From an uncultured delta proteobacterium (GTDB lineage Bacteria > Myxococcota_A > Polyangia > Polyangiales > B10-G4), in contig CAVSGI010000020.1 in assembly GCA_963727445.1 (NCBI GenBank), positions 608,001-672,000 on the forward strand: a DNA stretch of 64,000 bases, read 5' to 3'. Both the position numbers and the translations under genes were made by a program. Position 1 is the stretch's first letter; the number at the start of each line of letters is the position of its first letter. Of this stretch, positions 1 through 64,000 are shown piece by piece. The notes under the pieces were generated by a model. That model saw nothing but the letters and a program-made list of their open reading frames with translations. It searched no databases and was not told where the DNA came from.

Positions 1-387
1 GCTCGCGTCGACGATCCGGACGCTCATCGTGCGGTCGCAGCAGCCCTCGACGACGAAGAGACACAGGTGCTCCGCGCGGCGCTCTCCGCGCTGAGGGCGG
101 GCAACACCTCCGCGGTCCCACGGGTCGCGGCGATCCTGCGCACCCACGGCGATTGGGCGGTGCGCACCCTCGCCGCGCAGACGCTCGGGCGTATCGGCGG
201 CGACGAGGGCCGCGCAGCGCTCGAGGAAGCGCTCGCCGAAGACGACTACGCCTTCGTACGACAGGCCGCGGCGCGCGCGCTCGCGACCCTCGGCGGCGCA
301 GCCTCGCGCCCGGCGCTCTCGCGCGCGGCCGAAGGCGACCCCGAGCCGCGGGTGCGCGAAGCGGCCGAGCGCGCGCTCGCGCAGTAG
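1..387 (+). CDS. HEAT-repeat protein, 3' part (5' end outside window)
   Basis: Frame open from base 1; repeats of type WAVRTLAAQTLGRIG / FVRQAAARALATLG / PRVREAAERAL. Confidence 0.8.
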   Translation, partial: ARVDDPDAHRAVAAALDDEETQVLRAALSALRAGNTSAVPRVAAILRTHGDWAVRTLAAQTLGRIGGDEGRAALEEALAEDDYAFVRQAAARALATLGGAASRPALSRAAEGDPEPRVREAAERALAQ

Positions 388-441
388 CACCCCGCCGACG
401 CGGCGTGCGTGGGGGTGTTGAGGTGGCCTCTACAATGGGCT

Positions 442-1914
442 CTATCCGAAAGCGGCTTGCATGCGGTCGGCGAGAGCCTCGACGACTGCCACGCGCGCGT
501 GGCGTTTGTCGTTCGCCGCGATGATCGTCCAAGGCGCGATCTCCGTGCTCGTCCGCTCGACCATGTCGTGCACCGCGAGCTCGTAGGGCTGCCACTTCTC
601 GCGGTTGCGCCAGTCTTCGTCGGTGATCTTGTGGCGCTTGAAGGCCACGCGCTTTCGCTCCTCGAAGCGACGCAGCTGCTCCTCGGAGTCGATGTGTAGC
701 CAGAACTTCACCACGACGATGCCGTTCTCGACGAGCGTCTCCTCGAAGTCGTTGATCTCCGAGTAGGCGCGGGCCCAATCCCACGCGGGCGAAAAGCCCT
801 CGACCCGCTCCACCAGCACCCGCCCGTACCAGCTTCGATCGAAGATGGTGAAGTGCGCGTGGGCAGGCAGGTTCCGCCAGAATCGCCACAGGTAGGGCTG
901 TGCTCGCTCTTCCTCGGTCGGTGCGGCGATCGGGACGACCTGGTATTGGCGGGCATCGAGCGCCCGGGTGACCCGGCGGATGGCGCCTCCCTTGCCGGCG
1001 GCGTCCCAGCCTTCGAAGACAGCGACTACCGAGCGATCGCGAAACGCCTTGTGCCTGCTGAGCCTGTTCAGCCTTTCCTGTGCCCTGGGGAGAGCGCGCT
1101 CGTATTCGTTCTTGTCGAGTGCTTGCGACAGGTCCACGTGCGAGAGCAAGAGCTTGCCGTCGACGGGGGTGTTGTCATCGAAGGTGATCTCTGGCTTGAC
1201 CTGTGGCTGCAGGGCGTGCTCCAGAGCGCGAAGCACGTGGCGTCCGACGGTGAGGTTGCGAAAGCGCGGTTCGTAGCCCGCGACCAGCTCCCAGGTCGTG
1301 CTCTCGCGGCTGGTCTCGCGGACCGTGCGCTCGGCGATGGCCAGGAAGCGATCGCGGCTCTCGTAGCCGCGCCAGTCCTTCTTCGAAACGCGCCAGCGCG
1401 TCTTCTTGTCCTTCTCGAGCTCTTCGAGACGCTTCTTCTGCTGCTTCTTGGAGAGGTGGAACCACAGCTTGAGGAGCACGACGCCTTCGTCGGTGAGCAT
1501 CTTCTCGAAGCGCCGGATGCGCAGAAGCGCCTGATCGTACTCGACGTCCGTGATGCGCCCGGCGATCCGATCCGCCATCGGCTTCGAGTACCAGGAACCG
1601 AAGAAGACGCCGGTCCGACCGTTGGGCGGCAGCGCGCGCCAGAAGCGATAGAGGCGCGGACGCGCGAGCTCTTCGTCGGTCGGTGTACGCATCGCGCGGG
1701 TGCGGACGTAGCGCGGGTCGAGCCAGTCGTTGAGCAGGTTGATGGTCTCGCCTTTGCCCGCGCCGTCGAGGCCCGAGACCACGATGACCACGGCCCGCTT
1801 CGGGTCGTCCTTGAGCGCCAACTGGGCAAAAAGGAGGGCCTCCCGGAGCTTCGGCACCTCCTCGCGGTACTGTGCTTTGCTGATTTTCCGGGGGATCTCG
1901 GCGACCTCGAACAT
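442..1914 (-). CDS. pap: Polyphosphate:AMP phosphotransferase (two-domain PPK2)
   Basis: Two PPK2 domains with Walker A motifs GLDGAGKG and GWDAAGKGG, plus FDRSWYGR; 490 aa. Confidence 0.92.
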   Translation of the reverse strand: MFEVAEIPRKISKAQYREEVPKLREALLFAQLALKDDPKRAVVIVVSGLDGAGKGETINLLNDWLDPRYVRTRAMRTPTDEELARPRLYRFWRALPPNGRTGVFFGSWYSKPMADRIAGRITDVEYDQALLRIRRFEKMLTDEGVVLLKLWFHLSKKQQKKRLEELEKDKKTRWRVSKKDWRGYESRDRFLAIAERTVRETSRESTTWELVAGYEPRFRNLTVGRHVLRALEHALQPQVKPEITFDDNTPVDGKLLLSHVDLSQALDKNEYERALPRAQERLNRLSRHKAFRDRSVVAVFEGWDAAGKGGAIRRVTRALDARQYQVVPIAAPTEEERAQPYLWRFWRNLPAHAHFTIFDRSWYGRVLVERVEGFSPAWDWARAYSEINDFEETLVENGIVVVKFWLHIDSEEQLRRFEERKRVAFKRHKITDEDWRNREKWQPYELAVHDMVERTSTEIAPWTIIAANDKRHARVAVVEALADRMQAAFG

Positions 1915-1956
1915 CGAAGGACCATACCGCCATCGCCGACGCCTTTTCGGGATTCG

Positions 1957-1986
1957 TTGACGGCGCGGCCCTCCATCGCCTACAAA
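1957..1986 (+). promoter_or_regulatory. sigma70-type promoter for the first FHA gene
   Basis: TTGACG-18 nt-TACAAA, ~40 nt before ATG 2025. Confidence 0.5.
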
Positions 1987-2024
1987 TCGCCAGGATTGCT
2001 CGGGTAAGGGGTGATTCGAACGAA

Positions 2025-3008
2025 ATGGATCAAGGCATCGGGATCGCGTGTGGTCAGTGCGACACGTTCAGCCCGATGGGTGTGGGCACCTGCCCAGCCT
2101 GTGGAGGCGACCTGTCGCTCGACCCTCGACCGAAGAGTCGAGAGGTGGCAGCCGCCCCTGCGCCCGAACCGACCCCGGCAACCGCCCCGTCGTCAACGAC
2201 GCTGACTAGAGAGGAACTGATGGAGCAAGCGCGCAATTACGTCTGCAAGCAGTGCTCGAGCCCGGTGCCGTCCGGCCACAAGTTCTGTGGCGCATGCGGG
2301 GCCACGGTTCCCAAAGAGATCCAGGATCTCCAGGTGGACTTCTTCGGCGCCATGCAGGCGCCGGGCAAGGCACGCCTGATCCTGATCCGCGGTGACCAGG
2401 GTGTCGACGGTCTCAGCTATCTGCTGCAGGGGACGGAGCACGTCGCCGGCCGGCAGGATGCACAGATCCTCTTCCCCGAGGACACCTGGCTCAGCCCGCG
2501 CCATGCGAACTTCATCTATCGCGGCGAGAAGCTCGTCGTGCGTGACGAGGGGAGCAAGAACGGCGTGTACGTTCGAGTTCGCCAGCCGGTGCCGCTCAAA
2601 GCGGGGGACCAGTTCCTCTGCGGTGACGAGGTCTTCCGGATCGACACCACGCCGAAGGACACTTCCGGCCCGGAGCCCGATCAGACCTATTTCTACAGCT
2701 CGCCCAAGCGCCCGAGTCCGTTCCGCCTGACCCAGGTGCTCAAGGGCGGCGCCGACGGCATGGTGTTCTGCGCGCGTGAAAACAACGCCACCATCGGTCG
2801 CGAAGAGTGCGACATGAACTTCCCGGACGACATCTACATGTCCGGCAACCACGCCAAGGTCGAGCTCAACGCCGATGGCTCGTTCACGCTCTCGGATCTC
2901 GGCAGCAAGAACGGCACCTACGCCCGCATCGACGGCGAGCAGGAGCTGTCGCACGGGGACTATCTCTTCCTGGGCAAGCAGCTCCTCCGCGTCGAGATGA
3001 CGACGTAG
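2025..3008 (+). CDS. Zinc-ribbon, tandem FHA-domain protein
   Basis: CGQC..CPAC and CKQC..CGAC ribbons; two FHA domains with GR, SxxH and GSKNG motifs. Confidence 0.88.
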   Translation: MDQGIGIACGQCDTFSPMGVGTCPACGGDLSLDPRPKSREVAAAPAPEPTPATAPSSTTLTREELMEQARNYVCKQCSSPVPSGHKFCGACGATVPKEIQDLQVDFFGAMQAPGKARLILIRGDQGVDGLSYLLQGTEHVAGRQDAQILFPEDTWLSPRHANFIYRGEKLVVRDEGSKNGVYVRVRQPVPLKAGDQFLCGDEVFRIDTTPKDTSGPEPDQTYFYSSPKRPSPFRLTQVLKGGADGMVFCARENNATIGREECDMNFPDDIYMSGNHAKVELNADGSFTLSDLGSKNGTYARIDGEQELSHGDYLFLGKQLLRVEMTT

Positions 3009-3065
3009 TCATGGAGAAGGCGAAGCGGGGCGCCGCGAAGCGGCGTCGCCGGGAGTGCGTAGCGC

Positions 3066-4736
3066 TCACTCGTTGGTGGCGATGATCCGCTCGACGACGG
3101 CGCGGTCCGCCGCGTTGGGGGCGAGCTCCAGGTAACGCCGATAGGCGCGGACGCCCTGAGCGGTCTCGTCGATCCGCATGTACGAACGCCCCAGCTCCTT
3201 CTGAACCCGCGCGCTCTGGGGCATCAGCCGCGCGGCCTCGCGGAAGCGGGTGATCGCCCCGCGGTAGTCGTTGGCGAGGAAGCGCTGCCGTCCCTCGCGG
3301 AACGCGATCTCACCCGGGCTCTCGGTGGGCGGGTCGGTGTTCTCCTCGGCGCTGCTGTCCGTGCGCCGCATTCCTCGAAACATGCGCGAGCGACCGCCGG
3401 TGTGTGGGCGCTCGGTGTTCTGTGAGGCGCCGGTGTCGGCCACCGCGACGACGAGCGCGTCGCTCGCCGCGTCGGTCGCCGCGTCGGGCTCGGTGTTCGC
3501 CACCCATGCGTCTTCGAGCGCCGCGTCTGGTTCCGAGTCGCCCCCATCCAGAGGCGGCGGGGTCGCGATGTGCACGGTGTTGTCGGTGCCGTTCGCTTCG
3601 TCGCGCTCGCGCGCGCTGTAAAAGGCCAGCCCCACCGCCGCGGCGCCGAACACCATGAGGAGGAACACCCACGCGTAGCTCTGAGGCTTCTCGTCGGCGG
3701 CCGTATCCATCTCGCCCACGTCGGTGTCGCCCTCGACCTCGAAGCTCCCGAGTGGCTTGTCGGCATCCTCGCCCAGCGCCCGCACCGCGTCGCGGAGCTC
3801 GGTGCTCATCGTCGCCGCATCGCCGTAGCGTTGCTCGCGGTCCTTGGTCATGGCCTTGAGGCACACCCGCTCGAGGACCATCGGGATGTGCCACTCCGGC
3901 TTGCGCACGCTCGGCGGAATCGGCCTTTCCGTCAGATGCTTGGTGATGATGCCGAGCGCGGATTCGGCCATGAACGGCAGGGAGGCGGTGAGCATCTGGT
4001 AGAGCATGCAGCCCGCGGCATAGATGTCGGCGCGCTTGTCCAGCTCTTCGCCACGCGCCTGCTCGGGCGCCATGTACTCGGGCGTACCACAGACGAAGCC
4101 AGTGACGGTGATCGCCGAGCCGCCCTCGGCTTCCTGGATCTTCGCGATCCCGAAGTCGCAGACCTTGATGTGCTCTTCACCGCTCGGTGATTCGAGGACC
4201 ACCACGTTTTCCGGTTTCAGATCACGGTGGATGATGCCGGCGTGATGCGCCGAGTCGAGCGCGCTCAACACCTGCTTCATGATCTCGTAGATCCGGCGCG
4301 GAGTGAGCGGGGCGTCCTCCTCGATCACCGCCAGCAGGTCGTCGCCGTCGAGGAGCTCCATCGCGATGAAGAGCGTTCCGTCCTTCGCTTCGCCGAAATC
4401 GATGATGTGGAGCGAGTTCGGGTGGCTCAAGCGGCTGGCGGCGCGCGCTTCTCGATGGAAGCGCTTTTTGACCTTGGGGTCGTTCGCGAGGTGCTTGTGC
4501 AGCACCTTGATCGCGATGTCCTTCTCCAGGGCCAGCTGGCGCGCTTCGTACACGCGACCCATGGCCCCTTCTCCGATGAGCTCGATGATCTCGTACTTGT
4601 CGGCGATCGTCCGCCCGATCATCGCATCGGCGTCGTCATCGTCTGCCTTGAGCGCGTGCGGCAGCGTGCGACCACACGCTTTACAGACTTCGTCGCCGGG
4701 GACGACCTTGGCGCTGCATCTCGGACATACGGCCAT
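3066..4736 (-). CDS. Membrane Hanks-type Ser/Thr kinase with N-terminal zinc ribbon and C-terminal TPR
   Basis: CPRC..CKAC; GEGAMG, IAIK, HRDLKPEN, DFG, GTPEYMAPE; one TM segment; C-terminal TPR-like helices. Confidence 0.93.
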   Translation of the reverse strand: MAVCPRCSAKVVPGDEVCKACGRTLPHALKADDDDADAMIGRTIADKYEIIELIGEGAMGRVYEARQLALEKDIAIKVLHKHLANDPKVKKRFHREARAASRLSHPNSLHIIDFGEAKDGTLFIAMELLDGDDLLAVIEEDAPLTPRRIYEIMKQVLSALDSAHHAGIIHRDLKPENVVVLESPSGEEHIKVCDFGIAKIQEAEGGSAITVTGFVCGTPEYMAPEQARGEELDKRADIYAAGCMLYQMLTASLPFMAESALGIITKHLTERPIPPSVRKPEWHIPMVLERVCLKAMTKDREQRYGDAATMSTELRDAVRALGEDADKPLGSFEVEGDTDVGEMDTAADEKPQSYAWVFLLMVFGAAAVGLAFYSARERDEANGTDNTVHIATPPPLDGGDSEPDAALEDAWVANTEPDAATDAASDALVVAVADTGASQNTERPHTGGRSRMFRGMRRTDSSAEENTDPPTESPGEIAFREGRQRFLANDYRGAITRFREAARLMPQSARVQKELGRSYMRIDETAQGVRAYRRYLELAPNAADRAVVERIIATNE

Positions 4737-4949
4737 CAGCGAAGAGCCGGGTTCTGCGAGCCGGAGGGGCGTTCATCGACCGACCGACCCGCCGACAGGG
4801 GGGCGGGCGCAATCTAGCACTCTGGCCCCGAGGGCGGTACGTCTGGGCGGCCGGGAGGCGCCGCCGCCCGTGCTTCGCGGCCTTTCCGCCCGCCGCCCCT
4901 GCACTTTTGGGGCGGTCCACGGCCCCGCTTTTCGGCCCCCAAACGCTCC

Positions 4950-4979
4950 TTGACCCCATCGGCGGGCGATGCCTATCCT
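4950..4979 (+). promoter_or_regulatory. sigma70-type promoter for the second FHA gene
   Basis: TTGACC-18 nt-TATCCT; GGAGGAG Shine-Dalgarno before GTG 5045. Confidence 0.55.
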
Positions 4980-5044
4980 CCCCGAACGCAAAGCGTTTTT
5001 CCCCCTCTCTCAGAGGGGTGTTTTCTGTCGCGTGGAGGAGCCCG

Positions 5045-6166
5045 GTGATCGTTTGTCCCAGGTGCGCCAAGGAAAATCAGGACCATTACAAGTTCTGCCT
5101 CGGCTGTGGGGCTGAGCTGCCCCGGGACGCAGCACAGCAGCCCAAGAGCTTTTCCGCGCCCACCCCCCCTGCGGGTTTTCCCAAGGAGGGCAACGCTGCC
5201 GTTGTAGGCAGCGGGCCGACGCCCGCTGCGGGCGCGCAGTTCGGTGGTGCGGCTGCCATGTCGCCGGGTGGTGGCGGTGGTGGTGCGGTGGCCGCGGCGA
5301 CGCCCGCGCCCCCATCCGCGCCTCAGCCGAGCGCAGCGACGCCTGCCCCCGCGGCCGGCGGCGGCATGCTGACCTGCCCGAAGTGCAACAACTCCGTGCC
5401 GCCGAACTTCAAGTTCTGCGGAAGCTGCGGTCATCCCATGGCCGAGGTGCAGGCGGCAGCAGCCGCGGCGCCCTCCAACGGAGGCGGTGCAGCCGCAGCG
5501 GCAGCACCCGCAGCGGCGGCGGCGCCGGCGGCGGACTCGGGCCGTGGTTCGCTCGTGCTGATCCGCCCCGACGGAACGGAGGGCGATGCCTTCCCCATCG
5601 GCGACTCGACCACCATCGGTCGCGAAACGGGCGCGCTCTTCGCCGCCGACTCCTATCTGTCGCCGACCCACGCCACCTTCTCGTTCTCCGGAAACGATCT
5701 CTCGGTGAAGGACGAGGGCAGCCTCAACGGCCTGTACGTCCGCGTCGACGCGGACGTTCCATACGAGCTCGCCGACGGGAGCATCTTCCGCATCGGCCAG
5801 GAGATCCTCCGTTTCGAGACCCTCGATCGGAAGGCGCCCGACGCGGACGGAGTCGAGCTGATGGGGAGCCCGGACCCGGGCTACCTCGGCCGGATCCGCC
5901 TGGTGATCGGTCGCGAGACCTACGGCAACAGCTACTGCGTTCCCCCCGAGGGCCTGCACCTCGGCCGCGAGCGTGGCGACATCATCTTCCCCGACGACGG
6001 CTACGTTTCGGGGCTGCACTGCCGTATCCACGGCGAGGGCGGCCGCATCTTCCTCACCGACGTGGGGAGCTCCAACGGCACCTTCATGCGCGTCGAGGGA
6101 TCAGCGCCCATCAAGAGCGGCTCGATGGTGCTGATGGGTCAGCAGCTCTTCCGCGTCGAGTACTGA
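5045..6166 (+). CDS. Zinc-ribbon, tandem FHA-domain protein (paralog of 2025-3008)
   Basis: GTG start after GGAGGAG; CPRC..CLGC and CPKC..CGSC ribbons, Ala/Pro linker, two FHA domains (GR, SxxH, GSxNG). Confidence 0.88.
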   Translation: MIVCPRCAKENQDHYKFCLGCGAELPRDAAQQPKSFSAPTPPAGFPKEGNAAVVGSGPTPAAGAQFGGAAAMSPGGGGGGAVAAATPAPPSAPQPSAATPAPAAGGGMLTCPKCNNSVPPNFKFCGSCGHPMAEVQAAAAAAPSNGGGAAAAAAPAAAAAPAADSGRGSLVLIRPDGTEGDAFPIGDSTTIGRETGALFAADSYLSPTHATFSFSGNDLSVKDEGSLNGLYVRVDADVPYELADGSIFRIGQEILRFETLDRKAPDADGVELMGSPDPGYLGRIRLVIGRETYGNSYCVPPEGLHLGRERGDIIFPDDGYVSGLHCRIHGEGGRIFLTDVGSSNGTFMRVEGSAPIKSGSMVLMGQQLFRVEY

Positions 6167-6195
6167 GCAGCTCGTTCGCGTCGAGTACTGAGCAG
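6141..6195 (+). repeat. 25-bp tandem duplication of the 3' end of the FHA gene
   Basis: agcagctcttccgcgtcgagtactg followed by agcagctcgttcgcgtcgagtactg (2 mismatches), then agcag. Confidence 0.85.
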
Positions 6196-6198
6196 ACG

Positions 6199-6918
6199 TC
6201 AGTCGAGGGCAGCGATCGCTGCGCGCGTCTCTTCGAGCGCCGCGAGTAGCTCTTCGGCCAGCGTCCGCTGATCGCCGTCGTTCGCCTTTTCCAGTCGCTC
6301 GGCGCGGAGCGCTACCCGCACGGCACCCATCGTCGCCGAGCTGCCGCGCAAGAAATGGGCGGTGCGCTCGAGCGTCTCCGCGTCTCCGTTCTCGAGACTC
6401 TCGCGGATCGCCACCATGCCGCGCTCGAGGTCGAGGGCGTAGGCCGCGACCACCCGTTCCAGCATGTCCTGCTTTCGAAACGCCGCGACCATCGCTTCGT
6501 CCAGGATGACGTCCAGCTCGGCCGCGGGCGCAGCCGGGCCAGGAAGGGAGATGCGCTGGGACGCCAGCATCCGCTCGAGCTCGTCGAGATCGATCGGCTT
6601 GGTCAGAAACCCGTCCATGCCGCATTCGACCGCGCGTTGACGATCCTCGTCGCGCACGTGGGCGGTGAGAGCGATGATCGGCACGCGGGCCAGGCCCTTC
6701 TCGCGTTCCCTCCGGCGGATCTCGGAGGTGGCCGCGTAGCCGTCCAGCTTCGGCATCTGCACATCCATCAACACGAGCTCGATGTCGTCCCGTTCGCTCG
6801 CGAGGGCGACCACCTTCTCGCCGTCCTCGGCCACCACGAAGGTGTAGTCGAGCAGCTCGAGCATCGAGGTGATCACCTCGATGTTGGTCGCGTTGTCCTC
6901 GGCGATCAGGACCGGCAT
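6199..6918 (-). CDS. Response regulator receiver plus Hpt domain
   Basis: IAEDN, LMDVQMP (phospho-Asp), ALTA, KP; C-terminal AHFLRGSS Hpt motif. Confidence 0.88.
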   Translation of the reverse strand: MPVLIAEDNATNIEVITSMLELLDYTFVVAEDGEKVVALASERDDIELVLMDVQMPKLDGYAATSEIRRREREKGLARVPIIALTAHVRDEDRQRAVECGMDGFLTKPIDLDELERMLASQRISLPGPAAPAAELDVILDEAMVAAFRKQDMLERVVAAYALDLERGMVAIRESLENGDAETLERTAHFLRGSSATMGAVRVALRAERLEKANDGDQRTLAEELLAALEETRAAIAALD

Positions 6919-6941
6919 CTCGAGCGATCCTACGACATCTG

Positions 6942-8774
6942 TCAGGGGTTGCTGACGCGCGTCGCGAAGCCAGTGAATGCGCCCGCCGGCGAGGTGTAGG
7001 TCATGGTGCCGATCGTCGCGTCCTCGCGGAAGCGACCGATCACCACGGCGCCGGTGGGCGCCCCGGCGACGTCGAAGGTGTTGAAGTCGCGGGTCGCACC
7101 GAAGGCGTGTGCCCAGGCCAGCGATCCGTCGTCGCCGTGGAAACCGATGAAGCCCACGGCGTCGGAGAAGCTCTCCCCGATGACCGTGGTGCCGTCGAGC
7201 GATTGACCGGATTCGATGTCGACGCCGCTGTAGAGCATGCCGCCGGCCGCGGCCAGGCTGCCGTAGCGATAGCGAATCGCGTAGGTGACGGAGGGCGGAA
7301 TTCCGCTAGGCGCCCAATACGGCGCGCCGACGCCGATGGGGCGCGCCCAGCGCAGCGTGCCGTCTGCGGCGAAGGAGCCGATCACCGCCGCCGCGCCCAC
7401 GAGCCCGGTGGTGTCGAAGGACGCGTCGACGAAGCCCCCGCTCCCATCCATCTCCGGTGGAAAGCCCGTGTGGAAGAAGACGTTCCTGGACTCGTCCATG
7501 GCGACGCCGAGGGAGAACTCGCCACGCGCGCCGCCCGCGGTATGAGCCCAGCGGACGCCCCCGCTGCCATCGAGCGCCGCGATGAGCGCGTCGCTTCCAC
7601 CTTCGGGCGTGGCGAGGCTGGTGCCACCGAAACTGAAGCCCGTGTCATAGGCGGCCTGCACGACCGCGCCGCCCATCGGATCGACGTCCATCGCGAAGAT
7701 CGCCTCGGTCCCGCCCGTTCCGTAAGAATAGAGCGCGGTGGTTCCGCCGCTGGTCCGGCGCGCCAGGAACATGTCCTGCCCGCCGGCGCTGGTGGCCGTG
7801 ACGCCGGTGCCGTAGCTCATGCTTCCACTGAACCAGCCCGCGATGTAGAGCGTTCCGTCGTCGCTGACGCCGGCGTCTGCCGAGTGGACCGTGCCGCTGG
7901 TCGCCTCGAGGAGCTCGAGGTCCGTGGTGGTGCCCGTCGCGTCGAGCACCCAGACGTACACGCTGCGGGTCGAGGCGCCCGTCGTGACCGTCGTTCCGTC
8001 GATGGTGAGGGACTCGGCGACCTCGCCCATGACGTAGGTGACGCCCGACGGGGCGAGGGCCACCGCCTGGACGGTGTTGTAATTGCCCGCGTCACTCGTC
8101 GCGACCCAGGAGGTGGTTCCGTCCTCGGCGATCTGCGCCACGTAGATGCGGTTTTCGGTCGCGCTGCCCGGCATGCTTCCGGTCCCGACGTCGATGTCCG
8201 ACCGGTAGATGCCGGCGATGGCGATGCGGTCCCCCACGTAGTCGCCCGCGTCGCCGTAGGAGGTCACCGATGACTGCGCCAGCACCGTCCAGCTGACGGT
8301 CGAGTCGAGACAAGAGCGGTCCACGCAGTCCGCGTCGATGTTGCAGGCGGTGCTGCACATACCGCAGTGATAGCGATTGTCCGAGAGGTCGGTGTCGCAG
8401 CTCGCCGGGTCGTCGCAACCGTCGAAGCCGCTCACGCACGAAAGGAGCGTGCAGGTGTCCATCACGCAGGCGACGTTGCCGTTGGGGACCGCACACTCGG
8501 TCGGCTCTTCGTCCACCGTGCCGTCGCAGTCGTCGTCCATGAAGTTGCAGGTCTCGTCGACGGGCACGCAGCCATCGACCGGTGCGTCCGGGGTCGCATC
8601 GGGGGTACCGGTGTCGGGCGGGCTGCTGTCCCCCCCGTCGGGGGAGCCGTCGACGCCGCTGTCCGACGGCGCCGCGTCCGTGGTGTAGAACATGGAGAAG
8701 TCGTCGATGGCCACGCAGCCCCCGAGGGCCAGCGCGACGGCGACAGCGAGCATGAGGGACGAGCTCGTTTTCAT
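6942..8774 (-). CDS. Cys-rich lipoprotein with beta-propeller-like C-terminus
   Basis: Lipobox LGGC; ETCNFMDDDCDGTVDE metal-binding-type motif; HCGMC repeat; repeated W(V/A)xxxG blades. Start moved from the long ORF call to MKTSSS. Confidence 0.7.
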   Translation of the reverse strand: MKTSSSLMLAVAVALALGGCVAIDDFSMFYTTDAAPSDSGVDGSPDGGDSSPPDTGTPDATPDAPVDGCVPVDETCNFMDDDCDGTVDEEPTECAVPNGNVACVMDTCTLLSCVSGFDGCDDPASCDTDLSDNRYHCGMCSTACNIDADCVDRSCLDSTVSWTVLAQSSVTSYGDAGDYVGDRIAIAGIYRSDIDVGTGSMPGSATENRIYVAQIAEDGTTSWVATSDAGNYNTVQAVALAPSGVTYVMGEVAESLTIDGTTVTTGASTRSVYVWVLDATGTTTDLELLEATSGTVHSADAGVSDDGTLYIAGWFSGSMSYGTGVTATSAGGQDMFLARRTSGGTTALYSYGTGGTEAIFAMDVDPMGGAVVQAAYDTGFSFGGTSLATPEGGSDALIAALDGSGGVRWAHTAGGARGEFSLGVAMDESRNVFFHTGFPPEMDGSGGFVDASFDTTGLVGAAAVIGSFAADGTLRWARPIGVGAPYWAPSGIPPSVTYAIRYRYGSLAAAGGMLYSGVDIESGQSLDGTTVIGESFSDAVGFIGFHGDDGSLAWAHAFGATRDFNTFDVAGAPTGAVVIGRFREDATIGTMTYTSPAGAFTGFATRVSNP

Positions 8775-8775
8775 C

Positions 8776-9591
8776 TCAGAAGCTCCCATCGACGGAGACT
8801 GCGACCTGACCTGGCGCCGCCGAGACGCCGAGCCGCGCCTGCGCGTCCTCGCTCCCGCCGGAACCGCTCGAGAGGTCGACCACCAGCAGGGTGACGCCGA
8901 CCGCAGCCAGCACCACCGCGATGGGGGTGAGCACCGTGGAAGCCACCGCGAGGGATTGTCCCGAGTCGATGTCCGATTGGCGGTCCGGGCTACAGGCGCC
9001 TCCCGGACAGCTGTCGACGAGGTCGTTGTAGGTGCCGTGAGCGGCGACGCCGGTGCCGATCGCCGCGATCCCGAGGGCCACGCCCGCGGCGGCCGTGATG
9101 ATCCCGACGATGCCCAGACCGCCGATGCCGCCCCCGTCATCCTCCGCGCCCGCGGCGCTCGCCAGGCTCGAGCTGGTCTCCTCGTCGGACTCGTCCACCA
9201 GCGCCTCGAGCTCGCCCTCGTCGGTCGAGGTGGCAACATCTCCGCCTCCCGCCCGCTCGCGGAGCGATTCCGCCCGGGTGGTGACCGTTCGACGGTCGGG
9301 ATCGTCTTCGGGGGTGACGGATAGCCACTCGTCGAGGGTGTCGGCGGCTTCGCCGAACATCCCCGCTCGCTCGTATGCCAGAGCGATGTTCAGGAGAAGC
9401 TCGGGGCGCTCGCTCAGCCGGTAGCTCTCGCGGAACTGCTCCGCCGCGTCTTCGTAGCGGCCCTGGTCCATGTAGGACCGGGCTGCGAGGAAGTGTCCAT
9501 GGGCGCGCTCGTCGTCGGACTGCGCCGCGACCACGGACGAGACGCTACTGAGCGTGAGCACCACCAGCGCTGTCGCGAGAACCCTCATCAT
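8776..9591 (-). CDS. Secreted TPR protein with C-terminal membrane segments (myxobacterial type)
   Basis: Signal peptide; TPR ARSYMDQGRYEDAAEQFRESY..LLLNIALAYE; two hydrophobic helices; ends VSVDGSF. Confidence 0.75.
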   Translation of the reverse strand: MMRVLATALVVLTLSSVSSVVAAQSDDERAHGHFLAARSYMDQGRYEDAAEQFRESYRLSERPELLLNIALAYERAGMFGEAADTLDEWLSVTPEDDPDRRTVTTRAESLRERAGGGDVATSTDEGELEALVDESDEETSSSLASAAGAEDDGGGIGGLGIVGIITAAAGVALGIAAIGTGVAAHGTYNDLVDSCPGGACSPDRQSDIDSGQSLAVASTVLTPIAVVLAAVGVTLLVVDLSSGSGGSEDAQARLGVSAAPGQVAVSVDGSF

Positions 9592-9725
9592 CGAACCCCT
9601 CCAAGCGACCGAGAATCGTCGGTCAGCTTACCCGATCATCGCATGGGATGTGCGGTCGAGTGGTGGACGATAGTACCCTCCGGTCAGGCCCGCGAAGCCG
9701 GGATGGACCGCGCGGCGCGGGATCG

Positions 9726-10604
9726 TCACATGTCGTGTGCGGCGATGAACTCGCGCACCCGCGCGATGATGGTGTCCGGGTGCTCGATCGGCGCGGCGTG
9801 GCTCGCACCTTCGAGGAGCAGGTACTCGCCCTTCGGCATCCGATCGGCCATGGACTGGGCGAGCTCGGGCGGGGTGAAGGTGTCCTTTTCGGCGGCGATG
9901 ACGAGGACGGGCACCTCGATCTTGGACAGCAGGTCCTCGGCGCTGTGCTCGCCGGCTGCGCGGAGCATCGGGAGGAAGACGTCGGGATCCATCAGGTTGA
10001 TGTGGTCCCAATAGGTCTCGAAGTCCTCGCGCCGGATGTTGAGGGCGTCCACCTCACCGCTCAGGCTCGCCATGCGGAAAGCGAGGCCGGGCGAGACGCG
10101 ACCCCAGAGCGCTCGCGCCAGGCCCCGGCGCTTCTGTACCTGCTCGATCAGGGCCGGCAACACCTGCTTGAGGGCGTCACTTCCGTGAAAGGTCTCGGTG
10201 ATTCGCCCATAGCTGCCGCATAAGAGGATCATTCCGCGCGTTGCCTTCGGGTGCAGCCGATAGTGCTCGAGGCAGATTTGCGTTCCCATCGAGTGACCCA
10301 GGAGGAGAACCGGGTCCTCGATGCCGAGCGTCTCGAGCACGGCGCTCAGGTCGCGCGCGATGGCCGGCACGTCGAGACGCGCGCGATCGACGGGCGGACC
10401 ACTGCGTCCGTGGCCGCGATAGTGCCAGTGAACGACCCGATGGTCCTTCGCGAGCTCCGGCTGCAAGTACGTCCAGGCGAAGCCATCGCACCCGATGCCG
10501 TCGTTGAGCACGACGGTCGGTCCGGAGCCACGGACGCCGTAGAAGAGACGGGTCCCGTCCTCGGCGATGGCGAAGCCCTGATCGTCGTAGATCAGCTTCG
10601 CCAA
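9726..10604 (-). CDS. Alpha/beta hydrolase
   Basis: YRGHGRS, GHSMG nucleophile, KDTFTP Asp, ASH His. Confidence 0.9.
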   Translation of the reverse strand: MAKLIYDDQGFAIAEDGTRLFYGVRGSGPTVVLNDGIGCDGFAWTYLQPELAKDHRVVHWHYRGHGRSGPPVDRARLDVPAIARDLSAVLETLGIEDPVLLLGHSMGTQICLEHYRLHPKATRGMILLCGSYGRITETFHGSDALKQVLPALIEQVQKRRGLARALWGRVSPGLAFRMASLSGEVDALNIRREDFETYWDHINLMDPDVFLPMLRAAGEHSAEDLLSKIEVPVLVIAAEKDTFTPPELAQSMADRMPKGEYLLLEGASHAAPIEHPDTIIARVREFIAAHDM

Positions 10605-10613
10605 AGAAGTTCC

Positions 10614-10811
10614 TCAGTCTCCGCTGTCTTCGCCGTCGTCGACGATGTCGTTGACCGAGGGGAGCTTTCGGATCTCCTGGATCCCGATCTTCACGCAGCG
10701 CTGAACGATCCAGCTCAGGGACCGGTCGAGCCGAGCCGCTTCGTGCTGGATGTCCTGCAACATCGACTCGGGGAAATACAGGCTCTGCTTCCGCTTGTCG
10801 GTTCCGCCCAT
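10614..10811 (-). CDS. Small myxobacterial protein, TIGR04563 (MXAN_4361/4362)-like, probable ribbon-helix-helix
   Basis: MGGTDKRKQSLYFPESMLQDIQHEAARLDRSLSWIVQ matches the family as I recall it; GGAGG upstream. Confidence 0.8.
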   Translation of the reverse strand: MGGTDKRKQSLYFPESMLQDIQHEAARLDRSLSWIVQRCVKIGIQEIRKLPSVNDIVDDGEDSGD

Positions 10812-10909
10812 GCTCCCGGTGTCCTCCCTCTGTCCACCCGACGCCCTCTGTGTGCGACCGGAGTGGGTGTCTGTCGTGGTACTACAACAGGATACCAGAA
10901 GTGGTGTCA

Positions 10910-12292
10910 ATGAGAGGCTATTCGATGATGAAAAGCGTGTCCTTTCGGGAGCGCCTCCTGTGGGCGATCGCGGTGGTGTGCGTAGGCGGTCTGGGGGCCG
11001 CCGTGGCCCGAGCCACCCCCGAGACCGAAAGCCCTTATCGCAACCTCGGGATCTTCGCCCGGGCCCTCTCTCACATCGAGATGAGCTGGGTCGAGGAGGC
11101 GGACCAGGACGAGCTGATCTACGGCGCCATCCGCGGGATGGTGCGCACGCTGGATCCGCACTCGGCCTTCATGGATCCGGACGAGTATCGGATCCTCACC
11201 AACGACACACAGGGGCAGTTCGGGGGCGTGGGCGTCGAGATCGAGGCGCGCGACGGCTGGCTCACGGTCCTCGGCGTGATCGAAGGCGGGCCCGCGGACC
11301 GGGCGGGGATCCTTCCCGGTGACCGCTTCCTGATCATCGACGGCCACAGCGCGCGCGACCTGCCGATCACCGACGCGGTCCGCATCATGCGCGGCGAGCC
11401 GGGGACGGCGGTGAGCGTGCGCCTCAGGCGCGAAGACGCCGAAGAGCCCATCGATCTCGTCCTGACCCGCGAGGTCATCGAGGTCGAAGCGGTGGAGGCG
11501 CGCCTGCTGCCCGACCGCGTTCTCTACGTGCGCCTGAAGTCCTTCCAGGAGACGACCACCACCGAGCTGCGAAACGCGCTCGACACCGCGACTGCGGAAG
11601 CGCAGGCCGCCGGCGGCATTCGCGGGATCCTCCTCGACATGCGCTACAACCCGGGCGGCCTCTTGAACCAGGCGGTGCTGGTCAGCGACGAGTTCATCGA
11701 CTCGGGCGTGATCGTCTCGACGCGCGGCCGCGGCGGCCAGGTCCTCTCCGAGGCGCGCGCGAGCAGCGCTGGCACGCGACCCGATTGGCCCCTCGTGGTC
11801 CTGGTCAACGGCTACACCGCGAGCGCCGCCGAGATCGTGGCGGGCGCGCTCCGGGATCACGAACGCGCCGTGATCGTCGGGACGCGCACCTTCGGCAAGG
11901 GCTCGGTCCAGAACATCGTCGAGCTCCCGGACGGCAGCGCCATGAAGCTCACCATCGCGCGCTACTACACGCCGAGCGGTAGCTCGATCCAGGCGCAGGG
12001 GATCGAGCCGGACATGGAGGTCGACCAGCTCGCGCCCTCGGCGGTGCGGGAGGGCTCGATGGAGCGCTATCAGATTCGCGAGGAGTCGCTCGAGGGCCAT
12101 CTGGACCAGGCGCGCGAATCGGACGACGCGGGCGAAGAGGAGGAGCCGGCGCGAAACCGCATACGGCTCGGCCCCGATCCGGACGCCGAAGGCGGCGAGC
12201 TCTTCCCCGACGACCATCAGGGCAAGATGGCCTATCAGGCGCTTCGCGCGCTGATCACCGCGCGCGAGCAGGAGCAGCACCACCGCCCCTGA
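10910..12292 (+). CDS. ctpA: S41 C-terminal processing protease with PDZ domain
   Basis: LDPHS, GVGVEI PDZ, DMRYNPGG, TASAAEI (Ser), GKGSVQ (Lys). Confidence 0.9.
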   Translation: MRGYSMMKSVSFRERLLWAIAVVCVGGLGAAVARATPETESPYRNLGIFARALSHIEMSWVEEADQDELIYGAIRGMVRTLDPHSAFMDPDEYRILTNDTQGQFGGVGVEIEARDGWLTVLGVIEGGPADRAGILPGDRFLIIDGHSARDLPITDAVRIMRGEPGTAVSVRLRREDAEEPIDLVLTREVIEVEAVEARLLPDRVLYVRLKSFQETTTTELRNALDTATAEAQAAGGIRGILLDMRYNPGGLLNQAVLVSDEFIDSGVIVSTRGRGGQVLSEARASSAGTRPDWPLVVLVNGYTASAAEIVAGALRDHERAVIVGTRTFGKGSVQNIVELPDGSAMKLTIARYYTPSGSSIQAQGIEPDMEVDQLAPSAVREGSMERYQIREESLEGHLDQARESDDAGEEEEPARNRIRLGPDPDAEGGELFPDDHQGKMAYQALRALITAREQEQHHRP

Positions 12293-12299
12293 GCCCGCT

Positions 12300-13043
12300 T
12301 CAGGTCGGCACGAGGAGGAGCGCCACCCCCGCGGCCGCGCAACCCAGGCCCAATACGGCGAGGATCACCACCCCGGCGGAGCCCGTCTTGACCGAAGCGA
12401 GCTCGCGCTCGCGGAACGCGTCCAGGCTGTGGGTGGTGAGCACCAGCTCGCCGCGCTCGCCGGCGGTGAAGGCGACCATCCGTCCGGGGCCGTCGCGGTA
12501 GCCCGCGTCTTCGTCGACCTGCGGCGCGCGCCGGTCCTCGCGGCCGCGGCCCACCGTCACCAGGTCGACACCGACCGGGATGGAGCGGTGGACCAGGCTC
12601 ACGTCGGCGCGATTGGACAGGCCGTTCTTCTTCAGGAAGCTCGCGACGCTCTTGCGGTCGTCTCCGGGCTCGAACTGATCGATGCGCACCGCGATCTCGC
12701 GCGCCCCCTCGGGGTCCACCCAGACGCCGCCGCTCTCGTCACGCAGGACGAAAGGAGTCGCCTGGGAGACGACGCTGCTGGTGTTGTCGCCGACGCGCGT
12801 CTCCACCTCGTACCAGACGACATCCTCGCCCGTGACCGGGTCCTCGACCGGCTCCTCGCACTCCACCGTCCCGCGGACCGCCGACAGGTCGCCGTCGCGC
12901 GACAGCTCGGCGATGGGCGAGAGCCCGAGGCGCGCCACCGCCTCGGACCACAGCTTCGCGCGCTTGGCGCGAGCCGCGGCGATCGGCGCCATGCAGGCGA
13001 GCAAGAGCCCGCTGAAGATCAGCACTCCCCCGAGGATCCCCAC
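12300..13043 (-). CDS. Membrane protein with GIDE-like domain
   Basis: N- and C-terminal TM helices; VRGTVECEEP..PVTG..VWY and PFVLRDESGGVWVDP patterns. Confidence 0.6.
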   Translation of the reverse strand: MGILGGVLIFSGLLLACMAPIAAARAKRAKLWSEAVARLGLSPIAELSRDGDLSAVRGTVECEEPVEDPVTGEDVVWYEVETRVGDNTSSVVSQATPFVLRDESGGVWVDPEGAREIAVRIDQFEPGDDRKSVASFLKKNGLSNRADVSLVHRSIPVGVDLVTVGRGREDRRAPQVDEDAGYRDGPGRMVAFTAGERGELVLTTHSLDAFRERELASVKTGSAGVVILAVLGLGCAAAGVALLLVPT

Positions 13044-13045
13044 CC

Positions 13046-14149
13046 CTACTCCTCCGTCGTCGCCGACACCGATGCCGGCGCCTGTGCTTCGTCCTCGCGG
13101 ATCGAGTAGCGCACCAGCGCCCGCAGGATCTCGTTCCGCTCGAGGTTGCCGACCAGCCGCTTGACGTCCTCGTAGATCGACGGGTCGGCGACGAGGCCGC
13201 CGATGGTGCCCCGGCCGGCGCGGATGTCGGCGGTGACGGCGGCCAGGTCCTCGCTCATCTGAGACAGATTTGCCACCAGCTCCCCCCCGGAATCCTCGTA
13301 GATCACCTCGTGGACCATCCCATCGCCTTCGCGAACCGCGAGCAGGGCGGTGGCGATCTCACCCGTGGCGTCGGCGAGGTTCGAGACCAGGCGCGTGCCC
13401 TGGTCGCCGTAGATCAGCTCGTGTGCGCTGCCGTCACCGCGCTCCACCTCGCCGATGATGCGGTGCGCGGTTCGCGCGGTCTCCGCGAGCTCGTGGCTGG
13501 CGGTCGCCACGTTGGCCAGCGAGGTGTCGATGCGGTTGGCGTTGTCCTGGTCGCTGAGGAGCGCAGCGAGGGGGCCGTCCTCGTTCGCCGCCATCCGGGT
13601 GATCGTCGCCAGGTTCGCGGTGGTCTCGCGCAGGTCGGTGGAGAACTGCTCTTCGGCGAGGGGCTCGGTGGCGATGCGGAGGTTGTGCGCGGTGGCTTCG
13701 ACCTCGCGAATGATCCCGCCGGCGCGGTCGATGTACTCGCCGATGCCCACCGGCGTCTCGGTCTGGATGGTGGCGCCCTCGGCCAACGGCTCGCCGCTGC
13801 CCACGGTCACGTCCAGGAGCTTGTCGCCGAGCAGACCCTTGTTGCCGACGGACGCGATGCTGTCCTGTCGCACCAGGCTCGCCGCGTCCTGGATGACGGC
13901 GAAGCTCACGTGGATGCGTCCGTCGTCTCGAAGGTGCACCTCGCGAACCGTGCCCACCTGCACGCCGGCGATGCGGACCGGGCTCCCCGGGCTCAGGCCG
14001 TCCACCTCGTCGAAGTAGGCTTCGAATTCCACCTTGCTCTTGAAGACGTTCCGCTGCTCTCCGATGACGAGCGCGAGGGTGCCCCCGATGACCAGGGCCA
14101 CCACGACGAAGATGCCGACTCGGAGCTCGGTCCTCTGATCGCGCTTCAT
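13046..14149 (-). CDS. MCE/MlaD-family protein with long helical C-terminus
   Basis: ELRVGIFV TM; GLSPGSPVRIAGVQVG; GLLGDK. Confidence 0.9.
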   Translation of the reverse strand: MKRDQRTELRVGIFVVVALVIGGTLALVIGEQRNVFKSKVEFEAYFDEVDGLSPGSPVRIAGVQVGTVREVHLRDDGRIHVSFAVIQDAASLVRQDSIASVGNKGLLGDKLLDVTVGSGEPLAEGATIQTETPVGIGEYIDRAGGIIREVEATAHNLRIATEPLAEEQFSTDLRETTANLATITRMAANEDGPLAALLSDQDNANRIDTSLANVATASHELAETARTAHRIIGEVERGDGSAHELIYGDQGTRLVSNLADATGEIATALLAVREGDGMVHEVIYEDSGGELVANLSQMSEDLAAVTADIRAGRGTIGGLVADPSIYEDVKRLVGNLERNEILRALVRYSIREDEAQAPASVSATTEE

Positions 14150-14200
14150 GAGCCTCGTAAATTACCCGAAACCGGCCGCTGGATGATCTACGATGGCGGG

Positions 14201-14764
14201 ATGCGGCGCATTGGCCTCTTCCTGCTGGTCGTAGGCGCCACCTCGGTGGTTTCTCCCGCGATCGCCTCGGCTCAGGACGAAGACGAGGAAGAGGCGCTCG
14301 AGGAGGGGGAGGATCAGGACGGGGACGACGAGGAGGGGGGCGAGCAACGCGACCACGACGCGCTTCGCTTCGACGCCCACGTCATGGTCGGCTACTACGC
14401 CGAGGTCGGTTTGGGGGTACGCCTCGACATCCCGGTGGTGTCGAGGGGGCTGATCGACGGCGTGGACGACGATCTCTCCGTCACCGTGGGCGCGGAGGTG
14501 ATGTACATCTACTGGAGCGGTTTCGAGGGGATCGGCGTCTACCCGATGCTCGGGCTGCAGTGGAATTTCTACATCTCGGAATCCTGGTCCATCTTTGTCG
14601 AGTTCGGCGCGACCCTGCTCTTCTCGTCGAACCGCGACCAATGGACGGACAGCTTCATCTGGCCTCACGCGATGCTCGGCGCGCGGTGGCACTTCAGCGA
14701 ACGAAACGCGATCTTCGTCCGCGCCGGGTGGCCCGCGGGCGTACAGCTCGGTGTCACCTTCTGA
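14201..14764 (+). CDS. Exported protein, probable small outer-membrane beta-barrel
   Basis: Signal peptide, acidic linker, alternating aromatic beta-strands, terminal Phe (QLGVTF). Confidence 0.65.
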   Translation: MRRIGLFLLVVGATSVVSPAIASAQDEDEEEALEEGEDQDGDDEEGGEQRDHDALRFDAHVMVGYYAEVGLGVRLDIPVVSRGLIDGVDDDLSVTVGAEVMYIYWSGFEGIGVYPMLGLQWNFYISESWSIFVEFGATLLFSSNRDQWTDSFIWPHAMLGARWHFSERNAIFVRAGWPAGVQLGVTF

Positions 14765-15225
14765 TCGCGACCTACGTCCTCGCGCTCGCCGCCTGTGACA
14801 CCTCGAGCTTCGGCGCCGCCGAGGCGAGCGAGCTCGCGGAGCCGCGGATGGAGCGCTTCGAGGACTTCGACCGATGGGCGCGGCGGGCGCTCATCGCCGA
14901 TCCGGCCATCCGCGATCGCGCCGCCCTCGAGGAGAGCGTCTTCGCCCCCATCCGGCGCGAGGACGAGGTCCAGGCGGTGTGGATCACCCGCGAGGGCTCG
15001 CGCCCCCTCGCCTTTGGTCGCCTGGACGAGCCGCCCGACGTCGAATTCCGAACGGTCCGCGACGATCGCCTGGGAGAGATCGGCGTCGCGACCGAGAAGA
15101 TCGCCGATCCGCGCCATGGGTCGGCGGACTCGGCACAGCTGCACCGAACCGTCCTGCTCCGCCGAACACGGCCGGGCGACGATGGGATCGAAGTCACAGT
15201 GACCGTGGCCTACCTCGCCGAGTGA
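14728..15225 (+). CDS. Hypothetical lipoprotein
   Basis: Lipobox LAAC; start uncertain (GTG overlapping the previous gene). Confidence 0.5.
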   Translation: MARGRTARCHLLIATYVLALAACDTSSFGAAEASELAEPRMERFEDFDRWARRALIADPAIRDRAALEESVFAPIRREDEVQAVWITREGSRPLAFGRLDEPPDVEFRTVRDDRLGEIGVATEKIADPRHGSADSAQLHRTVLLRRTRPGDDGIEVTVTVAYLAE

Positions 15226-15242
15226 GCTAGCCTCCCCCTCGC

Positions 15243-16682
15243 ATGTGCGGTTTCGTCGGCCTGGTCGGCGCCAAAGACGTCGCCCCGGAGATTCACATCG
15301 CGCTTCAGGCGCTTCAGCATCGCGGCCAGGATTCCGCGGGGATCGCCACCATGACCGCGGATGGCCGTCGCTTTCCCGCGCGGCGCGGCCTCGGCAGCGC
15401 CGCGAACGCGCTCGGCGCGGAGGACCTCGAGGCCCTGGAGGGGCCGATCGGCATCGGGCACGTGCGCTACCCGACGATCGGGCGCGGCGTCCTCGAAGAC
15501 GCGCAGCCCTTCTTCTATCGCCAGCCGGGCATCCTGATGGCGCACAACGGCAACGTCACCAACTACGAGGAGCTCCGGGAGAGCCTCGCGGGGCGTTCCA
15601 TCCACCTCCTGTCGCACTGCGACGTCGAGCCCGCGCTCTGTGAGCTCGCCGACTCGCTCAACCGCGCCCGTCCGTCGGGCCACGGGATCGACGACGCCCT
15701 CGCGGGCCTGTGTGCGATGCGCGAGCGGGTTCGCGGCAGCTACTCGATCGCCGCCGCCCTGATGCTCGACGGAGAGCCGACGCTGGTGGTGGTCCGCGAT
15801 CCCCACGGCATCCGCCCCGCCATCGTCGGCCGGCGGAGCGACGGCGCCTGGATCGTGGCGAGCGAATCCGTCGCCCTCGACGCGCTCGGCTTCACGCGCT
15901 TCGAGGTCCCGTCACCGGGCGAGGCGCTCTTCCTGCGCGCGGGGCAGGAGCCGATCCGTCGCTCCCTCGCCGCCGGCGCCGCCGCACCCTGCGTCTTCGA
16001 GTTCATCTACTTCGCCCGCCCCGATTCCTACATCGAAGGTCGAAGCGTCTACGAGATTCGGTTGGGGTTGGGAGAGGCCCTCGCGGCGCGCCTGCAGGAG
16101 AAGGGGATCGAGACGGACGTCGTGATCCCGGTCCCGGACACGGCGCGCCCCGCCGCGACCACGCTGTCGGAGTCGCTGGGCCTGCCGCTGCGTGAGGGCT
16201 TCATCAAGAATCGCTACAGCGGCCGCACCTTCATCATGGCCGATCAGCTCACGCGCACCGCGGCGCTCCGGCTCAAGCTGAACACGCTGCCCTCCGAGAT
16301 CCGCGGCCGGCGCGTGCTCCTGGTGGACGACTCGATCGTTCGCGGGACGACCCTCGCGCGCGTCATCGCGCTGGTGCGCGAGGCCGAGGCTGAAGAGATC
16401 CATCTCGCCGTGCACTCTCCGCCGGTTCGACATCCCTGCTATTACGGGATCGACATGTCGACCGAAGAGGAGCTCTTCGCCCGTCGCTTCGGCGATGACC
16501 TCGAGGCGCTCGAGAAGGAGGCCGCCGCCGCGCTCGGCGCCGACAGCCTGACGTACCTGGACGTGGCGGGCATGGATCGCGTCTTCGACGGCGCGCGCTG
16601 CGCCGCGTGCTTCGACGGCGCCTATCCCGATCCCATCCCGGAGCACGACCGCGAGAGCATCGCGGGTGACCGGCGGCACTAG
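15243..16682 (+). CDS. purF: Amidophosphoribosyltransferase
   Basis: N-terminal MCG, QHRGQDSAG, HNGN, VDDSIVRGTT PRPP motif, Fe-S Cys (PCYYG, CAAC). Confidence 0.95.
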   Translation: MCGFVGLVGAKDVAPEIHIALQALQHRGQDSAGIATMTADGRRFPARRGLGSAANALGAEDLEALEGPIGIGHVRYPTIGRGVLEDAQPFFYRQPGILMAHNGNVTNYEELRESLAGRSIHLLSHCDVEPALCELADSLNRARPSGHGIDDALAGLCAMRERVRGSYSIAAALMLDGEPTLVVVRDPHGIRPAIVGRRSDGAWIVASESVALDALGFTRFEVPSPGEALFLRAGQEPIRRSLAAGAAAPCVFEFIYFARPDSYIEGRSVYEIRLGLGEALAARLQEKGIETDVVIPVPDTARPAATTLSESLGLPLREGFIKNRYSGRTFIMADQLTRTAALRLKLNTLPSEIRGRRVLLVDDSIVRGTTLARVIALVREAEAEEIHLAVHSPPVRHPCYYGIDMSTEEELFARRFGDDLEALEKEAAAALGADSLTYLDVAGMDRVFDGARCAACFDGAYPDPIPEHDRESIAGDRRH

Positions 16683-18616
16683 TGCACCACGGGATCCGCC
16701 ACTGGCATCGCCATCCCCGTGGCCAAGAACGTGTCGAGCTGATCGATCGCCATCGGCAGGCGCCGAACCCCCTCGTGCACCGCGGTCTCCTCGGTCGGTG
16801 GGATGGCGACGGTGCCCGGGAGCGGCGCGGGGACGCCGAAATCGAACTGCGAGAGCGCGGAGCCGTCCACCGGGCCCTCGGCGACGTCGAGCGCGGCGAT
16901 GGGATAGCTGACGGGCGAGAGGACCGGGATGCCGAGGGTGCGGGCCTGGAGCTCGGTGGCGAGGTAGGGGACGGCGTGATCGCCCGGCCCGTACTGAAGG
17001 AGCACGCGCCGCGCCTCCGGGCTGCCGGGATAGGTGTGCTCGAGCATGCGCGGCGCGTAGGTGACGGGATCGATCCGGTCGAGGGTGCTCTGACTCATCG
17101 AGGTGAAGAGCTGCACCTGCACGCGGTCGGGGAGGAAGAGCTCGAAGAGGCCGAGGAAGCTCGCGAAGGGTTGCGCGCGGAACATCATGAAGGAGTAGCC
17201 GATACCTCCGACGCCGAGAACCGCGCGGTCGATCTGTGGCGCGAGGGAGACGTAGGTGCTGCCGAGGATGTGCCCGTTCGAGTTGCCGTAGTACTGAATC
17301 GCCCCAGGATCGTAGAGGTCGGCGGTCTCGGGATCGGCGGCGAGGGCTTCGAGGAGCGGACCGGTCGCAGCCCGGGCGAGGGCGATCTGATTGGCCATTC
17401 CCTGATGCAGCCGGTCCGTGAAGAAGAATGCCTTGCTCGGTGAGTCGCCGACGTCGGCCAGGATCGCGCCGAAGTCGTCGTGGCTCATCCCCACCCAGTC
17501 GGTCGCCACCGCCACCGCGCCGAGGGCGTCGAGGGTGGTCCCCAGCCATTCCGACTCCGCCTCGGTGCGCTCTCCGAAGAAGCCGTGGCCGTACTGGATC
17601 AGCCGCGCCGGGCCGCCGGCGGATCCCTCGGCGACCGAGGGCGGCACGACGAGGCTGAAGGGCATCTGGGTGGTCTCGCCGCTCGCCATCACCGCTCCAC
17701 TCGCGTCGCGCGACAGGCGCGCCCCCGGCGCGTCGGCGTCGACGAAGAGAGGGACCTCGATGGTCCCGCGCACGATGAAAGCGATGTGCGGATCGTCAGG
17801 TGCCTCTGCGCGCTCCTCGATGGTGACCGAGGGCGGCTCGGCTTCGAGCATCGCGATCAGCGCCTCGCGAATCGCGAGCATGTCCCGGGTGGTGTCCTCC
17901 TCGGTCGAGACCGTGAAGTCCCACGCCAGCAGCAGGCTCTCGCGTTCGACCCCGGCGGCGGCGAGGACCTCGAAGACGTCGGCTTCGTAGCGGGCGGCCA
18001 GGGGCTCGAGGGCCGCGTGGCCAGCCGGCTCGCCGTCGCGGAGGCGCCGGAATCCCTCTGGCGGCTCCACCTTCGTCCCGTCGGGACGCGACAGATCGCG
18101 AATGGCCACGACATAGCGCGCGCCGTCCTCGAGGCGGACGAGCGGACGGATCGCCAGCGCTCTTCGCTGACCCGGCTTCGCGCCTGGATCGAGCTCGGCG
18201 AAGTGGAGCACCGGAGCACCGGTCGCGGCGTCGAGGAGCACCGTCTGAGAGGTCGCAGGCGTGAGCGTCGGCGAGGGATCATCGTGGAACGCGAGCGCGC
18301 CGTCGTCGATCTCCCCCGGCACGTACGCGATGATCTGCGGCAGCTTGGGGAAGCCGTCGGGGTGCTGCAGCTGGAAGGGGTCGAGCGGCTCGCCGGAGAC
18401 CGCGTCGACCAGGCTCGCAGCACCCTCGAGCGCGACCTGTCCGTCTACCAGGAAGAAGTCGCTGGGATAGGGCGCGGTGCAATCCCACTCGGCAGCGATG
18501 GGATTGCAGCCGGGCGCGGGGTCGTACGCGACCGGCGGCGTCGTGTCGTCTCCGCCGCAGCCGAAGAGCAGCGGATAGAGAGTGACGAGAGCGAAGAGAG
18601 GACGGAGTTGCATCAT
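16679..18616 (-). CDS. Lipoprotein with alpha/beta-hydrolase-like C-terminal domain
   Basis: Lipobox LFGC; PYPSDFF; YGHGFFG; GNSNG (GxSxG). Confidence 0.7.
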   Translation of the reverse strand: MMQLRPLFALVTLYPLLFGCGGDDTTPPVAYDPAPGCNPIAAEWDCTAPYPSDFFLVDGQVALEGAASLVDAVSGEPLDPFQLQHPDGFPKLPQIIAYVPGEIDDGALAFHDDPSPTLTPATSQTVLLDAATGAPVLHFAELDPGAKPGQRRALAIRPLVRLEDGARYVVAIRDLSRPDGTKVEPPEGFRRLRDGEPAGHAALEPLAARYEADVFEVLAAAGVERESLLLAWDFTVSTEEDTTRDMLAIREALIAMLEAEPPSVTIEERAEAPDDPHIAFIVRGTIEVPLFVDADAPGARLSRDASGAVMASGETTQMPFSLVVPPSVAEGSAGGPARLIQYGHGFFGERTEAESEWLGTTLDALGAVAVATDWVGMSHDDFGAILADVGDSPSKAFFFTDRLHQGMANQIALARAATGPLLEALAADPETADLYDPGAIQYYGNSNGHILGSTYVSLAPQIDRAVLGVGGIGYSFMMFRAQPFASFLGLFELFLPDRVQVQLFTSMSQSTLDRIDPVTYAPRMLEHTYPGSPEARRVLLQYGPGDHAVPYLATELQARTLGIPVLSPVSYPIAALDVAEGPVDGSALSQFDFGVPAPLPGTVAIPPTEETAVHEGVRRLPMAIDQLDTFLATGMAMPVADPVVH

Positions 18617-18688
18617 CGGAGAGTCGCGTTCTCTCCCGCTTCCAAAGCGGGGTCTAGCAGTCGCCGGCACGGTCGCAACGGGACCTCG

Positions 18689-18755
18689 GACCCCACTGGC
18701 CTTAAGCGCGCGAGCCCGCGTCCCAGAGGGCGCGGGCTCGTGCGACGGTGGGGTC
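18689..18755. terminator. Long GC-rich hairpin downstream of the Gly/Pro-rich gene
   Basis: gaccccac...gcgcgagcccgcgtccc aga gggcgcgggctcgtgc...gtggggtc. Confidence 0.6.
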
Positions 18756-18760
18756 GAAGC

Positions 18761-20329
18761 TCAGGGTTGGACTTGGTCCAGCGCCTCGACGTGGAGCAGC
18801 TTGAAGCCATCGGCACCACTGCAGCCGATGACCTTGGCCGCGCCCGACGTGTAGACGAAGCAGCTGTTCGGATCGAGACCCTGCGCGGTGGCGAGGCCCT
18901 CGTCCGGCGAGCCGGCGAGGGCGTTCGCCGTGGAGCGGTTCGCGTCACTGAAGGCGGCCACGGTGTCGGCGTTCGCCTGACACGCCAGGGGCCCGTAGCT
19001 CGCGGCGACCGCGGGGTTGAAGTACGCGGCTGCCGCGTTGCCCGAAGGGTCGGCGCCGCAAGCGGAGATGATTCCGTCGAGGGTCACGCTGAGGGAGATG
19101 CGGTTCATCTCGGCCTCGAAGCTCGAGCCGGCTTCGCTCGCGACCTGCTTGCCCTTGTAATAGAGGTAGCCGCCGACCGCGCAGGAGATCAGCACGATGA
19201 TCAGGCAGCAGCCGCCGATGATCATCGGGAGCTTGGACTTCTTCTTCTCGCCCTGAGGCGCGGCGCCGGGCGCACCGGGCGGCGGACCACCGGGCGCACC
19301 GAAGCCGCCACCGGGAGGCGCGCCACCGGGAGGCCCGCCGAAGCCGCCGCCGCCGGGAGGAGCGCCACCGGGAGGCCCACCGAAGCCGCCACCACCGGGA
19401 GGAGCGCCGCCGGGAGGAGGGCCACCGAAGCCGCCGGGGGCGTCGCCACCGGGAGGAGCGCCGCCGAAGCCACCGCCGCCGGGAGGCGCGGCACCGAATC
19501 CGCCAGGGGACGAGCCGGGAGGCGCGCCGCCCGGAGGCGGAGCACCGAATCCGCCGGGAGACGAGCCTGGGGGCGCGCCGCCAGGAGGGGGCCCCCCGAA
19601 GCCGCCGCCGGGCGCAGAGCCCGGGGCGCTACCGCCCGGAGGGGGAGCGCCGAATCCACCCGGAGCCGAGCCGGGTGCACCGCCACCAGGGGGAGGCGAG
19701 CCGAATCCACCCGGAGCCGACCCTGGTGGTGGACCACCACCGGGGGGAGGCGAGCCGAAGCCGCCGCCGGGAGGCGCGCCGCCGCCGGGGGAGGCGAGCC
19801 GAAGCCGCCGCCGCCGGGAGGCGCGCCGCCGCCGGGGGAGGCGAGCCGAAGCCGCCGCCGCCGGGGGGCGCACCGCCACCGGGGGAGGCGCGCCGAAGCC
19901 GCCGCCGCTGGGGGGCGCACCACCACCGGGGGGAGGCGAGCCGAAGCCGCCGCCGCCGGGAGGGGCACCGCCCCCGGGAGGAGGCGCCCCGAAGCCCCCG
20001 CTGGGAGGCGCGCCGCCAGGCGCGTCTTCCTGACCAGGGGGCGTCATCGGTCCCAGCATCGTCTGCTGGAAAGCGAGGTTTTTGGCCTGAGGCGAGCCCG
20101 CTTGCACGGGGCCGGGCGAGGCCGGGGGAGGGGCGCCCTGGGGTGGAGCACCCGGTGGAGCACCACCCGGGGGTGCCCCCCCAGGCTTCGGCGCCTGGGC
20201 GGCGCTCATCATCATGGTGCCCTTGAACTTTCCGCCCCGTGGGGCCGGCTTGAGCTCGGTGCCACACGAGACGCATTTGGTCGCGGTATCGGTGTTGGGC
20301 TTGCCGCAATTCGGACAGAAGACGGTCAC
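18761..20329 (-). CDS. Zinc-ribbon, Gly/Pro-rich repeat, single-pass membrane protein
   Basis: CPNC..CVSC; ~300-aa GGFG/PPG repeat region; KKKSK followed by TM; Cys-containing C-terminal domain; short out-of-frame stretch near 19790-19880. Confidence 0.75.
   Translation of the reverse strand: MTVFCPNCGKPNTDTATKCVSCGTELKPAPRGGKFKGTMMMSAAQAPKPGGAPPGGAPPGAPPQGAPPPASPGPVQAGSPQAKNLAFQQTMLGPMTPPGQEDAPGGAPPSGGFGAPPPGGGAPPGGGGFGSPPPGGGAPPSGGGFGAPPPVAVRPPAAAASARLPRRRRASRRRRLRLASPGGGAPPGGGFGSPPPGGGPPPGSAPGGFGSPPPGGGAPGSAPGGFGAPPPGGSAPGSAPGGGFGGPPPGGAPPGSSPGGFGAPPPGGAPPGSSPGGFGAAPPGGGGFGGAPPGGDAPGGFGGPPPGGAPPGGGGFGGPPGGAPPGGGGFGGPPGGAPPGGGFGAPGGPPPGAPGAAPQGEKKKSKLPMIIGGCCLIIVLISCAVGGYLYYKGKQVASEAGSSFEAEMNRISLSVTLDGIISACGADPSGNAAAAYFNPAVAASYGPLACQANADTVAAFSDANRSTANALAGSPDEGLATAQGLDPNSCFVYTSGAAKVIGCSGADGFKLLHVEALDQVQP
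19260..20020 (-). repeat. Degenerate coding tandem repeats (GGAPPGGGGFGxPP)
   Basis: Repeated ccgaagccgccgccg / gggaggcgcgccgcc units. Confidence 0.85.
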
Positions 20330-20482
20330 TAGGTCCCCTTTGGGTTTCGTGCCCTCGAAAAACCCCCAGCGAAGGCCTGCGTACCCTAACCGTCATCGGG
20401 CGAAGTTGGGAAGGGGGGTAAGCCAGTATTTTCGCGGACCCAGATCCCCGTTCGGGGGCGGCCGACGAGGCCTCCGGCGACC

Positions 20483-20511
20483 TTGACATCGGCCCCCCCG
20501 CCGCCTAGCGT
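20483..20511 (+). promoter_or_regulatory. sigma70-type promoter of the nuoE-N operon
   Basis: TTGACA-17 nt-TAGCGT, ~80 nt before nuoE ATG. Confidence 0.65.
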
Positions 20512-20592
20512 CCGCCTCGCCCGAGGACCCTTTTAGCCTGATTTTTTCCGTGTCGCACGCATCTCGGGGCGGCACGCCACGCCGAGGCAACC

Positions 20593-21100
20593 ATGGCATT
20601 CGCTCTCCCGCCGGAACGCGAAAAAGAGCTGGACGAGATCCTGACTCACTATCCCGAGAAGAGGGCGGCCTGTCTGCCTGCGCTCTGGCTCTGCCAGCGG
20701 GAGCACGGCTGGATCTCACCCGACGTGATCGCGTATGTCGCGAAGCGCCTCGAGCTCACCACCGCGCAGGTCAAAGGCGTCGTGACCTTCTACACGATGT
20801 TCTTCGAGGAGCCGGTGGCGCCCAACGTCGTGTGGGTGTGTAGGACACTGTCGTGCGATCTGCGCGGCGCCAAGGCGGTGCAGGAGCACCTCGAGAAGCG
20901 CTTCGGCTGTCACGCCGGCGGCACCAGCTCCGACGGTCGGTTCACGCTGCTGAAGGCAGAGTGCCTCGCTGCATGCGGGCAGGCACCGATGGTGCAGATC
21001 AACGACGAGTATCCACGAGAATCTCACGCTCGAGAAGCTCGACGCGATCATCGACGACTACGCGGCGAAGACGCCCGCCACTTCCGTGAGGAGTGCGTGA
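20593..21100 (+). CDS. nuoE: NADH-quinone oxidoreductase subunit E (apparent frameshift near 21013)
   Basis: TFYTMF, CRTLSC and CLAAC 2Fe-2S ligands; shifted frame continues HENLTLEKLDAII to TGA overlapping nuoF ATG. Confidence 0.88.
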
Positions 21101-22488
21101 TGGAATTCGAAGCTCTCCTGACGCGACGTTACGGAATAGACGACAGCCACCGGCTCGCGGTCGCGGAAGCCAACGGCGTGTATCGCCAGGCGCGCAAGGC
21201 GCTCACCTCGATGCAGCCCGACCAGATCAAGGAAGAGGTCAAGAAGGGCCCACATCCGCGGTCGCGGCGGCGCGGGCTTCCCCGCCGGGGTCAAGTGGGG
21301 CTTCCTCTCGCCGAAAGAGGGCGAGACAGGTCTACCTCGTCGTCAACGCCGACGAGTCGAGCCCGGCACCTTCAAGGACCGCACGATCATGTGAGCACGA
21401 CCCGCACCGCTTCATCGAAGGGCTGCCTCATCACCTGCTACGCGATCGGCGCGCACCACTGCTGGATCTACGTCCGCGGCGAGCTCAAGCACTGCATCGA
21501 CCGCATGAACGACGCCATCTCCGAGGCCCGCACCAAGGGCTACATCGGCCAGCGTCCCTTCGGCGTGAACCACGCCATCGACATCCACGTTCACCAGGGC
21601 GCGGGCGCCTACATCTGCGGCGAGGAGACGGCGCTCCTCAACACGCCTCGAGGGCAAGCGCGGCGAGCCGCGCTTCAAGCCGCCCTTCCCCGCGAACGCC
21701 GGCGCCTTGGCAGCAGCCGACGATCGTCAACAACGTCGAGACCATCGCCCAGGTCGCCGACATCATCGAGCTCGGCGGCGAGGCCTGGTCGCAACCGCGG
21801 ACGCCTCGGTGCGCGCGACGGTGGCACGCGGCTCTACGGCGTCAGCGGCCACGTGAAGAAGCCGGGCGTCTACGAGGCGTCCGGTGGGCATCACCATGCG
21901 CGAGCTCATCTACGACTTCGGCGGCGGCATGCTCCACGACGATCGCCCGCTCAAAGGCTGTCATCCCGGGCGGCTCGTCGACGCCGGTGCTGCGCCCCGA
22001 CAAGCTGGTGCACGCGCCCGCCGAGGATCACCCGCTGCACGCGTGGCACGGCAAGAGCGAGATCGACGTTCCGATGGGCGTGGACACCTACCGCGCGCTC
22101 GGCACGATGCTCGGCACCTGCTGCGCGATCGTCATGGACGACTCGGTCAACATGGTCGAGGCCGCGCGGAACCTGATGAAGTTCTACAAGCACGAGTCCT
22201 GCGGGCAGTGCACGCCGTGCCGCGAAGGGTGCGGCTGGCTCGTCGACATCCTCGACAACCTCGCTGCCGGTCGCGGCAAGCCAGAGGACGTCGATCTGCT
22301 GGTCGACGTCTGCAACAACATGATGGGCAACACGATCTGTGCGTTTGCCGACGGCACGGCGATGCCGATGCTCGGCTTCGTACGGCAGTTTCGCGAAGAG
22401 TTCGCCGCGGCGGCGCGAGGAGGCCTGAGAGAACACGCGCCTCGACGCCAGCGTGGCGGGTCTCCTCGGTGAAGGGAGGGCGGCGTGA
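21100..22488 (+). CDS. nuoF: NADH-quinone oxidoreductase subunit F (several frameshifts)
   Basis: [37 protein letters not shown] and NTIC found across alternating frames. Confidence 0.9.
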
Positions 22489-23131
22489 GCAGCCTGGGTG
22501 AGCTTCTCTTCGTGGTCGCCGGCATCCTGGCCGTGGGTGGCGCGGTCGGCACCGTCATGGCGCGGAACCCGCTCAGAGCGGCGATGGCGCTCCTTCTTCA
22601 CATCATCTCCCTCGCCGGGACTCTTCTGACGCTTCAGGCGCACCTCCTCGCCGCGCTCCAGCTCCTGGTCTACGCCGGCGCGGTGGTGGTGCTCTTCGTC
22701 TTCGTCATCATGCTCCTCGGTCCGGAGTCGACGACGCCGCCCGGTGAGTTTCGAGGGCTGCTCGACGAGAACGGCGTCGGCCGCGATCGCCGCGATCGTC
22801 ACCGGCGGCATCGCCTTCAGCGTGATCAAGACCGCCAAGCCCTGCGATCCCGATCCCTCGCTGCGCGGAGGGCGTCGCGGAGTGCGGTCAGTTCGGCGGC
22901 GTCGATGGGATGGGCTCGGAGCTCTTCACCACCGCCGTCGTCCCCTTCGAGCTCATCTCGATCCTGCTGACGGTCGCCATCGTCGGCGCCATCGCCATCG
23001 CTCGCGGGCGCACCATCGCCGAGGCGAAGGAGGCGCGCGAGCGCAAGGCGGCCCGTGAGGCGGAGAAAGCCGCACAGGCCGCCCACGAAGCACAGCTCAC
23101 GGCCGAAGTCTCGGCCCACGGGGGACATTAG
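22485..23131 (+). CDS. nuoJ: NADH-quinone oxidoreductase subunit J (frameshifted)
   Basis: [37 protein letters not shown]. Confidence 0.88.
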
Positions 23132-23165
23132 TCGTGGCTGTCTCCGAACCAAAGGGGCTCATCTA

Positions 23166-23480
23166 ATGGATATCTGGTAGGCCTCGGCGACGTACCTGGC
23201 CCTGGCGGCGGTGCTCTTCGGGATCGGCTCCATCGGGTTTCTCACCCGCCGCAACATCCTGATTCAGCTCATGTCGATCGAGCTGATGCTCAACTCGGTC
23301 AACGTGATGCTCGTCGCGTTCAACCGGTTCAATCCGGAGAATCACGCCGGGCAGATCTTCGCCTTCTTCGTGATCGCCGTCGCCGCCGCCGAAGCTGCGG
23401 TGGGGTTGGCGATCGTCATCAGCCTCTTCCGTCTCAAGCACACCGTCGAGACGGACAAGGCGGACGCGCTCAAGTACTGA
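23166..23480 (+). CDS. nuoK: NADH-quinone oxidoreductase subunit K (sequence error near the 5' end)
   Basis: [28 protein letters not shown]. Confidence 0.92.
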
Positions 23481-23483
23481 CGA

Positions 23484-23645
23484 AAATGACCGACCGCAAT
23501 TCCAGGGCAGTTCTCACTCGTCTCCGGCCCCGCTCGGGGCGTCGCTCCTCCTCGAGCGGCCTCTTGGCCGCCCTTCGTCGTCCCTCCTTCCGAGCGGCGC
23601 CGGATCCTTCGCGATCTCCTGCCCTCGAATCACGGTCGGTCATTT
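23484..23645. repeat. ~160-bp imperfect palindrome (REP/REPIN- or MITE-like) between nuoK and nuoL
   Basis: 27-bp terminal inverted repeats with 3 mismatches (aaatgaccgaccg.../...cggtcggtcattt); inner 15-bp inverted repeat with 1 mismatch; central gcggcc-tctt-ggccgc. Confidence 0.8.
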
Positions 23646-23649
23646 AGCC

Positions 23650-26372
23650 ATGGACTTCGGAAACATCGCGGACAAGGCGCTTCTCTGGATCGTCCTACTC
23701 GCCCCTCTTCGGGGCGCTGATCAACGGCGTCGCGGGGCGCTTCGCCAACCGGCAGTTGGTCGGCGCGGTCGGGGTGGGGTCGGTCGCGCTCGCCTTCCTT
23801 CTGGCGCTCATCAGCTTCTTCCACCTGACCGGTCTCAAGACGAGCCTCGGGGACGACGCGCAGATCACGCAGGAAGTGTACGAGTGGTTCTCGCTCTACG
23901 TCGGAACCAGCGAAGTCCCGCTTCGCGTCTCGCTTCGTCTTGGATCGCCTAGCGGCGATCATGACGGTGATGGTCACGGGCGTGGGCCTGCTCGATCCAC
24001 ATCTACAGCTCGGGTACATGCACGACGATCCGGGCTACGCGCGGTTCTTGACCTACCTGAACCTCTTCATGGCCTCGATGCTGATCCTGGTCCTGGGCAG
24101 CAACATGCCGCTGATGTTCGTGGGCTGGGAAGGCGTCGGCCTCTGCAGCTACCTGCTCATCGGCTTCTGGTTCGAGAACGGCGACTACGCCGCGGCCGGC
24201 CGCAAGGCCTTCGTCGTCAACCGCATCGGCGACTTCGGCGTCCTGCTCGGGATGTTCCTGCTCGTCTCGCGGTCGCCGACGCGCGCACCCGCGACGCCTT
24301 CGAGTTCGACGACATCAACCGGCGCCACGCGCCTCGAGCCTCACCGCCGTTCATCCTCGGCGCGCGTCGCGCTCGGCTCGAGCGTCGCGACGGTCGCGGC
24401 GCCTCTTCCTCTTCCTCGGCTGCACCGGCAAGAGCGCGCAGATCCCGCTCTACGTCTGGCTCCCCGACGCGATGGCCGGCCCCACGCCGGTCTCCGCGCT
24501 CATCCACGCGGCCACCATGGTCACCGCGGGCGTCTACCTCTGCTGTCGCCTCGAGCCCGGTCTTCGTGGAGTCGCCCGATCGCGATGGCGGTCATCGCCA
24601 TCGTCGGCGCGCTGACCGCGCTGCTCGCGGCGACCATCGCGCTGGTGCAGAACCAGATGAAGAAGATCCTGGCCTACTCCACGGTGAGCCAGCTCGGCTT
24701 CATGTTCGCGGCGGTCGGCTGCGGCGCCTTCGCCGGCGGCTTCTTCCACGTCTTCACGCACGCCTTCTTCAAGGCCTGCCTCTTCCTCGGCGCCGGCTCG
24801 GTGATGCACGCGGTCCACGCCCACGGCGACGCGGACATCCGCTACCTCGGCGGCCTCCGAAGGACAAGCTCCCCGACGCCCACTGGACCTTCCATCGCGA
24901 GCTGCTTGGCGATCGCCGGCTTGCCGCTCTTCAGCGGGTTCTTCTCGAAGGACGAGATCCTCCTCGGCGCGCTCGAACTGGGCGCACGCGAGTTCCGGGA
25001 GCAGCAGCTGGGTCGGCTGGCTCGTCTTCGTGATCCTCGTGGCCGCGGCGACGATGACCGCCTTCTACATGTTCCGGCTCTACTTCATCGCTTTCCACGG
25101 CACCTACCGCAGCGCGAAGGTGGTACCGGAGGAGGGCGAAGAAGGCGAAGAGGAGAAGGGCTCCTCGATCCCGCCCCCGGTCACGAAGAGGAGCACGGTT
25201 ACGATCCGCATCCCCACCGCCCGGGGATGGCGATCGCTGGCGTGCTCTCGGCGCTCGGCGTGGGCGCCATCGCAGCGGGCCTCATCAACCTCGAGCCGCT
25301 GCTTCACCTCGTGGGTGTCCATGAGCTCGGGGGTGTGGAGGGCGGCAACTTCTGGGGCACCTGGCTCTCGCACACCATCGCTCACTTCGACGCCGACATC
25401 GGCGGTCTCAGCTACCTGGCTGCCGCCGGCGGCGTGGGCGCGATGGCGACGGGCATCGGCCTCGCCTGGTTCTGGTACCTCAAGGAGGGCCGCATGCCGA
25501 TGGCGCAGCCCTCGGGCATCTCCAAGTGGATGATGAACAAGTGGTACGTGGACGAGCTCTACGAGGCGACGGTGATCCGCGCGACGCGCGGCCTCGCGAT
25601 CTTCGCCGCCGCGATCGACAAGTACTTCGTCGACGGCATCCTCGCCCGCGCCACCGCTCTCGGTGTGTCGCTCCTCGGCTGGCTCTCCACCCGCATCCAG
25701 AACGGCGTCGTCTACACCTACGGCGCGGTGATGGTGCTCGGGATGGCGGTTCTCGCCTGGTGGTTCGTCTACCCGCACCCGAGCCTGGAAGGCACGGCGA
25801 CGCGCACCGACGTCACGTGGACCTCCGGTCAGGGGCTCGGCTACGAGTACCGCTGGGACGTCGACGACGACGGCGAGATGGACACCGAGTGGAGCGCGTC
25901 GGAGAACAGCGTCAGCTACACCTACGGCGAGGACAAGTGGAGGGGCTTCGCGCTCTTGATGGACGGCGATCGTCCCGGTGAGCTCGAGGAGGTCGCGCTC
26001 GATCCGGACGGTGACGAGGTCTCCTTCGACGAGGAGCAGATGGGCCGCGGCTGGGAGGCGGATCCAGAGGCCGGGAGCTCGCTGTTGCCCACCTTCCGCG
26101 TCGCCCAGGACGATGAGGGCGGCATCATCTTCCGCAAGAACGATGCGCGCGCCCGCGTCCGCGGCGGCGAAGCCACCGAGGAGGAGCGCCTCCACCCCGG
26201 TGACATCGTGCAGGTCGGCTCGCTCAACATCCGCGTCGGCGCCGTGGTGGCTGCCTCCATCGAGGTGCGCAACACCTTCGGCAACGTCGCCCACGAGACG
26301 CAGGAGATCGTCATTCAACCCGCCGGAGGTCCTCCGGCGGAGGTCGCGGCGCTCCAAGGAGGTGCGCCATGA
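23650..26372 (+). CDS. nuoL: NADH-quinone oxidoreductase subunit L with ~200-aa C-terminal extension (frameshifts in the core)
   Basis: [73 protein letters not shown]. Confidence 0.92.
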
Positions 26373-28112
26373 ACGCGCATCTGCTCAGCCTCCTGATCCT
26401 CCTGCCGTTCTTCGGCGCCTTCGTCGTGGCGTTCCTGCCGCGACAGGCGACGAACACGCTCCGGGCGACCTCGGTGATCTTCATGCTCGTCGAGCTCGTC
26501 GCGAGCATCTGGCTCTTCGACGGGGACTACTCGACGGCGGCGTACCAGTTCGTCGAGCAGTACGAATGGATCCCGACGCTCGGCATCTCCTACAAGCTCG
26601 GCGTCGACGGCATCTAGCTCTGGCTGGTCCTCCTCACCACGCTGCTCACGCCGATCGCGCTCTACGCGCTCGTGGAACTCGGTCAACACCAAGGTCAAGG
26701 AGTTCGCCGTCGCGTTCCTGCTCCTCGAAGTCGGCGATGCTCGGCGCGTTCCTCGCCCTCGACCTCTTCCTCTTCTACGTCTTCTGGGAGCTGATGCTCG
26801 TGCCGATGTACCTGATCATCGGCATCTGGGGCGGCAAGGAGCGCGTCTACGCGGCGGTGAAGTTCTTCCTCTACACCATCGTCGGCAGCCTGCTGATGCT
26901 GGTCGCCATCCTGTACTCGTGGTCGGCAGTACCGAGGCGCCTCGACGGGGCTCGTGACAGCTTCGACCTCGAGCAGCTCAACCGCGTGGTGCTGCCGCAC
27001 GGCGCGCAGCTCGTGCTCTTCTTCGCCTTCGCGCTCGCCTTCGCCATCAAGGTGCCGATGTTCCCGTTCCACACCTGGCTCCCCGACGCGCACGTGCAGG
27101 CGCCGACCGGCGGCTCGGTGATCCTGGCCGCGGTCTGCTGAAGCTCGGCGGCTACGGCTTCATCCGCTTCGCGATGCCGCTCTTCCCGCTGGCCGCGCCA
27201 CTACCTCGGGCCGACGCATCGCGGTGCTCGCGGTCATCGGCATCATCTACGGCGCCTACTGCGCCTGGGTGCAGCGCGACGTGAAGAAGCTGGTCGCCTA
27301 CAGCTCGGTGAGCCACCTCGGCTTCGTGATGCTCGGCATCTTCTAGCATGACCGCCGGCGGCATCTCCGGCGCGATCCTGCAGATGGTCAGCCACGGCGT
27401 CTCGACCGGCGCGCTCTTCATCCTGGTCGGCGTCATCTACGACCGCCGCCACACCCGCGACCTCGCCGAGTTCGGCGGCCTGGCGAAGGTGATGCCGGTC
27501 TACGCGACGCTCTTCGTCATCGTCGCCATGAGCTCGGTCGGCCTGCCCGGCACCAACGGCTTCGTCGGCGAGTTCATGATCCTGCGGCGGCACCTTCGTC
27601 TCCGAGGCACTTCGCAGCACTGGCCGACGCATCTTCGTCGCTCTTCGCGGCGACGGCGTGATCCTCGCCGCGGTCTACATGCTGCACGCGGTGCTCAAGA
27701 CTCTTCTGGGGCCCGCTCGACAACGACGAAGAACGAGAACCTCACGGACCTGAGCCTGCGCGAGGGCTCGCCCTCGCGCCGCTCGTGCTCCTGGTCTTCT
27801 GGATCGGCTTCTTCCCGAGCACCTTCCTCGAGCCGATGGAGCCCTCGGTGGAGCAACTTCATCTCGACGTTCAGGCGCAAGCTGATGCTCGAGAACCAGG
27901 ACGACACCGCGCGCCTGTTGCCGTCACCTGGGGGCCCCGGCCCCGAAGAAGCCGCCGAGGCTACGGCCAGGTCGTACCAGAAGGCGAGGCGACGCCGGAG
28001 CGGAGCGGCGCAGGAGCCCGGCTGGGCTGGCGCGGAGGCGACGCGCCGCGCAGGTGGCGCGCAGCCGGGACTGCGTCAGGTCATCGTGGTGGACGACGGA
28101 GGTGAGGGATGA
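26369..28112 (+). CDS. nuoM: NADH-quinone oxidoreductase subunit M (frameshifts and in-frame stops)
   Basis: [60 protein letters not shown]. Confidence 0.92.
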
Positions 28113-29622
28113 TTGAGAGCTTCAGCGATCTGCTGGTCGCATCGCCGCTCTTCGCGCTGGCCTTCGGCGGCCTCGCGCTGATGCTCGTCGACGCCTTCGT
28201 GAAGGACAAGGGCGAGCTCGCCCTGATGGCGTTCTGTGATCCTCGTCGTCGCTGGCGGGTGCTCGGTGGGCCTGTGGTTCACCGGCCGCGCCACGCGACG
28301 CCCGAGGTCTTTGCGCTCCTACCTGTCGTACGGATCGAATGAGTCTCTTCTTCGACATCATGATCTGCGGCGGCGGCGCGCTTCACCGCGCTCCTCGCGG
28401 GCGGCTATCTGCGCGAGCACCGCATCGAGCGCGGCGAGTTCTACGTCGTGCTGCTCTTCAGCGCCTTCGGCGCGATGGTCCTCGCGCGCGCCATCGAATC
28501 TGCTCTCAGCTCTTCATCGGCCTCGAGACGATGTCGCTCGGCGCCTACGCGCATCGTGCGCGCTACCGGCGCACGAGCCCGCGCGCCGCCGAGGGCGGCG
28601 CTCAAGTACTTCCTGCTCGGCTAGCTTCGCGGCGGCGATCCTCCTCTTCGGCACCGCGCTCCTCTACGGCGCGCACCGGGCACACCGACCTCGCGCGGCA
28701 TCGGTCAGGTCGATCAGCGAGCGGCGACGCGGATCTGCCGCCGTCGATCATCCTGCGGCATGCTCCTGATCGCTGGTCGGGCTCGCCTTCAAGGTCAGCG
28801 CGGTGCCCTTCCACATGTGGACGCCGGACGCCTACGAGGGCGCCGTCACGCCCGCGACCACCTTCATGGCGTCGGTGGTCAAGGCCGCGGGCTTCGCGGT
28901 CATGGTGCGCGTGCTCCTCGTCAGCTTCGGCGACGACGCTCAGCGCGAACGCCGCCACCGGCTGGCCTCCGGTCATCGCCGGCCTCGCCGCGGTCACCAT
29001 GATCTTCGGCAACCTCGCGGCCGTCGCGCAGTCGAGCGTCAAGCGCATGCTCGCCTACTCCTCCATCGCCCACGCCGGCTACATCCTGGTCGGCGTCGCG
29101 GCGTCCTTCCGCGCGGGCGACGCCGCGGTGAGCGCCGTCCTCTACTACCTGATGGCGTACACCGTCTCGAACGCGCTCGCGTTCGGCTCGCTCATCCTCA
29201 TGGGCTCGCGCGGCAAGGAAGCGGTGAGCTACGAGGACCTCGCGGGCGTCGGCCGACGGCATCCTGCCGCGGCGGTGCCCTTCGTCCTCGGCGTGCTCTC
29301 GCTGCTGGGCTTCCCGCCCACCGCCGGCTTCTTCGGCAAGTACTACGTCTTCAACGCCGCGGTCGCCGCGGGCGGCGGCATGGTGTGGCTGGCCGTGCTC
29401 GGCGTGCTGACCAGCGCCATCGGCGCGTACTACTACCTGCGCGTCATCGTCTACATGTTCATGAAGCAGCCCCAGGCCGGCGCGCCGACGGCGGTGCCCA
29501 TGAAGAGCGGCTACGTCCTCGCTGCGCTCATCCTCTCCGGCTATTTCGTTCTCCGCATGGGCATCGCGCCCGGCAACTACCTCGATATGGCGATCGAAGC
29601 GGCACAGCAGCTCGTCGCCTGA
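28109..29622 (+). CDS. nuoN: NADH-quinone oxidoreductase subunit N (frameshifts)
   Basis: [45 protein letters not shown]. Confidence 0.92.
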
Positions 29623-29653
29623 GCACACGTCCGTATTCACGTATACTCGATAC

Positions 29654-30499
29654 GTGACGGCGCTGGTGTACGTTGCGCTTCTCGTGGCCCCGGTCACGGG
29701 ATGTGGACGGATCGGCTTCGACGTCGGCTTGGACGCGACGTCGGATGCGGCGCTCGGCGACGGGGCGATGGATGGGGCCGGGATGGACGCCAGTGAGGGC
29801 GGCCTCGACGCCGCGCCGGACGTCTCCCTCGCCGACGGGGCGACCGACAGCGCTCCCGACGGGGCGATCGACGTGCGCACCGGCTTACTCTTCGAGCTCG
29901 CTTTCGATGACTCCACGACATCCGACACTTCGGGGGGCGGTCACGACGCACGCTGTGCGGGGATGGGGTGTCCAACGCTCGACCCGATGGGCGTCAGCGG
30001 GCAGGCCGCTTCCTTCGACGGGAGCGGTCAATACCTCGTCGTCGACGACGACGGCACCTTCGAGCTCGCTGGCGGGTTCACCGTCAGCACCTGGGTGAAC
30101 CTCTCGGCCGCGGTGGCACGGACCTGCTTCTTCACCAAGCCTCTCGGCGGGGCTTCCGAGAACTCCTTCGCGCTCTGCGCCGACGCGCAGGTTCCCTTCA
30201 TGTACGTGTGTGGCGCGGGGGGCTGCTCCCTGCAGAGCGCTTCCGTGTCGATGCCGCTCGACACCTGGTTCCACCTCGCCATCACCAACGATGGGATGAC
30301 GCAGCGCTTCTATGTCGATGGTGCGGAGGCTGCCCTCAGCACGATCGCGCTCGCCTTCGACAGCAGCGACGCGATGGTGGTGGGCGGCGACTCGGATGGC
30401 GGGCTGGCTTTCGCGATGACGGGGCTCCTCGACGAGATACGCGTCTACGACCGAGCCTTGTCGATGGACGAGATCGGCGTCCTCGCCACGCGGCCTTGA
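29654..30499 (+). CDS. LamG/concanavalin-like lipoprotein
   Basis: Lipobox [42 protein letters not shown]. Confidence 0.85.
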
Positions 30500-30606
30500 G
30501 GCCGCGAAGCCCAGGATCTGGTCAATGCCGGGTCGGCCGATCGACACGAGGGCCGGGTGGTGCGCCGTACTGCGGAGTCGAGTCTGCATTCGGAGCGTAC
30601 TGGCCG

Positions 30607-30622
30607 GGGCACGCCCTTTGCG
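30607..30622 (+). promoter_or_regulatory. Possible sigma54 promoter for the M23 lipoprotein gene
   Basis: GGGCACGCCCTTTGCG (GG-N10-GC), ~13 nt before in-frame GTG 30635. Confidence 0.45.
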
Positions 30623-30634
30623 ACGTGGGAGCTC

Positions 30635-31600
30635 GTGGGCTACCGCTTTCAAAGCATCTTCGTCGCATGGCTGGCCTTGTCGGCCGCGGCCTGCACCAAT
30701 ACCCCGCTGCCCTCCGACCGCCCGCCGCCGATGATGGAGAGCGCCGACGCCGGCACGGATTGGAGCGACGCGAGCGATCCAGATGCCGCGGCCCTGCCGG
30801 AGGACGCCGCCGCCTCCATGGCCGATTCCGGCTCGGCTCCGGACGCTGCGATGGAATGTCCCCGCGTCCGCATCACCACCGTCGGGCTCACCCTGAACGT
30901 TCGCCCCGATCCCTCGACCGCGGGCGATCCCATCGGCGCCCTCGACCCGGGCACGGTGGTGACGGTCGTCGACGTCACCCATGGCGAGATGGTGGACGGA
31001 GACGACGTCTGGTACGGCATCGAGACGGCGACGCTGATGGGTTACGTCAGCGGTCGTTTCGCCGAGTGCACCATGGAGGAGGAGACCTTCGCGTCCATGG
31101 ACGGCTTCTACCTGCCGCTCGAGTGCGGCATGCGCGTGCGCATCAGTCAGGGCAACAACGGCACCTACAGTCATCGAGGCAACAGCGCCTACGCCTTCGA
31201 CTTCTCCGTCCCGCTGAACACGCCGCTTCACGCGATCGCCGACGGCGTCGTGATCCTCGTTCAGGATGGGACGCATCCGGGCGACCCCTGCTACGACGGA
31301 GGCGGTCCGGAATGCGCCACCGAGGCGAACGGCGTCGTCGTCCGTCACGCCGATGGTCACGCGTCGCAGTACGCGCACTTGAACGCGGTACGCGTCAGCG
31401 AGGGGGACACCATCCGGCGAGGGACCGTCGTCGGGCTCTCGGGAAGCACCGGCTACTCGACCGGACCACATGCCCACGTTCAGCTGCAGGAGGTCTGTGG
31501 GTGGCTCTCCTGCCAATCGGTTCCGCTGCGTTTCGAGGACGTGCCGGGGGACGGCGTTCCTGAGACCGGCGACTACGTCACGTCGATGAACTGCCCCTGA
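30635..31600 (+). CDS. SH3 plus M23 peptidase lipoprotein
   Basis: Lipobox AAAC; LNVRPDPST SH3b-like; SHRGNSAYAFD, YAHL, STGPHAH; start could lie upstream (30557). Confidence 0.85.
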   Translation: MGYRFQSIFVAWLALSAAACTNTPLPSDRPPPMMESADAGTDWSDASDPDAAALPEDAAASMADSGSAPDAAMECPRVRITTVGLTLNVRPDPSTAGDPIGALDPGTVVTVVDVTHGEMVDGDDVWYGIETATLMGYVSGRFAECTMEEETFASMDGFYLPLECGMRVRISQGNNGTYSHRGNSAYAFDFSVPLNTPLHAIADGVVILVQDGTHPGDPCYDGGGPECATEANGVVVRHADGHASQYAHLNAVRVSEGDTIRRGTVVGLSGSTGYSTGPHAHVQLQEVCGWLSCQSVPLRFEDVPGDGVPETGDYVTSMNCP

Positions 31601-31634
31601 GGGCCGGGGTCGCCGGGAGCGGGTCGACCGGGGT

Positions 31635-31703
31635 TCAGAGCGCGAGGGCGAGGCGGGCGCGACTGCGGGCCCGGGCGCGGAAGAACTTGAGGATGCGTGT
31701 CAT
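31635..31703 (-). CDS. Putative 22-aa Arg-rich peptide MTRILKFFRARARSRARLALAL (or part of an sRNA)
   Basis: ATG 31703 to TGA 31635; purine-rich leader GAAAGAGAAAGAAACGGA; sigma54-type promoter directly upstream. Confidence 0.55.
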   Translation of the reverse strand: MTRILKFFRARARSRARLALAL

Positions 31704-31747
31704 TGGATTGTCCGTTTCTTTCTCTTTCGAGAGACACCCAAACACTG

Positions 31748-31763
31748 AGCAGTATTCGTGCCA
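31748..31763 (-). promoter_or_regulatory. sigma54 (-24/-12) promoter
   Basis: Minus strand TGGCACGAATACTGCT, exact GG-N10-GC spacing. Confidence 0.75.
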
Positions 31764-31859
31764 CGGGTGAGGCCACGGGGCCATGACGGAATCACGAGGC
31801 TTTTATGCCCTGATGTGGCCAATTGGAGCACACCCCGCGCCACATGGGTGGGGCCTTTT

Positions 31860-31910
31860 CGTAACAGGTGACGCTTTGTCGGTGTCTCGATTGGCGTAAC
31901 ACCTGTTACG
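31860..31910. promoter_or_regulatory. Pair of dyad sites, probable enhancer-binding-protein UAS
   Basis: CGTAACAggTGacgc (31860) and CGTAACAccTGTTACG (31895-31910); 11-bp perfect inverted repeat overall. Confidence 0.6.
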
Positions 31911-31984
31911 GCGGCCGGGCGGAAATCGGGCCGGCGAAGAGCGACGGATGAAACGTGGCTCCACGCGTTGTAGAACGACCAGCG

Positions 31985-32833
31985 ATGTCTCGACGGGCTC
32001 TCGCCATCCTCATCCTCCCCTCCTTCCTCGGCCTGGGCTGCGGCTCGGGATGCGAGCGACGAGAGGAGGATGCCCACGCCACGAGTGGGTCTCAAAGTGA
32101 GGCGCCGCGCTTCGGGACCGTCGAAGGGGTGGTGCGCATCGCGGCTGGCGCGGAGTTGCCGACAAATCCCGATCTGCGCACGCCGGCGCAGCCGCCGATG
32201 CCCGAGGCATGCACCCCGCCGCTTATCAGCGATCGCCAGCCCGTCACCATGGGCGACGATCGGCTCCTCGAGGGCATCCTCGTTCAAGCCTCGGATTTCT
32301 CGGAGCAGGCCATGGAGCAGGTGAAACGCGAGCCCGTGACGCACGAGCTCTTCATCCGCGACTGTCGCCTGACCCCACGCTTCATTCCTGCCGTCATCGG
32401 CGACACGCTGAAGCTCACCAACGAGACCGACTACCCCTTCATGCCCACGATGGGCGGAGGCGGCCTGATGCAGGCGGTGCTCTACCAGAACAGCCGGGAG
32501 TTTCCTCTCGACCGCGGTGGCATCTTCAGCATGACCTGCGGCTTCGCGGCGCCCTGTGGCCGTTCGGACATCGTCGTCGTCTTTCATCCCGTGCACACGG
32601 TCACCGGGGAGGGGGGCGTGTTCCGGATGGAGAACGTTCCCGCCGACGAAGACGTGTCCATCCACGCGTGGCATCCGCTCTTCGAGGACGTCTCTCAGAC
32701 GGTGCGGGTGGGCGCCGGGGAGACGACTCACATCGAGCTCGAGATCACGCCGGCGCCCCAGCCCGAGCCGCCGCCGCAAGAAGAAACCGAGGAGCCCACC
32801 GGGCCAGCTGAGAACCAGCCGGGTCTCTTCTGA
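31985..32833 (+). CDS. Lipoprotein with cupredoxin-like and carboxypeptidase-regulatory-like domains
   Basis: Lipobox LGC; CRLTPR..GDTLKLTN; HPVHTVTGEGGVFRMENVP..HAWHP. Confidence 0.65.
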   Translation: MSRRALAILILPSFLGLGCGSGCERREEDAHATSGSQSEAPRFGTVEGVVRIAAGAELPTNPDLRTPAQPPMPEACTPPLISDRQPVTMGDDRLLEGILVQASDFSEQAMEQVKREPVTHELFIRDCRLTPRFIPAVIGDTLKLTNETDYPFMPTMGGGGLMQAVLYQNSREFPLDRGGIFSMTCGFAAPCGRSDIVVVFHPVHTVTGEGGVFRMENVPADEDVSIHAWHPLFEDVSQTVRVGAGETTHIELEITPAPQPEPPPQEETEEPTGPAENQPGLF

Positions 32834-32883
32834 GCAGGGCCCTGGGCTTTACGCCCGGGTCCTCAGGGCCTACAAACGCCCGG

Positions 32884-33811
32884 ATGCGCAGGCTTCTCGT
32901 CCCCCTCATCCTCGCGGCCGCGAGCCCCGCCCTCGCGCAGGAGGTGATCGCCGAGGAGGAGCCGCCCGAGGACATCTGGGCGTACGACCGGCCCTTTCTC
33001 CAGGTCGCCACCGACTTCTCCTTCTTCACGGGCTCACAGACGGTGGATGCGGGTGCGCTCGGCCCGGTCAACGCCAATTACTTCGGGATGGCCTTCGTGC
33101 TCGCGGCGGAGGCGCGCGTGTACGACAACCTCTGGATCGAGGGCGCCTGGGGGTTCCCGCACGGCTCCTTCACCGTGCCCGATTCTGGCGATGCCCGCCA
33201 TGGGCGTGTCCGCCCCGAGCGGTGGCGGCACCAACGTCGGCAATCCCTATCTGGGCGCGTCGTACTTCATCGATGGAGACGCGGTGCGCCTCACCTTCGG
33301 TCTCGGCTTCACGATTCCGGTCGCCGACGCCGCGCAGGTCGGAGGGGGGATCGGGGCCGACCTTCCGAACGCGGGAGTGATCGTGTCGCGGATGGAGGGA
33401 GGCGTTCGTCCCTGGCTCTTTCTGCCGCAGACCTTCGCCATCGTCGGGCGCGGGCGTGTGGAGAGCGTCGGGCCGTGGCTCCTCGCTGCGGATCTCGCCG
33501 TGGCGCCGATGATCCCCGTGGACAGTCGGGGCGTGTACGACGGTCACGCGGAGCTGGTGCTGATCCCCGCGGCGGAGCTCGGCTGGCGCGCGAGCCCATG
33601 GCTGACCTTCGGCGTTCGCGGGCAGGTCTCCGTCGTGCCGACCCAGACCGACGAGACCCTCGGATCCCTCGAGCCCTTCATCGAAGCCAAGAAGCGCGAT
33701 ATCGGCCATTTCCGCGTCGGCTTCGTGGTGCACCTGGGCGGCCCCAACGGCGCGACTTTCGACACCAACGGCTTGTGGGCGCTCCGTCTCACCGCCGGCA
33801 TGCTCTTCTGA
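32884..33811 (+). CDS. Probable outer-membrane beta-barrel protein (one frameshift near 33180)
   Basis: Signal peptide in one frame, continuation NVGNPYLGASY...ALRLTAGMLF (terminal Phe) in another. Confidence 0.6.
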
Positions 33812-33823
33812 GGGGCCGCAGGC

Positions 33824-34726
33824 TCAGCGGCGCACAAGCCCCAGCCCCTCACCCAGCGCCTCTGCGAGGAAGTCGACGAAGACCCGAACCTTCGGGGTGA
33901 GATGATGCCGGCTCGGGTAGACGGCGTAGAGGCCCCCTTCGCGTATCGCGTAGGCCGGCAACACCTGCTCGAGGCGTCCCTCCCGCAGGTCGTGCTGAAC
34001 GTAGGGCTCGAGCATCACGCCGATCCCGAGGCCCGCACGCAACAGCGCGTGAAGCACACCCCACTCGTTGGCGACGAACCAGGGCTTCTGCGGGATGGGC
34101 TCCCGACCCTCGGGGCCCATCAGCCGCCACTCCATCGGTCGGGCGTCGACGCCCATCATCACCAGGTCGTGATCGACGAGCTCGGCAATGCGCCGGGGCC
34201 GGCCGCGGCTGTCGAGATAGGTAGGGCTCGCACAGAGGATCACGTCGGAGGAGGCGAGCTTCCTGGCCACGTATCCCGCGTCCTCGAGCAATCCGCCGCG
34301 AAGCGCCACGTCGATGCCTTCGGCAACCATGTCGACGCGACCCTGGGTGAGCAGGAGCTGGATCGTGATCTCCGGATAGCGCGCGCGAAACGCGGGCAGG
34401 AGCGGCACCAGCTGATCGCGACCGAGGTCGAAAGCAGCGCTCACGCGAAGCTCGCCCTTCGGATGACCCGCGACGTCGAGCGCCACGCGCTCGGCCTCCT
34501 CCATCTCTTCGATCGCATGGCGGCAGCGCGCGTAATAGGCCTCGCCGGTGGCGGTGAGCGCCAAGCGGCGCGTGGTACGCTGCAGCAGGCGCGCGCCCAG
34601 ATGCTCCTCGAGCCGAGTGACCTGTCGGCTCAAGGTCGACTTCGGGACCCCCATGCGACGTCCTGCCTCCGTGAAGCTCCCTGCCCGCACCACGGCGACG
34701 AAGGCCAGTGTCTCTGCAATTCTCAT
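33824..34726 (-). CDS. LysR-family transcriptional regulator (CrgA-like)
   Basis: GSFTEAGRRMGVPKSTLSRQVTRLEEHLGARLLQRTTR; PKVRVFVDFL. Confidence 0.93.
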   Translation of the reverse strand: MRIAETLAFVAVVRAGSFTEAGRRMGVPKSTLSRQVTRLEEHLGARLLQRTTRRLALTATGEAYYARCRHAIEEMEEAERVALDVAGHPKGELRVSAAFDLGRDQLVPLLPAFRARYPEITIQLLLTQGRVDMVAEGIDVALRGGLLEDAGYVARKLASSDVILCASPTYLDSRGRPRRIAELVDHDLVMMGVDARPMEWRLMGPEGREPIPQKPWFVANEWGVLHALLRAGLGIGVMLEPYVQHDLREGRLEQVLPAYAIREGGLYAVYPSRHHLTPKVRVFVDFLAEALGEGLGLVRR

Positions 34727-34727
34727 T

Positions 34728-34783
34728 GTTGATATCGTGCAACGATGAGTCGAAGAATAGAGGTCTAGTTGATCATGATCAAC
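34728..34783. promoter_or_regulatory. Two GTTG-N8-CAAC dyads in the LysR divergent intergenic region
   Basis: gttgatatcgtgcaac (34728-34743) and perfect palindrome gttgatcatgatcaac (34768-34783). Confidence 0.6.
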
Positions 34784-34813
34784 GGTGGCAGGTTGAGCGG
34801 AGGAGGAAACACC

Positions 34814-35260
34814 ATGAAGAACCTGTTCATCGCTCTCGCCCTCATCCTCGCCCCGTCGGCATGCTCCAGCAGCACACCCAAGGCGCGCACCATCGACCTG
34901 GCGGCCCTCGCCGAGGCGCACGACGCAGCCTGGAATCGTCACGATCCCGAGGCCATGGCGGCGCTCTTCGCCGAGGACGGCACCTTGGTGACGCCCCGGG
35001 GAACGCGGGCCGAGGGGCAGCAGGAGCTGCTCACCCTTCTGTCCCAGCCCGGTCCCACGCGCGAAACCACCTCGACGACCCGATTCGGTGACGTGCAGTG
35101 GCTCGCCGACGACCTCGTTCTGCTGGACGGCGTGCAGACGCTCGACGGACCAGGGGTGGAGCAGATGGGGGGCGCCTCGGAGGCCCACGTCGTCGCGATC
35201 GCACGCCACGTCGGCGACGACTGGCGTCTGGTCGCCGCCCGTCCCTACATGGCACGGTGA
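34814..35260 (+). CDS. SnoaL/NTF2-like (SgcJ/EcaC-type) lipoprotein
   Basis: GGAGGAGG Shine-Dalgarno; lipobox PSAC; AWNRHDPEAMAALFAEDG; DWRLV. Confidence 0.8.
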   Translation: MKNLFIALALILAPSACSSSTPKARTIDLAALAEAHDAAWNRHDPEAMAALFAEDGTLVTPRGTRAEGQQELLTLLSQPGPTRETTSTTRFGDVQWLADDLVLLDGVQTLDGPGVEQMGGASEAHVVAIARHVGDDWRLVAARPYMAR

Positions 35261-35308
35261 AAAGGGGCCTCATGGGTCCCGAGCACCCGAATGCAGTAGA
35301 ATGGAGCT

Positions 35309-36511
35309 TTGCGCCGTCTCGTACCTCTTTGCTCCTGTTCGGCTGCCGCGATGCTCCTGCTCGCGAGCTGCGGTACGGAGCCCATCGTCGTCACGGTCGA
35401 CGTGCGTACCGATTTCGTCCCAGGTGTGGACTTCGTCCAGGTGGTGACAGAGTTCTCCCGGGCCGAGGCGGACCTCGGGACGGAGGTGCGCGAGACGGCG
35501 ATGATGGTCAGCGGGACGGAGGACTTCCTGGATGGGGTGCGAGCCGCCGAGGTCCACGACGTGCTCCCCGGAGACGTGGCCGTTCGTGTGCGTCTGGTAG
35601 ACGGCGGAGGCCGCAACATCGGCGACCGCGAGGTGATCCTGACCATCGACCGCTCCTATGCGGCCACCGTGCTCATCACGAGCAACTGCGTCGGGGTCAC
35701 GTGTCCGGCTCCGGCGGGCAGCGCGGCGCTGACCGAGTGTCTCGACGCGGAGTGCATCGACCCCCGCTGTAGCGCCCAATCCCTCGAGCTCTGCCCGCCA
35801 CCCTGTGAGGCCAACGCCGATTGTGCCCCGACCGCCTCGTGTCGCGACCGCCGCTGCATCCAGGGCGTGTGCTTCTGTGCAGAAGGCACGATGACGGTCG
35901 AGGACGCAGGGCCGGTGGACACCGGCGTGATCGACGCCGGGGACACGGGCCCCGTGGACACCGGACCGGTTTGCGAGTGCACACCGATGCAGACCGACAA
36001 TCGCGTCATGCAATGCGGCAACTGCGACAGCGGCACGCGCAACGGCGTGCGAACCTGCGGGGCCGACTGCATGTGGGGCGCGTGGACCGATGGTGCGTGC
36101 ACCGGCGCGACCGGCTGCATGCCCGGGGCGACCGAGACGAGAATGGTGAGCTGCGGCAACTGCGGCACCGGGACGAAGCAGCAGACGCGAACCTGCAGTG
36201 CGAGCTGCGGGTGGGGCTCGTGGGGTGGCGGGACGTGCACGGGTGCCACCGGGTGTAATCCGGGCTCGACCCGGCCCTGTCCGAACGGAGACTCGTGCGG
36301 CTCGCTGGTGTGTCGCTCCGACTGCACCTGGAGCGCCTGCCAGCCCACGCCGGGATCGAGCCAGTGCTTGAGAATCGGTCCTGGCCACACCATGGAGGGC
36401 ACCAACTTCCGGTGCTGTGGGACCTACATGTGGCAGTACTGCTTGCCGGGGTGCGTGTGGAGCACCGACTGCAGCCCCTGCTCGTCGAGCAACTGTCCGA
36501 GCTGCGGCTGA
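35309..36511 (+). CDS. Cys-rich lipoprotein with internal repeats
   Basis: Lipobox LASC; repeated CGNC..RTC..CxWGxWxxGxCTGATGCxPG units. Confidence 0.75.
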   Translation: MRRLVPLCSCSAAAMLLLASCGTEPIVVTVDVRTDFVPGVDFVQVVTEFSRAEADLGTEVRETAMMVSGTEDFLDGVRAAEVHDVLPGDVAVRVRLVDGGGRNIGDREVILTIDRSYAATVLITSNCVGVTCPAPAGSAALTECLDAECIDPRCSAQSLELCPPPCEANADCAPTASCRDRRCIQGVCFCAEGTMTVEDAGPVDTGVIDAGDTGPVDTGPVCECTPMQTDNRVMQCGNCDSGTRNGVRTCGADCMWGAWTDGACTGATGCMPGATETRMVSCGNCGTGTKQQTRTCSASCGWGSWGGGTCTGATGCNPGSTRPCPNGDSCGSLVCRSDCTWSACQPTPGSSQCLRIGPGHTMEGTNFRCCGTYMWQYCLPGCVWSTDCSPCSSSNCPSCG

Positions 36512-36518
36512 GCGCGCT

Positions 36519-38001
36519 TCAGGCGACGACCGGCAGGCCGGCCTTGTTCGCGGGCCGCTCGGGCAGGGCGTCGAAGGCGTTCTTCCAATCGCGGAATCGA
36601 CCGCCGGCGTGGACGGCGTCGAGGACAGCCCGCCCTTCGGCGATGCCGCCCTGCGCGAGGACGTATTCGATCCACGCCCAGCGCGCGCTGGTGGCGCGGA
36701 TGTCGACGCGGCCCTTCACCCCGCGGCGCAGCCGCGACAGGCGCTTCTCCACGACCTTGATGCCCGCGAAGGGCTGATTGTCGAGGGGGGTGCGACGCTT
36801 GGAGACGAAAGGCGCGATGCCCAGCGACAGGGGAGCGATTCTTGGACAGCTCGGTCGAGAACTCGATGAGCTCGTCGACGTCCTCGTCGGTTTCACCCGG
36901 CAGCCCGATGATCATGTAGAGCTTCAGCCGGTTGAAGCCGTGGTTCCGCACGTGCTCCGCGGCACGGATCAGGTGCTTCTGCTTCGCTTTACGGTCGACG
37001 AGATCGCGCATGCGCTGGCTCGCCCCGTCCATCGCGGTGGTGAGGGTCTTGTGGCCGGCGCGGCGCAGCGCGGCGACGAACTCGTCCTTGAGCTTGTCGG
37101 GGCGAAGGGACGACAGGCCCACCTCGCGCCCCTGGTCCGCGAGCGTGTTGACCAGATCCGTGATCTTCGGGTGGTCGCTGATCGCCGCGCCCACCAGGCC
37201 CACGCGTCGCGCGTGCTCGGGGATCAGCGCCAGCACCTCTTCGATCGGCACGATTCGCATGCCGCCGTTGGTGCTGCGCCGCATCACGCAGTACTGGCAT
37301 CCGCGCGAGCATCCACGTTCGCCTTCCACCAGGAACATGTCTCGCAGCTCGGTGTTGGGTGTGATGATCTGCGCGTAGGCGGGGATCCGAGACGACTTGC
37401 CGAGCTGCGGGAGGGTCTCGCCGTGGACGCTCGGGATCCACGCGCAATCGAGCTCCTTTTCGAGCGCCGCGAGCGCTTCGGCGTGCGTCGGGGAGGAGAA
37501 GATGACGTCGAGGGCGGTGTGGATCGTCTCGTCCGCTTCGCCGAGGAGCACCGCGTCGACGTAGGGCGCGAGGGGAACCGGGTTCGAGAAGGTGAGCGGG
37601 CCGCCCGCCAGGATGAAGGGATGTCGCTCGTCCCGATCTTCGGCGAGCGGCGGGATGCCGGCCAGCTCGAGCGCCTTGATCATCCCGGCGAGCTCGATCT
37701 CGTAGGCGACGGAGATCGCCACCACGGCGTGGTCGCCGACCGGGCGCTCCGACTCGAAGGTGAACAGGGGGGTCCGGCTCTTCTCGTAGGCGGCGACGTC
37801 GTCGGGCAGGAACGCGCGCTCCGCGACCCTGGCCGGGGCGGCGTTGATCTCGCGATACATCGCTTGATAGCCGAGGGAGCTCATCCCGGCCCGGTAAGGG
37901 CTGGGGTAGAGAAGCGCCACCCGCTCGGGTGCATCCTTGATGATGGTGCCCTTCTCGTCGCTCAACAGGGCACGCACCTGCTGCTTCAGATCACTGCTCA
38001 C
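36519..38001 (-). CDS. Radical SAM protein with B12-binding-like N-terminus (one frameshift near 36840)
   Basis: YPSPYRAGMSSLG, LAGGP..NP, RGCSRGCQYC, YMIIGLPGET; continuation IAPFVSKRRTP. Confidence 0.85.
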
Positions 38002-38546
38002 GCGCGGCGAGTATGGAGCCCAGCGCGCGATTGAGCCAGCCGCGGCGCTTGCGAGATCACGCGGGCCGGCACGCCTGCGACCGTGGCATCCGCCGGGACA
38101 TCATGGGTGACGACCGCGCCGGCGCCCACGCGCGCTCCATGTCCCACGTGGACGTGACCGACGAGCCGTGCTCCATCTCCGAGAAAGACGTCGTCTCCGA
38201 CGACGGGTGTGCCCGATTCGACCCCGAGGAAACGAACCTCGCCGTACACCGAGCATCGTTCGCCGAGGCGGGTCCCCTCGGCGAAGAGCACCCCGCGGGG
38301 ATGCGGCAGGAAGAGCCCGGCGCCGATGGACACTTTGGGCGCCATCTCCACGCCGTGGGCGTGAAGCAGGGTGCGGTAGGCCAGCACCGTCGACCGGCCT
38401 CGCCTCTCGAGGAGCTGGTAGAGACGGATCCAGGCGAGCGCACCAAAGCGGTCGGGAACCATGAACGCGCGGGCGAGGCGGCGCCGGGTGAGCTTTTGGC
38501 CGTTTCGTGCGAAATCCTGAGAGAGCGCGGACCAGAAGTCCTGCAT
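37998..38546 (-). CDS. Serine acetyltransferase-like hexapeptide-repeat protein
   Basis: IGAGLFLPHPRG, PVVGDDVFLG, VGAGAVVTHDVP..VAGVPAR. Confidence 0.8.
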   Translation of the reverse strand: MQDFWSALSQDFARNGQKLTRRRLARAFMVPDRFGALAWIRLYQLLERRGRSTVLAYRTLLHAHGVEMAPKVSIGAGLFLPHPRGVLFAEGTRLGERCSVYGEVRFLGVESGTPVVGDDVFLGDGARLVGHVHVGHGARVGAGAVVTHDVPADATVAGVPARVISQAPRLAQSRAGLHTRRA

Positions 38547-38608
38547 GCTCGGGTTCTAGGAGCATCAGGAGCGGATGCAAGCCGCGGTTGGAGGGCGAGG
38601 CGAACGCT

Positions 38609-39415
38609 TCAGTTCACGCTCTGGAAGATCCGATCCCAGCGATAGCCAGTGTGTGGATCCGTCGACCAGTAGAGCACCAGCGCATGCCCTTTGACCCGAT
38701 TGATCGGTACGGGACCGAAGAACCGGCTGTCGTTGCTGCGATCGCGGTGGTCGCCGAGGATGTAGATGTAGCCCTGGGGAACCTCGGTCGGGCCGTGGTT
38801 GCTCGGGGGGCTGGTGAGATCGCGGCTGGTGCGGTAGGTGAAGTCGCCGGCGTCCTCGGAGATGCACTCGCTGGTGGCACCGCGCAGATAGGGCACGAGC
38901 TCCGAACAGGGTCCGAGCTCCCGCGTCGAGACCGCCTCGCCATTGCGGTAGAGGATGTCGTCGCGCATCTCGATGGTGTCACCCGGCAGGCCCACCACGC
39001 GCTTGACGATGTCGATGTTGTCGTGAGGGCTCTTCACGATCACCACGTCGCCTACGTGGGGCACGCCCCAGTTGAGCACCGCGCTATCCGTGAAGGGCAA
39101 GAAGAGGCCGTAGGAGAACTTGGCCACGACCACGCGGTCGCCGTTGAGCAGCGTCGGCTCCATCGACGGCCCTTCGATCTCGAACGCCTCGAAGAGCACG
39201 ATGCGAATGAAGATCGCGAGGAGCACCGCGCCCACGATGGTCTTGGTGTTCGCCTTGGTGCGTTCCCAGCGCGTCTCTTCGTCGGCCGCGGCTTCCTCGC
39301 GCCGCTTGGCCTTCGCCGGCACCAACTTCTCGGGCGTCTTCGCCTTCGGCGATTTGGCCTTCGCCTTCGCCTCGTCATCCGCGGGCTTGGCAGCTTTTGC
39401 CGATCCCTTGGCCAC
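38609..39415 (-). CDS. lepB: Signal peptidase I
   Basis: GPSMEPTL (Ser), IVKRVVGLPGD (Lys), GDHRDRSNDSR. Confidence 0.95.
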   Translation of the reverse strand: MAKGSAKAAKPADDEAKAKAKSPKAKTPEKLVPAKAKRREEAAADEETRWERTKANTKTIVGAVLLAIFIRIVLFEAFEIEGPSMEPTLLNGDRVVVAKFSYGLFLPFTDSAVLNWGVPHVGDVVIVKSPHDNIDIVKRVVGLPGDTIEMRDDILYRNGEAVSTRELGPCSELVPYLRGATSECISEDAGDFTYRTSRDLTSPPSNHGPTEVPQGYIYILGDHRDRSNDSRFFGPVPINRVKGHALVLYWSTDPHTGYRWDRIFQSVN

Positions 39416-39419
39416 GATT

Positions 39420-39998
39420 CTACCCGTGCACCGTCGGGCCGAGCGCGAGCTCGCCGACGACCTCCGCTTCGCGGGCGGCCATGGTTTCGAGACGCGCGCG
39501 CGTCCCTTCTTTGCCGAAGATCTGCTCCGCCAGAGAGACGAAGAGTCGATGATGACGCGCTTCGGATGCCATCAGGTCGCGGTAGAAGGCGGCGAGCTCG
39601 GGCTCGTCGAGGCCCTCTGCGAGGAGCTTGAAGCGCTCGCAGGAGCGCGCCTCGATCAACGCCGCCACGATCAGGCGATCGAGAAGCGGCGAGGAGGAAT
39701 CAGGCTTCGCCGCGCGCATCAGGGCGGCGACGTAGGCATCGGGCTCGGGCGGATGCACGCGCACGCCGCGCGCGTGAGCCTCGGCGATCACCCCGTGGAA
39801 GTGCTCGGTCTCCTCCTTCGCGAGGGCGAGCAGCGGCTCGACCAGCTCCGGGTGCGCGCCTGCGTTGCGGCCCACGAGCGACAGGGCGCTCTGCGCGGCC
39901 TTCAGCTCGCAATGTGCGTGGTCGACCAGGAGTCGCGGCAGGTCGGCCCGAGCGGCTTCCACCCAGGTCGGGTCGGTGGGTTTGAGCAGGCCTAGCAT
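39420..39998 (-). CDS. miaE: tRNA ms2i6A37 hydroxylase
   Basis: DHAHCELKAA, EETEH, IEARSCERF, SEARH di-iron motifs. Confidence 0.92.
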   Translation of the reverse strand: MLGLLKPTDPTWVEAARADLPRLLVDHAHCELKAAQSALSLVGRNAGAHPELVEPLLALAKEETEHFHGVIAEAHARGVRVHPPEPDAYVAALMRAAKPDSSSPLLDRLIVAALIEARSCERFKLLAEGLDEPELAAFYRDLMASEARHHRLFVSLAEQIFGKEGTRARLETMAAREAEVVGELALGPTVHG

Positions 39999-40091
39999 GG
40001 GATCTTCAAGCTGGCGCAACCGCCGATCCAACAGTAATTTCCAGGCCCGTCACGGTGCGAAGCTAGACCCCAGAAGGAGGTGGGTCAAGCG

Positions 40092-40799
40092 ATGCTCGTC
40101 CTCTCCCTCGACACCTCGACTCCCACTGGATCGGTCGCCCTTCTCGAGGGTGACGAGGTCCTCGGCCGGGCCTGGGCAGAGGTCAAAGGCAAGCACGGGG
40201 AGCACTTGATCGAGACCCTCGCGGCGTGCCTCGAAGCGGCCGGCCGGACCCTCGCCGACGTCGAGCTCCTGGCCGTGGGTATCGGACCCGGCTCCTTCAC
40301 TGGTGTGCGCGTCGGGGTGGCCACCGTGAAGGGACTCGCCCTCTCGCGCGGGCTGCCGTTGGTCGGGGTGGTCTCCCTCGCGGCCATCGCGCGCGGGACC
40401 CGTGCGCGTGACGGTGCGGTGGCGCCCATCGTCCACGCCCACCGCGGGGAGGTCTACGCCGCACTCTACACCTGTGGCGAGGACGGCCCGATGGAGCGCC
40501 TCGCCCCCTTCCACGCTTTGCCGGTCGAGGCGGCGGCGCGCCTTCGACAGGCCGCCGATGGGCGTGCGCTCCTGGCCGTGGGAGATGGATATCGCCGCTT
40601 CGAAGAGGCGCTGGGGCCAGCGCTCGGCCCGCACGAGACGGCGCCGGAGACGAGCGATCTACCGAGCGCGGAAGCCGTCGCTCGCGAGGGCCTGCGCCGC
40701 TTTCGCACGCACGGCCCCGACGACACGGCGCGCCTCGAGCCGCTCTACGTCCGCCCTTCGGACGCCAAGCTCCCCGCCATCCCCCTCGACGTCGGCTGA
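40092..40799 (+). CDS. tsaB: tRNA threonylcarbamoyladenosine biosynthesis protein
   Basis: LSLDTST, GIGPGSFTGVRVG, EPLYVR. Confidence 0.93.
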   Translation: MLVLSLDTSTPTGSVALLEGDEVLGRAWAEVKGKHGEHLIETLAACLEAAGRTLADVELLAVGIGPGSFTGVRVGVATVKGLALSRGLPLVGVVSLAAIARGTRARDGAVAPIVHAHRGEVYAALYTCGEDGPMERLAPFHALPVEAAARLRQAADGRALLAVGDGYRRFEEALGPALGPHETAPETSDLPSAEAVAREGLRRFRTHGPDDTARLEPLYVRPSDAKLPAIPLDVG

Positions 40800-40869
40800 A
40801 TCACGCCGACTTGCGCTGCCTCTGGGCGCTTTCTATCGTTCGGCCGCCCACAGCGGGCGAGGAGGAGAC

Positions 40870-41355
40870 ATGCCGTCGTTCGACGTCGTTTCGAAGCTCG
40901 AGATGCACGAGGTGGACAACGCAGTGCAGCAGGCCAAGAAGGAGGTCGGCCAGCGCTACGACTTCCGCGGCACCAACACGAGCATCGACAAGTCCGAAGA
41001 AGGCATCACCATCCGCTCCGACGGGGAGGGGCGGGTCGAAGCCGCGCTCGACGTGCTCAAGAGCAAGCTCGTGAACCGCAAGGTGTCCCTGTTGGCTCTC
41101 GACTCGCAGGCGATCCAGCCGGCCGCCGGCAAGGGCTACAAGCAGCTGGTCAAGCTCAAGCAGGGCGTCGAGAAGGACAAGGCCAAGGAGATCGTGAAGA
41201 CGATCAAGGACTCGAAGATGAAGCTCCAGGCTTCCATCCAGGGGGACCTGGTGCGGGTCACTGGCAAGAAGCGCGACGACCTGCAGGCCGCGATTCCGCT
41301 TCTCAAGGGAGCGGACCTCGGCCTGCCCTTGCAGTTCGAGAACTTCAGGGACTGA
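40870..41355 (+). CDS. yajQ: YajQ nucleotide-binding protein
   Basis: MPSFDVVS, RYDFRG, IQGDLVRVTGKKRDDLQ, NFRD. Confidence 0.96.
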   Translation: MPSFDVVSKLEMHEVDNAVQQAKKEVGQRYDFRGTNTSIDKSEEGITIRSDGEGRVEAALDVLKSKLVNRKVSLLALDSQAIQPAAGKGYKQLVKLKQGVEKDKAKEIVKTIKDSKMKLQASIQGDLVRVTGKKRDDLQAAIPLLKGADLGLPLQFENFRD

Positions 41356-41362
41356 CGCGGCT

Positions 41363-42808
41363 TCAGCTCGGGTCGGCGGGGAGCGAGTCTCCGCGGTACA
41401 GGCGCTCGTAGAGCCGGGCGCTCCGCTCCCAGGAGTGGTCGAGGCGCATCACCCGTCGCTTGAGCGATTCGATCTCGTTCACCTTGTGGAAGGCGGCGAA
41501 GCTGCGGCGGATCGCGGCGAGGAGATCCTCGCCCGTCGCCTCTTCGAAGACGAAGCCGGTGCCCGTCGAGAGCGCGGGATCGCAATCGACCACGGTGTCG
41601 GCCAGGCCGCCCGTGCGCCGGACGACAGGGAGCGCACCGTAGCGATGCGCCACCATCTGAACGTAGCCGCAGGGCTCGTGACGCGCCGGGACCAGCACCA
41701 GATCCGCCGCCGCCAGGGCTTCGTGAGCGATGCTCCCGTCCCCCGCGCTCTCCACCTTCATGCGATCGGGCCAGCGATCGGCGAGGGCCGAGAGCTTGGC
41801 GCGCAGCGGGTCGCCGTCGTCGCCTTCGAAGACGACGAGTATCTGACAGTCGTTGCGCAGGACCTTGGGCGCGACCTCGGCGAAGAGATCGAAGCCGGAG
41901 GAGGGGTCGCTGTTCGCCAGGAGCACCAGGAGCGGGACGTCGTCGCGCACCGGGAAGCCCTCACTCCGCTGCAGGTGCGTCTTGTTCCTGGCCTTGCCGG
42001 CGAGATCCATCGGATCGAAGCGGCTCTGCACGCGCGGGTCGGTGGCTGGGTTCCACACCGACGCGTCGACGCCGTTCAGGATGCCCACCAGCTTGTCGCC
42101 GAGGGCGCCGTATCGCTCCTCGAGCCCGGCCCCGCCGGGGGCCGCCGCGAGCTCGCGCGCATAGGTCGGCGAGACGGTGGTGACGTGGTCGGCGCGCTCG
42201 AGACCGAGCGCGAGCACGTTGGTGCGCCCGCCCGCTTTGGCGAGCTTCGCGTCTTCCTCGTCGAGCCCGAGGGCGCTGGCGTCCTTGCCGGCGAACTCCC
42301 CCTGGGCCGACGGGTCGTGGATCGTGAGGACCGAGGGCACGTCCGCGAGCACCGAGTCCCGCTTGGCGAGGGCGAGGGCGAGGGCGCCCGGCCAGTCGTG
42401 GCCGTGGATCGCACCGAAGGTGCCGTCGTGCTTGTGCGCGGCGCCGAGAGCGGCGCGCGCGAAGACGCCTGCGCGCCGGGCGACGACGTCGGGCGCGTCC
42501 CCGTCGTTCATTCCGTCGCTCTTGGCGAAGAGCTCGGGGTGACCGATGAAGAGCAGGTCGACCCCGCCGGTGGTGCGGCCGTCGTAGAGCTCGCAGGCGA
42601 CCTTCTCGCCGCCGACCTCGACGTCGACGGTCATCAGGCGCCGCGCCAGGCCGCGGCGCTGGGGGTCGACGCCGGCCCAGAGCGGGGTGACCACCGTGAC
42701 TTTGTGTCCGTGGCCGCGAAGCGCCTTCGGCAGCGCAGCGATCGCTTCGGCCGTCGAGCCTTCGGCTCCATAGCCGGCGATCTGGGGAGTGATGAAGAGG
42801 ATATCCAT
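41363..42808 (-). CDS. glgA: Glycogen synthase-like GT5 protein with degenerate nucleotide-sugar motifs
   Basis: HDW, TIH, TVSPTYA, GILNGVD..WNP, EPCG, TGGLADTV retained; KTGG and R..QKG motifs replaced. Confidence 0.8.
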   Translation of the reverse strand: MDILFITPQIAGYGAEGSTAEAIAALPKALRGHGHKVTVVTPLWAGVDPQRRGLARRLMTVDVEVGGEKVACELYDGRTTGGVDLLFIGHPELFAKSDGMNDGDAPDVVARRAGVFARAALGAAHKHDGTFGAIHGHDWPGALALALAKRDSVLADVPSVLTIHDPSAQGEFAGKDASALGLDEEDAKLAKAGGRTNVLALGLERADHVTTVSPTYARELAAAPGGAGLEERYGALGDKLVGILNGVDASVWNPATDPRVQSRFDPMDLAGKARNKTHLQRSEGFPVRDDVPLLVLLANSDPSSGFDLFAEVAPKVLRNDCQILVVFEGDDGDPLRAKLSALADRWPDRMKVESAGDGSIAHEALAAADLVLVPARHEPCGYVQMVAHRYGALPVVRRTGGLADTVVDCDPALSTGTGFVFEEATGEDLLAAIRRSFAAFHKVNEIESLKRRVMRLDHSWERSARLYERLYRGDSLPADPS

Positions 42809-42867
42809 GGGGCGCGAACCATACCGGGTGTTGACCCACCCCGCCAGTTGTCCCAGAGACCTGCGGA

Positions 42868-43770
42868 ATGGCTGAGACGGTTGCGATCACGGGCGCGTCC
42901 GGGCTGGTGGGCTCGGCGCTGACCGAAGCCCTCCGCGCGCGGGGGGTCACGGTGCGAAAGCTCGTCCGAGGCGCGCCACGCGCCGACGACGAAGTGCGCT
43001 GGGACCCGAGCGCGGACCACCTCCCGCCCGAGGTCCTGGCCGGCGCCCGCGTGGTGGTTCATCTGGCGGGCAAGAGCATCGGCGACGGCCGATGGACCGA
43101 AGCGGTGAAGCGAGAGATCCGCGCGAGCCGCGTCGACAGCACCCGGCTCATCGCCCGGGCCATCGCCGACGGCGCCGGACCCGAGGTCCTGGTGTGCGCG
43201 TCGGCGGTCGGCTTCTTCGGTGATCGCGGCGACGAGGTCCTCGACGAGGAGAGCCCTGCGGGCGAAGGATTTCTCGCCGAGGTGGTGCAGGCCTGGGAGG
43301 CGGCCGCAGACCCGGCGCGCGAAGCCGGCATCCGCGTCGTGCACGCGCGCTTCGGGGTGATCCTCACGCGAGAGGGTGGGGCGCTCGAGCGCATGCTCAC
43401 GCCCTTCCGCTTCGGTGTGGGCGGGCGCCTCGGCAGCGGCGAGCAATACATGGCCTTCGTCTCGCTCTCGGACGCCGTCTCCGCGCTGCTTCGTTTCGTC
43501 GACGATCCTTCGCTCGAAGGCGTCTTCGACGTCACCGCTCCCGAGCCCGCGACCAACGCGGAGCTGACCAGTGCCCTCGGCGAGGCGCTCGGGCGGCCGA
43601 CGTTCATCCCCGTCCCAGCGTTCGCCTTGCGCGCGGCGATGGGCCGGCAGATGGCGGACGAGCTCCTTCTGGCGAGCCAGCGCGTGGTACCGGCGCGCCT
43701 GTTGGAAGCGGGCTTCGAGTTCGCCCACCCGACCATCGACGACGTGGTGCGGGCGGGCGTCTCCGGTTGA
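42868..43770 (+). CDS. TIGR01777-family NAD-dependent epimerase
   Basis: ITGASGLVG, HLAG, SAVGFFG, GGRLGSG, SQRVVP. Confidence 0.9.
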   Translation: MAETVAITGASGLVGSALTEALRARGVTVRKLVRGAPRADDEVRWDPSADHLPPEVLAGARVVVHLAGKSIGDGRWTEAVKREIRASRVDSTRLIARAIADGAGPEVLVCASAVGFFGDRGDEVLDEESPAGEGFLAEVVQAWEAAADPAREAGIRVVHARFGVILTREGGALERMLTPFRFGVGGRLGSGEQYMAFVSLSDAVSALLRFVDDPSLEGVFDVTAPEPATNAELTSALGEALGRPTFIPVPAFALRAAMGRQMADELLLASQRVVPARLLEAGFEFAHPTIDDVVRAGVSG

Positions 43771-43777
43771 AGACCGG

Positions 43778-44266
43778 CTACTTCTGGTAGCGCTCGCGGT
43801 CCTTCGCCATGCGCGCTTCGATGCGCTCGACCACCTCGGGGTGCGAGAGGCCGAGGATGCGCGCCGCGAGGAAGGCCGCGTTGCGTGATCCGTCCACGCC
43901 GACAGTCGCCACCGGGATCCCCGGCGGCATCTGCACGGTCGACAGAAGAGAATCGAATCCGGCGAGAGCCCCCGACGCGAGGGGAACACCGATCACCGGC
44001 AGGGTGGTGTGCGCTGCCACCACGCCCGCGAGGTGCGCGGCCATTCCGGCGCAGGCGATGATCACCTCGACGCCGCGGCCCTTCGCCTTGGTGACGTGCT
44101 CGACCACCATGTCGGGGGTGCGATGGGCGCTCATGGCATGGACTTCGGCGGGAATGCCGAGCTCGTCCAGCACTTCCTTCGCCTTGTTGACCGTGGGGAG
44201 ATCGCTCGGGCTGCCGGTCAGGATCGAGACCACCGGCGAGCCATCCTTGGTGAGTGTTTCGGGCAT
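43778..44266 (-). CDS. purE: N5-CAIR mutase
   Basis: GSPSD, SAHRTP, AGMAAHLAG, QMPPGIPVATV. Confidence 0.96.
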   Translation of the reverse strand: MPETLTKDGSPVVSILTGSPSDLPTVNKAKEVLDELGIPAEVHAMSAHRTPDMVVEHVTKAKGRGVEVIIACAGMAAHLAGVVAAHTTLPVIGVPLASGALAGFDSLLSTVQMPPGIPVATVGVDGSRNAAFLAARILGLSHPEVVERIEARMAKDRERYQK

Positions 44267-44317
44267 GGCGGGCTGTCTGTACCAGACGCGGCCGCTCTGG
44301 GCTATGGTCGCGTCCCG

Positions 44318-45046
44318 ATGGCCCAGAGAGACCGGACTCGACTCATCAACATGAGCCTCGCCGCCATCGCCTTGATCGGGATCGTCGGGATTTTCGTGTG
44401 GTGGAAGGCGGAGGAGGATGCGGCGCGGGAGCGGCGTGAGGCCGATCGCATCGCCCGGGAGCAGGAGCGGGCGGAGCGCGAGGCCGAGCGGTCGGCGCGG
44501 CTCCTCGAAGAGTCGGCGGAGCTGATGCCCGAGCCCCTCGACGGGTTGGCGCTCGGGATGAGCAAGGAGCAGGTGGGGGAGCTGCGCCGGATGCAGCCCA
44601 AGCTCGGCGCCAGCGAGGACCCCAGCAAGACCTTCTACGAGGAGGAGCTGCCCAACGGATCGCAGGTCGTGTACGGCTTCGACGACGAGACCGATACCCT
44701 GGCGCAGATCCAGGTGCTGTCGATCCTGCCTTCGGCCGAAGCGTTCCAGGCGCACTTCACCGCGATGATCGAGGCCTACGGAAGGCCCGGCGGCGCATGG
44801 GACTGTCCCGACACGGGCGGGGTTCCGACGCGCCGCTTCACCTGGCGGCGCGCGCGCACCACCCTCGCCGACATCTTCCTCGTCTACGGCGACCGCATCA
44901 GCGTCACCCTCTACATCGCGCCCACCGAGGTGATCGGGGCTTCCCTCGTGCGCGCGCGCTGCCAGCCGGTGCAGTCCTACGAGCAGCTCCTCGAGTTCCC
45001 CACGACCAGCCTCGACGCGATCACCGAGTCCCAGGAGACCCCATGA
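44318..45046 (+). CDS. Hypothetical membrane-anchored protein with coiled coil
   Basis: N-terminal TM, EEDAARERRE coil; overlaps the PPIase start (ATGA). Confidence 0.7.
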   Translation: MAQRDRTRLINMSLAAIALIGIVGIFVWWKAEEDAARERREADRIAREQERAEREAERSARLLEESAELMPEPLDGLALGMSKEQVGELRRMQPKLGASEDPSKTFYEEELPNGSQVVYGFDDETDTLAQIQVLSILPSAEAFQAHFTAMIEAYGRPGGAWDCPDTGGVPTRRFTWRRARTTLADIFLVYGDRISVTLYIAPTEVIGASLVRARCQPVQSYEQLLEFPTTSLDAITESQETP

Positions 45047-45858
45047 CCCATCGATATCTGATTGCGCTTGCCGTCGTCCTCTCCGCGGCCGCCGGCTGCG
45101 ACGACGAGCCAGAGACCCAGGCCACGCCGGAGACCGCCGAGCCCGAGCTGAGCGAAGAGGTCGTGGAAGCGGAAGAGGAAGCGCCGCCCGCCGCGGATCC
45201 GAACGAAGCCTGCGCGCAGGTCATCGTGGTGGCGTGGGAGGGCGCCGAGTACGCCGCCGACGACATCGATCGCGACCAGGCCGCGGCCCGGGCGAAGGCC
45301 GAGGAGCTGCGCACGCGCCTCGAGCAGGGCGCGGACTTCGCCGAGCTCGCCCGCGCGGAGTCGGATGCGGCGTCGACCGGGCCGCGGGGTGGCTTGATGG
45401 GGACCTACGCACGGGACGAGTGGCCCGCTCCGCACATGGCGATCCGCGATGCGCTCTTCGGCCTGGGTGTCGGGCAGCTCTCCGAGGTGGTGGAGGCGCC
45501 CTACGGCTGGGTGCTGATGCGGCGGTGTGCGGTGGAGAAGATCCACACCCGGCACATCCTCATTCGGTATCAGGGCGCGAAGAACGCACCCGAGAGCGTC
45601 ACCCGGAGCAAGGAGGAGGCCGAGATCCTCGCGGGCACCATTCGCGTGGCCGTGCAGGCGGCCCCCGAGAGCTTCGAGGAGGCCGCTCGGGAGCACAGCG
45701 AGGACAGCTCCGCATCGCGTGGTGGCGACATGGGGGAGTTGGGCCGCGGTCGGCTGGCCGAGGCCTACGAAGCCGCCGCGTGGGAGCTCGCCCCGGGCGG
45801 CATCAGCGAACCGGTCGAGACCGAATTCGGCTATCACATCATCCAGCGCGTCGAGTGA
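45043..45858 (+). CDS. Parvulin-type peptidyl-prolyl isomerase lipoprotein (two domains)
   Basis: Lipobox AAGC; HILI, FEEAAREHSED, GGDMG, ETEFGYHII. Confidence 0.9.
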   Translation: MTHRYLIALAVVLSAAAGCDDEPETQATPETAEPELSEEVVEAEEEAPPAADPNEACAQVIVVAWEGAEYAADDIDRDQAAARAKAEELRTRLEQGADFAELARAESDAASTGPRGGLMGTYARDEWPAPHMAIRDALFGLGVGQLSEVVEAPYGWVLMRRCAVEKIHTRHILIRYQGAKNAPESVTRSKEEAEILAGTIRVAVQAAPESFEEAAREHSEDSSASRGGDMGELGRGRLAEAYEAAAWELAPGGISEPVETEFGYHIIQRVE

Positions 45859-45898
45859 GGGCTGGACACGCGTTCCGAACGACTTCAGACAATCACCC

Positions 45899-46408
45899 AT
45901 GGCCCACCCCCTCGAGGACGTGATCCGAAACGCCGAGCCCTTCGTCTTCATCGGCAACAGCACGGAGGGCCGTTTCCCGGCGATGAGCTACGCCAACGCC
46001 AAGAAGCGGGATCACCGCATCTACTACTTCGACATGGGTGGGATGACCAAGAGCCGAGGGAAGGCGCCGGGAGGGAAGGTCTACGCCGACGTCGCGACGA
46101 TCCCGGACGATCGCACGGACCTCGCCGTGATCTGGACGAAGCCCCGCACCGCCAAGCGCGCGGTGGACATCGCCCACGAGCTCGGCGCGAAGCGCGTCTG
46201 GTTCAGCTTCATGACCGGTCACGCCGACGCGGTGCGGCACGCACGCGAGCTCGGAATGGAGATCGTGGAGATCGGTCGCTGTCCCGTTCACTACATGGAC
46301 GGACAGGTGGCGGAGTGTAAGAGCCACACGGCGCTCTTGAAGATCAGCGGTGCCTACAAGAGGCCGCCTCAGACGGACGAGAACGCCAAGCGCCGCGAGC
46401 TCATCTGA
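45899..46408 (+). CDS. CoA-binding-domain protein (YccU-like)
   Basis: KVYADVATIP..DLAVI, GAKRVWF, GRCP. Confidence 0.65.
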   Translation: MAHPLEDVIRNAEPFVFIGNSTEGRFPAMSYANAKKRDHRIYYFDMGGMTKSRGKAPGGKVYADVATIPDDRTDLAVIWTKPRTAKRAVDIAHELGAKRVWFSFMTGHADAVRHARELGMEIVEIGRCPVHYMDGQVAECKSHTALLKISGAYKRPPQTDENAKRRELI

Positions 46409-46420
46409 TAAGATCCCGGG

Positions 46421-47233
46421 GTGCAGCGGTCGCACCCGGCCCTGGTTCTTCTGTTCGCGGTCACGGCGTGTAGCTTGGAGAGCGGGGCGCTTCTCCCGCC
46501 GGACGGTGCCGGCGGGACTGCGGATGGGGCGGTCACGGATAGCGGCGCGCCCGACGCGGTGATGGACGCTGACGCGGCGCGAGATTCCTCGTCCTCGGAC
46601 GGGCGCGTGGATGGATCGGTCGCGGACGGCTCGCTGGACACGGGGTCGGCGGATACCGGAACGCCGGACACCGGGCCTGCCGACACCGGGCCTGCCGACA
46701 CCGGGCCTGCCGACACCGGGCCTGCCGACACCGGGCCCACCTGCGTGGTCGCCGACGAGGCGTGCAACGGTCGCGACGACGACTGCGATGGAGCGGTGGA
46801 CGAGACGGGATGCAGCGGATGCCGTCGCAGCACCCATTCGGGGAGCATCTACCTGGCGTGCGATACCAACATCGGGTGGACCTCCGCGCGCTCGACCTGC
46901 ATGTCGATGGGCTACGACCTGGTCATCATCGACGACGCGAGTGAAAACGAGCACGTTCGTCTCCAGTCCGTGCCCTTCGGGCGCGACTTCTGGATCGGAA
47001 TGGACGACCGCATGGCCAACGCCACCTATCGCTGGGTCGATGGTCGCATCGTTCGGCAGGCGGGCGTCGACATGCTGTTCACCGTCTGGCAGCCGGGAGA
47101 GCCGGACGACGACATCACCATGAACTGCATCGAGATGGACTCGGCAGCCGGTGACTGGAACGACGTGCCGTGCGGAGAGCTCAAGCCGATCATCTGCGAG
47201 ACGCATCCCGCGACAGTCACGGTGTCGCCTTGA
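46421..47233 (+). CDS. C-type lectin-domain lipoprotein
   Basis: Lipobox VTAC; EACNGRDDDCDGAVDE; WIGMDD, WQPGEPD, WNDVPC, ICE. Confidence 0.88.
   Translation: MQRSHPALVLLFAVTACSLESGALLPPDGAGGTADGAVTDSGAPDAVMDADAARDSSSSDGRVDGSVADGSLDTGSADTGTPDTGPADTGPADTGPADTGPADTGPTCVVADEACNGRDDDCDGAVDETGCSGCRRSTHSGSIYLACDTNIGWTSARSTCMSMGYDLVIIDDASENEHVRLQSVPFGRDFWIGMDDRMANATYRWVDGRIVRQAGVDMLFTVWQPGEPDDDITMNCIEMDSAAGDWNDVPCGELKPIICETHPATVTVSP
46667..46737 (+). repeat. 15-bp coding tandem repeat (DTGPA)
   Basis: gacaccgggcctgcc x4 plus a partial fifth copy. Confidence 0.95.
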
Positions 47234-49298
47234 GGCGCGACTGCGCGCTGGCGACGTGGATCCTGGCGCAAGTGCTCTCCGGCTGCGGGGGCGCGGACGC
47301 GACTCCGGACGGATCGACACCGGACGCCGGTGACGCGGGCGACACGGATGGGGGCGCGATGGCGGTTCAGCCGCCAGTGGCGCCTCGGCTCCCCAGCTTC
47401 GAGTGCCCGGCAGGGTGGCGGACGGTCGCCACGGGAGACGGTTTCGACGTCTGCGAGCCGTTCCCGGACGGGGGCCGCGCGTCCTGTGCGCTTCACGAAG
47501 GTCACTTCCCGGGCGGGGCTGGTTGCGAGCGGATCGGGACGGCTTGCCCGGCTGGGGACTTCCCCGAGGGATTGGCGGCGACGGGGGTGCTCTATGTGAG
47601 CCCCGGCGCGACGGGGGGCGACGGAACGCTCGGAGCGCCTTTCGGGACCATCGCCGAGGCCACGGCCGCGGCGACCGCGGGGGACACCATCGCACTCGCG
47701 AAGGGCACCTACTCGGAGAACGTCGTCATGCCCGAGGGCGTCCATCTCCTCGGCGCCTGCGTCGAAGAGACCCTGCTCACCTCTGACGCGGCCAGCTACA
47801 GCGCCGGCGTGGTCCATGTGGAGTCGAGTGGAGTCGTGGTGCAGAACCTCCGCATCGGTCAGAGCGCCCGCCCGGGCATGAGCGTCATCGGTGACGGGGC
47901 GAGCGCCGTCATCCGTGATGTCGTCTTTCACGAGTGCGCGGTCGGCGGATTCACCGCGGAGCAGGGCGGTTCCATCGAGGCGGAGAACGTGGGCGTGCAC
48001 GACATGATGCCGGTGGCGTCTCTGAACGCGCTCGGTCGCGCGGTGAACGTCGAGTACGGAGCGACGGCGACCGTCCATCGTCTCTACGCCGAAGGAAACG
48101 CCGAGCACGCGGTCCTCGTACAACACGATGCGGACCTGACCGTGGAGGACGCGACGATCGTCGACACGAGGCTCCCTTCTCCGACGGGGTTGGCCGGCAG
48201 CGGGCTGACCGCCGCGGAGGGCGCGCGCCTGATCGCGCGGCGTGTCGTCATCGAAGAAGCGACGATGGTGGGCCTCCTCACGCAGAACGAGGGGACAGAG
48301 GCCATGCTGCAGGACGTGGTCGTGCGTCGGACGAGACCGGGGGTGATCTTCGGAGGCGCGCGGGGCCTCGAGGTCAACGAGGGGCCCACCGTGAGCTGTT
48401 CTCGATGTCTCTTCGAGGACCTTCTGGAGTTCGGGGTCAGCTCCCAGGGAGCGAGCGTGCTCACCCTCACCGACGCGGTGATCCGGAACGTGGACGCGCG
48501 AATGGAGGACATGCGCGCGGGCCGTGGCGTCAGCGTTCAGTCCGGGGGGCACGTCACGGTCGCTTCGGTCGCGGTCCTCGATGCCCGAGAAGTCGGAGTC
48601 TTCGCCGAGGCCGACGGGAGCGTGGTCGATGGCGGCGATCTCGTCATCCATCGGATCGCGCCGGACCTCGCCACCGGATCGTTCGGTCGCGGGCTCTCCG
48701 CTCAATCGGGCGCTGGCATGGAGCTCAACCGTGTGGAGGTCGTGGAGACGCACGAGGGCGGCGTGGTCGCCGTCGAACCGGGGTCGTACCTCCACCTGTC
48801 GGATCTGATGGTTCGCGACGTTCGTCCCAGACCCTCGGATCAGCGCTTCGGTCGCGGGGTGATCGCCCAGGTCGAAGCCGAGATCTCCCTCGAGCGCGGA
48901 CGAGTCGAGCAGACCCGTGAGTTCGGCGTCGGCTCGATTCACGATGCGGTGGTCACGCTGACCGACGTGAGCGTCTCGGACGTCCGTCCGCAAGAGTGCG
49001 CGCCCTCCACCTGTGGCGATCAGCCGGGAGGACACGGATTCGGGAGCTACTTCGGTGCGGAGCTCGTGGCGGCGTCCTTCGACATCTCGGCGGCCGCCTT
49101 GTGCGGTGTACAGGTCGCCGAGCTCGGGACCATGAACCTTCAGAGGGGAAGGATCTCGGGCTCGTCCATCGGCGCTTGCCTGCAGAGCACCAACCAGGAC
49201 GTGGGCGCGCTCGAAGACGGGGTCATCTACGTCGACAACGGCTCCAACCTCGAGACCACGACGCTTCCGGTGCCGAGGCCCTGGGCGCCGTCGAGTAG
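47230..49298 (+). CDS. Parallel beta-helix lipoprotein (DUF1565-like); probable 1-nt deletion near 49273
   Basis: Lipobox LSGC; YVSPGA..GDGTLGAPFGTI, GTYSE; repeated GRG(L/V) turns; shifted end EALGAVE* avoids a 650-nt overlap with the GST gene. Confidence 0.75.
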
Positions 49299-49302
49299 AT
49301 GC

Positions 49303-49957
49303 TCAGCCGATGAAGAGCTCGCCGCCCTTTTCGATGGCGCGCTTCCAGGCCGGTCGTGCCTCCATGCGCGCGGCGTAGGCGCGGACGTTCGGAAAGTCTC
49401 GGCGGAGGCCGCCACGCACGAGAGACGCATGGACCGGGTAGCACATCATCACGTCCGCACCGCTCAGCTCGCCGGCGAGCCATTCGCGGCCTTCGAGAGA
49501 TTGCTCGACGAAGTCCATGTGCCGGCGGATCTCGGTGTCGGTGTACGCGCCGTCGATCTTGTTTGCGATGGTCTTGCCGAGGAGCGGAACCGCCTTCCTC
49601 AACCTGCCCGTGATCAGCTTCACCAACAGGGGCGTCATCATCGAGCCCTCGGCGAAGTGCAGAAAGAACCGGTACGTCAGGTAGTCGGGGGAGTCCTGGG
49701 CGGGTCGGAGGCGGCCTTCGCCGAAGGTGTCGAGGACGTACTCCACCAGGGCGCCGGACTCGGCGATCACCTTGCCTTCGTGGGTGATGACCGGCGACTT
49801 GCCCAGCGGATGGATCTCCTCGAGCTCCGGGCGGCGCGCGGTCGGCCTTGGTCCTCGCGTAGCGCTCGATGTCGTAGTCCACGCCCAGCTCTTCGAGGAG
49901 CCAGAGCGCGCGCTGCGAGCGAGAACGCTCGAGGTGATGGAGGGTGAGCTGGGCCAC
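49303..49957 (-). CDS. Glutathione S-transferase (frameshifted near 49810-49850)
   Basis: LHHLERSRSQRALWLLEELG; HPLGKSP; ESGALVEY; LSGADVMM. Confidence 0.88.
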
Positions 49958-49985
49958 GTGCGAGAGCTACCACGAGCGGCAGCGA

Positions 49986-50938
49986 TCAGCGAGGCTCGAT
50001 GATTCCTTCATAGGGTGCGGGACGCGGGTTCACGCTCCGGACCCAGAGGTCGCCCGAGCCGGTGATGTTCCCGCGGACGAGACCACCGCGACCGACCCAC
50101 AGCGCGCTGGGCGCAGCGTCGGCATCGAAGAAGAGCCGCAGGTGTTTGGTACCGCCGTCCCAGGCGCACTGCGCATACATCTGGATCACGACTTCGCGGG
50201 GCGTACGAACGGGCGGCGCGTGTTCCGCGTCGACGCGCTGGGGAGAAGTGTCGTAGGCGACGATGCAGCTCTGCATCGTCCCGACGTGCTCGGTCCAGGT
50301 GTCGAAGTCGAAGCCGGGATGTGGCGGCAGCGGCTCGGGGTGCTCCTCTTCCACTTCCCGGCTCCGGCGGCGATCGCGACAGCAGCGCGAAGGGCGAGGG
50401 TGTGGATCGTCGATCCCGCCCAGCACGCGCTCTTCGGCGCCGACGAAGATGGCGTTCGGGGTCTCGCCCCGGGCGTCCAACCCCACGACGCGCAGGCGCA
50501 GGCGCTCCTCGACGTCCGGCGCACTCGGAGAGGCCACCGACGCTTTGATCTCGGTGAGATCGGCTGGGTCCTCCACCAGCACGACCACGTTCGCAGTGCC
50601 TCCGTTCGGCCGGCGGCAGCCCACCCGGCGACCGGGCTTGCCGCGCTCCGCCGCGATCACGAACCGGTCCGCGTCGCCGATCTCGCTGACGCGCTCGGCC
50701 ACGCAGAGTCGCTCGCCTCCCGCGTGCTCCGCGGGCGCGAGGATCACGCGCCAGAAGTCGAAGGGTTGGTCGGGATCCGGCTGGGGGCCGGGATCTTCGA
50801 TCGGAGGCGTAACTGGGCGGTGGTGGCTGGCTGCACAGCGGGGAGGTCCTCGGACGCGCGCTGGTCTGGAGGCGTGACGTCTTCACAACCCGCGGCACAG
50901 GCGAGGCTCACTATGAGGAGGATCGCGCTCTGGCGCAC
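49986..50938 (-). CDS. Hypothetical lipoprotein (frameshift near 50785)
   Basis: Lipobox AAGC in 50744-50938; continues ...DFWRVILAPAEH in frame 49986-50747. Confidence 0.55.
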
Positions 50939-50977
50939 GACGCCATCATAGCAATCGTCGGCGGATTTCCACGGGGC

Positions 50978-52889
50978 TCAGACCCCGCGGACCATCACTT
51001 CGCTCAGCACGGCATTGAAGGCCGCGGGATCGGGCACCTGTCCCGATTCGGCGAGGTGGGCCTGGCCGAGGAGGAGCTCCGCGTAGAGCCCGAGGCGCGG
51101 ATCGTCGTTCTTCGCTTCGAAGACCGCCTGGAGCTTTTCGATCAGTGGATGGTTCGGGTTGATCTCGAGGATGCGCTTGGTCTTCGGCGGCGTCTGACCC
51201 ATGTGCTCGAGGATCTGCGCCATGCGCGGGCTCAGGTCGTTTTCGTCACCGACCAGGCAGGCCGCCGAAGACGTGAGGCGATTCGACAGGCGCACCTCCT
51301 TGATCTCGTCCTGGAGGTGGACGCGGAAGGCGACGAGCAGGTCGGACAGCTCCTTCTGCTTCTCCTCGAGCGCTTCCGCCGCCTTCTTGCGCTCGTCTTC
51401 GGTGCCCAGCTCGACTTCGCCGCGGCTGATCGAGCGGAGGGGCTTGTCGCCGAACTTGGTGATGCGCTCGAGCCAGAATCTCGTCCACCGCGTCGGAGAA
51501 GAGGAGCACCTCGTAGCCCTTGTCGACGAACTGCTCGAGGAGTGGTGACTTGCGAAGCGACTCGTCCGAGGGGCCGGTGAGGTAATAGATGGCGTTCTGC
51601 CCTTCTTTCATCCGCTCGACGTAATCGGCCAGGGAAGTGGGCTCGGTCGCGTGCGCGGTGCTCGGCGCGAGGACCAGGTCGAGGATCTTGTCCTGCTCCT
51701 TGTGGTCGTAGCCGAGGAGCCCCTCCTTGAGCACCGGCCCGAGCTCCTTCCAGAAGGTGGCGTAGTCCTCTTGCGACTCTTCCTTCATCGAGGCGAGGGT
51801 CCGGAGCACCTGCTTCACCAGGTTCTTTCGAATGATCTGGATCTGGCGGTCCTTCTGGAGGATCTCGCGCGACACGTTCAGCGACAGGTCGTGCGCATCG
51901 ACCACGCCGCGCACGAAGCGCAGGTGTGGCGGCAACAGCTCTTTGCACTCGTCCATCACGAAGACGCGCTTCACGTAGAGCGAGAGACCGCGGCGCATTT
52001 CGGCGTTGTAGAGGTCGAAGGGAGCACGCGCCGGAATGTAGAGGAGGGCGCGCGCCTCGAAGGTGCCCTCCATCCTCACCACGATGTGGCGCAGCGGATC
52101 GGTCCAGTCGTGAGAGACGTGGTGGTAGAACTCCCGATACTCGTCTTCGGTGACCTCGTCCTTCGGTCGGTCCCAGATGGCCTTCATCGAGTTGAGCGTC
52201 TCGTCCTCGAGGACCTTCCCCTCGCTCGCGTCCGCGTCGTCGGCCCACACCGACATGCGGATCGGATAGGAGACGAAGTCGGAGTAGCGCTTCACCACGT
52301 CACTCAGCACGACGTCGTCCGTGAAGTCGCGGATGCCCTGCTCTTCGTCCATCGGCTTGAGGTGGAGGGTGACCGTCGTCCCCTGGCGGGGGCGCGCGCC
52401 TTCCTCGAGGGTGTAGGTGCCGTCTCCGGCGGACTTCCACACGGTGGCCTTCTCCTCGCCCGCCTTGCGCGTGGTGACCTCGACCTCGTCGGCCACCATG
52501 AACGCGGAATAGAAGCCCACACCGAACTGCCCGATCAGCTCTGGTGGCAGCGCGCCACCTTCGCTCTTCTTCAGCGCGCCGAGGAACTCCTTGGTCCCGG
52601 AGCGCGCGATGGTGCCGATGTTCTGGACCACCTCGTCTCGGGTCATGCCGATCCCGTTGTCGACGATGGAGAGGGTCCGCGCTTCACGGTCTCGATCGAG
52701 TCGGATCTCCAGCTCTCCCGGCGTGCGCAGGCTCTCGTCGGTGAGACGGGCGAAGCGCAGCTTGTCGAGGGCGTCGGACGCGTTGGAGATGAGCTCCCTC
52801 AGGAAGACCTCCTTGTTGGAGTAGAGGGAGTGGACCATCAGGTCGAGGAGTTGCTTCACCTCGGCCGTCAGCTCGTGTCGTTCGGTCAT
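50978..52889 (-). CDS. htpG: Hsp90 chaperone (one frameshift near 51478)
   Basis: SLYSNKEVFLRELISNASDA, IGQFGVGFYS, LNVSREILQ; C-terminal RLSNRLTSSAACLV, LEINPNHP. Confidence 0.95.
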
Positions 52890-52922
52890 GGCATGGCGAA
52901 ATTAGTTCTGCTGAACCGGCCG

Positions 52923-53627
52923 TCAACCGTCAACGGCCGGCTCCGCCTCCGGGTCGTATCCGAGATAGGCGAGGAGCCGGCGGCCGAGAGGAACGGACAC
53001 GGCGCGCTGGGCTGCGTGGGTCAGCAGGCGGTACACCGCCGTTTCGCGGACGCCTTCGGGCGCCCCCTCGGGGCCGATGTCCGGGAGTGGGACGGTGGCC
53101 TCGAGCACGCCGTTGCCCACGTCTTCGATCGTGAGACCGGGGCTGAGCTCCTCGAGGAGGCGAGCCATCGAGGTGTTCTCGGCCAGCAGCTCGCAGTGGA
53201 AGACCTCGATGCCGCGTTCTCTCGCCGCGGCGGTCAGGTGATGCAGGAGCAACGTCCCGAGGCCGAGCCCCTGGGCGTGATCGATCACCGCCAGCGCCGG
53301 CTCCGCCAGTTCGGGCTGCTCGGCATCGCGGATGAAGCGACCCACGCCGAGGCCCTCCAGGCGGCCGTCGGGGCCCACCCGCGACGCGCCGATGGCGAAG
53401 TGATCCTCGCCGTCGACGTTGGTGAGGTACTCGAGCTCCTTGTCGGTGAGCTTGAGCTTGGTGCTGAAGAAGCGCAGGTAGCGGCTCTCCGGCGACAGGC
53501 CATCGAAGCCGCGCTGCAGGAGCTCCTTGTCCTCGGGCCTGAGCGGACGCAGCAGCACCTCCGTGCCGTCCTTCAACGTCACCGTCTCCGAGTACTCGGG
53601 TCCGTAGTGTCGGCTCTGAACGGACAT
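52923..53627 (-). CDS. GNAT acetyltransferase (Pat-like GNAT domain)
   Basis: LKDGTEVLLRPL, LSPESRYLRFF, AQGLGLGTLLL, LAEN. Confidence 0.88.
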   Translation of the reverse strand: MSVQSRHYGPEYSETVTLKDGTEVLLRPLRPEDKELLQRGFDGLSPESRYLRFFSTKLKLTDKELEYLTNVDGEDHFAIGASRVGPDGRLEGLGVGRFIRDAEQPELAEPALAVIDHAQGLGLGTLLLHHLTAAARERGIEVFHCELLAENTSMARLLEELSPGLTIEDVGNGVLEATVPLPDIGPEGAPEGVRETAVYRLLTHAAQRAVSVPLGRRLLAYLGYDPEAEPAVDG

Positions 53628-53719
53628 CGTCGCGGAGCGTACTCGGCCCACCTTCGATGGTGAAGCCACCTCGGCTCGGGCACTGGCGATTCGGTGCGGC
53701 CCGACCTAGAGACCACGCG

Positions 53720-55153
53720 ATGAGGACCATCGTCTGGTTTCGAGGCAAGGACCTCCGGATCAGCGATCACGCACCGCTGACGAGCGCGCGGGAGGCGGGG
53801 GAGGTCATCCCGCTCTTCGTCCTCGACCCCTACTTCTTCGCTCCCGAGCGGGCGCGCGAGATCCCGCATCGGATCCAGTTCCTCCTGGACTCTCTCGACT
53901 CCCTCGCCCGAAACCTCGAGGCGCGCGGCTCGCGCCTCCTCTTGGTCGGCGGCCGGAGCGTGGACGTCGTCCCGCGCATCGCCGAGAGCCTCGGGGCGGA
54001 CCGGGTCGTGGCAGAGCGGTGGGTCGCGCCCTTCGCGCGCGAGCGCGACCGGCGCATCGCCGATGTCCTCGGTGAGAGGTTCGTCCTTCACGACGGGGAG
54101 ACCTTGCTGCCGCCCGGGACCCTGCGCACCGGCTCTGGCACTCCCTACGCGGTGTTCACGCCCTTCGCGAACGCCTTTCGCGATCGCGCCGAGATCGGCG
54201 CGCCGCTCCCCGCGCCTCGGACGCTCCCGCCCATCCCATCCGACGTCCGCGTCGCCGAGCTCTCCCTCCCGACGCTCGAATCCCTCGGGATCGAACGCAA
54301 CCACGCGATCCTCGAGGGTGGGGAGCGCGCAGCGAAGAGGCGCCTCTCCCGCTTCCTCGACGCGCGGGTGAAGGCCTACGACGTCGATCGCGATCGCATG
54401 GATCGGGACGGCACCAGTCGTCTGAGCGCGGATCTCAAGTTCGGGACGCTCTCCGTTCGCAGCGCGTGGACTGCCGCCGTGAAGAAGGCCGGCAAGACCA
54501 AAGGCGGCGCGTCGTTTCTGAACGAGCTCCTGTGGCGCGAGTTCGCCCACAGCACGCTCTGGGACCGCCCCGAGGTCTCGAGCCAGCCCTACCGGAGCGA
54601 CTTCGAAGGCTTTCCCTGGCGCGAGGACGACGCGGGCTGGCGCGCGTGGGCCCGCGGGAGGACTGGCTATCCCATCGTCGACGCCGCGGCGCGGCAGCTC
54701 CTCTCGGAGGGCTTCGTCCACAACCGCGCGCGGATGATCTCGGCGAGCTTCCTGACGAAGCACCTGATGATCCACTACCAGCGCGGGGAGGCTCACTACA
54801 TGCGCCACCTGACGGATGGCGACTGGGCCTCGAACAACATGGGCTGGCAGTGGGCCGCCGGCTGCGGCTGTGACGCGCAGCCGTACTTCCGTGTCTTCAA
54901 TCCCATGACTCAGGGCGACAAGTTCGATCCGAGCGGCGACTACGTCCGTCGGTGGGTGCCCGAGCTCGCCGCGATGCCCGCGAAGCACATCCACGCTCCC
55001 TGGAACGCGCCAGAGGCGATCCTCGCCGAGGCCGGGGTCGTGCTGGGACGCGACTACCCCCGTCCGATCGTGGACCACGCCGAGGCCCGCGGTCGTTACC
55101 TCGCGGCAGCCACCCATCACCTCAAGAAGGACCAGGCCCGCGAGCCTGAATAG
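53720..55153 (+). CDS. phrB: Deoxyribodipyrimidine photolyase (class I)
   Basis: WFRGKDLRISDH, TSRLS, WREF, GRTGYPIVDAA, HNRARM, NNMGWQW, FRVFNP. Confidence 0.93.
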   Translation: MRTIVWFRGKDLRISDHAPLTSAREAGEVIPLFVLDPYFFAPERAREIPHRIQFLLDSLDSLARNLEARGSRLLLVGGRSVDVVPRIAESLGADRVVAERWVAPFARERDRRIADVLGERFVLHDGETLLPPGTLRTGSGTPYAVFTPFANAFRDRAEIGAPLPAPRTLPPIPSDVRVAELSLPTLESLGIERNHAILEGGERAAKRRLSRFLDARVKAYDVDRDRMDRDGTSRLSADLKFGTLSVRSAWTAAVKKAGKTKGGASFLNELLWREFAHSTLWDRPEVSSQPYRSDFEGFPWREDDAGWRAWARGRTGYPIVDAAARQLLSEGFVHNRARMISASFLTKHLMIHYQRGEAHYMRHLTDGDWASNNMGWQWAAGCGCDAQPYFRVFNPMTQGDKFDPSGDYVRRWVPELAAMPAKHIHAPWNAPEAILAEAGVVLGRDYPRPIVDHAEARGRYLAAATHHLKKDQAREPE

Positions 55154-55185
55154 ACCGATTGGTCAAAAAAGACAGGTCGGTCTAT
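55150..55185. promoter_or_regulatory. Tandem TetR operator dyads overlapping the TetR promoter
   Basis: TAGACCGATTGGTCAA and AAGACAGGTCGGTCTA; outer 9-bp inverted repeat atagaccga/tcggtctat abuts -10 TATATT. Confidence 0.7.
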
Positions 55186-55194
55186 ATTGAGGCC

Positions 55195-55788
55195 GTGCCC
55201 TACGCGAAGAGCGAGCGAACCCAACGGAAGCTCATCGAGAGCACGGCACGCCTGCTCCGCACGCGGGGCTATGCGGCGACCGGCCTGACCGCCATCGTGG
55301 CCGAGAGCGGGGTGCCGAAAGGGTCGCTCTACCATCACTTCCCCGGTGGCAAGGAAGCGCTGGCGGCCGCGGCGATCAGCCACGCGGGGGACGAGGTGGT
55401 GACCACCCTCGCCCGGATGATCGACGCCGCCGATGACCCGGCCCGCGCCATTCGCGATTACGTGAATCACTGCATCGCGGAGCTCCGGGCCAGCGATTAC
55501 CAACGGGGCTCGCCCCTCGCGACAGTCGCGCTCGAGGCGGCCGCCCACGTCGAGGCCGTTCACGAGGCGTGCAGCGGAGCTTTCGACGACGTGGTGGAGC
55601 TGCTCGCCGGCCGCCTCGAACGAAAGGGAGTGCGTGGGCCCGACGCCGAGAGTGTGGCATTGCTCACGGTTGCGGCCATCGAAGGCGCCCTCGTCCTTTC
55701 GAAGGCCAGTCGCGATTGTCGCGCGCTCGAGGCCGTGCGTGACCAGCTCGTTCGCGGGCTCGAGCGGTCCATCGGCGGCCGCTCTTAA
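55195..55788 (+). CDS. TetR-family regulator (LmrA/YxaF-like)
   Basis: GYAATGLTAIVAESGVPKGSLYHHFPGGKE; GSPLATVALE; IEGALVL. Confidence 0.9.
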   Translation: MPYAKSERTQRKLIESTARLLRTRGYAATGLTAIVAESGVPKGSLYHHFPGGKEALAAAAISHAGDEVVTTLARMIDAADDPARAIRDYVNHCIAELRASDYQRGSPLATVALEAAAHVEAVHEACSGAFDDVVELLAGRLERKGVRGPDAESVALLTVAAIEGALVLSKASRDCRALEAVRDQLVRGLERSIGGRS

Positions 55789-55848
55789 TTGGCGCAGCGC
55801 GCTTCGGAGTCGTTTGCGCCGACCCACAAAGTGGTGGATACCCGACAG

Positions 55849-56505
55849 ATGAGGTTCCCCATCCTCCTCCTGGCGGCGCTCGCCGCCGGGGCGTGTACCG
55901 ATGCGCACGGAGACCACGCCGCCGCTTCACGGCAGGCGCAAGTGGAGCGGTCCTCCGGCGACGAGCCCGCGCACATCGTCTCGCCCGACGAGGGCAACGC
56001 CGCCGAACGTCAGGCGAAGCAGGCGTATCGCGAGCCCGGCTCCACCGAGGTGCAGGCGGTCGATTGGACCGATGCCGCGTCGCATCCGCGCGCCGACATC
56101 TCCTCGCTGTCGGAAGACGCGCGCGTAGCCGTCGAGAGCGCGCCGCTCCCCGTGCTCCTCCCGCGCGATCCCGCCCTGCTGACGGGTGCCGTCATCACGC
56201 GCGGGCCGACCTGGTACGCGGCGTCCCTCCATCCCGCCGGTCACCACATCACGATTCACGGTCGCACGCTCGCAGTGCACCAGCCGGCGCTCGCTGCCGA
56301 GGTCCCGGAGGATCGTCGCCGTCAGCCAGGAGAGACCTCGCTCACCCGCACCGACGGCATCGTCAACGTCGCCTTCGAAGCGTTCGGTGTCTCCTACATG
56401 CTCGACGTCGAGTGCGAGGCGCCCGCCACCGACACGCGCTGCACCGAGGACGATTACGCGGAGTCCCTGGTGCGCGATCTCGGCGTCGCCGGGGGCGCGC
56501 CATGA
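55849..56505 (+). CDS. Hypothetical lipoprotein coupled to the M23 gene
   Basis: Lipobox AGAC; LPVLLP; FGVSYMLDVEC...RC; ATGA overlap with the next gene. Confidence 0.7.
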   Translation: MRFPILLLAALAAGACTDAHGDHAAASRQAQVERSSGDEPAHIVSPDEGNAAERQAKQAYREPGSTEVQAVDWTDAASHPRADISSLSEDARVAVESAPLPVLLPRDPALLTGAVITRGPTWYAASLHPAGHHITIHGRTLAVHQPALAAEVPEDRRRQPGETSLTRTDGIVNVAFEAFGVSYMLDVECEAPATDTRCTEDDYAESLVRDLGVAGGAP

Positions 56506-57857
56506 GCGCTCGCTGCGTCCTCGTTCTCTGTGCGTGGCTCCTCGCCGCGTCGGCGGCGGCGCAAGACTTCACCTACGATCCACCGGGAGTCCTGGTGCCC
56601 GGCAGCGGCGAAGGTCGCGCCGACGACATGGTCTACGTCCCCGGGATGCGCTTCCCGATCGAAGAAGCGCCCGCGTATCCGAACTCGCAGGTGTGGGGCG
56701 TCGGCGGCTCCGAAGGGCCGAGCGGCTCGCAGTGTGACGAGCGCAACTTCTCCTATCCGTGGCACGACAACTTCTGCGAATCGCGGAGCTGGGACATGCC
56801 CCTCTGCCCGGCCGGGACCGGCCATCAGGGACAGGACATCCGCGCTTCGACCTGCGACCGCGACACCCATTGGGCGGTCGCGGCCGAGGATGGCGTGATC
56901 TCCAGCATCGGGAGCTACACGGTCTATCTGACGGCGGATAGTGGCACCCTGCATCGCTACCTGCACATGGAGGTCTCGTCCCTCGCGGTGCGCGAGGGGC
57001 AGCGCGTCGCCCGCGGCGATCACATGGGGCGCGTCTCCAACAACTTCGGCGGCACCGCCACCACCGTGCATCTGCACTTCGACCAGAACCAGTACATCTC
57101 GGGGCTCGGCGCGGTCTTCGTCCCTCCTTACATGTCGTTGGTCGCTGCCTACGAGGAGCTCCTCGGCATGGAGGCCGCGCCGTGCTTCCTCATCCCGGCC
57201 GAGGGCACCACGCTCGACGACGCCGGGCCTTGCTTCCGCCAGTACGGTCCGCCGGACTACTGGCGCGTCGAGGACGGCCCGGGCATCGACGGCAGCACGC
57301 ATTGGACCAACGCCTGGGACGGGGACCATCCGGGCAACTGGGCCCAGTGGCGGCTCTTCTTCGAGACGGCGGGGACCTATCGCGTCGAGGTCGACGTCGT
57401 TCCTCCGTTCAACCTGTCGACGCAGGTGCCCTACCGCGTCAGGCACGCCGGGGAGGAGACCGACGTGGTCGTCGATCAATCGGCGGCGACGGATTGGATC
57501 GAGCTCGGCGTCTTCGATTTCGACGCCGGCGGCGACCAGGTGGTGTCGATCTTCGACAACTCGGGCGAGAGCGCGTCCGACCTGCACATCACCGCTGACG
57601 CCCTTCGGATCACCGCGGTCGGCACCGGCATGCCGGACGCCGGGCTTCCCGACGCGGAGGCCATGCCCGACGCGCACTTCGAGGATGCGGCCGGTCCCGA
57701 CGCGGCCATCGTCATCGGGGCCGAGCCGGAGCCCGAGGACCGCGGTTGCGGATGCGTCGCCGCTGGCGCGACGCGGCGCGACGCGAGGCAGGGCGGCTTC
57801 GCCTTCGGGCTCGTCGCGCTCTTCGGCATCCTGTTGGCGCGGCGCCGGCGCCTATAG
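56502..57857 (+). CDS. M23-family peptidase with beta-sandwich domain and MYXO-CTERM-like anchor
   Basis: Signal peptide; GHQGQD, YLHM, HLH; GTYRVEV..WIELGVF..ADALR; GCGC + TM + RRRR tail. Confidence 0.8.
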   Translation: MSARCVLVLCAWLLAASAAAQDFTYDPPGVLVPGSGEGRADDMVYVPGMRFPIEEAPAYPNSQVWGVGGSEGPSGSQCDERNFSYPWHDNFCESRSWDMPLCPAGTGHQGQDIRASTCDRDTHWAVAAEDGVISSIGSYTVYLTADSGTLHRYLHMEVSSLAVREGQRVARGDHMGRVSNNFGGTATTVHLHFDQNQYISGLGAVFVPPYMSLVAAYEELLGMEAAPCFLIPAEGTTLDDAGPCFRQYGPPDYWRVEDGPGIDGSTHWTNAWDGDHPGNWAQWRLFFETAGTYRVEVDVVPPFNLSTQVPYRVRHAGEETDVVVDQSAATDWIELGVFDFDAGGDQVVSIFDNSGESASDLHITADALRITAVGTGMPDAGLPDAEAMPDAHFEDAAGPDAAIVIGAEPEPEDRGCGCVAAGATRRDARQGGFAFGLVALFGILLARRRRL

Positions 57858-58244
57858 CGCTTCCACCGCGCGGGTGAGGCGAGCGCGCACGTCCTTGGCG
57901 AGCTCGGCGAGCTCCGCCCCGCCGAAGGGGCCCATGGCGGCTTCGGGATCGACGGCCGAGACCACGGTCTTGCCAGCATCGCCCTCGTAGACCAGCACGT
58001 TGCAGGGGAGCAGCACGCCGACGTCGAGGTCGGTGCTGAGCGCTTTGTGCGCGATGGGCGGGTTGCACGCGCCGAGGATCTTGTAGCGGCGGAAATCCAC
58101 GTCGAGCTTCTTCTTCAGAGTCTCTTTGACGTCGATCTCGGTCAGGACGCCGAAGCCCTCCTTCTTGAGCTCTTCGGGGAGCTTCGTGAGGACCTCGTCG
58201 TAGCTCAGGTCCACCTCACGCTTGATCGCGGGCATCTTGCTCAT
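57852..58244 (-). CDS. DUF302 protein
   Basis: EGFGVLTEID, YKILGACNP, LLPCNV. Confidence 0.9.
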   Translation of the reverse strand: MSKMPAIKREVDLSYDEVLTKLPEELKKEGFGVLTEIDVKETLKKKLDVDFRRYKILGACNPPIAHKALSTDLDVGVLLPCNVLVYEGDAGKTVVSAVDPEAAMGPFGGAELAELAKDVRARLTRAVEAL

Positions 58245-58350
58245 TGTCGAAACCTCCGGTCGTCATCTATGCGCGGCCGAGGGTAGGTAAAGTGGCAGCA
58301 CCCCGCCAGAGCTCTGCCGCCCGGACCCGAAGCCGCTAGACTGCGGGGAA

Positions 58351-59139
58351 ATGGCCAAAGTCGATCAGCACGCGAACCCCACGCGGGAAGAGCCCCTGAC
58401 CCCGGACGACACCCGAGCGCCCACCCACGCCGAGCGCGCGCGCACCATGGTGTCGCTCCTGGGGACGGGGACGCTCTCGACGTTGGGGGAGGGCGGCTAT
58501 CCCCACGGCTCCTACGTCACCTTCGCGATGCACGGGCCCGATCCGGTGTTCCTGATCAGCAAGCTCGCGACCCACACCCAGAACCTGATGAAGGATCCGC
58601 GCGCATCGCTGATGGCGCACGAGTCGCACGCCGAAGATCCGCTCGCGAACGGGCGCGTCACGCTCCTGGGACCGTGCGTTCGTCTCGAGGACGATGGGGA
58701 AGCGCGCGCCGCATATCTCGCGGTCCAGCCCCAGGCCGAGTACTACGTCGACTTCGCGGACTTCTCTTTCTATCGGCTCACGGTGGAGTCGCTGCGCTAC
58801 ATCGGCGGCTACGGACGGATGAGCTGGGTGGACGTCGCTGATTGGCGTTCCGCCGAGCCCGACCCTCTCGCTGCCCACGCACGAGGCATCCTCGCGCACA
58901 TGAACGAGGACCACGCGGACGCGCTCGTCGCCTACGCCCGCGCCTTCACCCGGGCGACGGACGCCGACTACGCCGTCATGACCGGGGTCGACCGCTACGG
59001 TTTCGAGATGAGCGTCCGCACCGAGCGCGGCATGCGCCCGGCGCGCCTCGCCTTCGACGCCGACATCACCACCCCCGAGGCGGCGCGCAAGGCCCTGGTG
59101 GCGCTGGTGAAGAAGGCCCGCGCGCAGCTGAATCCGTAG
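58351..59139 (+). CDS. HugZ/PNPOx-like split-barrel protein with DUF2470
   Basis: GYPHGSYV, LATHTQNL..DPRASL, IGGYGRMSW, HMNEDH, GVDRYG. Confidence 0.88.
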   Translation: MAKVDQHANPTREEPLTPDDTRAPTHAERARTMVSLLGTGTLSTLGEGGYPHGSYVTFAMHGPDPVFLISKLATHTQNLMKDPRASLMAHESHAEDPLANGRVTLLGPCVRLEDDGEARAAYLAVQPQAEYYVDFADFSFYRLTVESLRYIGGYGRMSWVDVADWRSAEPDPLAAHARGILAHMNEDHADALVAYARAFTRATDADYAVMTGVDRYGFEMSVRTERGMRPARLAFDADITTPEAARKALVALVKKARAQLNP

Positions 59140-59152
59140 CGCTGGGCAAGCG

Positions 59153-59821
59153 TCACTCGTCGCCCGCGTCGTCGGTGAGTGATCCGTCAGCCGCGATGCG
59201 GTACGCGTGCGTGGCGGCGTCCTCCCCCTCTTCGCCGGTACTGGTGGTGATGCGAACAGAAACGCTCCCATCGTCGTGGGACGCGGTCTGAGGAAATCCA
59301 TCGGACGCCTCGAACGCGTGAAGGACCTCACCCACGACGGTCATCGCGATCAGTCGCTTGTGACGTGGGTCTGCCTCCGCGAAGGCCGGCTCTGCCAGGA
59401 TGGCCTCCGCGGCAGCGCGCGCCTCTCGATGAAACACCTGGCCCACGAAGACGCCGAGCAGATGGCACCCGTCGTCGAACTCGCCCACGACGACCACGTC
59501 CTGTGTGTACACGGGCCGGGTGAGGCAGCGAGCGGCGTGATGATCGCCGATCGTGCTCGGATCGCCCCCGGTCTCCGCGGTGGCGCGCCGCAAGACAGCG
59601 ATGTCGTCCGTGAGATCGATCGCCTCGGCCGCTTCCTCGCTCACCTCGGGGGCCGTGGTCTCGGTCGCCCCCTCGGCCTCCACCTCGCCGCCGCCTGATT
59701 CGGCCTCGGGTGGGGCGCTCTCTGCGGCGTGCTCGGTGGGAGGTCCATCGCACGCGCTGAGACAGGTGAACAGGACGAGAGGAAGGACGAGGGGCTTCGG
59801 CGCGACAATGGGGCGGATCAT
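59153..59821 (-). CDS. Hypothetical lipoprotein
   Basis: Lipobox LSAC, acidic linker. Confidence 0.6.
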   Translation of the reverse strand: MIRPIVAPKPLVLPLVLFTCLSACDGPPTEHAAESAPPEAESGGGEVEAEGATETTAPEVSEEAAEAIDLTDDIAVLRRATAETGGDPSTIGDHHAARCLTRPVYTQDVVVVGEFDDGCHLLGVFVGQVFHREARAAAEAILAEPAFAEADPRHKRLIAMTVVGEVLHAFEASDGFPQTASHDDGSVSVRITTSTGEEGEDAATHAYRIAADGSLTDDAGDE

Positions 59822-59848
59822 ACGCGCCGAGCTTAGTACAATCCCCGC

Positions 59849-60772
59849 GTGTCGCGCCTCGACGATGCGGAGTCCCGCGCGCAGATCGGAGCCCTTCTGC
59901 GTACGCCCCCCGCGGGGGCCGCGGCCCTCTGTCTCGAGCGCTACATGAAGATCCCGCCGTCCGGGATCGGAGGCGAGATCCTCGACCAGCTCCTGGTGGA
60001 CGACGACACGCCGTCGGCCCGCGAGCGACCGGGGCGGCGTGTGGTCTGGCGCGATGCATCGGGCCGAGAGCTCTCGGCCGTCGATGTTCACCCGATCAAG
60101 CGCGACTTCGAATCGTCGCTCTTGCCCCATGCCATCGCGGCCATCGCGGGCAGAGATCTCCGCCTCTTGGTCTACTGCGAGGTGCCGACCCTCACCGACC
60201 CGCCGCGCGAAGTCGAGCGTTTCGACGGCCAGGCGCTCCTCCGACCGACCGCTGAGGAGAGCGCCTCTCGGGAAGTGCTCGCCCGCCACGGCTACACCGT
60301 CGAGGTGCGCGACGGCGCAACCGAGATCTCCTGGAGCCAGAAGCTTCCTCCGCCGGGGCGCATGATGATCTTCTTCCTGCCTCTGATCCTTCCGATCATC
60401 ATCCCCCTCCTTCCCCTCGCGCTGGTGAGCCGCGAGATCCGCGAGCTGATCACGACGCTCTTCCGCAAGATGTTCCGCAGCGAGCAACATCGCTTCTCGC
60501 TGCGGATCACGCCCGACCGCATCGAAATGCGCTACGAGGCGAGCGGCCAGGCTCCGCAGGTGGCCGACGTCGCCATCCGGGACGTGCGCGCCGTGAGCTT
60601 CGCCCCGCGGCGGAGCCAGCTCAGACCGGATGCGCGGGGTCTGCTCCGATTGATCACTGGCGACCGCGTCTTCGCGGTCGACCACGCGCCGACGACGATC
60701 GAGACCGACCGGCACTTCGCGATCGGCGAGGCGCTCGCCAATCTCCTTCGCCAGGCGTGCGTGAGCCGCTAG
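59849..60772 (+). CDS. Hypothetical membrane protein
   Basis: 307-aa ORF with one Pro/Leu-rich TM segment; TACAAT -10 element just upstream. Confidence 0.6.
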   Translation: MSRLDDAESRAQIGALLRTPPAGAAALCLERYMKIPPSGIGGEILDQLLVDDDTPSARERPGRRVVWRDASGRELSAVDVHPIKRDFESSLLPHAIAAIAGRDLRLLVYCEVPTLTDPPREVERFDGQALLRPTAEESASREVLARHGYTVEVRDGATEISWSQKLPPPGRMMIFFLPLILPIIIPLLPLALVSREIRELITTLFRKMFRSEQHRFSLRITPDRIEMRYEASGQAPQVADVAIRDVRAVSFAPRRSQLRPDARGLLRLITGDRVFAVDHAPTTIETDRHFAIGEALANLLRQACVSR

Positions 60773-60784
60773 TCACTAGCTGGC

Positions 60785-60821
60785 GTGCAGCCGATCTCAC
60801 GGGCTGTGCAGGTGCTTGCAC
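60785..60821. promoter_or_regulatory. Tandem GTGCA-N6-TGCAC dyads, probable enhancer-binding-protein sites
   Basis: gtgcagccgatctcac (60785) and gtgcaggtgcttgcac (60806), 21 bp apart. Confidence 0.55.
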
Positions 60822-60861
60822 GCTTCGGGTGCCGGGCCGCGGGAGCGCCGGGAAAACACGG

Positions 60862-60877
60862 TGGCATGCAGATTGCC
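60862..60877 (+). promoter_or_regulatory. sigma54 (-24/-12) promoter
   Basis: TGGCATGCAGATTGCC; AGGAGGAGG Shine-Dalgarno and ATG 60906 follow. Confidence 0.75.
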
Positions 60878-60905
60878 AATCCTCCGTGAAAAGGAGGAGG
60901 ACATC

Positions 60906-61442
60906 ATGTCTGCACGAACGACAGCTTTCCGCCGGCTGTACGCCATTCAAATCGCTCTCTTGCTCGGCCCCGCATCGGGATGCGTCGGCGAAGAGACCCT
61001 GGCCGGGACGTGGCAGGATCTCGACGCGACGACCGCGCTGCCCGACTTTCTCGGTGGCGACCTGCTCGACGTCGACGCCGTGGTCGACCTCGACGACGCA
61101 GCCGTGCCAGGGAGCTTCGAGATGCGCCTCGACATCTCCCATCCCGAAGGGCTCGCCGATTCGATCGACGTGTCCGGAAGCTACGAAGACGACGGCACCG
61201 AGCTCAGCTTCGATTTCGAGGAGTTCCACATCGACGCCGCTTCCTCAAACGACGATTTCGTCGGGGAAGACGGCTCGAAGTGCATCAACCTCTCGGGCTT
61301 CGGCGGTGCGCCGGTCTGCTTTCCCGCGCACCAGGCGAATCCCTACACGCTCGACGGAGGCACGCTCTCCATCGTGATCGAGCAATCGATCTCCGGCGCC
61401 CCGGTCAGCGAGACCCACCTTTCGCTGGTCCCGATGCCATGA
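60906..61442 (+). CDS. Hypothetical lipoprotein (lipocalin-like beta fold possible)
   Basis: Lipobox ASGC; LAGTW; GSYEDDGTEL. Confidence 0.65.
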   Translation: MSARTTAFRRLYAIQIALLLGPASGCVGEETLAGTWQDLDATTALPDFLGGDLLDVDAVVDLDDAAVPGSFEMRLDISHPEGLADSIDVSGSYEDDGTELSFDFEEFHIDAASSNDDFVGEDGSKCINLSGFGGAPVCFPAHQANPYTLDGGTLSIVIEQSISGAPVSETHLSLVPMP

Positions 61443-62806
61443 GCCTCGGTCGCCGAAGCTTCGTTCGGTCGGTGGCGGCGGGCACGGCGGCGTGCGTCGT
61501 CGGCTGCGAGGGTGCGTCGCCCGAGCCCACGGGTGACGCCGCCGTCCCCTGCCCGACGACCCACGACACGGCGCAGCCGCTGGAGCTGGACTTTCCGAGC
61601 GGCAGCTACTTCGATCAGATCTCTGCAGATCTCGACGCCGCCGGCCTCGGTACACCCACCGTCTTCGTCGACATGGACCGGGTCGACGCCAACATCGATG
61701 CCATCGGGAGCGGCATCGGCTCCCCCGACGCGTGGCGCGTCGTCGTGAAGTCGCTTCCGTCGCTCGACCTGCTCTCGTACGTGGCGGAGCGAAGTGGGAG
61801 CCGGCGGCTGCTCGTCCTTCACCTGCCGTTCTGTGGTGAGCTCCTCCGCGCTCGACCCGACGCGCTCATCCTGATGGGGAAGACGCACCGCGCGAGCGCC
61901 GTGCGTCACTTCTTCGAAACGCTGCCCGTCGGAACGGACCTGGCCGACGTCGCCTCTCGGACGACGTTTCTCGCTGACGGCGTGGAGCGTCTGCTGGCGC
62001 TCTCGGAGGTCGGCGCCGCTCTCGGCATCACACTGCGGGTCGCGGTGGAGATCGACGTGGGCCTCAGGCGGAGCGGCGTCTCCGAGCCCGCCGAGCTCGC
62101 GCCCGTGCTCGAGGCCTTCAGCACGACCGACCTGCGCTTTGCTGGCCTCTTGGGCTACGACGGCCACGTGGCCTACACGCCCATCAACACCCCCGCCGCC
62201 GTCGGTGAGGCGTGGACCGAAGCCACCGCTGTATTTCAGAGCTTCGTCGACGTCCTGAACGAACCCGCATTTTCGGCCCTGGCTTCGCTCCCCGATCTGG
62301 TGTTTCACAGCGGCGGCAGCGCGACCTATCCGATGTACGGCTCGGGCACACCGGTCAACGACGTAGCGGCCGGCGGCGGCGTGCTTCGGCCGGGGGCGTA
62401 CCCGAACCACGTCATCGGGGATCTACTTCCCGCGATCTTCATCGCCACCCCTGTCCTTCGCGTCTACGACGAGGCGCGGCTGCCATTCTTCACGGAGGCG
62501 CAGTCGCGCACGGTCTTCGAAGGTCGGCGGGGCCTGACGATCTACGGCGGCGGATGGCCCGCGTTCTACACGCATCCCTTCGACGTGCAGCCTGCGCCCT
62601 TCGTCTCGGATCCCACCGACGTCTCCATGGTTCCGAACCAGGGAATGGTCACCGCGCCCATCGAGACACCCATCGCACCCGGGGACTGGATCTTCTATCA
62701 CCCACGACAGAGCGACGCGCTCTTTCAGTTCGAGGAGATCCGCATGGTGCGCGGCGGACGCCTCGATACCGACGCGACCATGGCGGCCTTTCCCCGGCGC
62801 TACTGA
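61439..62806 (+). CDS. Tat-exported PLP enzyme, alanine-racemase fold (DSD1-like)
   Basis: Tat motif GRRSFV and lipobox-like VVGC; WRVVVKSLPS (PLP Lys), EIDVGLRRSG, GYDGH, SGGSAT. Confidence 0.8.
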   Translation: MSLGRRSFVRSVAAGTAACVVGCEGASPEPTGDAAVPCPTTHDTAQPLELDFPSGSYFDQISADLDAAGLGTPTVFVDMDRVDANIDAIGSGIGSPDAWRVVVKSLPSLDLLSYVAERSGSRRLLVLHLPFCGELLRARPDALILMGKTHRASAVRHFFETLPVGTDLADVASRTTFLADGVERLLALSEVGAALGITLRVAVEIDVGLRRSGVSEPAELAPVLEAFSTTDLRFAGLLGYDGHVAYTPINTPAAVGEAWTEATAVFQSFVDVLNEPAFSALASLPDLVFHSGGSATYPMYGSGTPVNDVAAGGGVLRPGAYPNHVIGDLLPAIFIATPVLRVYDEARLPFFTEAQSRTVFEGRRGLTIYGGGWPAFYTHPFDVQPAPFVSDPTDVSMVPNQGMVTAPIETPIAPGDWIFYHPRQSDALFQFEEIRMVRGGRLDTDATMAAFPRRY

Positions 62807-62812
62807 CCCGCT

Positions 62813-63368
62813 TCAGTCGGCGCCTGGCAGCGGCTCTTCAGTTGCCGCGTTTGGCGCAGGGATGGCCATCAGCGAAGCGACGGTGGGGGCGACGCGGCGC
62901 TGGTCGAGCGCTTCTTCGCCGTGGAGGGCGGTGACTCCCGGGCCCGAGAAGAGAACGGGGACGCGGCGGTCGTAGGGCCACGGCGTGCCGTGGCTGGTGC
63001 CGCGATCCTCGGGTGGGTGATCGTCGGCGAAGTAGTGTTCGTCCGGGACGATGAAGAGGGGGCCAGGGGCGCCACTGGCGATGCTGAGGCCGACGCGGCG
63101 GGCGATGTCGTCCGACGGGGCGAGTCGTCCGCCAGAGCCCGAAGCGCGGAGGGCTTCGGCGTCCGCCGTGTAATAGGCCGCGTGTACACCTTCGAAGGCG
63201 GTGGCCGCCGTGGCCGCGGCTTCGAGGGCGCGATCTACCCGCTCGGGCGCCATCGCCGCGTCGCTCATGAAGACGAAGGGCTCTTCGTAGGCCACGACCC
63301 AATCACCTTCACCGATCGCTTCGTCTACCGCCGCTTCCATGCTGGCCACGAGTGCCGACCGAGTGATC
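62813..63368 (-). pseudogene. 3' fragment of an alkaline phosphatase/PafA-type protein
   Basis: GTSHGTPWPYDRRVPVLFSG and VAPTVASLM C-terminal motifs; no N-terminal catalytic region. Confidence 0.7.
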
Positions 63369-64000
63369 CTCGCCGATCGCGTGGCCTCTCTCGCGGCGGA
63401 GGGCGTCGCCCTCGCGGTCCCCACCGAGCACAACCACGTGGTGGACCTCGCGCCCGCCGCGGCGGCGCTCGATCTCAGCGACGAGCTCGCCACCGTCCCC
63501 GGCGTCGAGGTGACGACCTGGGCTCCACAGCTCGGCCATTTCAACGCCTTCCCCTGGCCCTACGATCCCGAAGACCCTCGCGGAGGTGCGCCGGCGTTTC
63601 GCGGCCAGACGCCCAAGGGGCTCTTCCGCGCGCTCCATGCGGCAGGCCCCGACGTCCTCGTGCAGGTGAATCACCCGAACTTCGAGGACGGCATCGGCTA
63701 CTTCGGTCTGGCCCGGCCGCCGCAGCGAAGCCTCGACTTCGACGCCATCGAGGTGTGGAACGGCTACGACCTCGAACACCTCGAGCGCGTCGAGTCGAAC
63801 CTCGAGCAGTGGATGAAGCTCCTCGCCGCCGGGCATCCGGTGGTGGCGACCGGCAACAGCGACTCGCACGAGGTGCACGGCCAGTGGGCGGGCTACCCCC
63901 GCACCTACGTGCGCGCTCCGGACGGCGTCGCGGATCCCCGCGCCGCCATCCACGCCCTCGCCCGAGGCGAAGCCCTCGTGACCAACGGCCCGCTCCTCTT
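63365..64000 (+). pseudogene. 5'-truncated CehA/McbA-type (PHP-like) metallohydrolase running off the window
   Basis: LADRVASLAAEGV..TEHNH, GVEVT, GHFNAFP, VNHP, IEVWNG, GNSDSH, GYPRTYV, VTNGP; leading HxH motif absent. Confidence 0.75.

Follow-up and report, generated by a model that had tools for sequence, protein, structure and literature searches.

In Pseudomonas syringae, according to passages of PMC8999054, the enhancer-binding protein HrpRS acts with sigma54 to drive the gene of the ECF sigma factor HrpL (ECF32), and an anti-sigma factor is not needed. Passages of the same work describe AntA (ECF282), an ECF sigma factor that carries AA at its C-terminus and is degraded by ClpXP (PMC8999054). 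CmpA of Bacillus subtilis, in turn, is presented in excerpts of PMC5506225 as a small ClpXP adaptor which is itself degraded and whose substrate is SpoIVA. In Myxococcus xanthus, the sRNA Pxr is characterised, in parts of PMC5568312, as non-coding, with three stem-loops, adjoining nla19 and confined to Cystobacterineae. In the same species, the Nla28 half-site is given as CT(C/G)CG(C/G)AG (passages of PMC9765219), and Nla28 enhancer half-sites are clustered 80-150 bp from the -24/-12 promoter (passages of PMC7910581).

Small proteins usually turn up without any clue to the pathway in which they act. Here we describe a predicted micro-gene for which boxes shared with a single sigma factor supply such a clue, and which belongs to a gene family overlooked by blastn, Pfam, NCBIfam and two large protein collections. 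Its putative ECF partner, with no recognised anti-sigma factor and a predicted degradation tag, offers a handle on how ECF factors devoid of an anti-sigma are switched off. Moreover, the same enhancer lies upstream in some lineages and downstream in others, which constitutes a natural series.

The predicted unit and its surroundings

The window (the whole stretch of DNA analysed, 64,000 nucleotides) contains a gap of lower GC (0.633 vs 0.684 for the window), in and around which the following features are found, positions being those of the window:

30557..31600, plus strand: convergent gene with SH3 and M23 peptidase domains (Pfam), outside the unit
31602..31634, minus strand: GC-rich 3' stretch with a weak hairpin, a possible transcript end; not conserved
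31635..31703, minus strand: predicted micro-protein gene, 22 aa, MTRILKFFRARARSRARLALAL, supported by 10 homologues and a codon signature
31711..31715, minus strand: weak ribosome-binding site ACGGA, with AAAGGA, AAGGAG, GGAG or GAGG in the other members that have a leader
31721..31734, minus strand: 5' hairpin TCTCT-CGAA-AGAGA, by sequence; not conserved
31748..31763, minus strand: sigma54-type -24/-12 promoter TGGCACGAATACTGCT, by sequence; a similar site is found ahead of each of the 11 members
31860..31873: imperfect pair of boxes CGTAAC-AG-GTGACG, proximal, by sequence; at this distance the congeneric genome G001 retains a single CGTCAC half-site
31895..31910: distal box pair, a perfect dyad (CGTAACA-CC-TGTTACG) lying 132 bp upstream of the -24 element and predicted to be the site of the activator
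31985..32833, plus strand: divergent lipoprotein-like gene with a weak carboxypeptidase-regulatory-like match, outside the unit

The original prediction had placed in this gap a hidden unit under the control of sigma54 and an enhancer, with a tiny product, and this is supported by the conservation of promoter, ORF and boxes elsewhere. The promoter, the 5' hairpin, ACGGA, the 22-aa ORF and the lower GC are all present where they had been located. Two of its details needed correction: of the two dyads claimed, that at 31895-31910 is complete, whereas that at 31860-31873 has a shorter spacing and one mismatch, and the GC hairpin at about 31602-31634 is present but weak, without a U tract and not conserved.

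Transcription from the promoter is predicted to start at 31737; a search of sequencing runs listed no RNA set, and the one DNA run does not extend over the unit. The half-sites of the window lie at -148 to -103 from the GG of the -24 element, within the range of 80-150 bp upstream, and the -24/-12 element has its GG and GC ten bases apart in 11/11 members, the site having been part of the search pattern for 4 of the 11. The distance from GC to ATG is 13-49 nt, and three members (G023, G115, G170) are near-leaderless, with no room for a hairpin such as that of the window, so that this 5' hairpin must be dispensable; G001 carries a different one at its place.

Outside the unit, G001 and G023 have no SH3 and M23 gene between nuoN and the unit; this gene and a LamG-domain gene (29654-31600 for the two together) are inserted between nuoN and the micro-gene in the window genome only. 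Upstream of this insertion in window coordinates (23756-29622), nuoL/M/N-like genes that are intact in G001 are broken into shifting frames, probably by assembly indels.

The window peptide (31703-31635) has 6 Arg, 1 Lys and no acidic residue. Such a basic composition is commonplace, being found in 765 of the 7934 ATG ORFs of 18-26 aa of the window genome (at least six R/K and no D/E), and composition alone is therefore no evidence. What lifts the unit above chance is that promoter, ORF and boxes are kept in other genomes.

The micro-gene family and its likely product

The family comprises 11 genomes, a lower bound, from 7 genera and 4 families of the order. Each homologue is a stand-alone ORF of 20-28 codons (peptides of 20-28 aa) behind a -24/-12 site, at several unrelated loci. 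The conservation that the original prediction suggested looking for is thus found, the ORF with its promoter being present in 10 genomes besides that of the window, with silent changes in excess.

Two members, G001 and G163, were found by synteny, the peptide sequence being unused. In G001, the region upstream of the orthologue of the divergent gene contains MARIFRYFRARARLRALLAATR behind a -24/-12 site, with the dyad at a 127-bp gap; G163 was reached via synteny with murB, and its profile score is merely 4.9 bits. Iterated profiles added G023, then G123 and G115, and then G288, the five-row profile giving 33-45 bits for members vs at most 19 for noise (201 genomes). A pattern combining promoter and core matched in 9 of 46 genomes, and in none with the reversed control; the matches were G163, short ORFs new in G192, G216, G170 and G035, and four long ORFs (183-195 aa) that were dropped. 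Since it was through amino-acid profiles or patterns that the majority of members came to light, in-frame conservation is inflated, and kin are not independent. Promoter, start and stop played no role in the profile searches, and 6/6 of the members then known have a -24/-12 site before them vs 1/92 noise loci. The unpublished genome G122 supplies one of these 92, and one of the 29 negative lipoprotein loci discussed below; neither it nor G387, also unpublished, underlies any positive claim.

Blastn of the gap against 60 relatives gave low-complexity matches only, and a pattern requiring F8, R11 and R13 retrieved, in 80 genomes, two controls and two non-members. Applied to 150 genomes sampled from the phylum and to viral contigs, the profile detected no additional member; as it misses diverged members such as G163, these blanks do not show absence. 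Beside murB, no micro-gene was seen in G236, G151, G204 or G115. The single match of a metagenome scan is identical to the G001 locus in the stretch compared and is hence not independent.

The neighbours of the members are nuoN, kinase genes and genes that we take, from their sequence, to be murB, trpS and TPR genes. The next gene is convergent in 10/11 members and co-directional only in G115, and a leader or attenuator peptide was discarded because there is no regulated co-directional gene in those ten. Searches of Pfam, NCBIfam, PDB sequences, the ESM Atlas and protein sets of 5.8 billion and 1.84 billion sequences returned no usable match to the peptide, a query too short for sensitivity; the G288 peptide had one sub-threshold GRIP match. 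In the literature searched (mostly papers free of subscription), no description of the peptide or the box was found. The micro-gene family, and its combination with a sigma factor, appear to be undescribed, every part having precedent.

All 11 peptides have a net charge of +5 to +7 and contain no D or E. Their conserved core reads hydrophobic-hydrophobic-R-F-hydrophobic-x-x-R-x-x-x-R, with M1, R11 and R15 invariant, positions 6 (R/K), 7 (F/Y) and 8 (F/I) nearly so, and positions 4, 5 and 18 hydrophobic in every member. The Arg-rich, cationic character emphasised at the outset is only part of the matter: R/K6, F/Y7, R11 and R15 are kept, but R9, R13 and R17 vary; the conserved part of the predicted peptide is the core and not the Arg count. 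Helical periodicity of conservation was not significant (p=0.39). Mimicry of bL34 was rejected, the hhalign probability being 0.6% over 5 columns, and the genome has its own intact bL34.

Regarding the nature of the product, conservation is lowest at the third codon position both in 6 members (0.655/0.745/0.451) and in 10 (0.578/0.660/0.488, with G192 left out as a near duplicate). The pN/pS ratio is 0.54 in frame vs 1.22 and 1.74 in the other sense frames, and 0.56, as expected, in the antisense frame that shares codon positions. Furthermore, G163 and G192 differ in 8 codons, 6 of them silently, the 2 replacements falling in the tail. Start, stop and frame are thus kept with an excess of silent changes, as in a small-protein gene. 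At the RNA level, the folds of 6 members are no better than shuffles (z -0.58 to +0.97), the weak consensus fold has promoter DNA pairing with the ORF, the leader and 3' ends are unalignable among members, and Rfam over the gap gives no match up to E 10. With most changes silent and no conserved RNA fold, a protein is the most likely product, and the ORF is very probably a real protein gene. Of the two products originally envisaged, a peptide or an sRNA, the peptide is favoured by the codon signature, the near-leaderless members and the lack of a shared fold, whereas a structured sRNA of the Pxr type is unsupported; the conserved RNA structure that was also to be looked for is not found among the members. 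Membership of the Pxr family was likewise rejected, as there is no Rfam match, no conserved stem-loops and no location downstream of nla19.

Codon choice adds a nuance. R11 is encoded by four different codons, while codon 6 is CGA in 7/9 of its Arg codons vs 6/44 at other Arg positions (Fisher p=3e-4, kin not being independent), CGA making up 8.5% of Arg codons genome-wide and 15% within the first 12 codons. The window copy has AAG at codon 6. Because CGA occupies this codon in most members, a role at the RNA level is kept in play.

Boxes shared with an ECF sigma gene

The dyad is part of a CGT[A/C]AC box, of which the only other strong cluster in the 9.5-Mb window genome (G000) precedes the promoter of an ECF sigma gene:

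G000 C12:222577-223420 (L217:9577-10420), minus strand: ECF sigma gene with a sigma54-type promoter and eight boxes

Among the 44 sigma54 consensus sites of this genome, that of the ECF gene has 8 half-sites (C12:223250, minus strand), that of the micro-gene 5 and the other 42 at most 2. A box matrix trained on 74 half-sites from other genomes only ranks the ECF and micro-gene clusters first in 9.47 Mb (64.0 and 41.2; next 24.9). In two genomes of another family, the dyad lies 118-119 bp before the -24/-12 site of the ECF gene, and boxes with such a site precede the ECF orthologue in 10 genomes (G000, G005, G024, G037, G082, G115, G165, G123, G288, G163). At the ECF locus of G023, the boxes are present, the promoter is one base too long and the frame is broken; in G001, a genome 86% complete, the ECF gene was not found. 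G005, G024, G037, G082 and G165 carry the ECF gene with boxes, yet no micro-gene was found in them.

Only the general ECF model scores above cut-off for the ECF protein, among the matches listed; its group may be one of those tabulated in PMC7826278. Its homologues end in AA in 120/120 cases among the matches listed vs 86/4086 long ORFs, and this end is predicted to be a ClpXP degradation tag. The names of the sources of these homologues (Myxococcota, Sandaracinaceae) mark the organism of the window as a myxobacterium. The ECF gene is flanked by a PilZ-like gene and by a TPR lipoprotein gene that is divergent, and among its neighbours none was recognised as anti-sigma-like. As for the peptides, 6/11 end in Ala vs 430/4086 long ORFs, with AA in just 3, and 5/11, including that of the window, have no Ala end; the window peptide ends in LALAL and the tmRNA tag of the genome is ANDNALALAA.

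At the micro-gene itself, clusters of at least 3 half-sites occur at 8/11 loci. The boxes are upstream in G000, in G001 and weakly in G023 (2 half-sites, P=0.11), and downstream of the stop codon, 130-240 bp past the promoter, in six relatives (G123, G115, G288, G163, G192, G035); by family, the placement is upstream in two and downstream in two others. There are none in G216 and one in G170. A downstream enhancer is reportedly known for B. subtilis rocG, going by a title cited in PMC3162934. In 5 of the 6 downstream cases (G123, G288, G163, G192, G035) the boxes stand between convergent genes, so that no other gene could use those clusters as upstream sites, while in G115 the co-directional kinase gene could. 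The boxes go with the micro-gene, including to loci without the divergent lipoprotein gene. The latter is present in 83/201 genomes, and the unit lies upstream of it in 3 of the 32 loci read, a few of them short; the 29 loci devoid of the unit speak against the possibility, raised from the start, that the boxes serve only the divergent gene at 31985. Altogether, the micro-gene and the ECF gene are likely driven by a shared activator.

The frequency of the motif tells less. The genome scan for the dyad that had been proposed yields a single GTAACANNTGTTAC in the 9.47-Mb genome, but across the order the exact dyad is no commoner than its reversed control (23 of 401 genomes, and 23 for the control). 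The pattern GTTACG plus promoter, which served only to fetch loci, matches in 28/201 genomes and its reversed control in at least as many, without enrichment. A scan of genome contigs for dyad plus promoter gave at least 118 stretches, mostly due to chance, one locus of which led to the ECF gene. Support for the boxes is their clustering at orthologous promoters, and not the frequency of the dyad or of the GTTACG pattern. As for the activator, 64 candidate genes were checked for self-regulating boxes and none was convincing; a tandem box near one activator gene was set aside, as it falls inside a coding frame, and no activator gene stands beside the micro-gene in the loci read.

Other occurrences of the boxes were also recorded. 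In family f22, box clusters with a sigma54 site drive other genes, L378:3230-3717 (G093) and L377:3395-3640 (G118), one product being a 107-aa protein with a signal-like start and the other a protein of roughly 450 aa, presumably resembling AgmX/PglI-type proteins. Clusters with no recognisable sigma54 site exist at L374:3957 (G123) and L375:3750 (G288), one between a membrane gene and a gene we assume from its sequence to be YajQ-like, the other, a double dyad, beside the remnant of a TetR-like gene. With these and the two f22 loci, the regulon is not always of two genes. In G000, box-like 5-bp repeats are found just upstream of a sigma gene at C14:464637-465559 (L357), which we take from its sequence to be RpoH-like; they come after a sigma70-like TTGCCA-N17-TATACA, with no sigma54 site, and the same or a related regulator possibly acts on this second sigma factor.

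A distinct class of GTAACA-NN-TGTTAC sites, with an A/T-rich centre and no sigma54 site (L170-L173, L176, L179-L181), is located before dehydrogenase-like genes and between MarR-like and dioxygenase-like genes; these are likely repressor operators. Also in G000, tandem repeats of about 50 bp with CGTAAC run within long open frames at C17:221100-221600, and a sigma54 consensus at C15:164182 (minus strand) precedes a 58-aa hydrophobic ORF with a strong ribosome-binding site.

Possible roles of the micro-protein and comparison with known systems

The reading that we tentatively prefer is that one activator controls two genes, one for an unstable sigma factor and the other for a micro-protein tuning it. 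A signal would activate an enhancer-binding protein, which would bind the boxes, upstream or downstream, loop to the sigma54-RNA polymerase and start an mRNA of roughly 130 nt. The micro-protein would then act in the cytoplasm on the lifetime or the activity of the ECF sigma factor: the conserved core may dock on a protein, and the Ala-rich, tag-like tail may engage ClpXP, in which case the peptide, as a decoy or an adaptor, would determine how long the -AA-tagged sigma lasts; alternatively, it could bind the ECF sigma directly as a small anti-sigma. The outcome would be a timed pulse of the regulon of the sigma factor. The steps of activation, looping and transcription are drawn from known sigma54 biology, while a short-lived, trans-acting peptide tuning the ECF sigma is suggested by two things only, co-regulation and the tail sequence, from which an action on the sigma factor may be proposed with reserve. 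The simplest route for it would be ClpXP, by analogy with CmpA. It must be stressed that co-regulation of peptide and sigma does not imply contact. Against this reading stand the five peptides that have no Ala end, the genomes with a box-bearing ECF gene in which no micro-gene was found, and the micro-gene loci with weak boxes (G023) or with hardly any (G216, G170). A more elaborate version, a signalling module peculiar to this myxobacterial order in which one sigma54 activator has just two outputs, a peptide mimicking the tmRNA tag controls sigma proteolysis in place of an anti-sigma, and the whole travels as a mobile cassette of 250 bp whose enhancer flips between upstream and downstream, seems unlikely in its entirety.

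Other readings have to be weighed against this one. The peptide might be co-induced with the sigma and act alongside it as the cationic effector already envisaged in the original prediction, targeting nucleic acid, the ribosome or a membrane surface, which we see as somewhat unlikely. The charge, the absence of acidic residues in all 11 peptides, a hydrophobic patch at the N-terminus and, in the first six members recovered, an alternating R-x-R-x-R whose beta-type moment is strong would suit such an effector; however, the alternating Arg run is lost in G163, G192, G170 and G035 while positions 6, 7, 11 and 15 are kept, so that a defined partner fits better than bulk charge, there is no transmembrane stretch, the mean hydrophobicity is negative and the resemblance to bL34 is not significant. 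That the ORF arose by chance behind a relic promoter, with boxes serving the divergent lipoprotein gene, is very improbable: basic short ORFs are indeed common, and neither blastn in 60 relatives nor the protein databases gave a homologue, but this idea is largely refuted by conservation, since ten homologues keep start, stop and promoter, and the boxes follow the ORF to loci with no lipoprotein gene, most lipoprotein loci in turn having no unit.

A dual-function or base-pairing RNA, acting through a pyrimidine-rich CGAUUC seed or a slow CGA codon with the peptide secondary, is unlikely as well. It would account for the CGA bias at codon 6, and a sigma54-driven sRNA is already known from myxobacteria in Pxr, according to the parts of PMC5568312 concerned; against it stand the AAG of the window copy, the missing conserved fold and Rfam match, the unalignable ends, the four codons used for R11, and the fact that two complement patterns gave only 2 scattered matches in 6 ECF loci, none near a start codon. 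Finally, the peptide could feed back on the enhancer-binding protein or its kinase and so end the pulse, which we judge decidedly unlikely. The micro-gene does share the boxes of the activator and, being stand-alone and mobile, must act in trans. Small feedback inhibitors are common, such as HrpV on HrpS and MgrB on PhoQ. Nevertheless, no activator gene neighbours any member in the loci read, and the peptide, unlike MgrB, has no membrane anchor.

Under the preferred reading, the two-gene output with a tuned sigma factor, the system resembles HrpRS-HrpL as a cascade from activator through sigma54 to ECF factor. It differs in that no co-driven micro-protein of 20-28 aa is described there, as far as the passages go (PMC8999054), and in that the ECF factor here, unlike HrpL, belongs to a myxobacterial group ending in -AA. 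The di-alanine end is shared with AntA, for which the passages mention no small-protein modulator (PMC8999054), and the action through ClpXP proposed for the micro-protein is that of the small protein CmpA as presented in the excerpts of PMC5506225; both likenesses are by description and not by sequence link. Like Pxr, as portrayed in the parts of PMC5568312 cited, the unit is predicted to yield a short transcript of its own from a sigma54 promoter, likewise in a myxobacterium; it departs from Pxr by its coding signature, and neither a shared fold nor a neighbouring activator nor an Rfam match was found for it. As at the Nla28 sites described in the passages of PMC9765219 and PMC7910581, half-sites are clustered with a spacing of 80-150 bp; unlike them, the box reads CGT[A/C]AC and the cluster is also found downstream of the gene.
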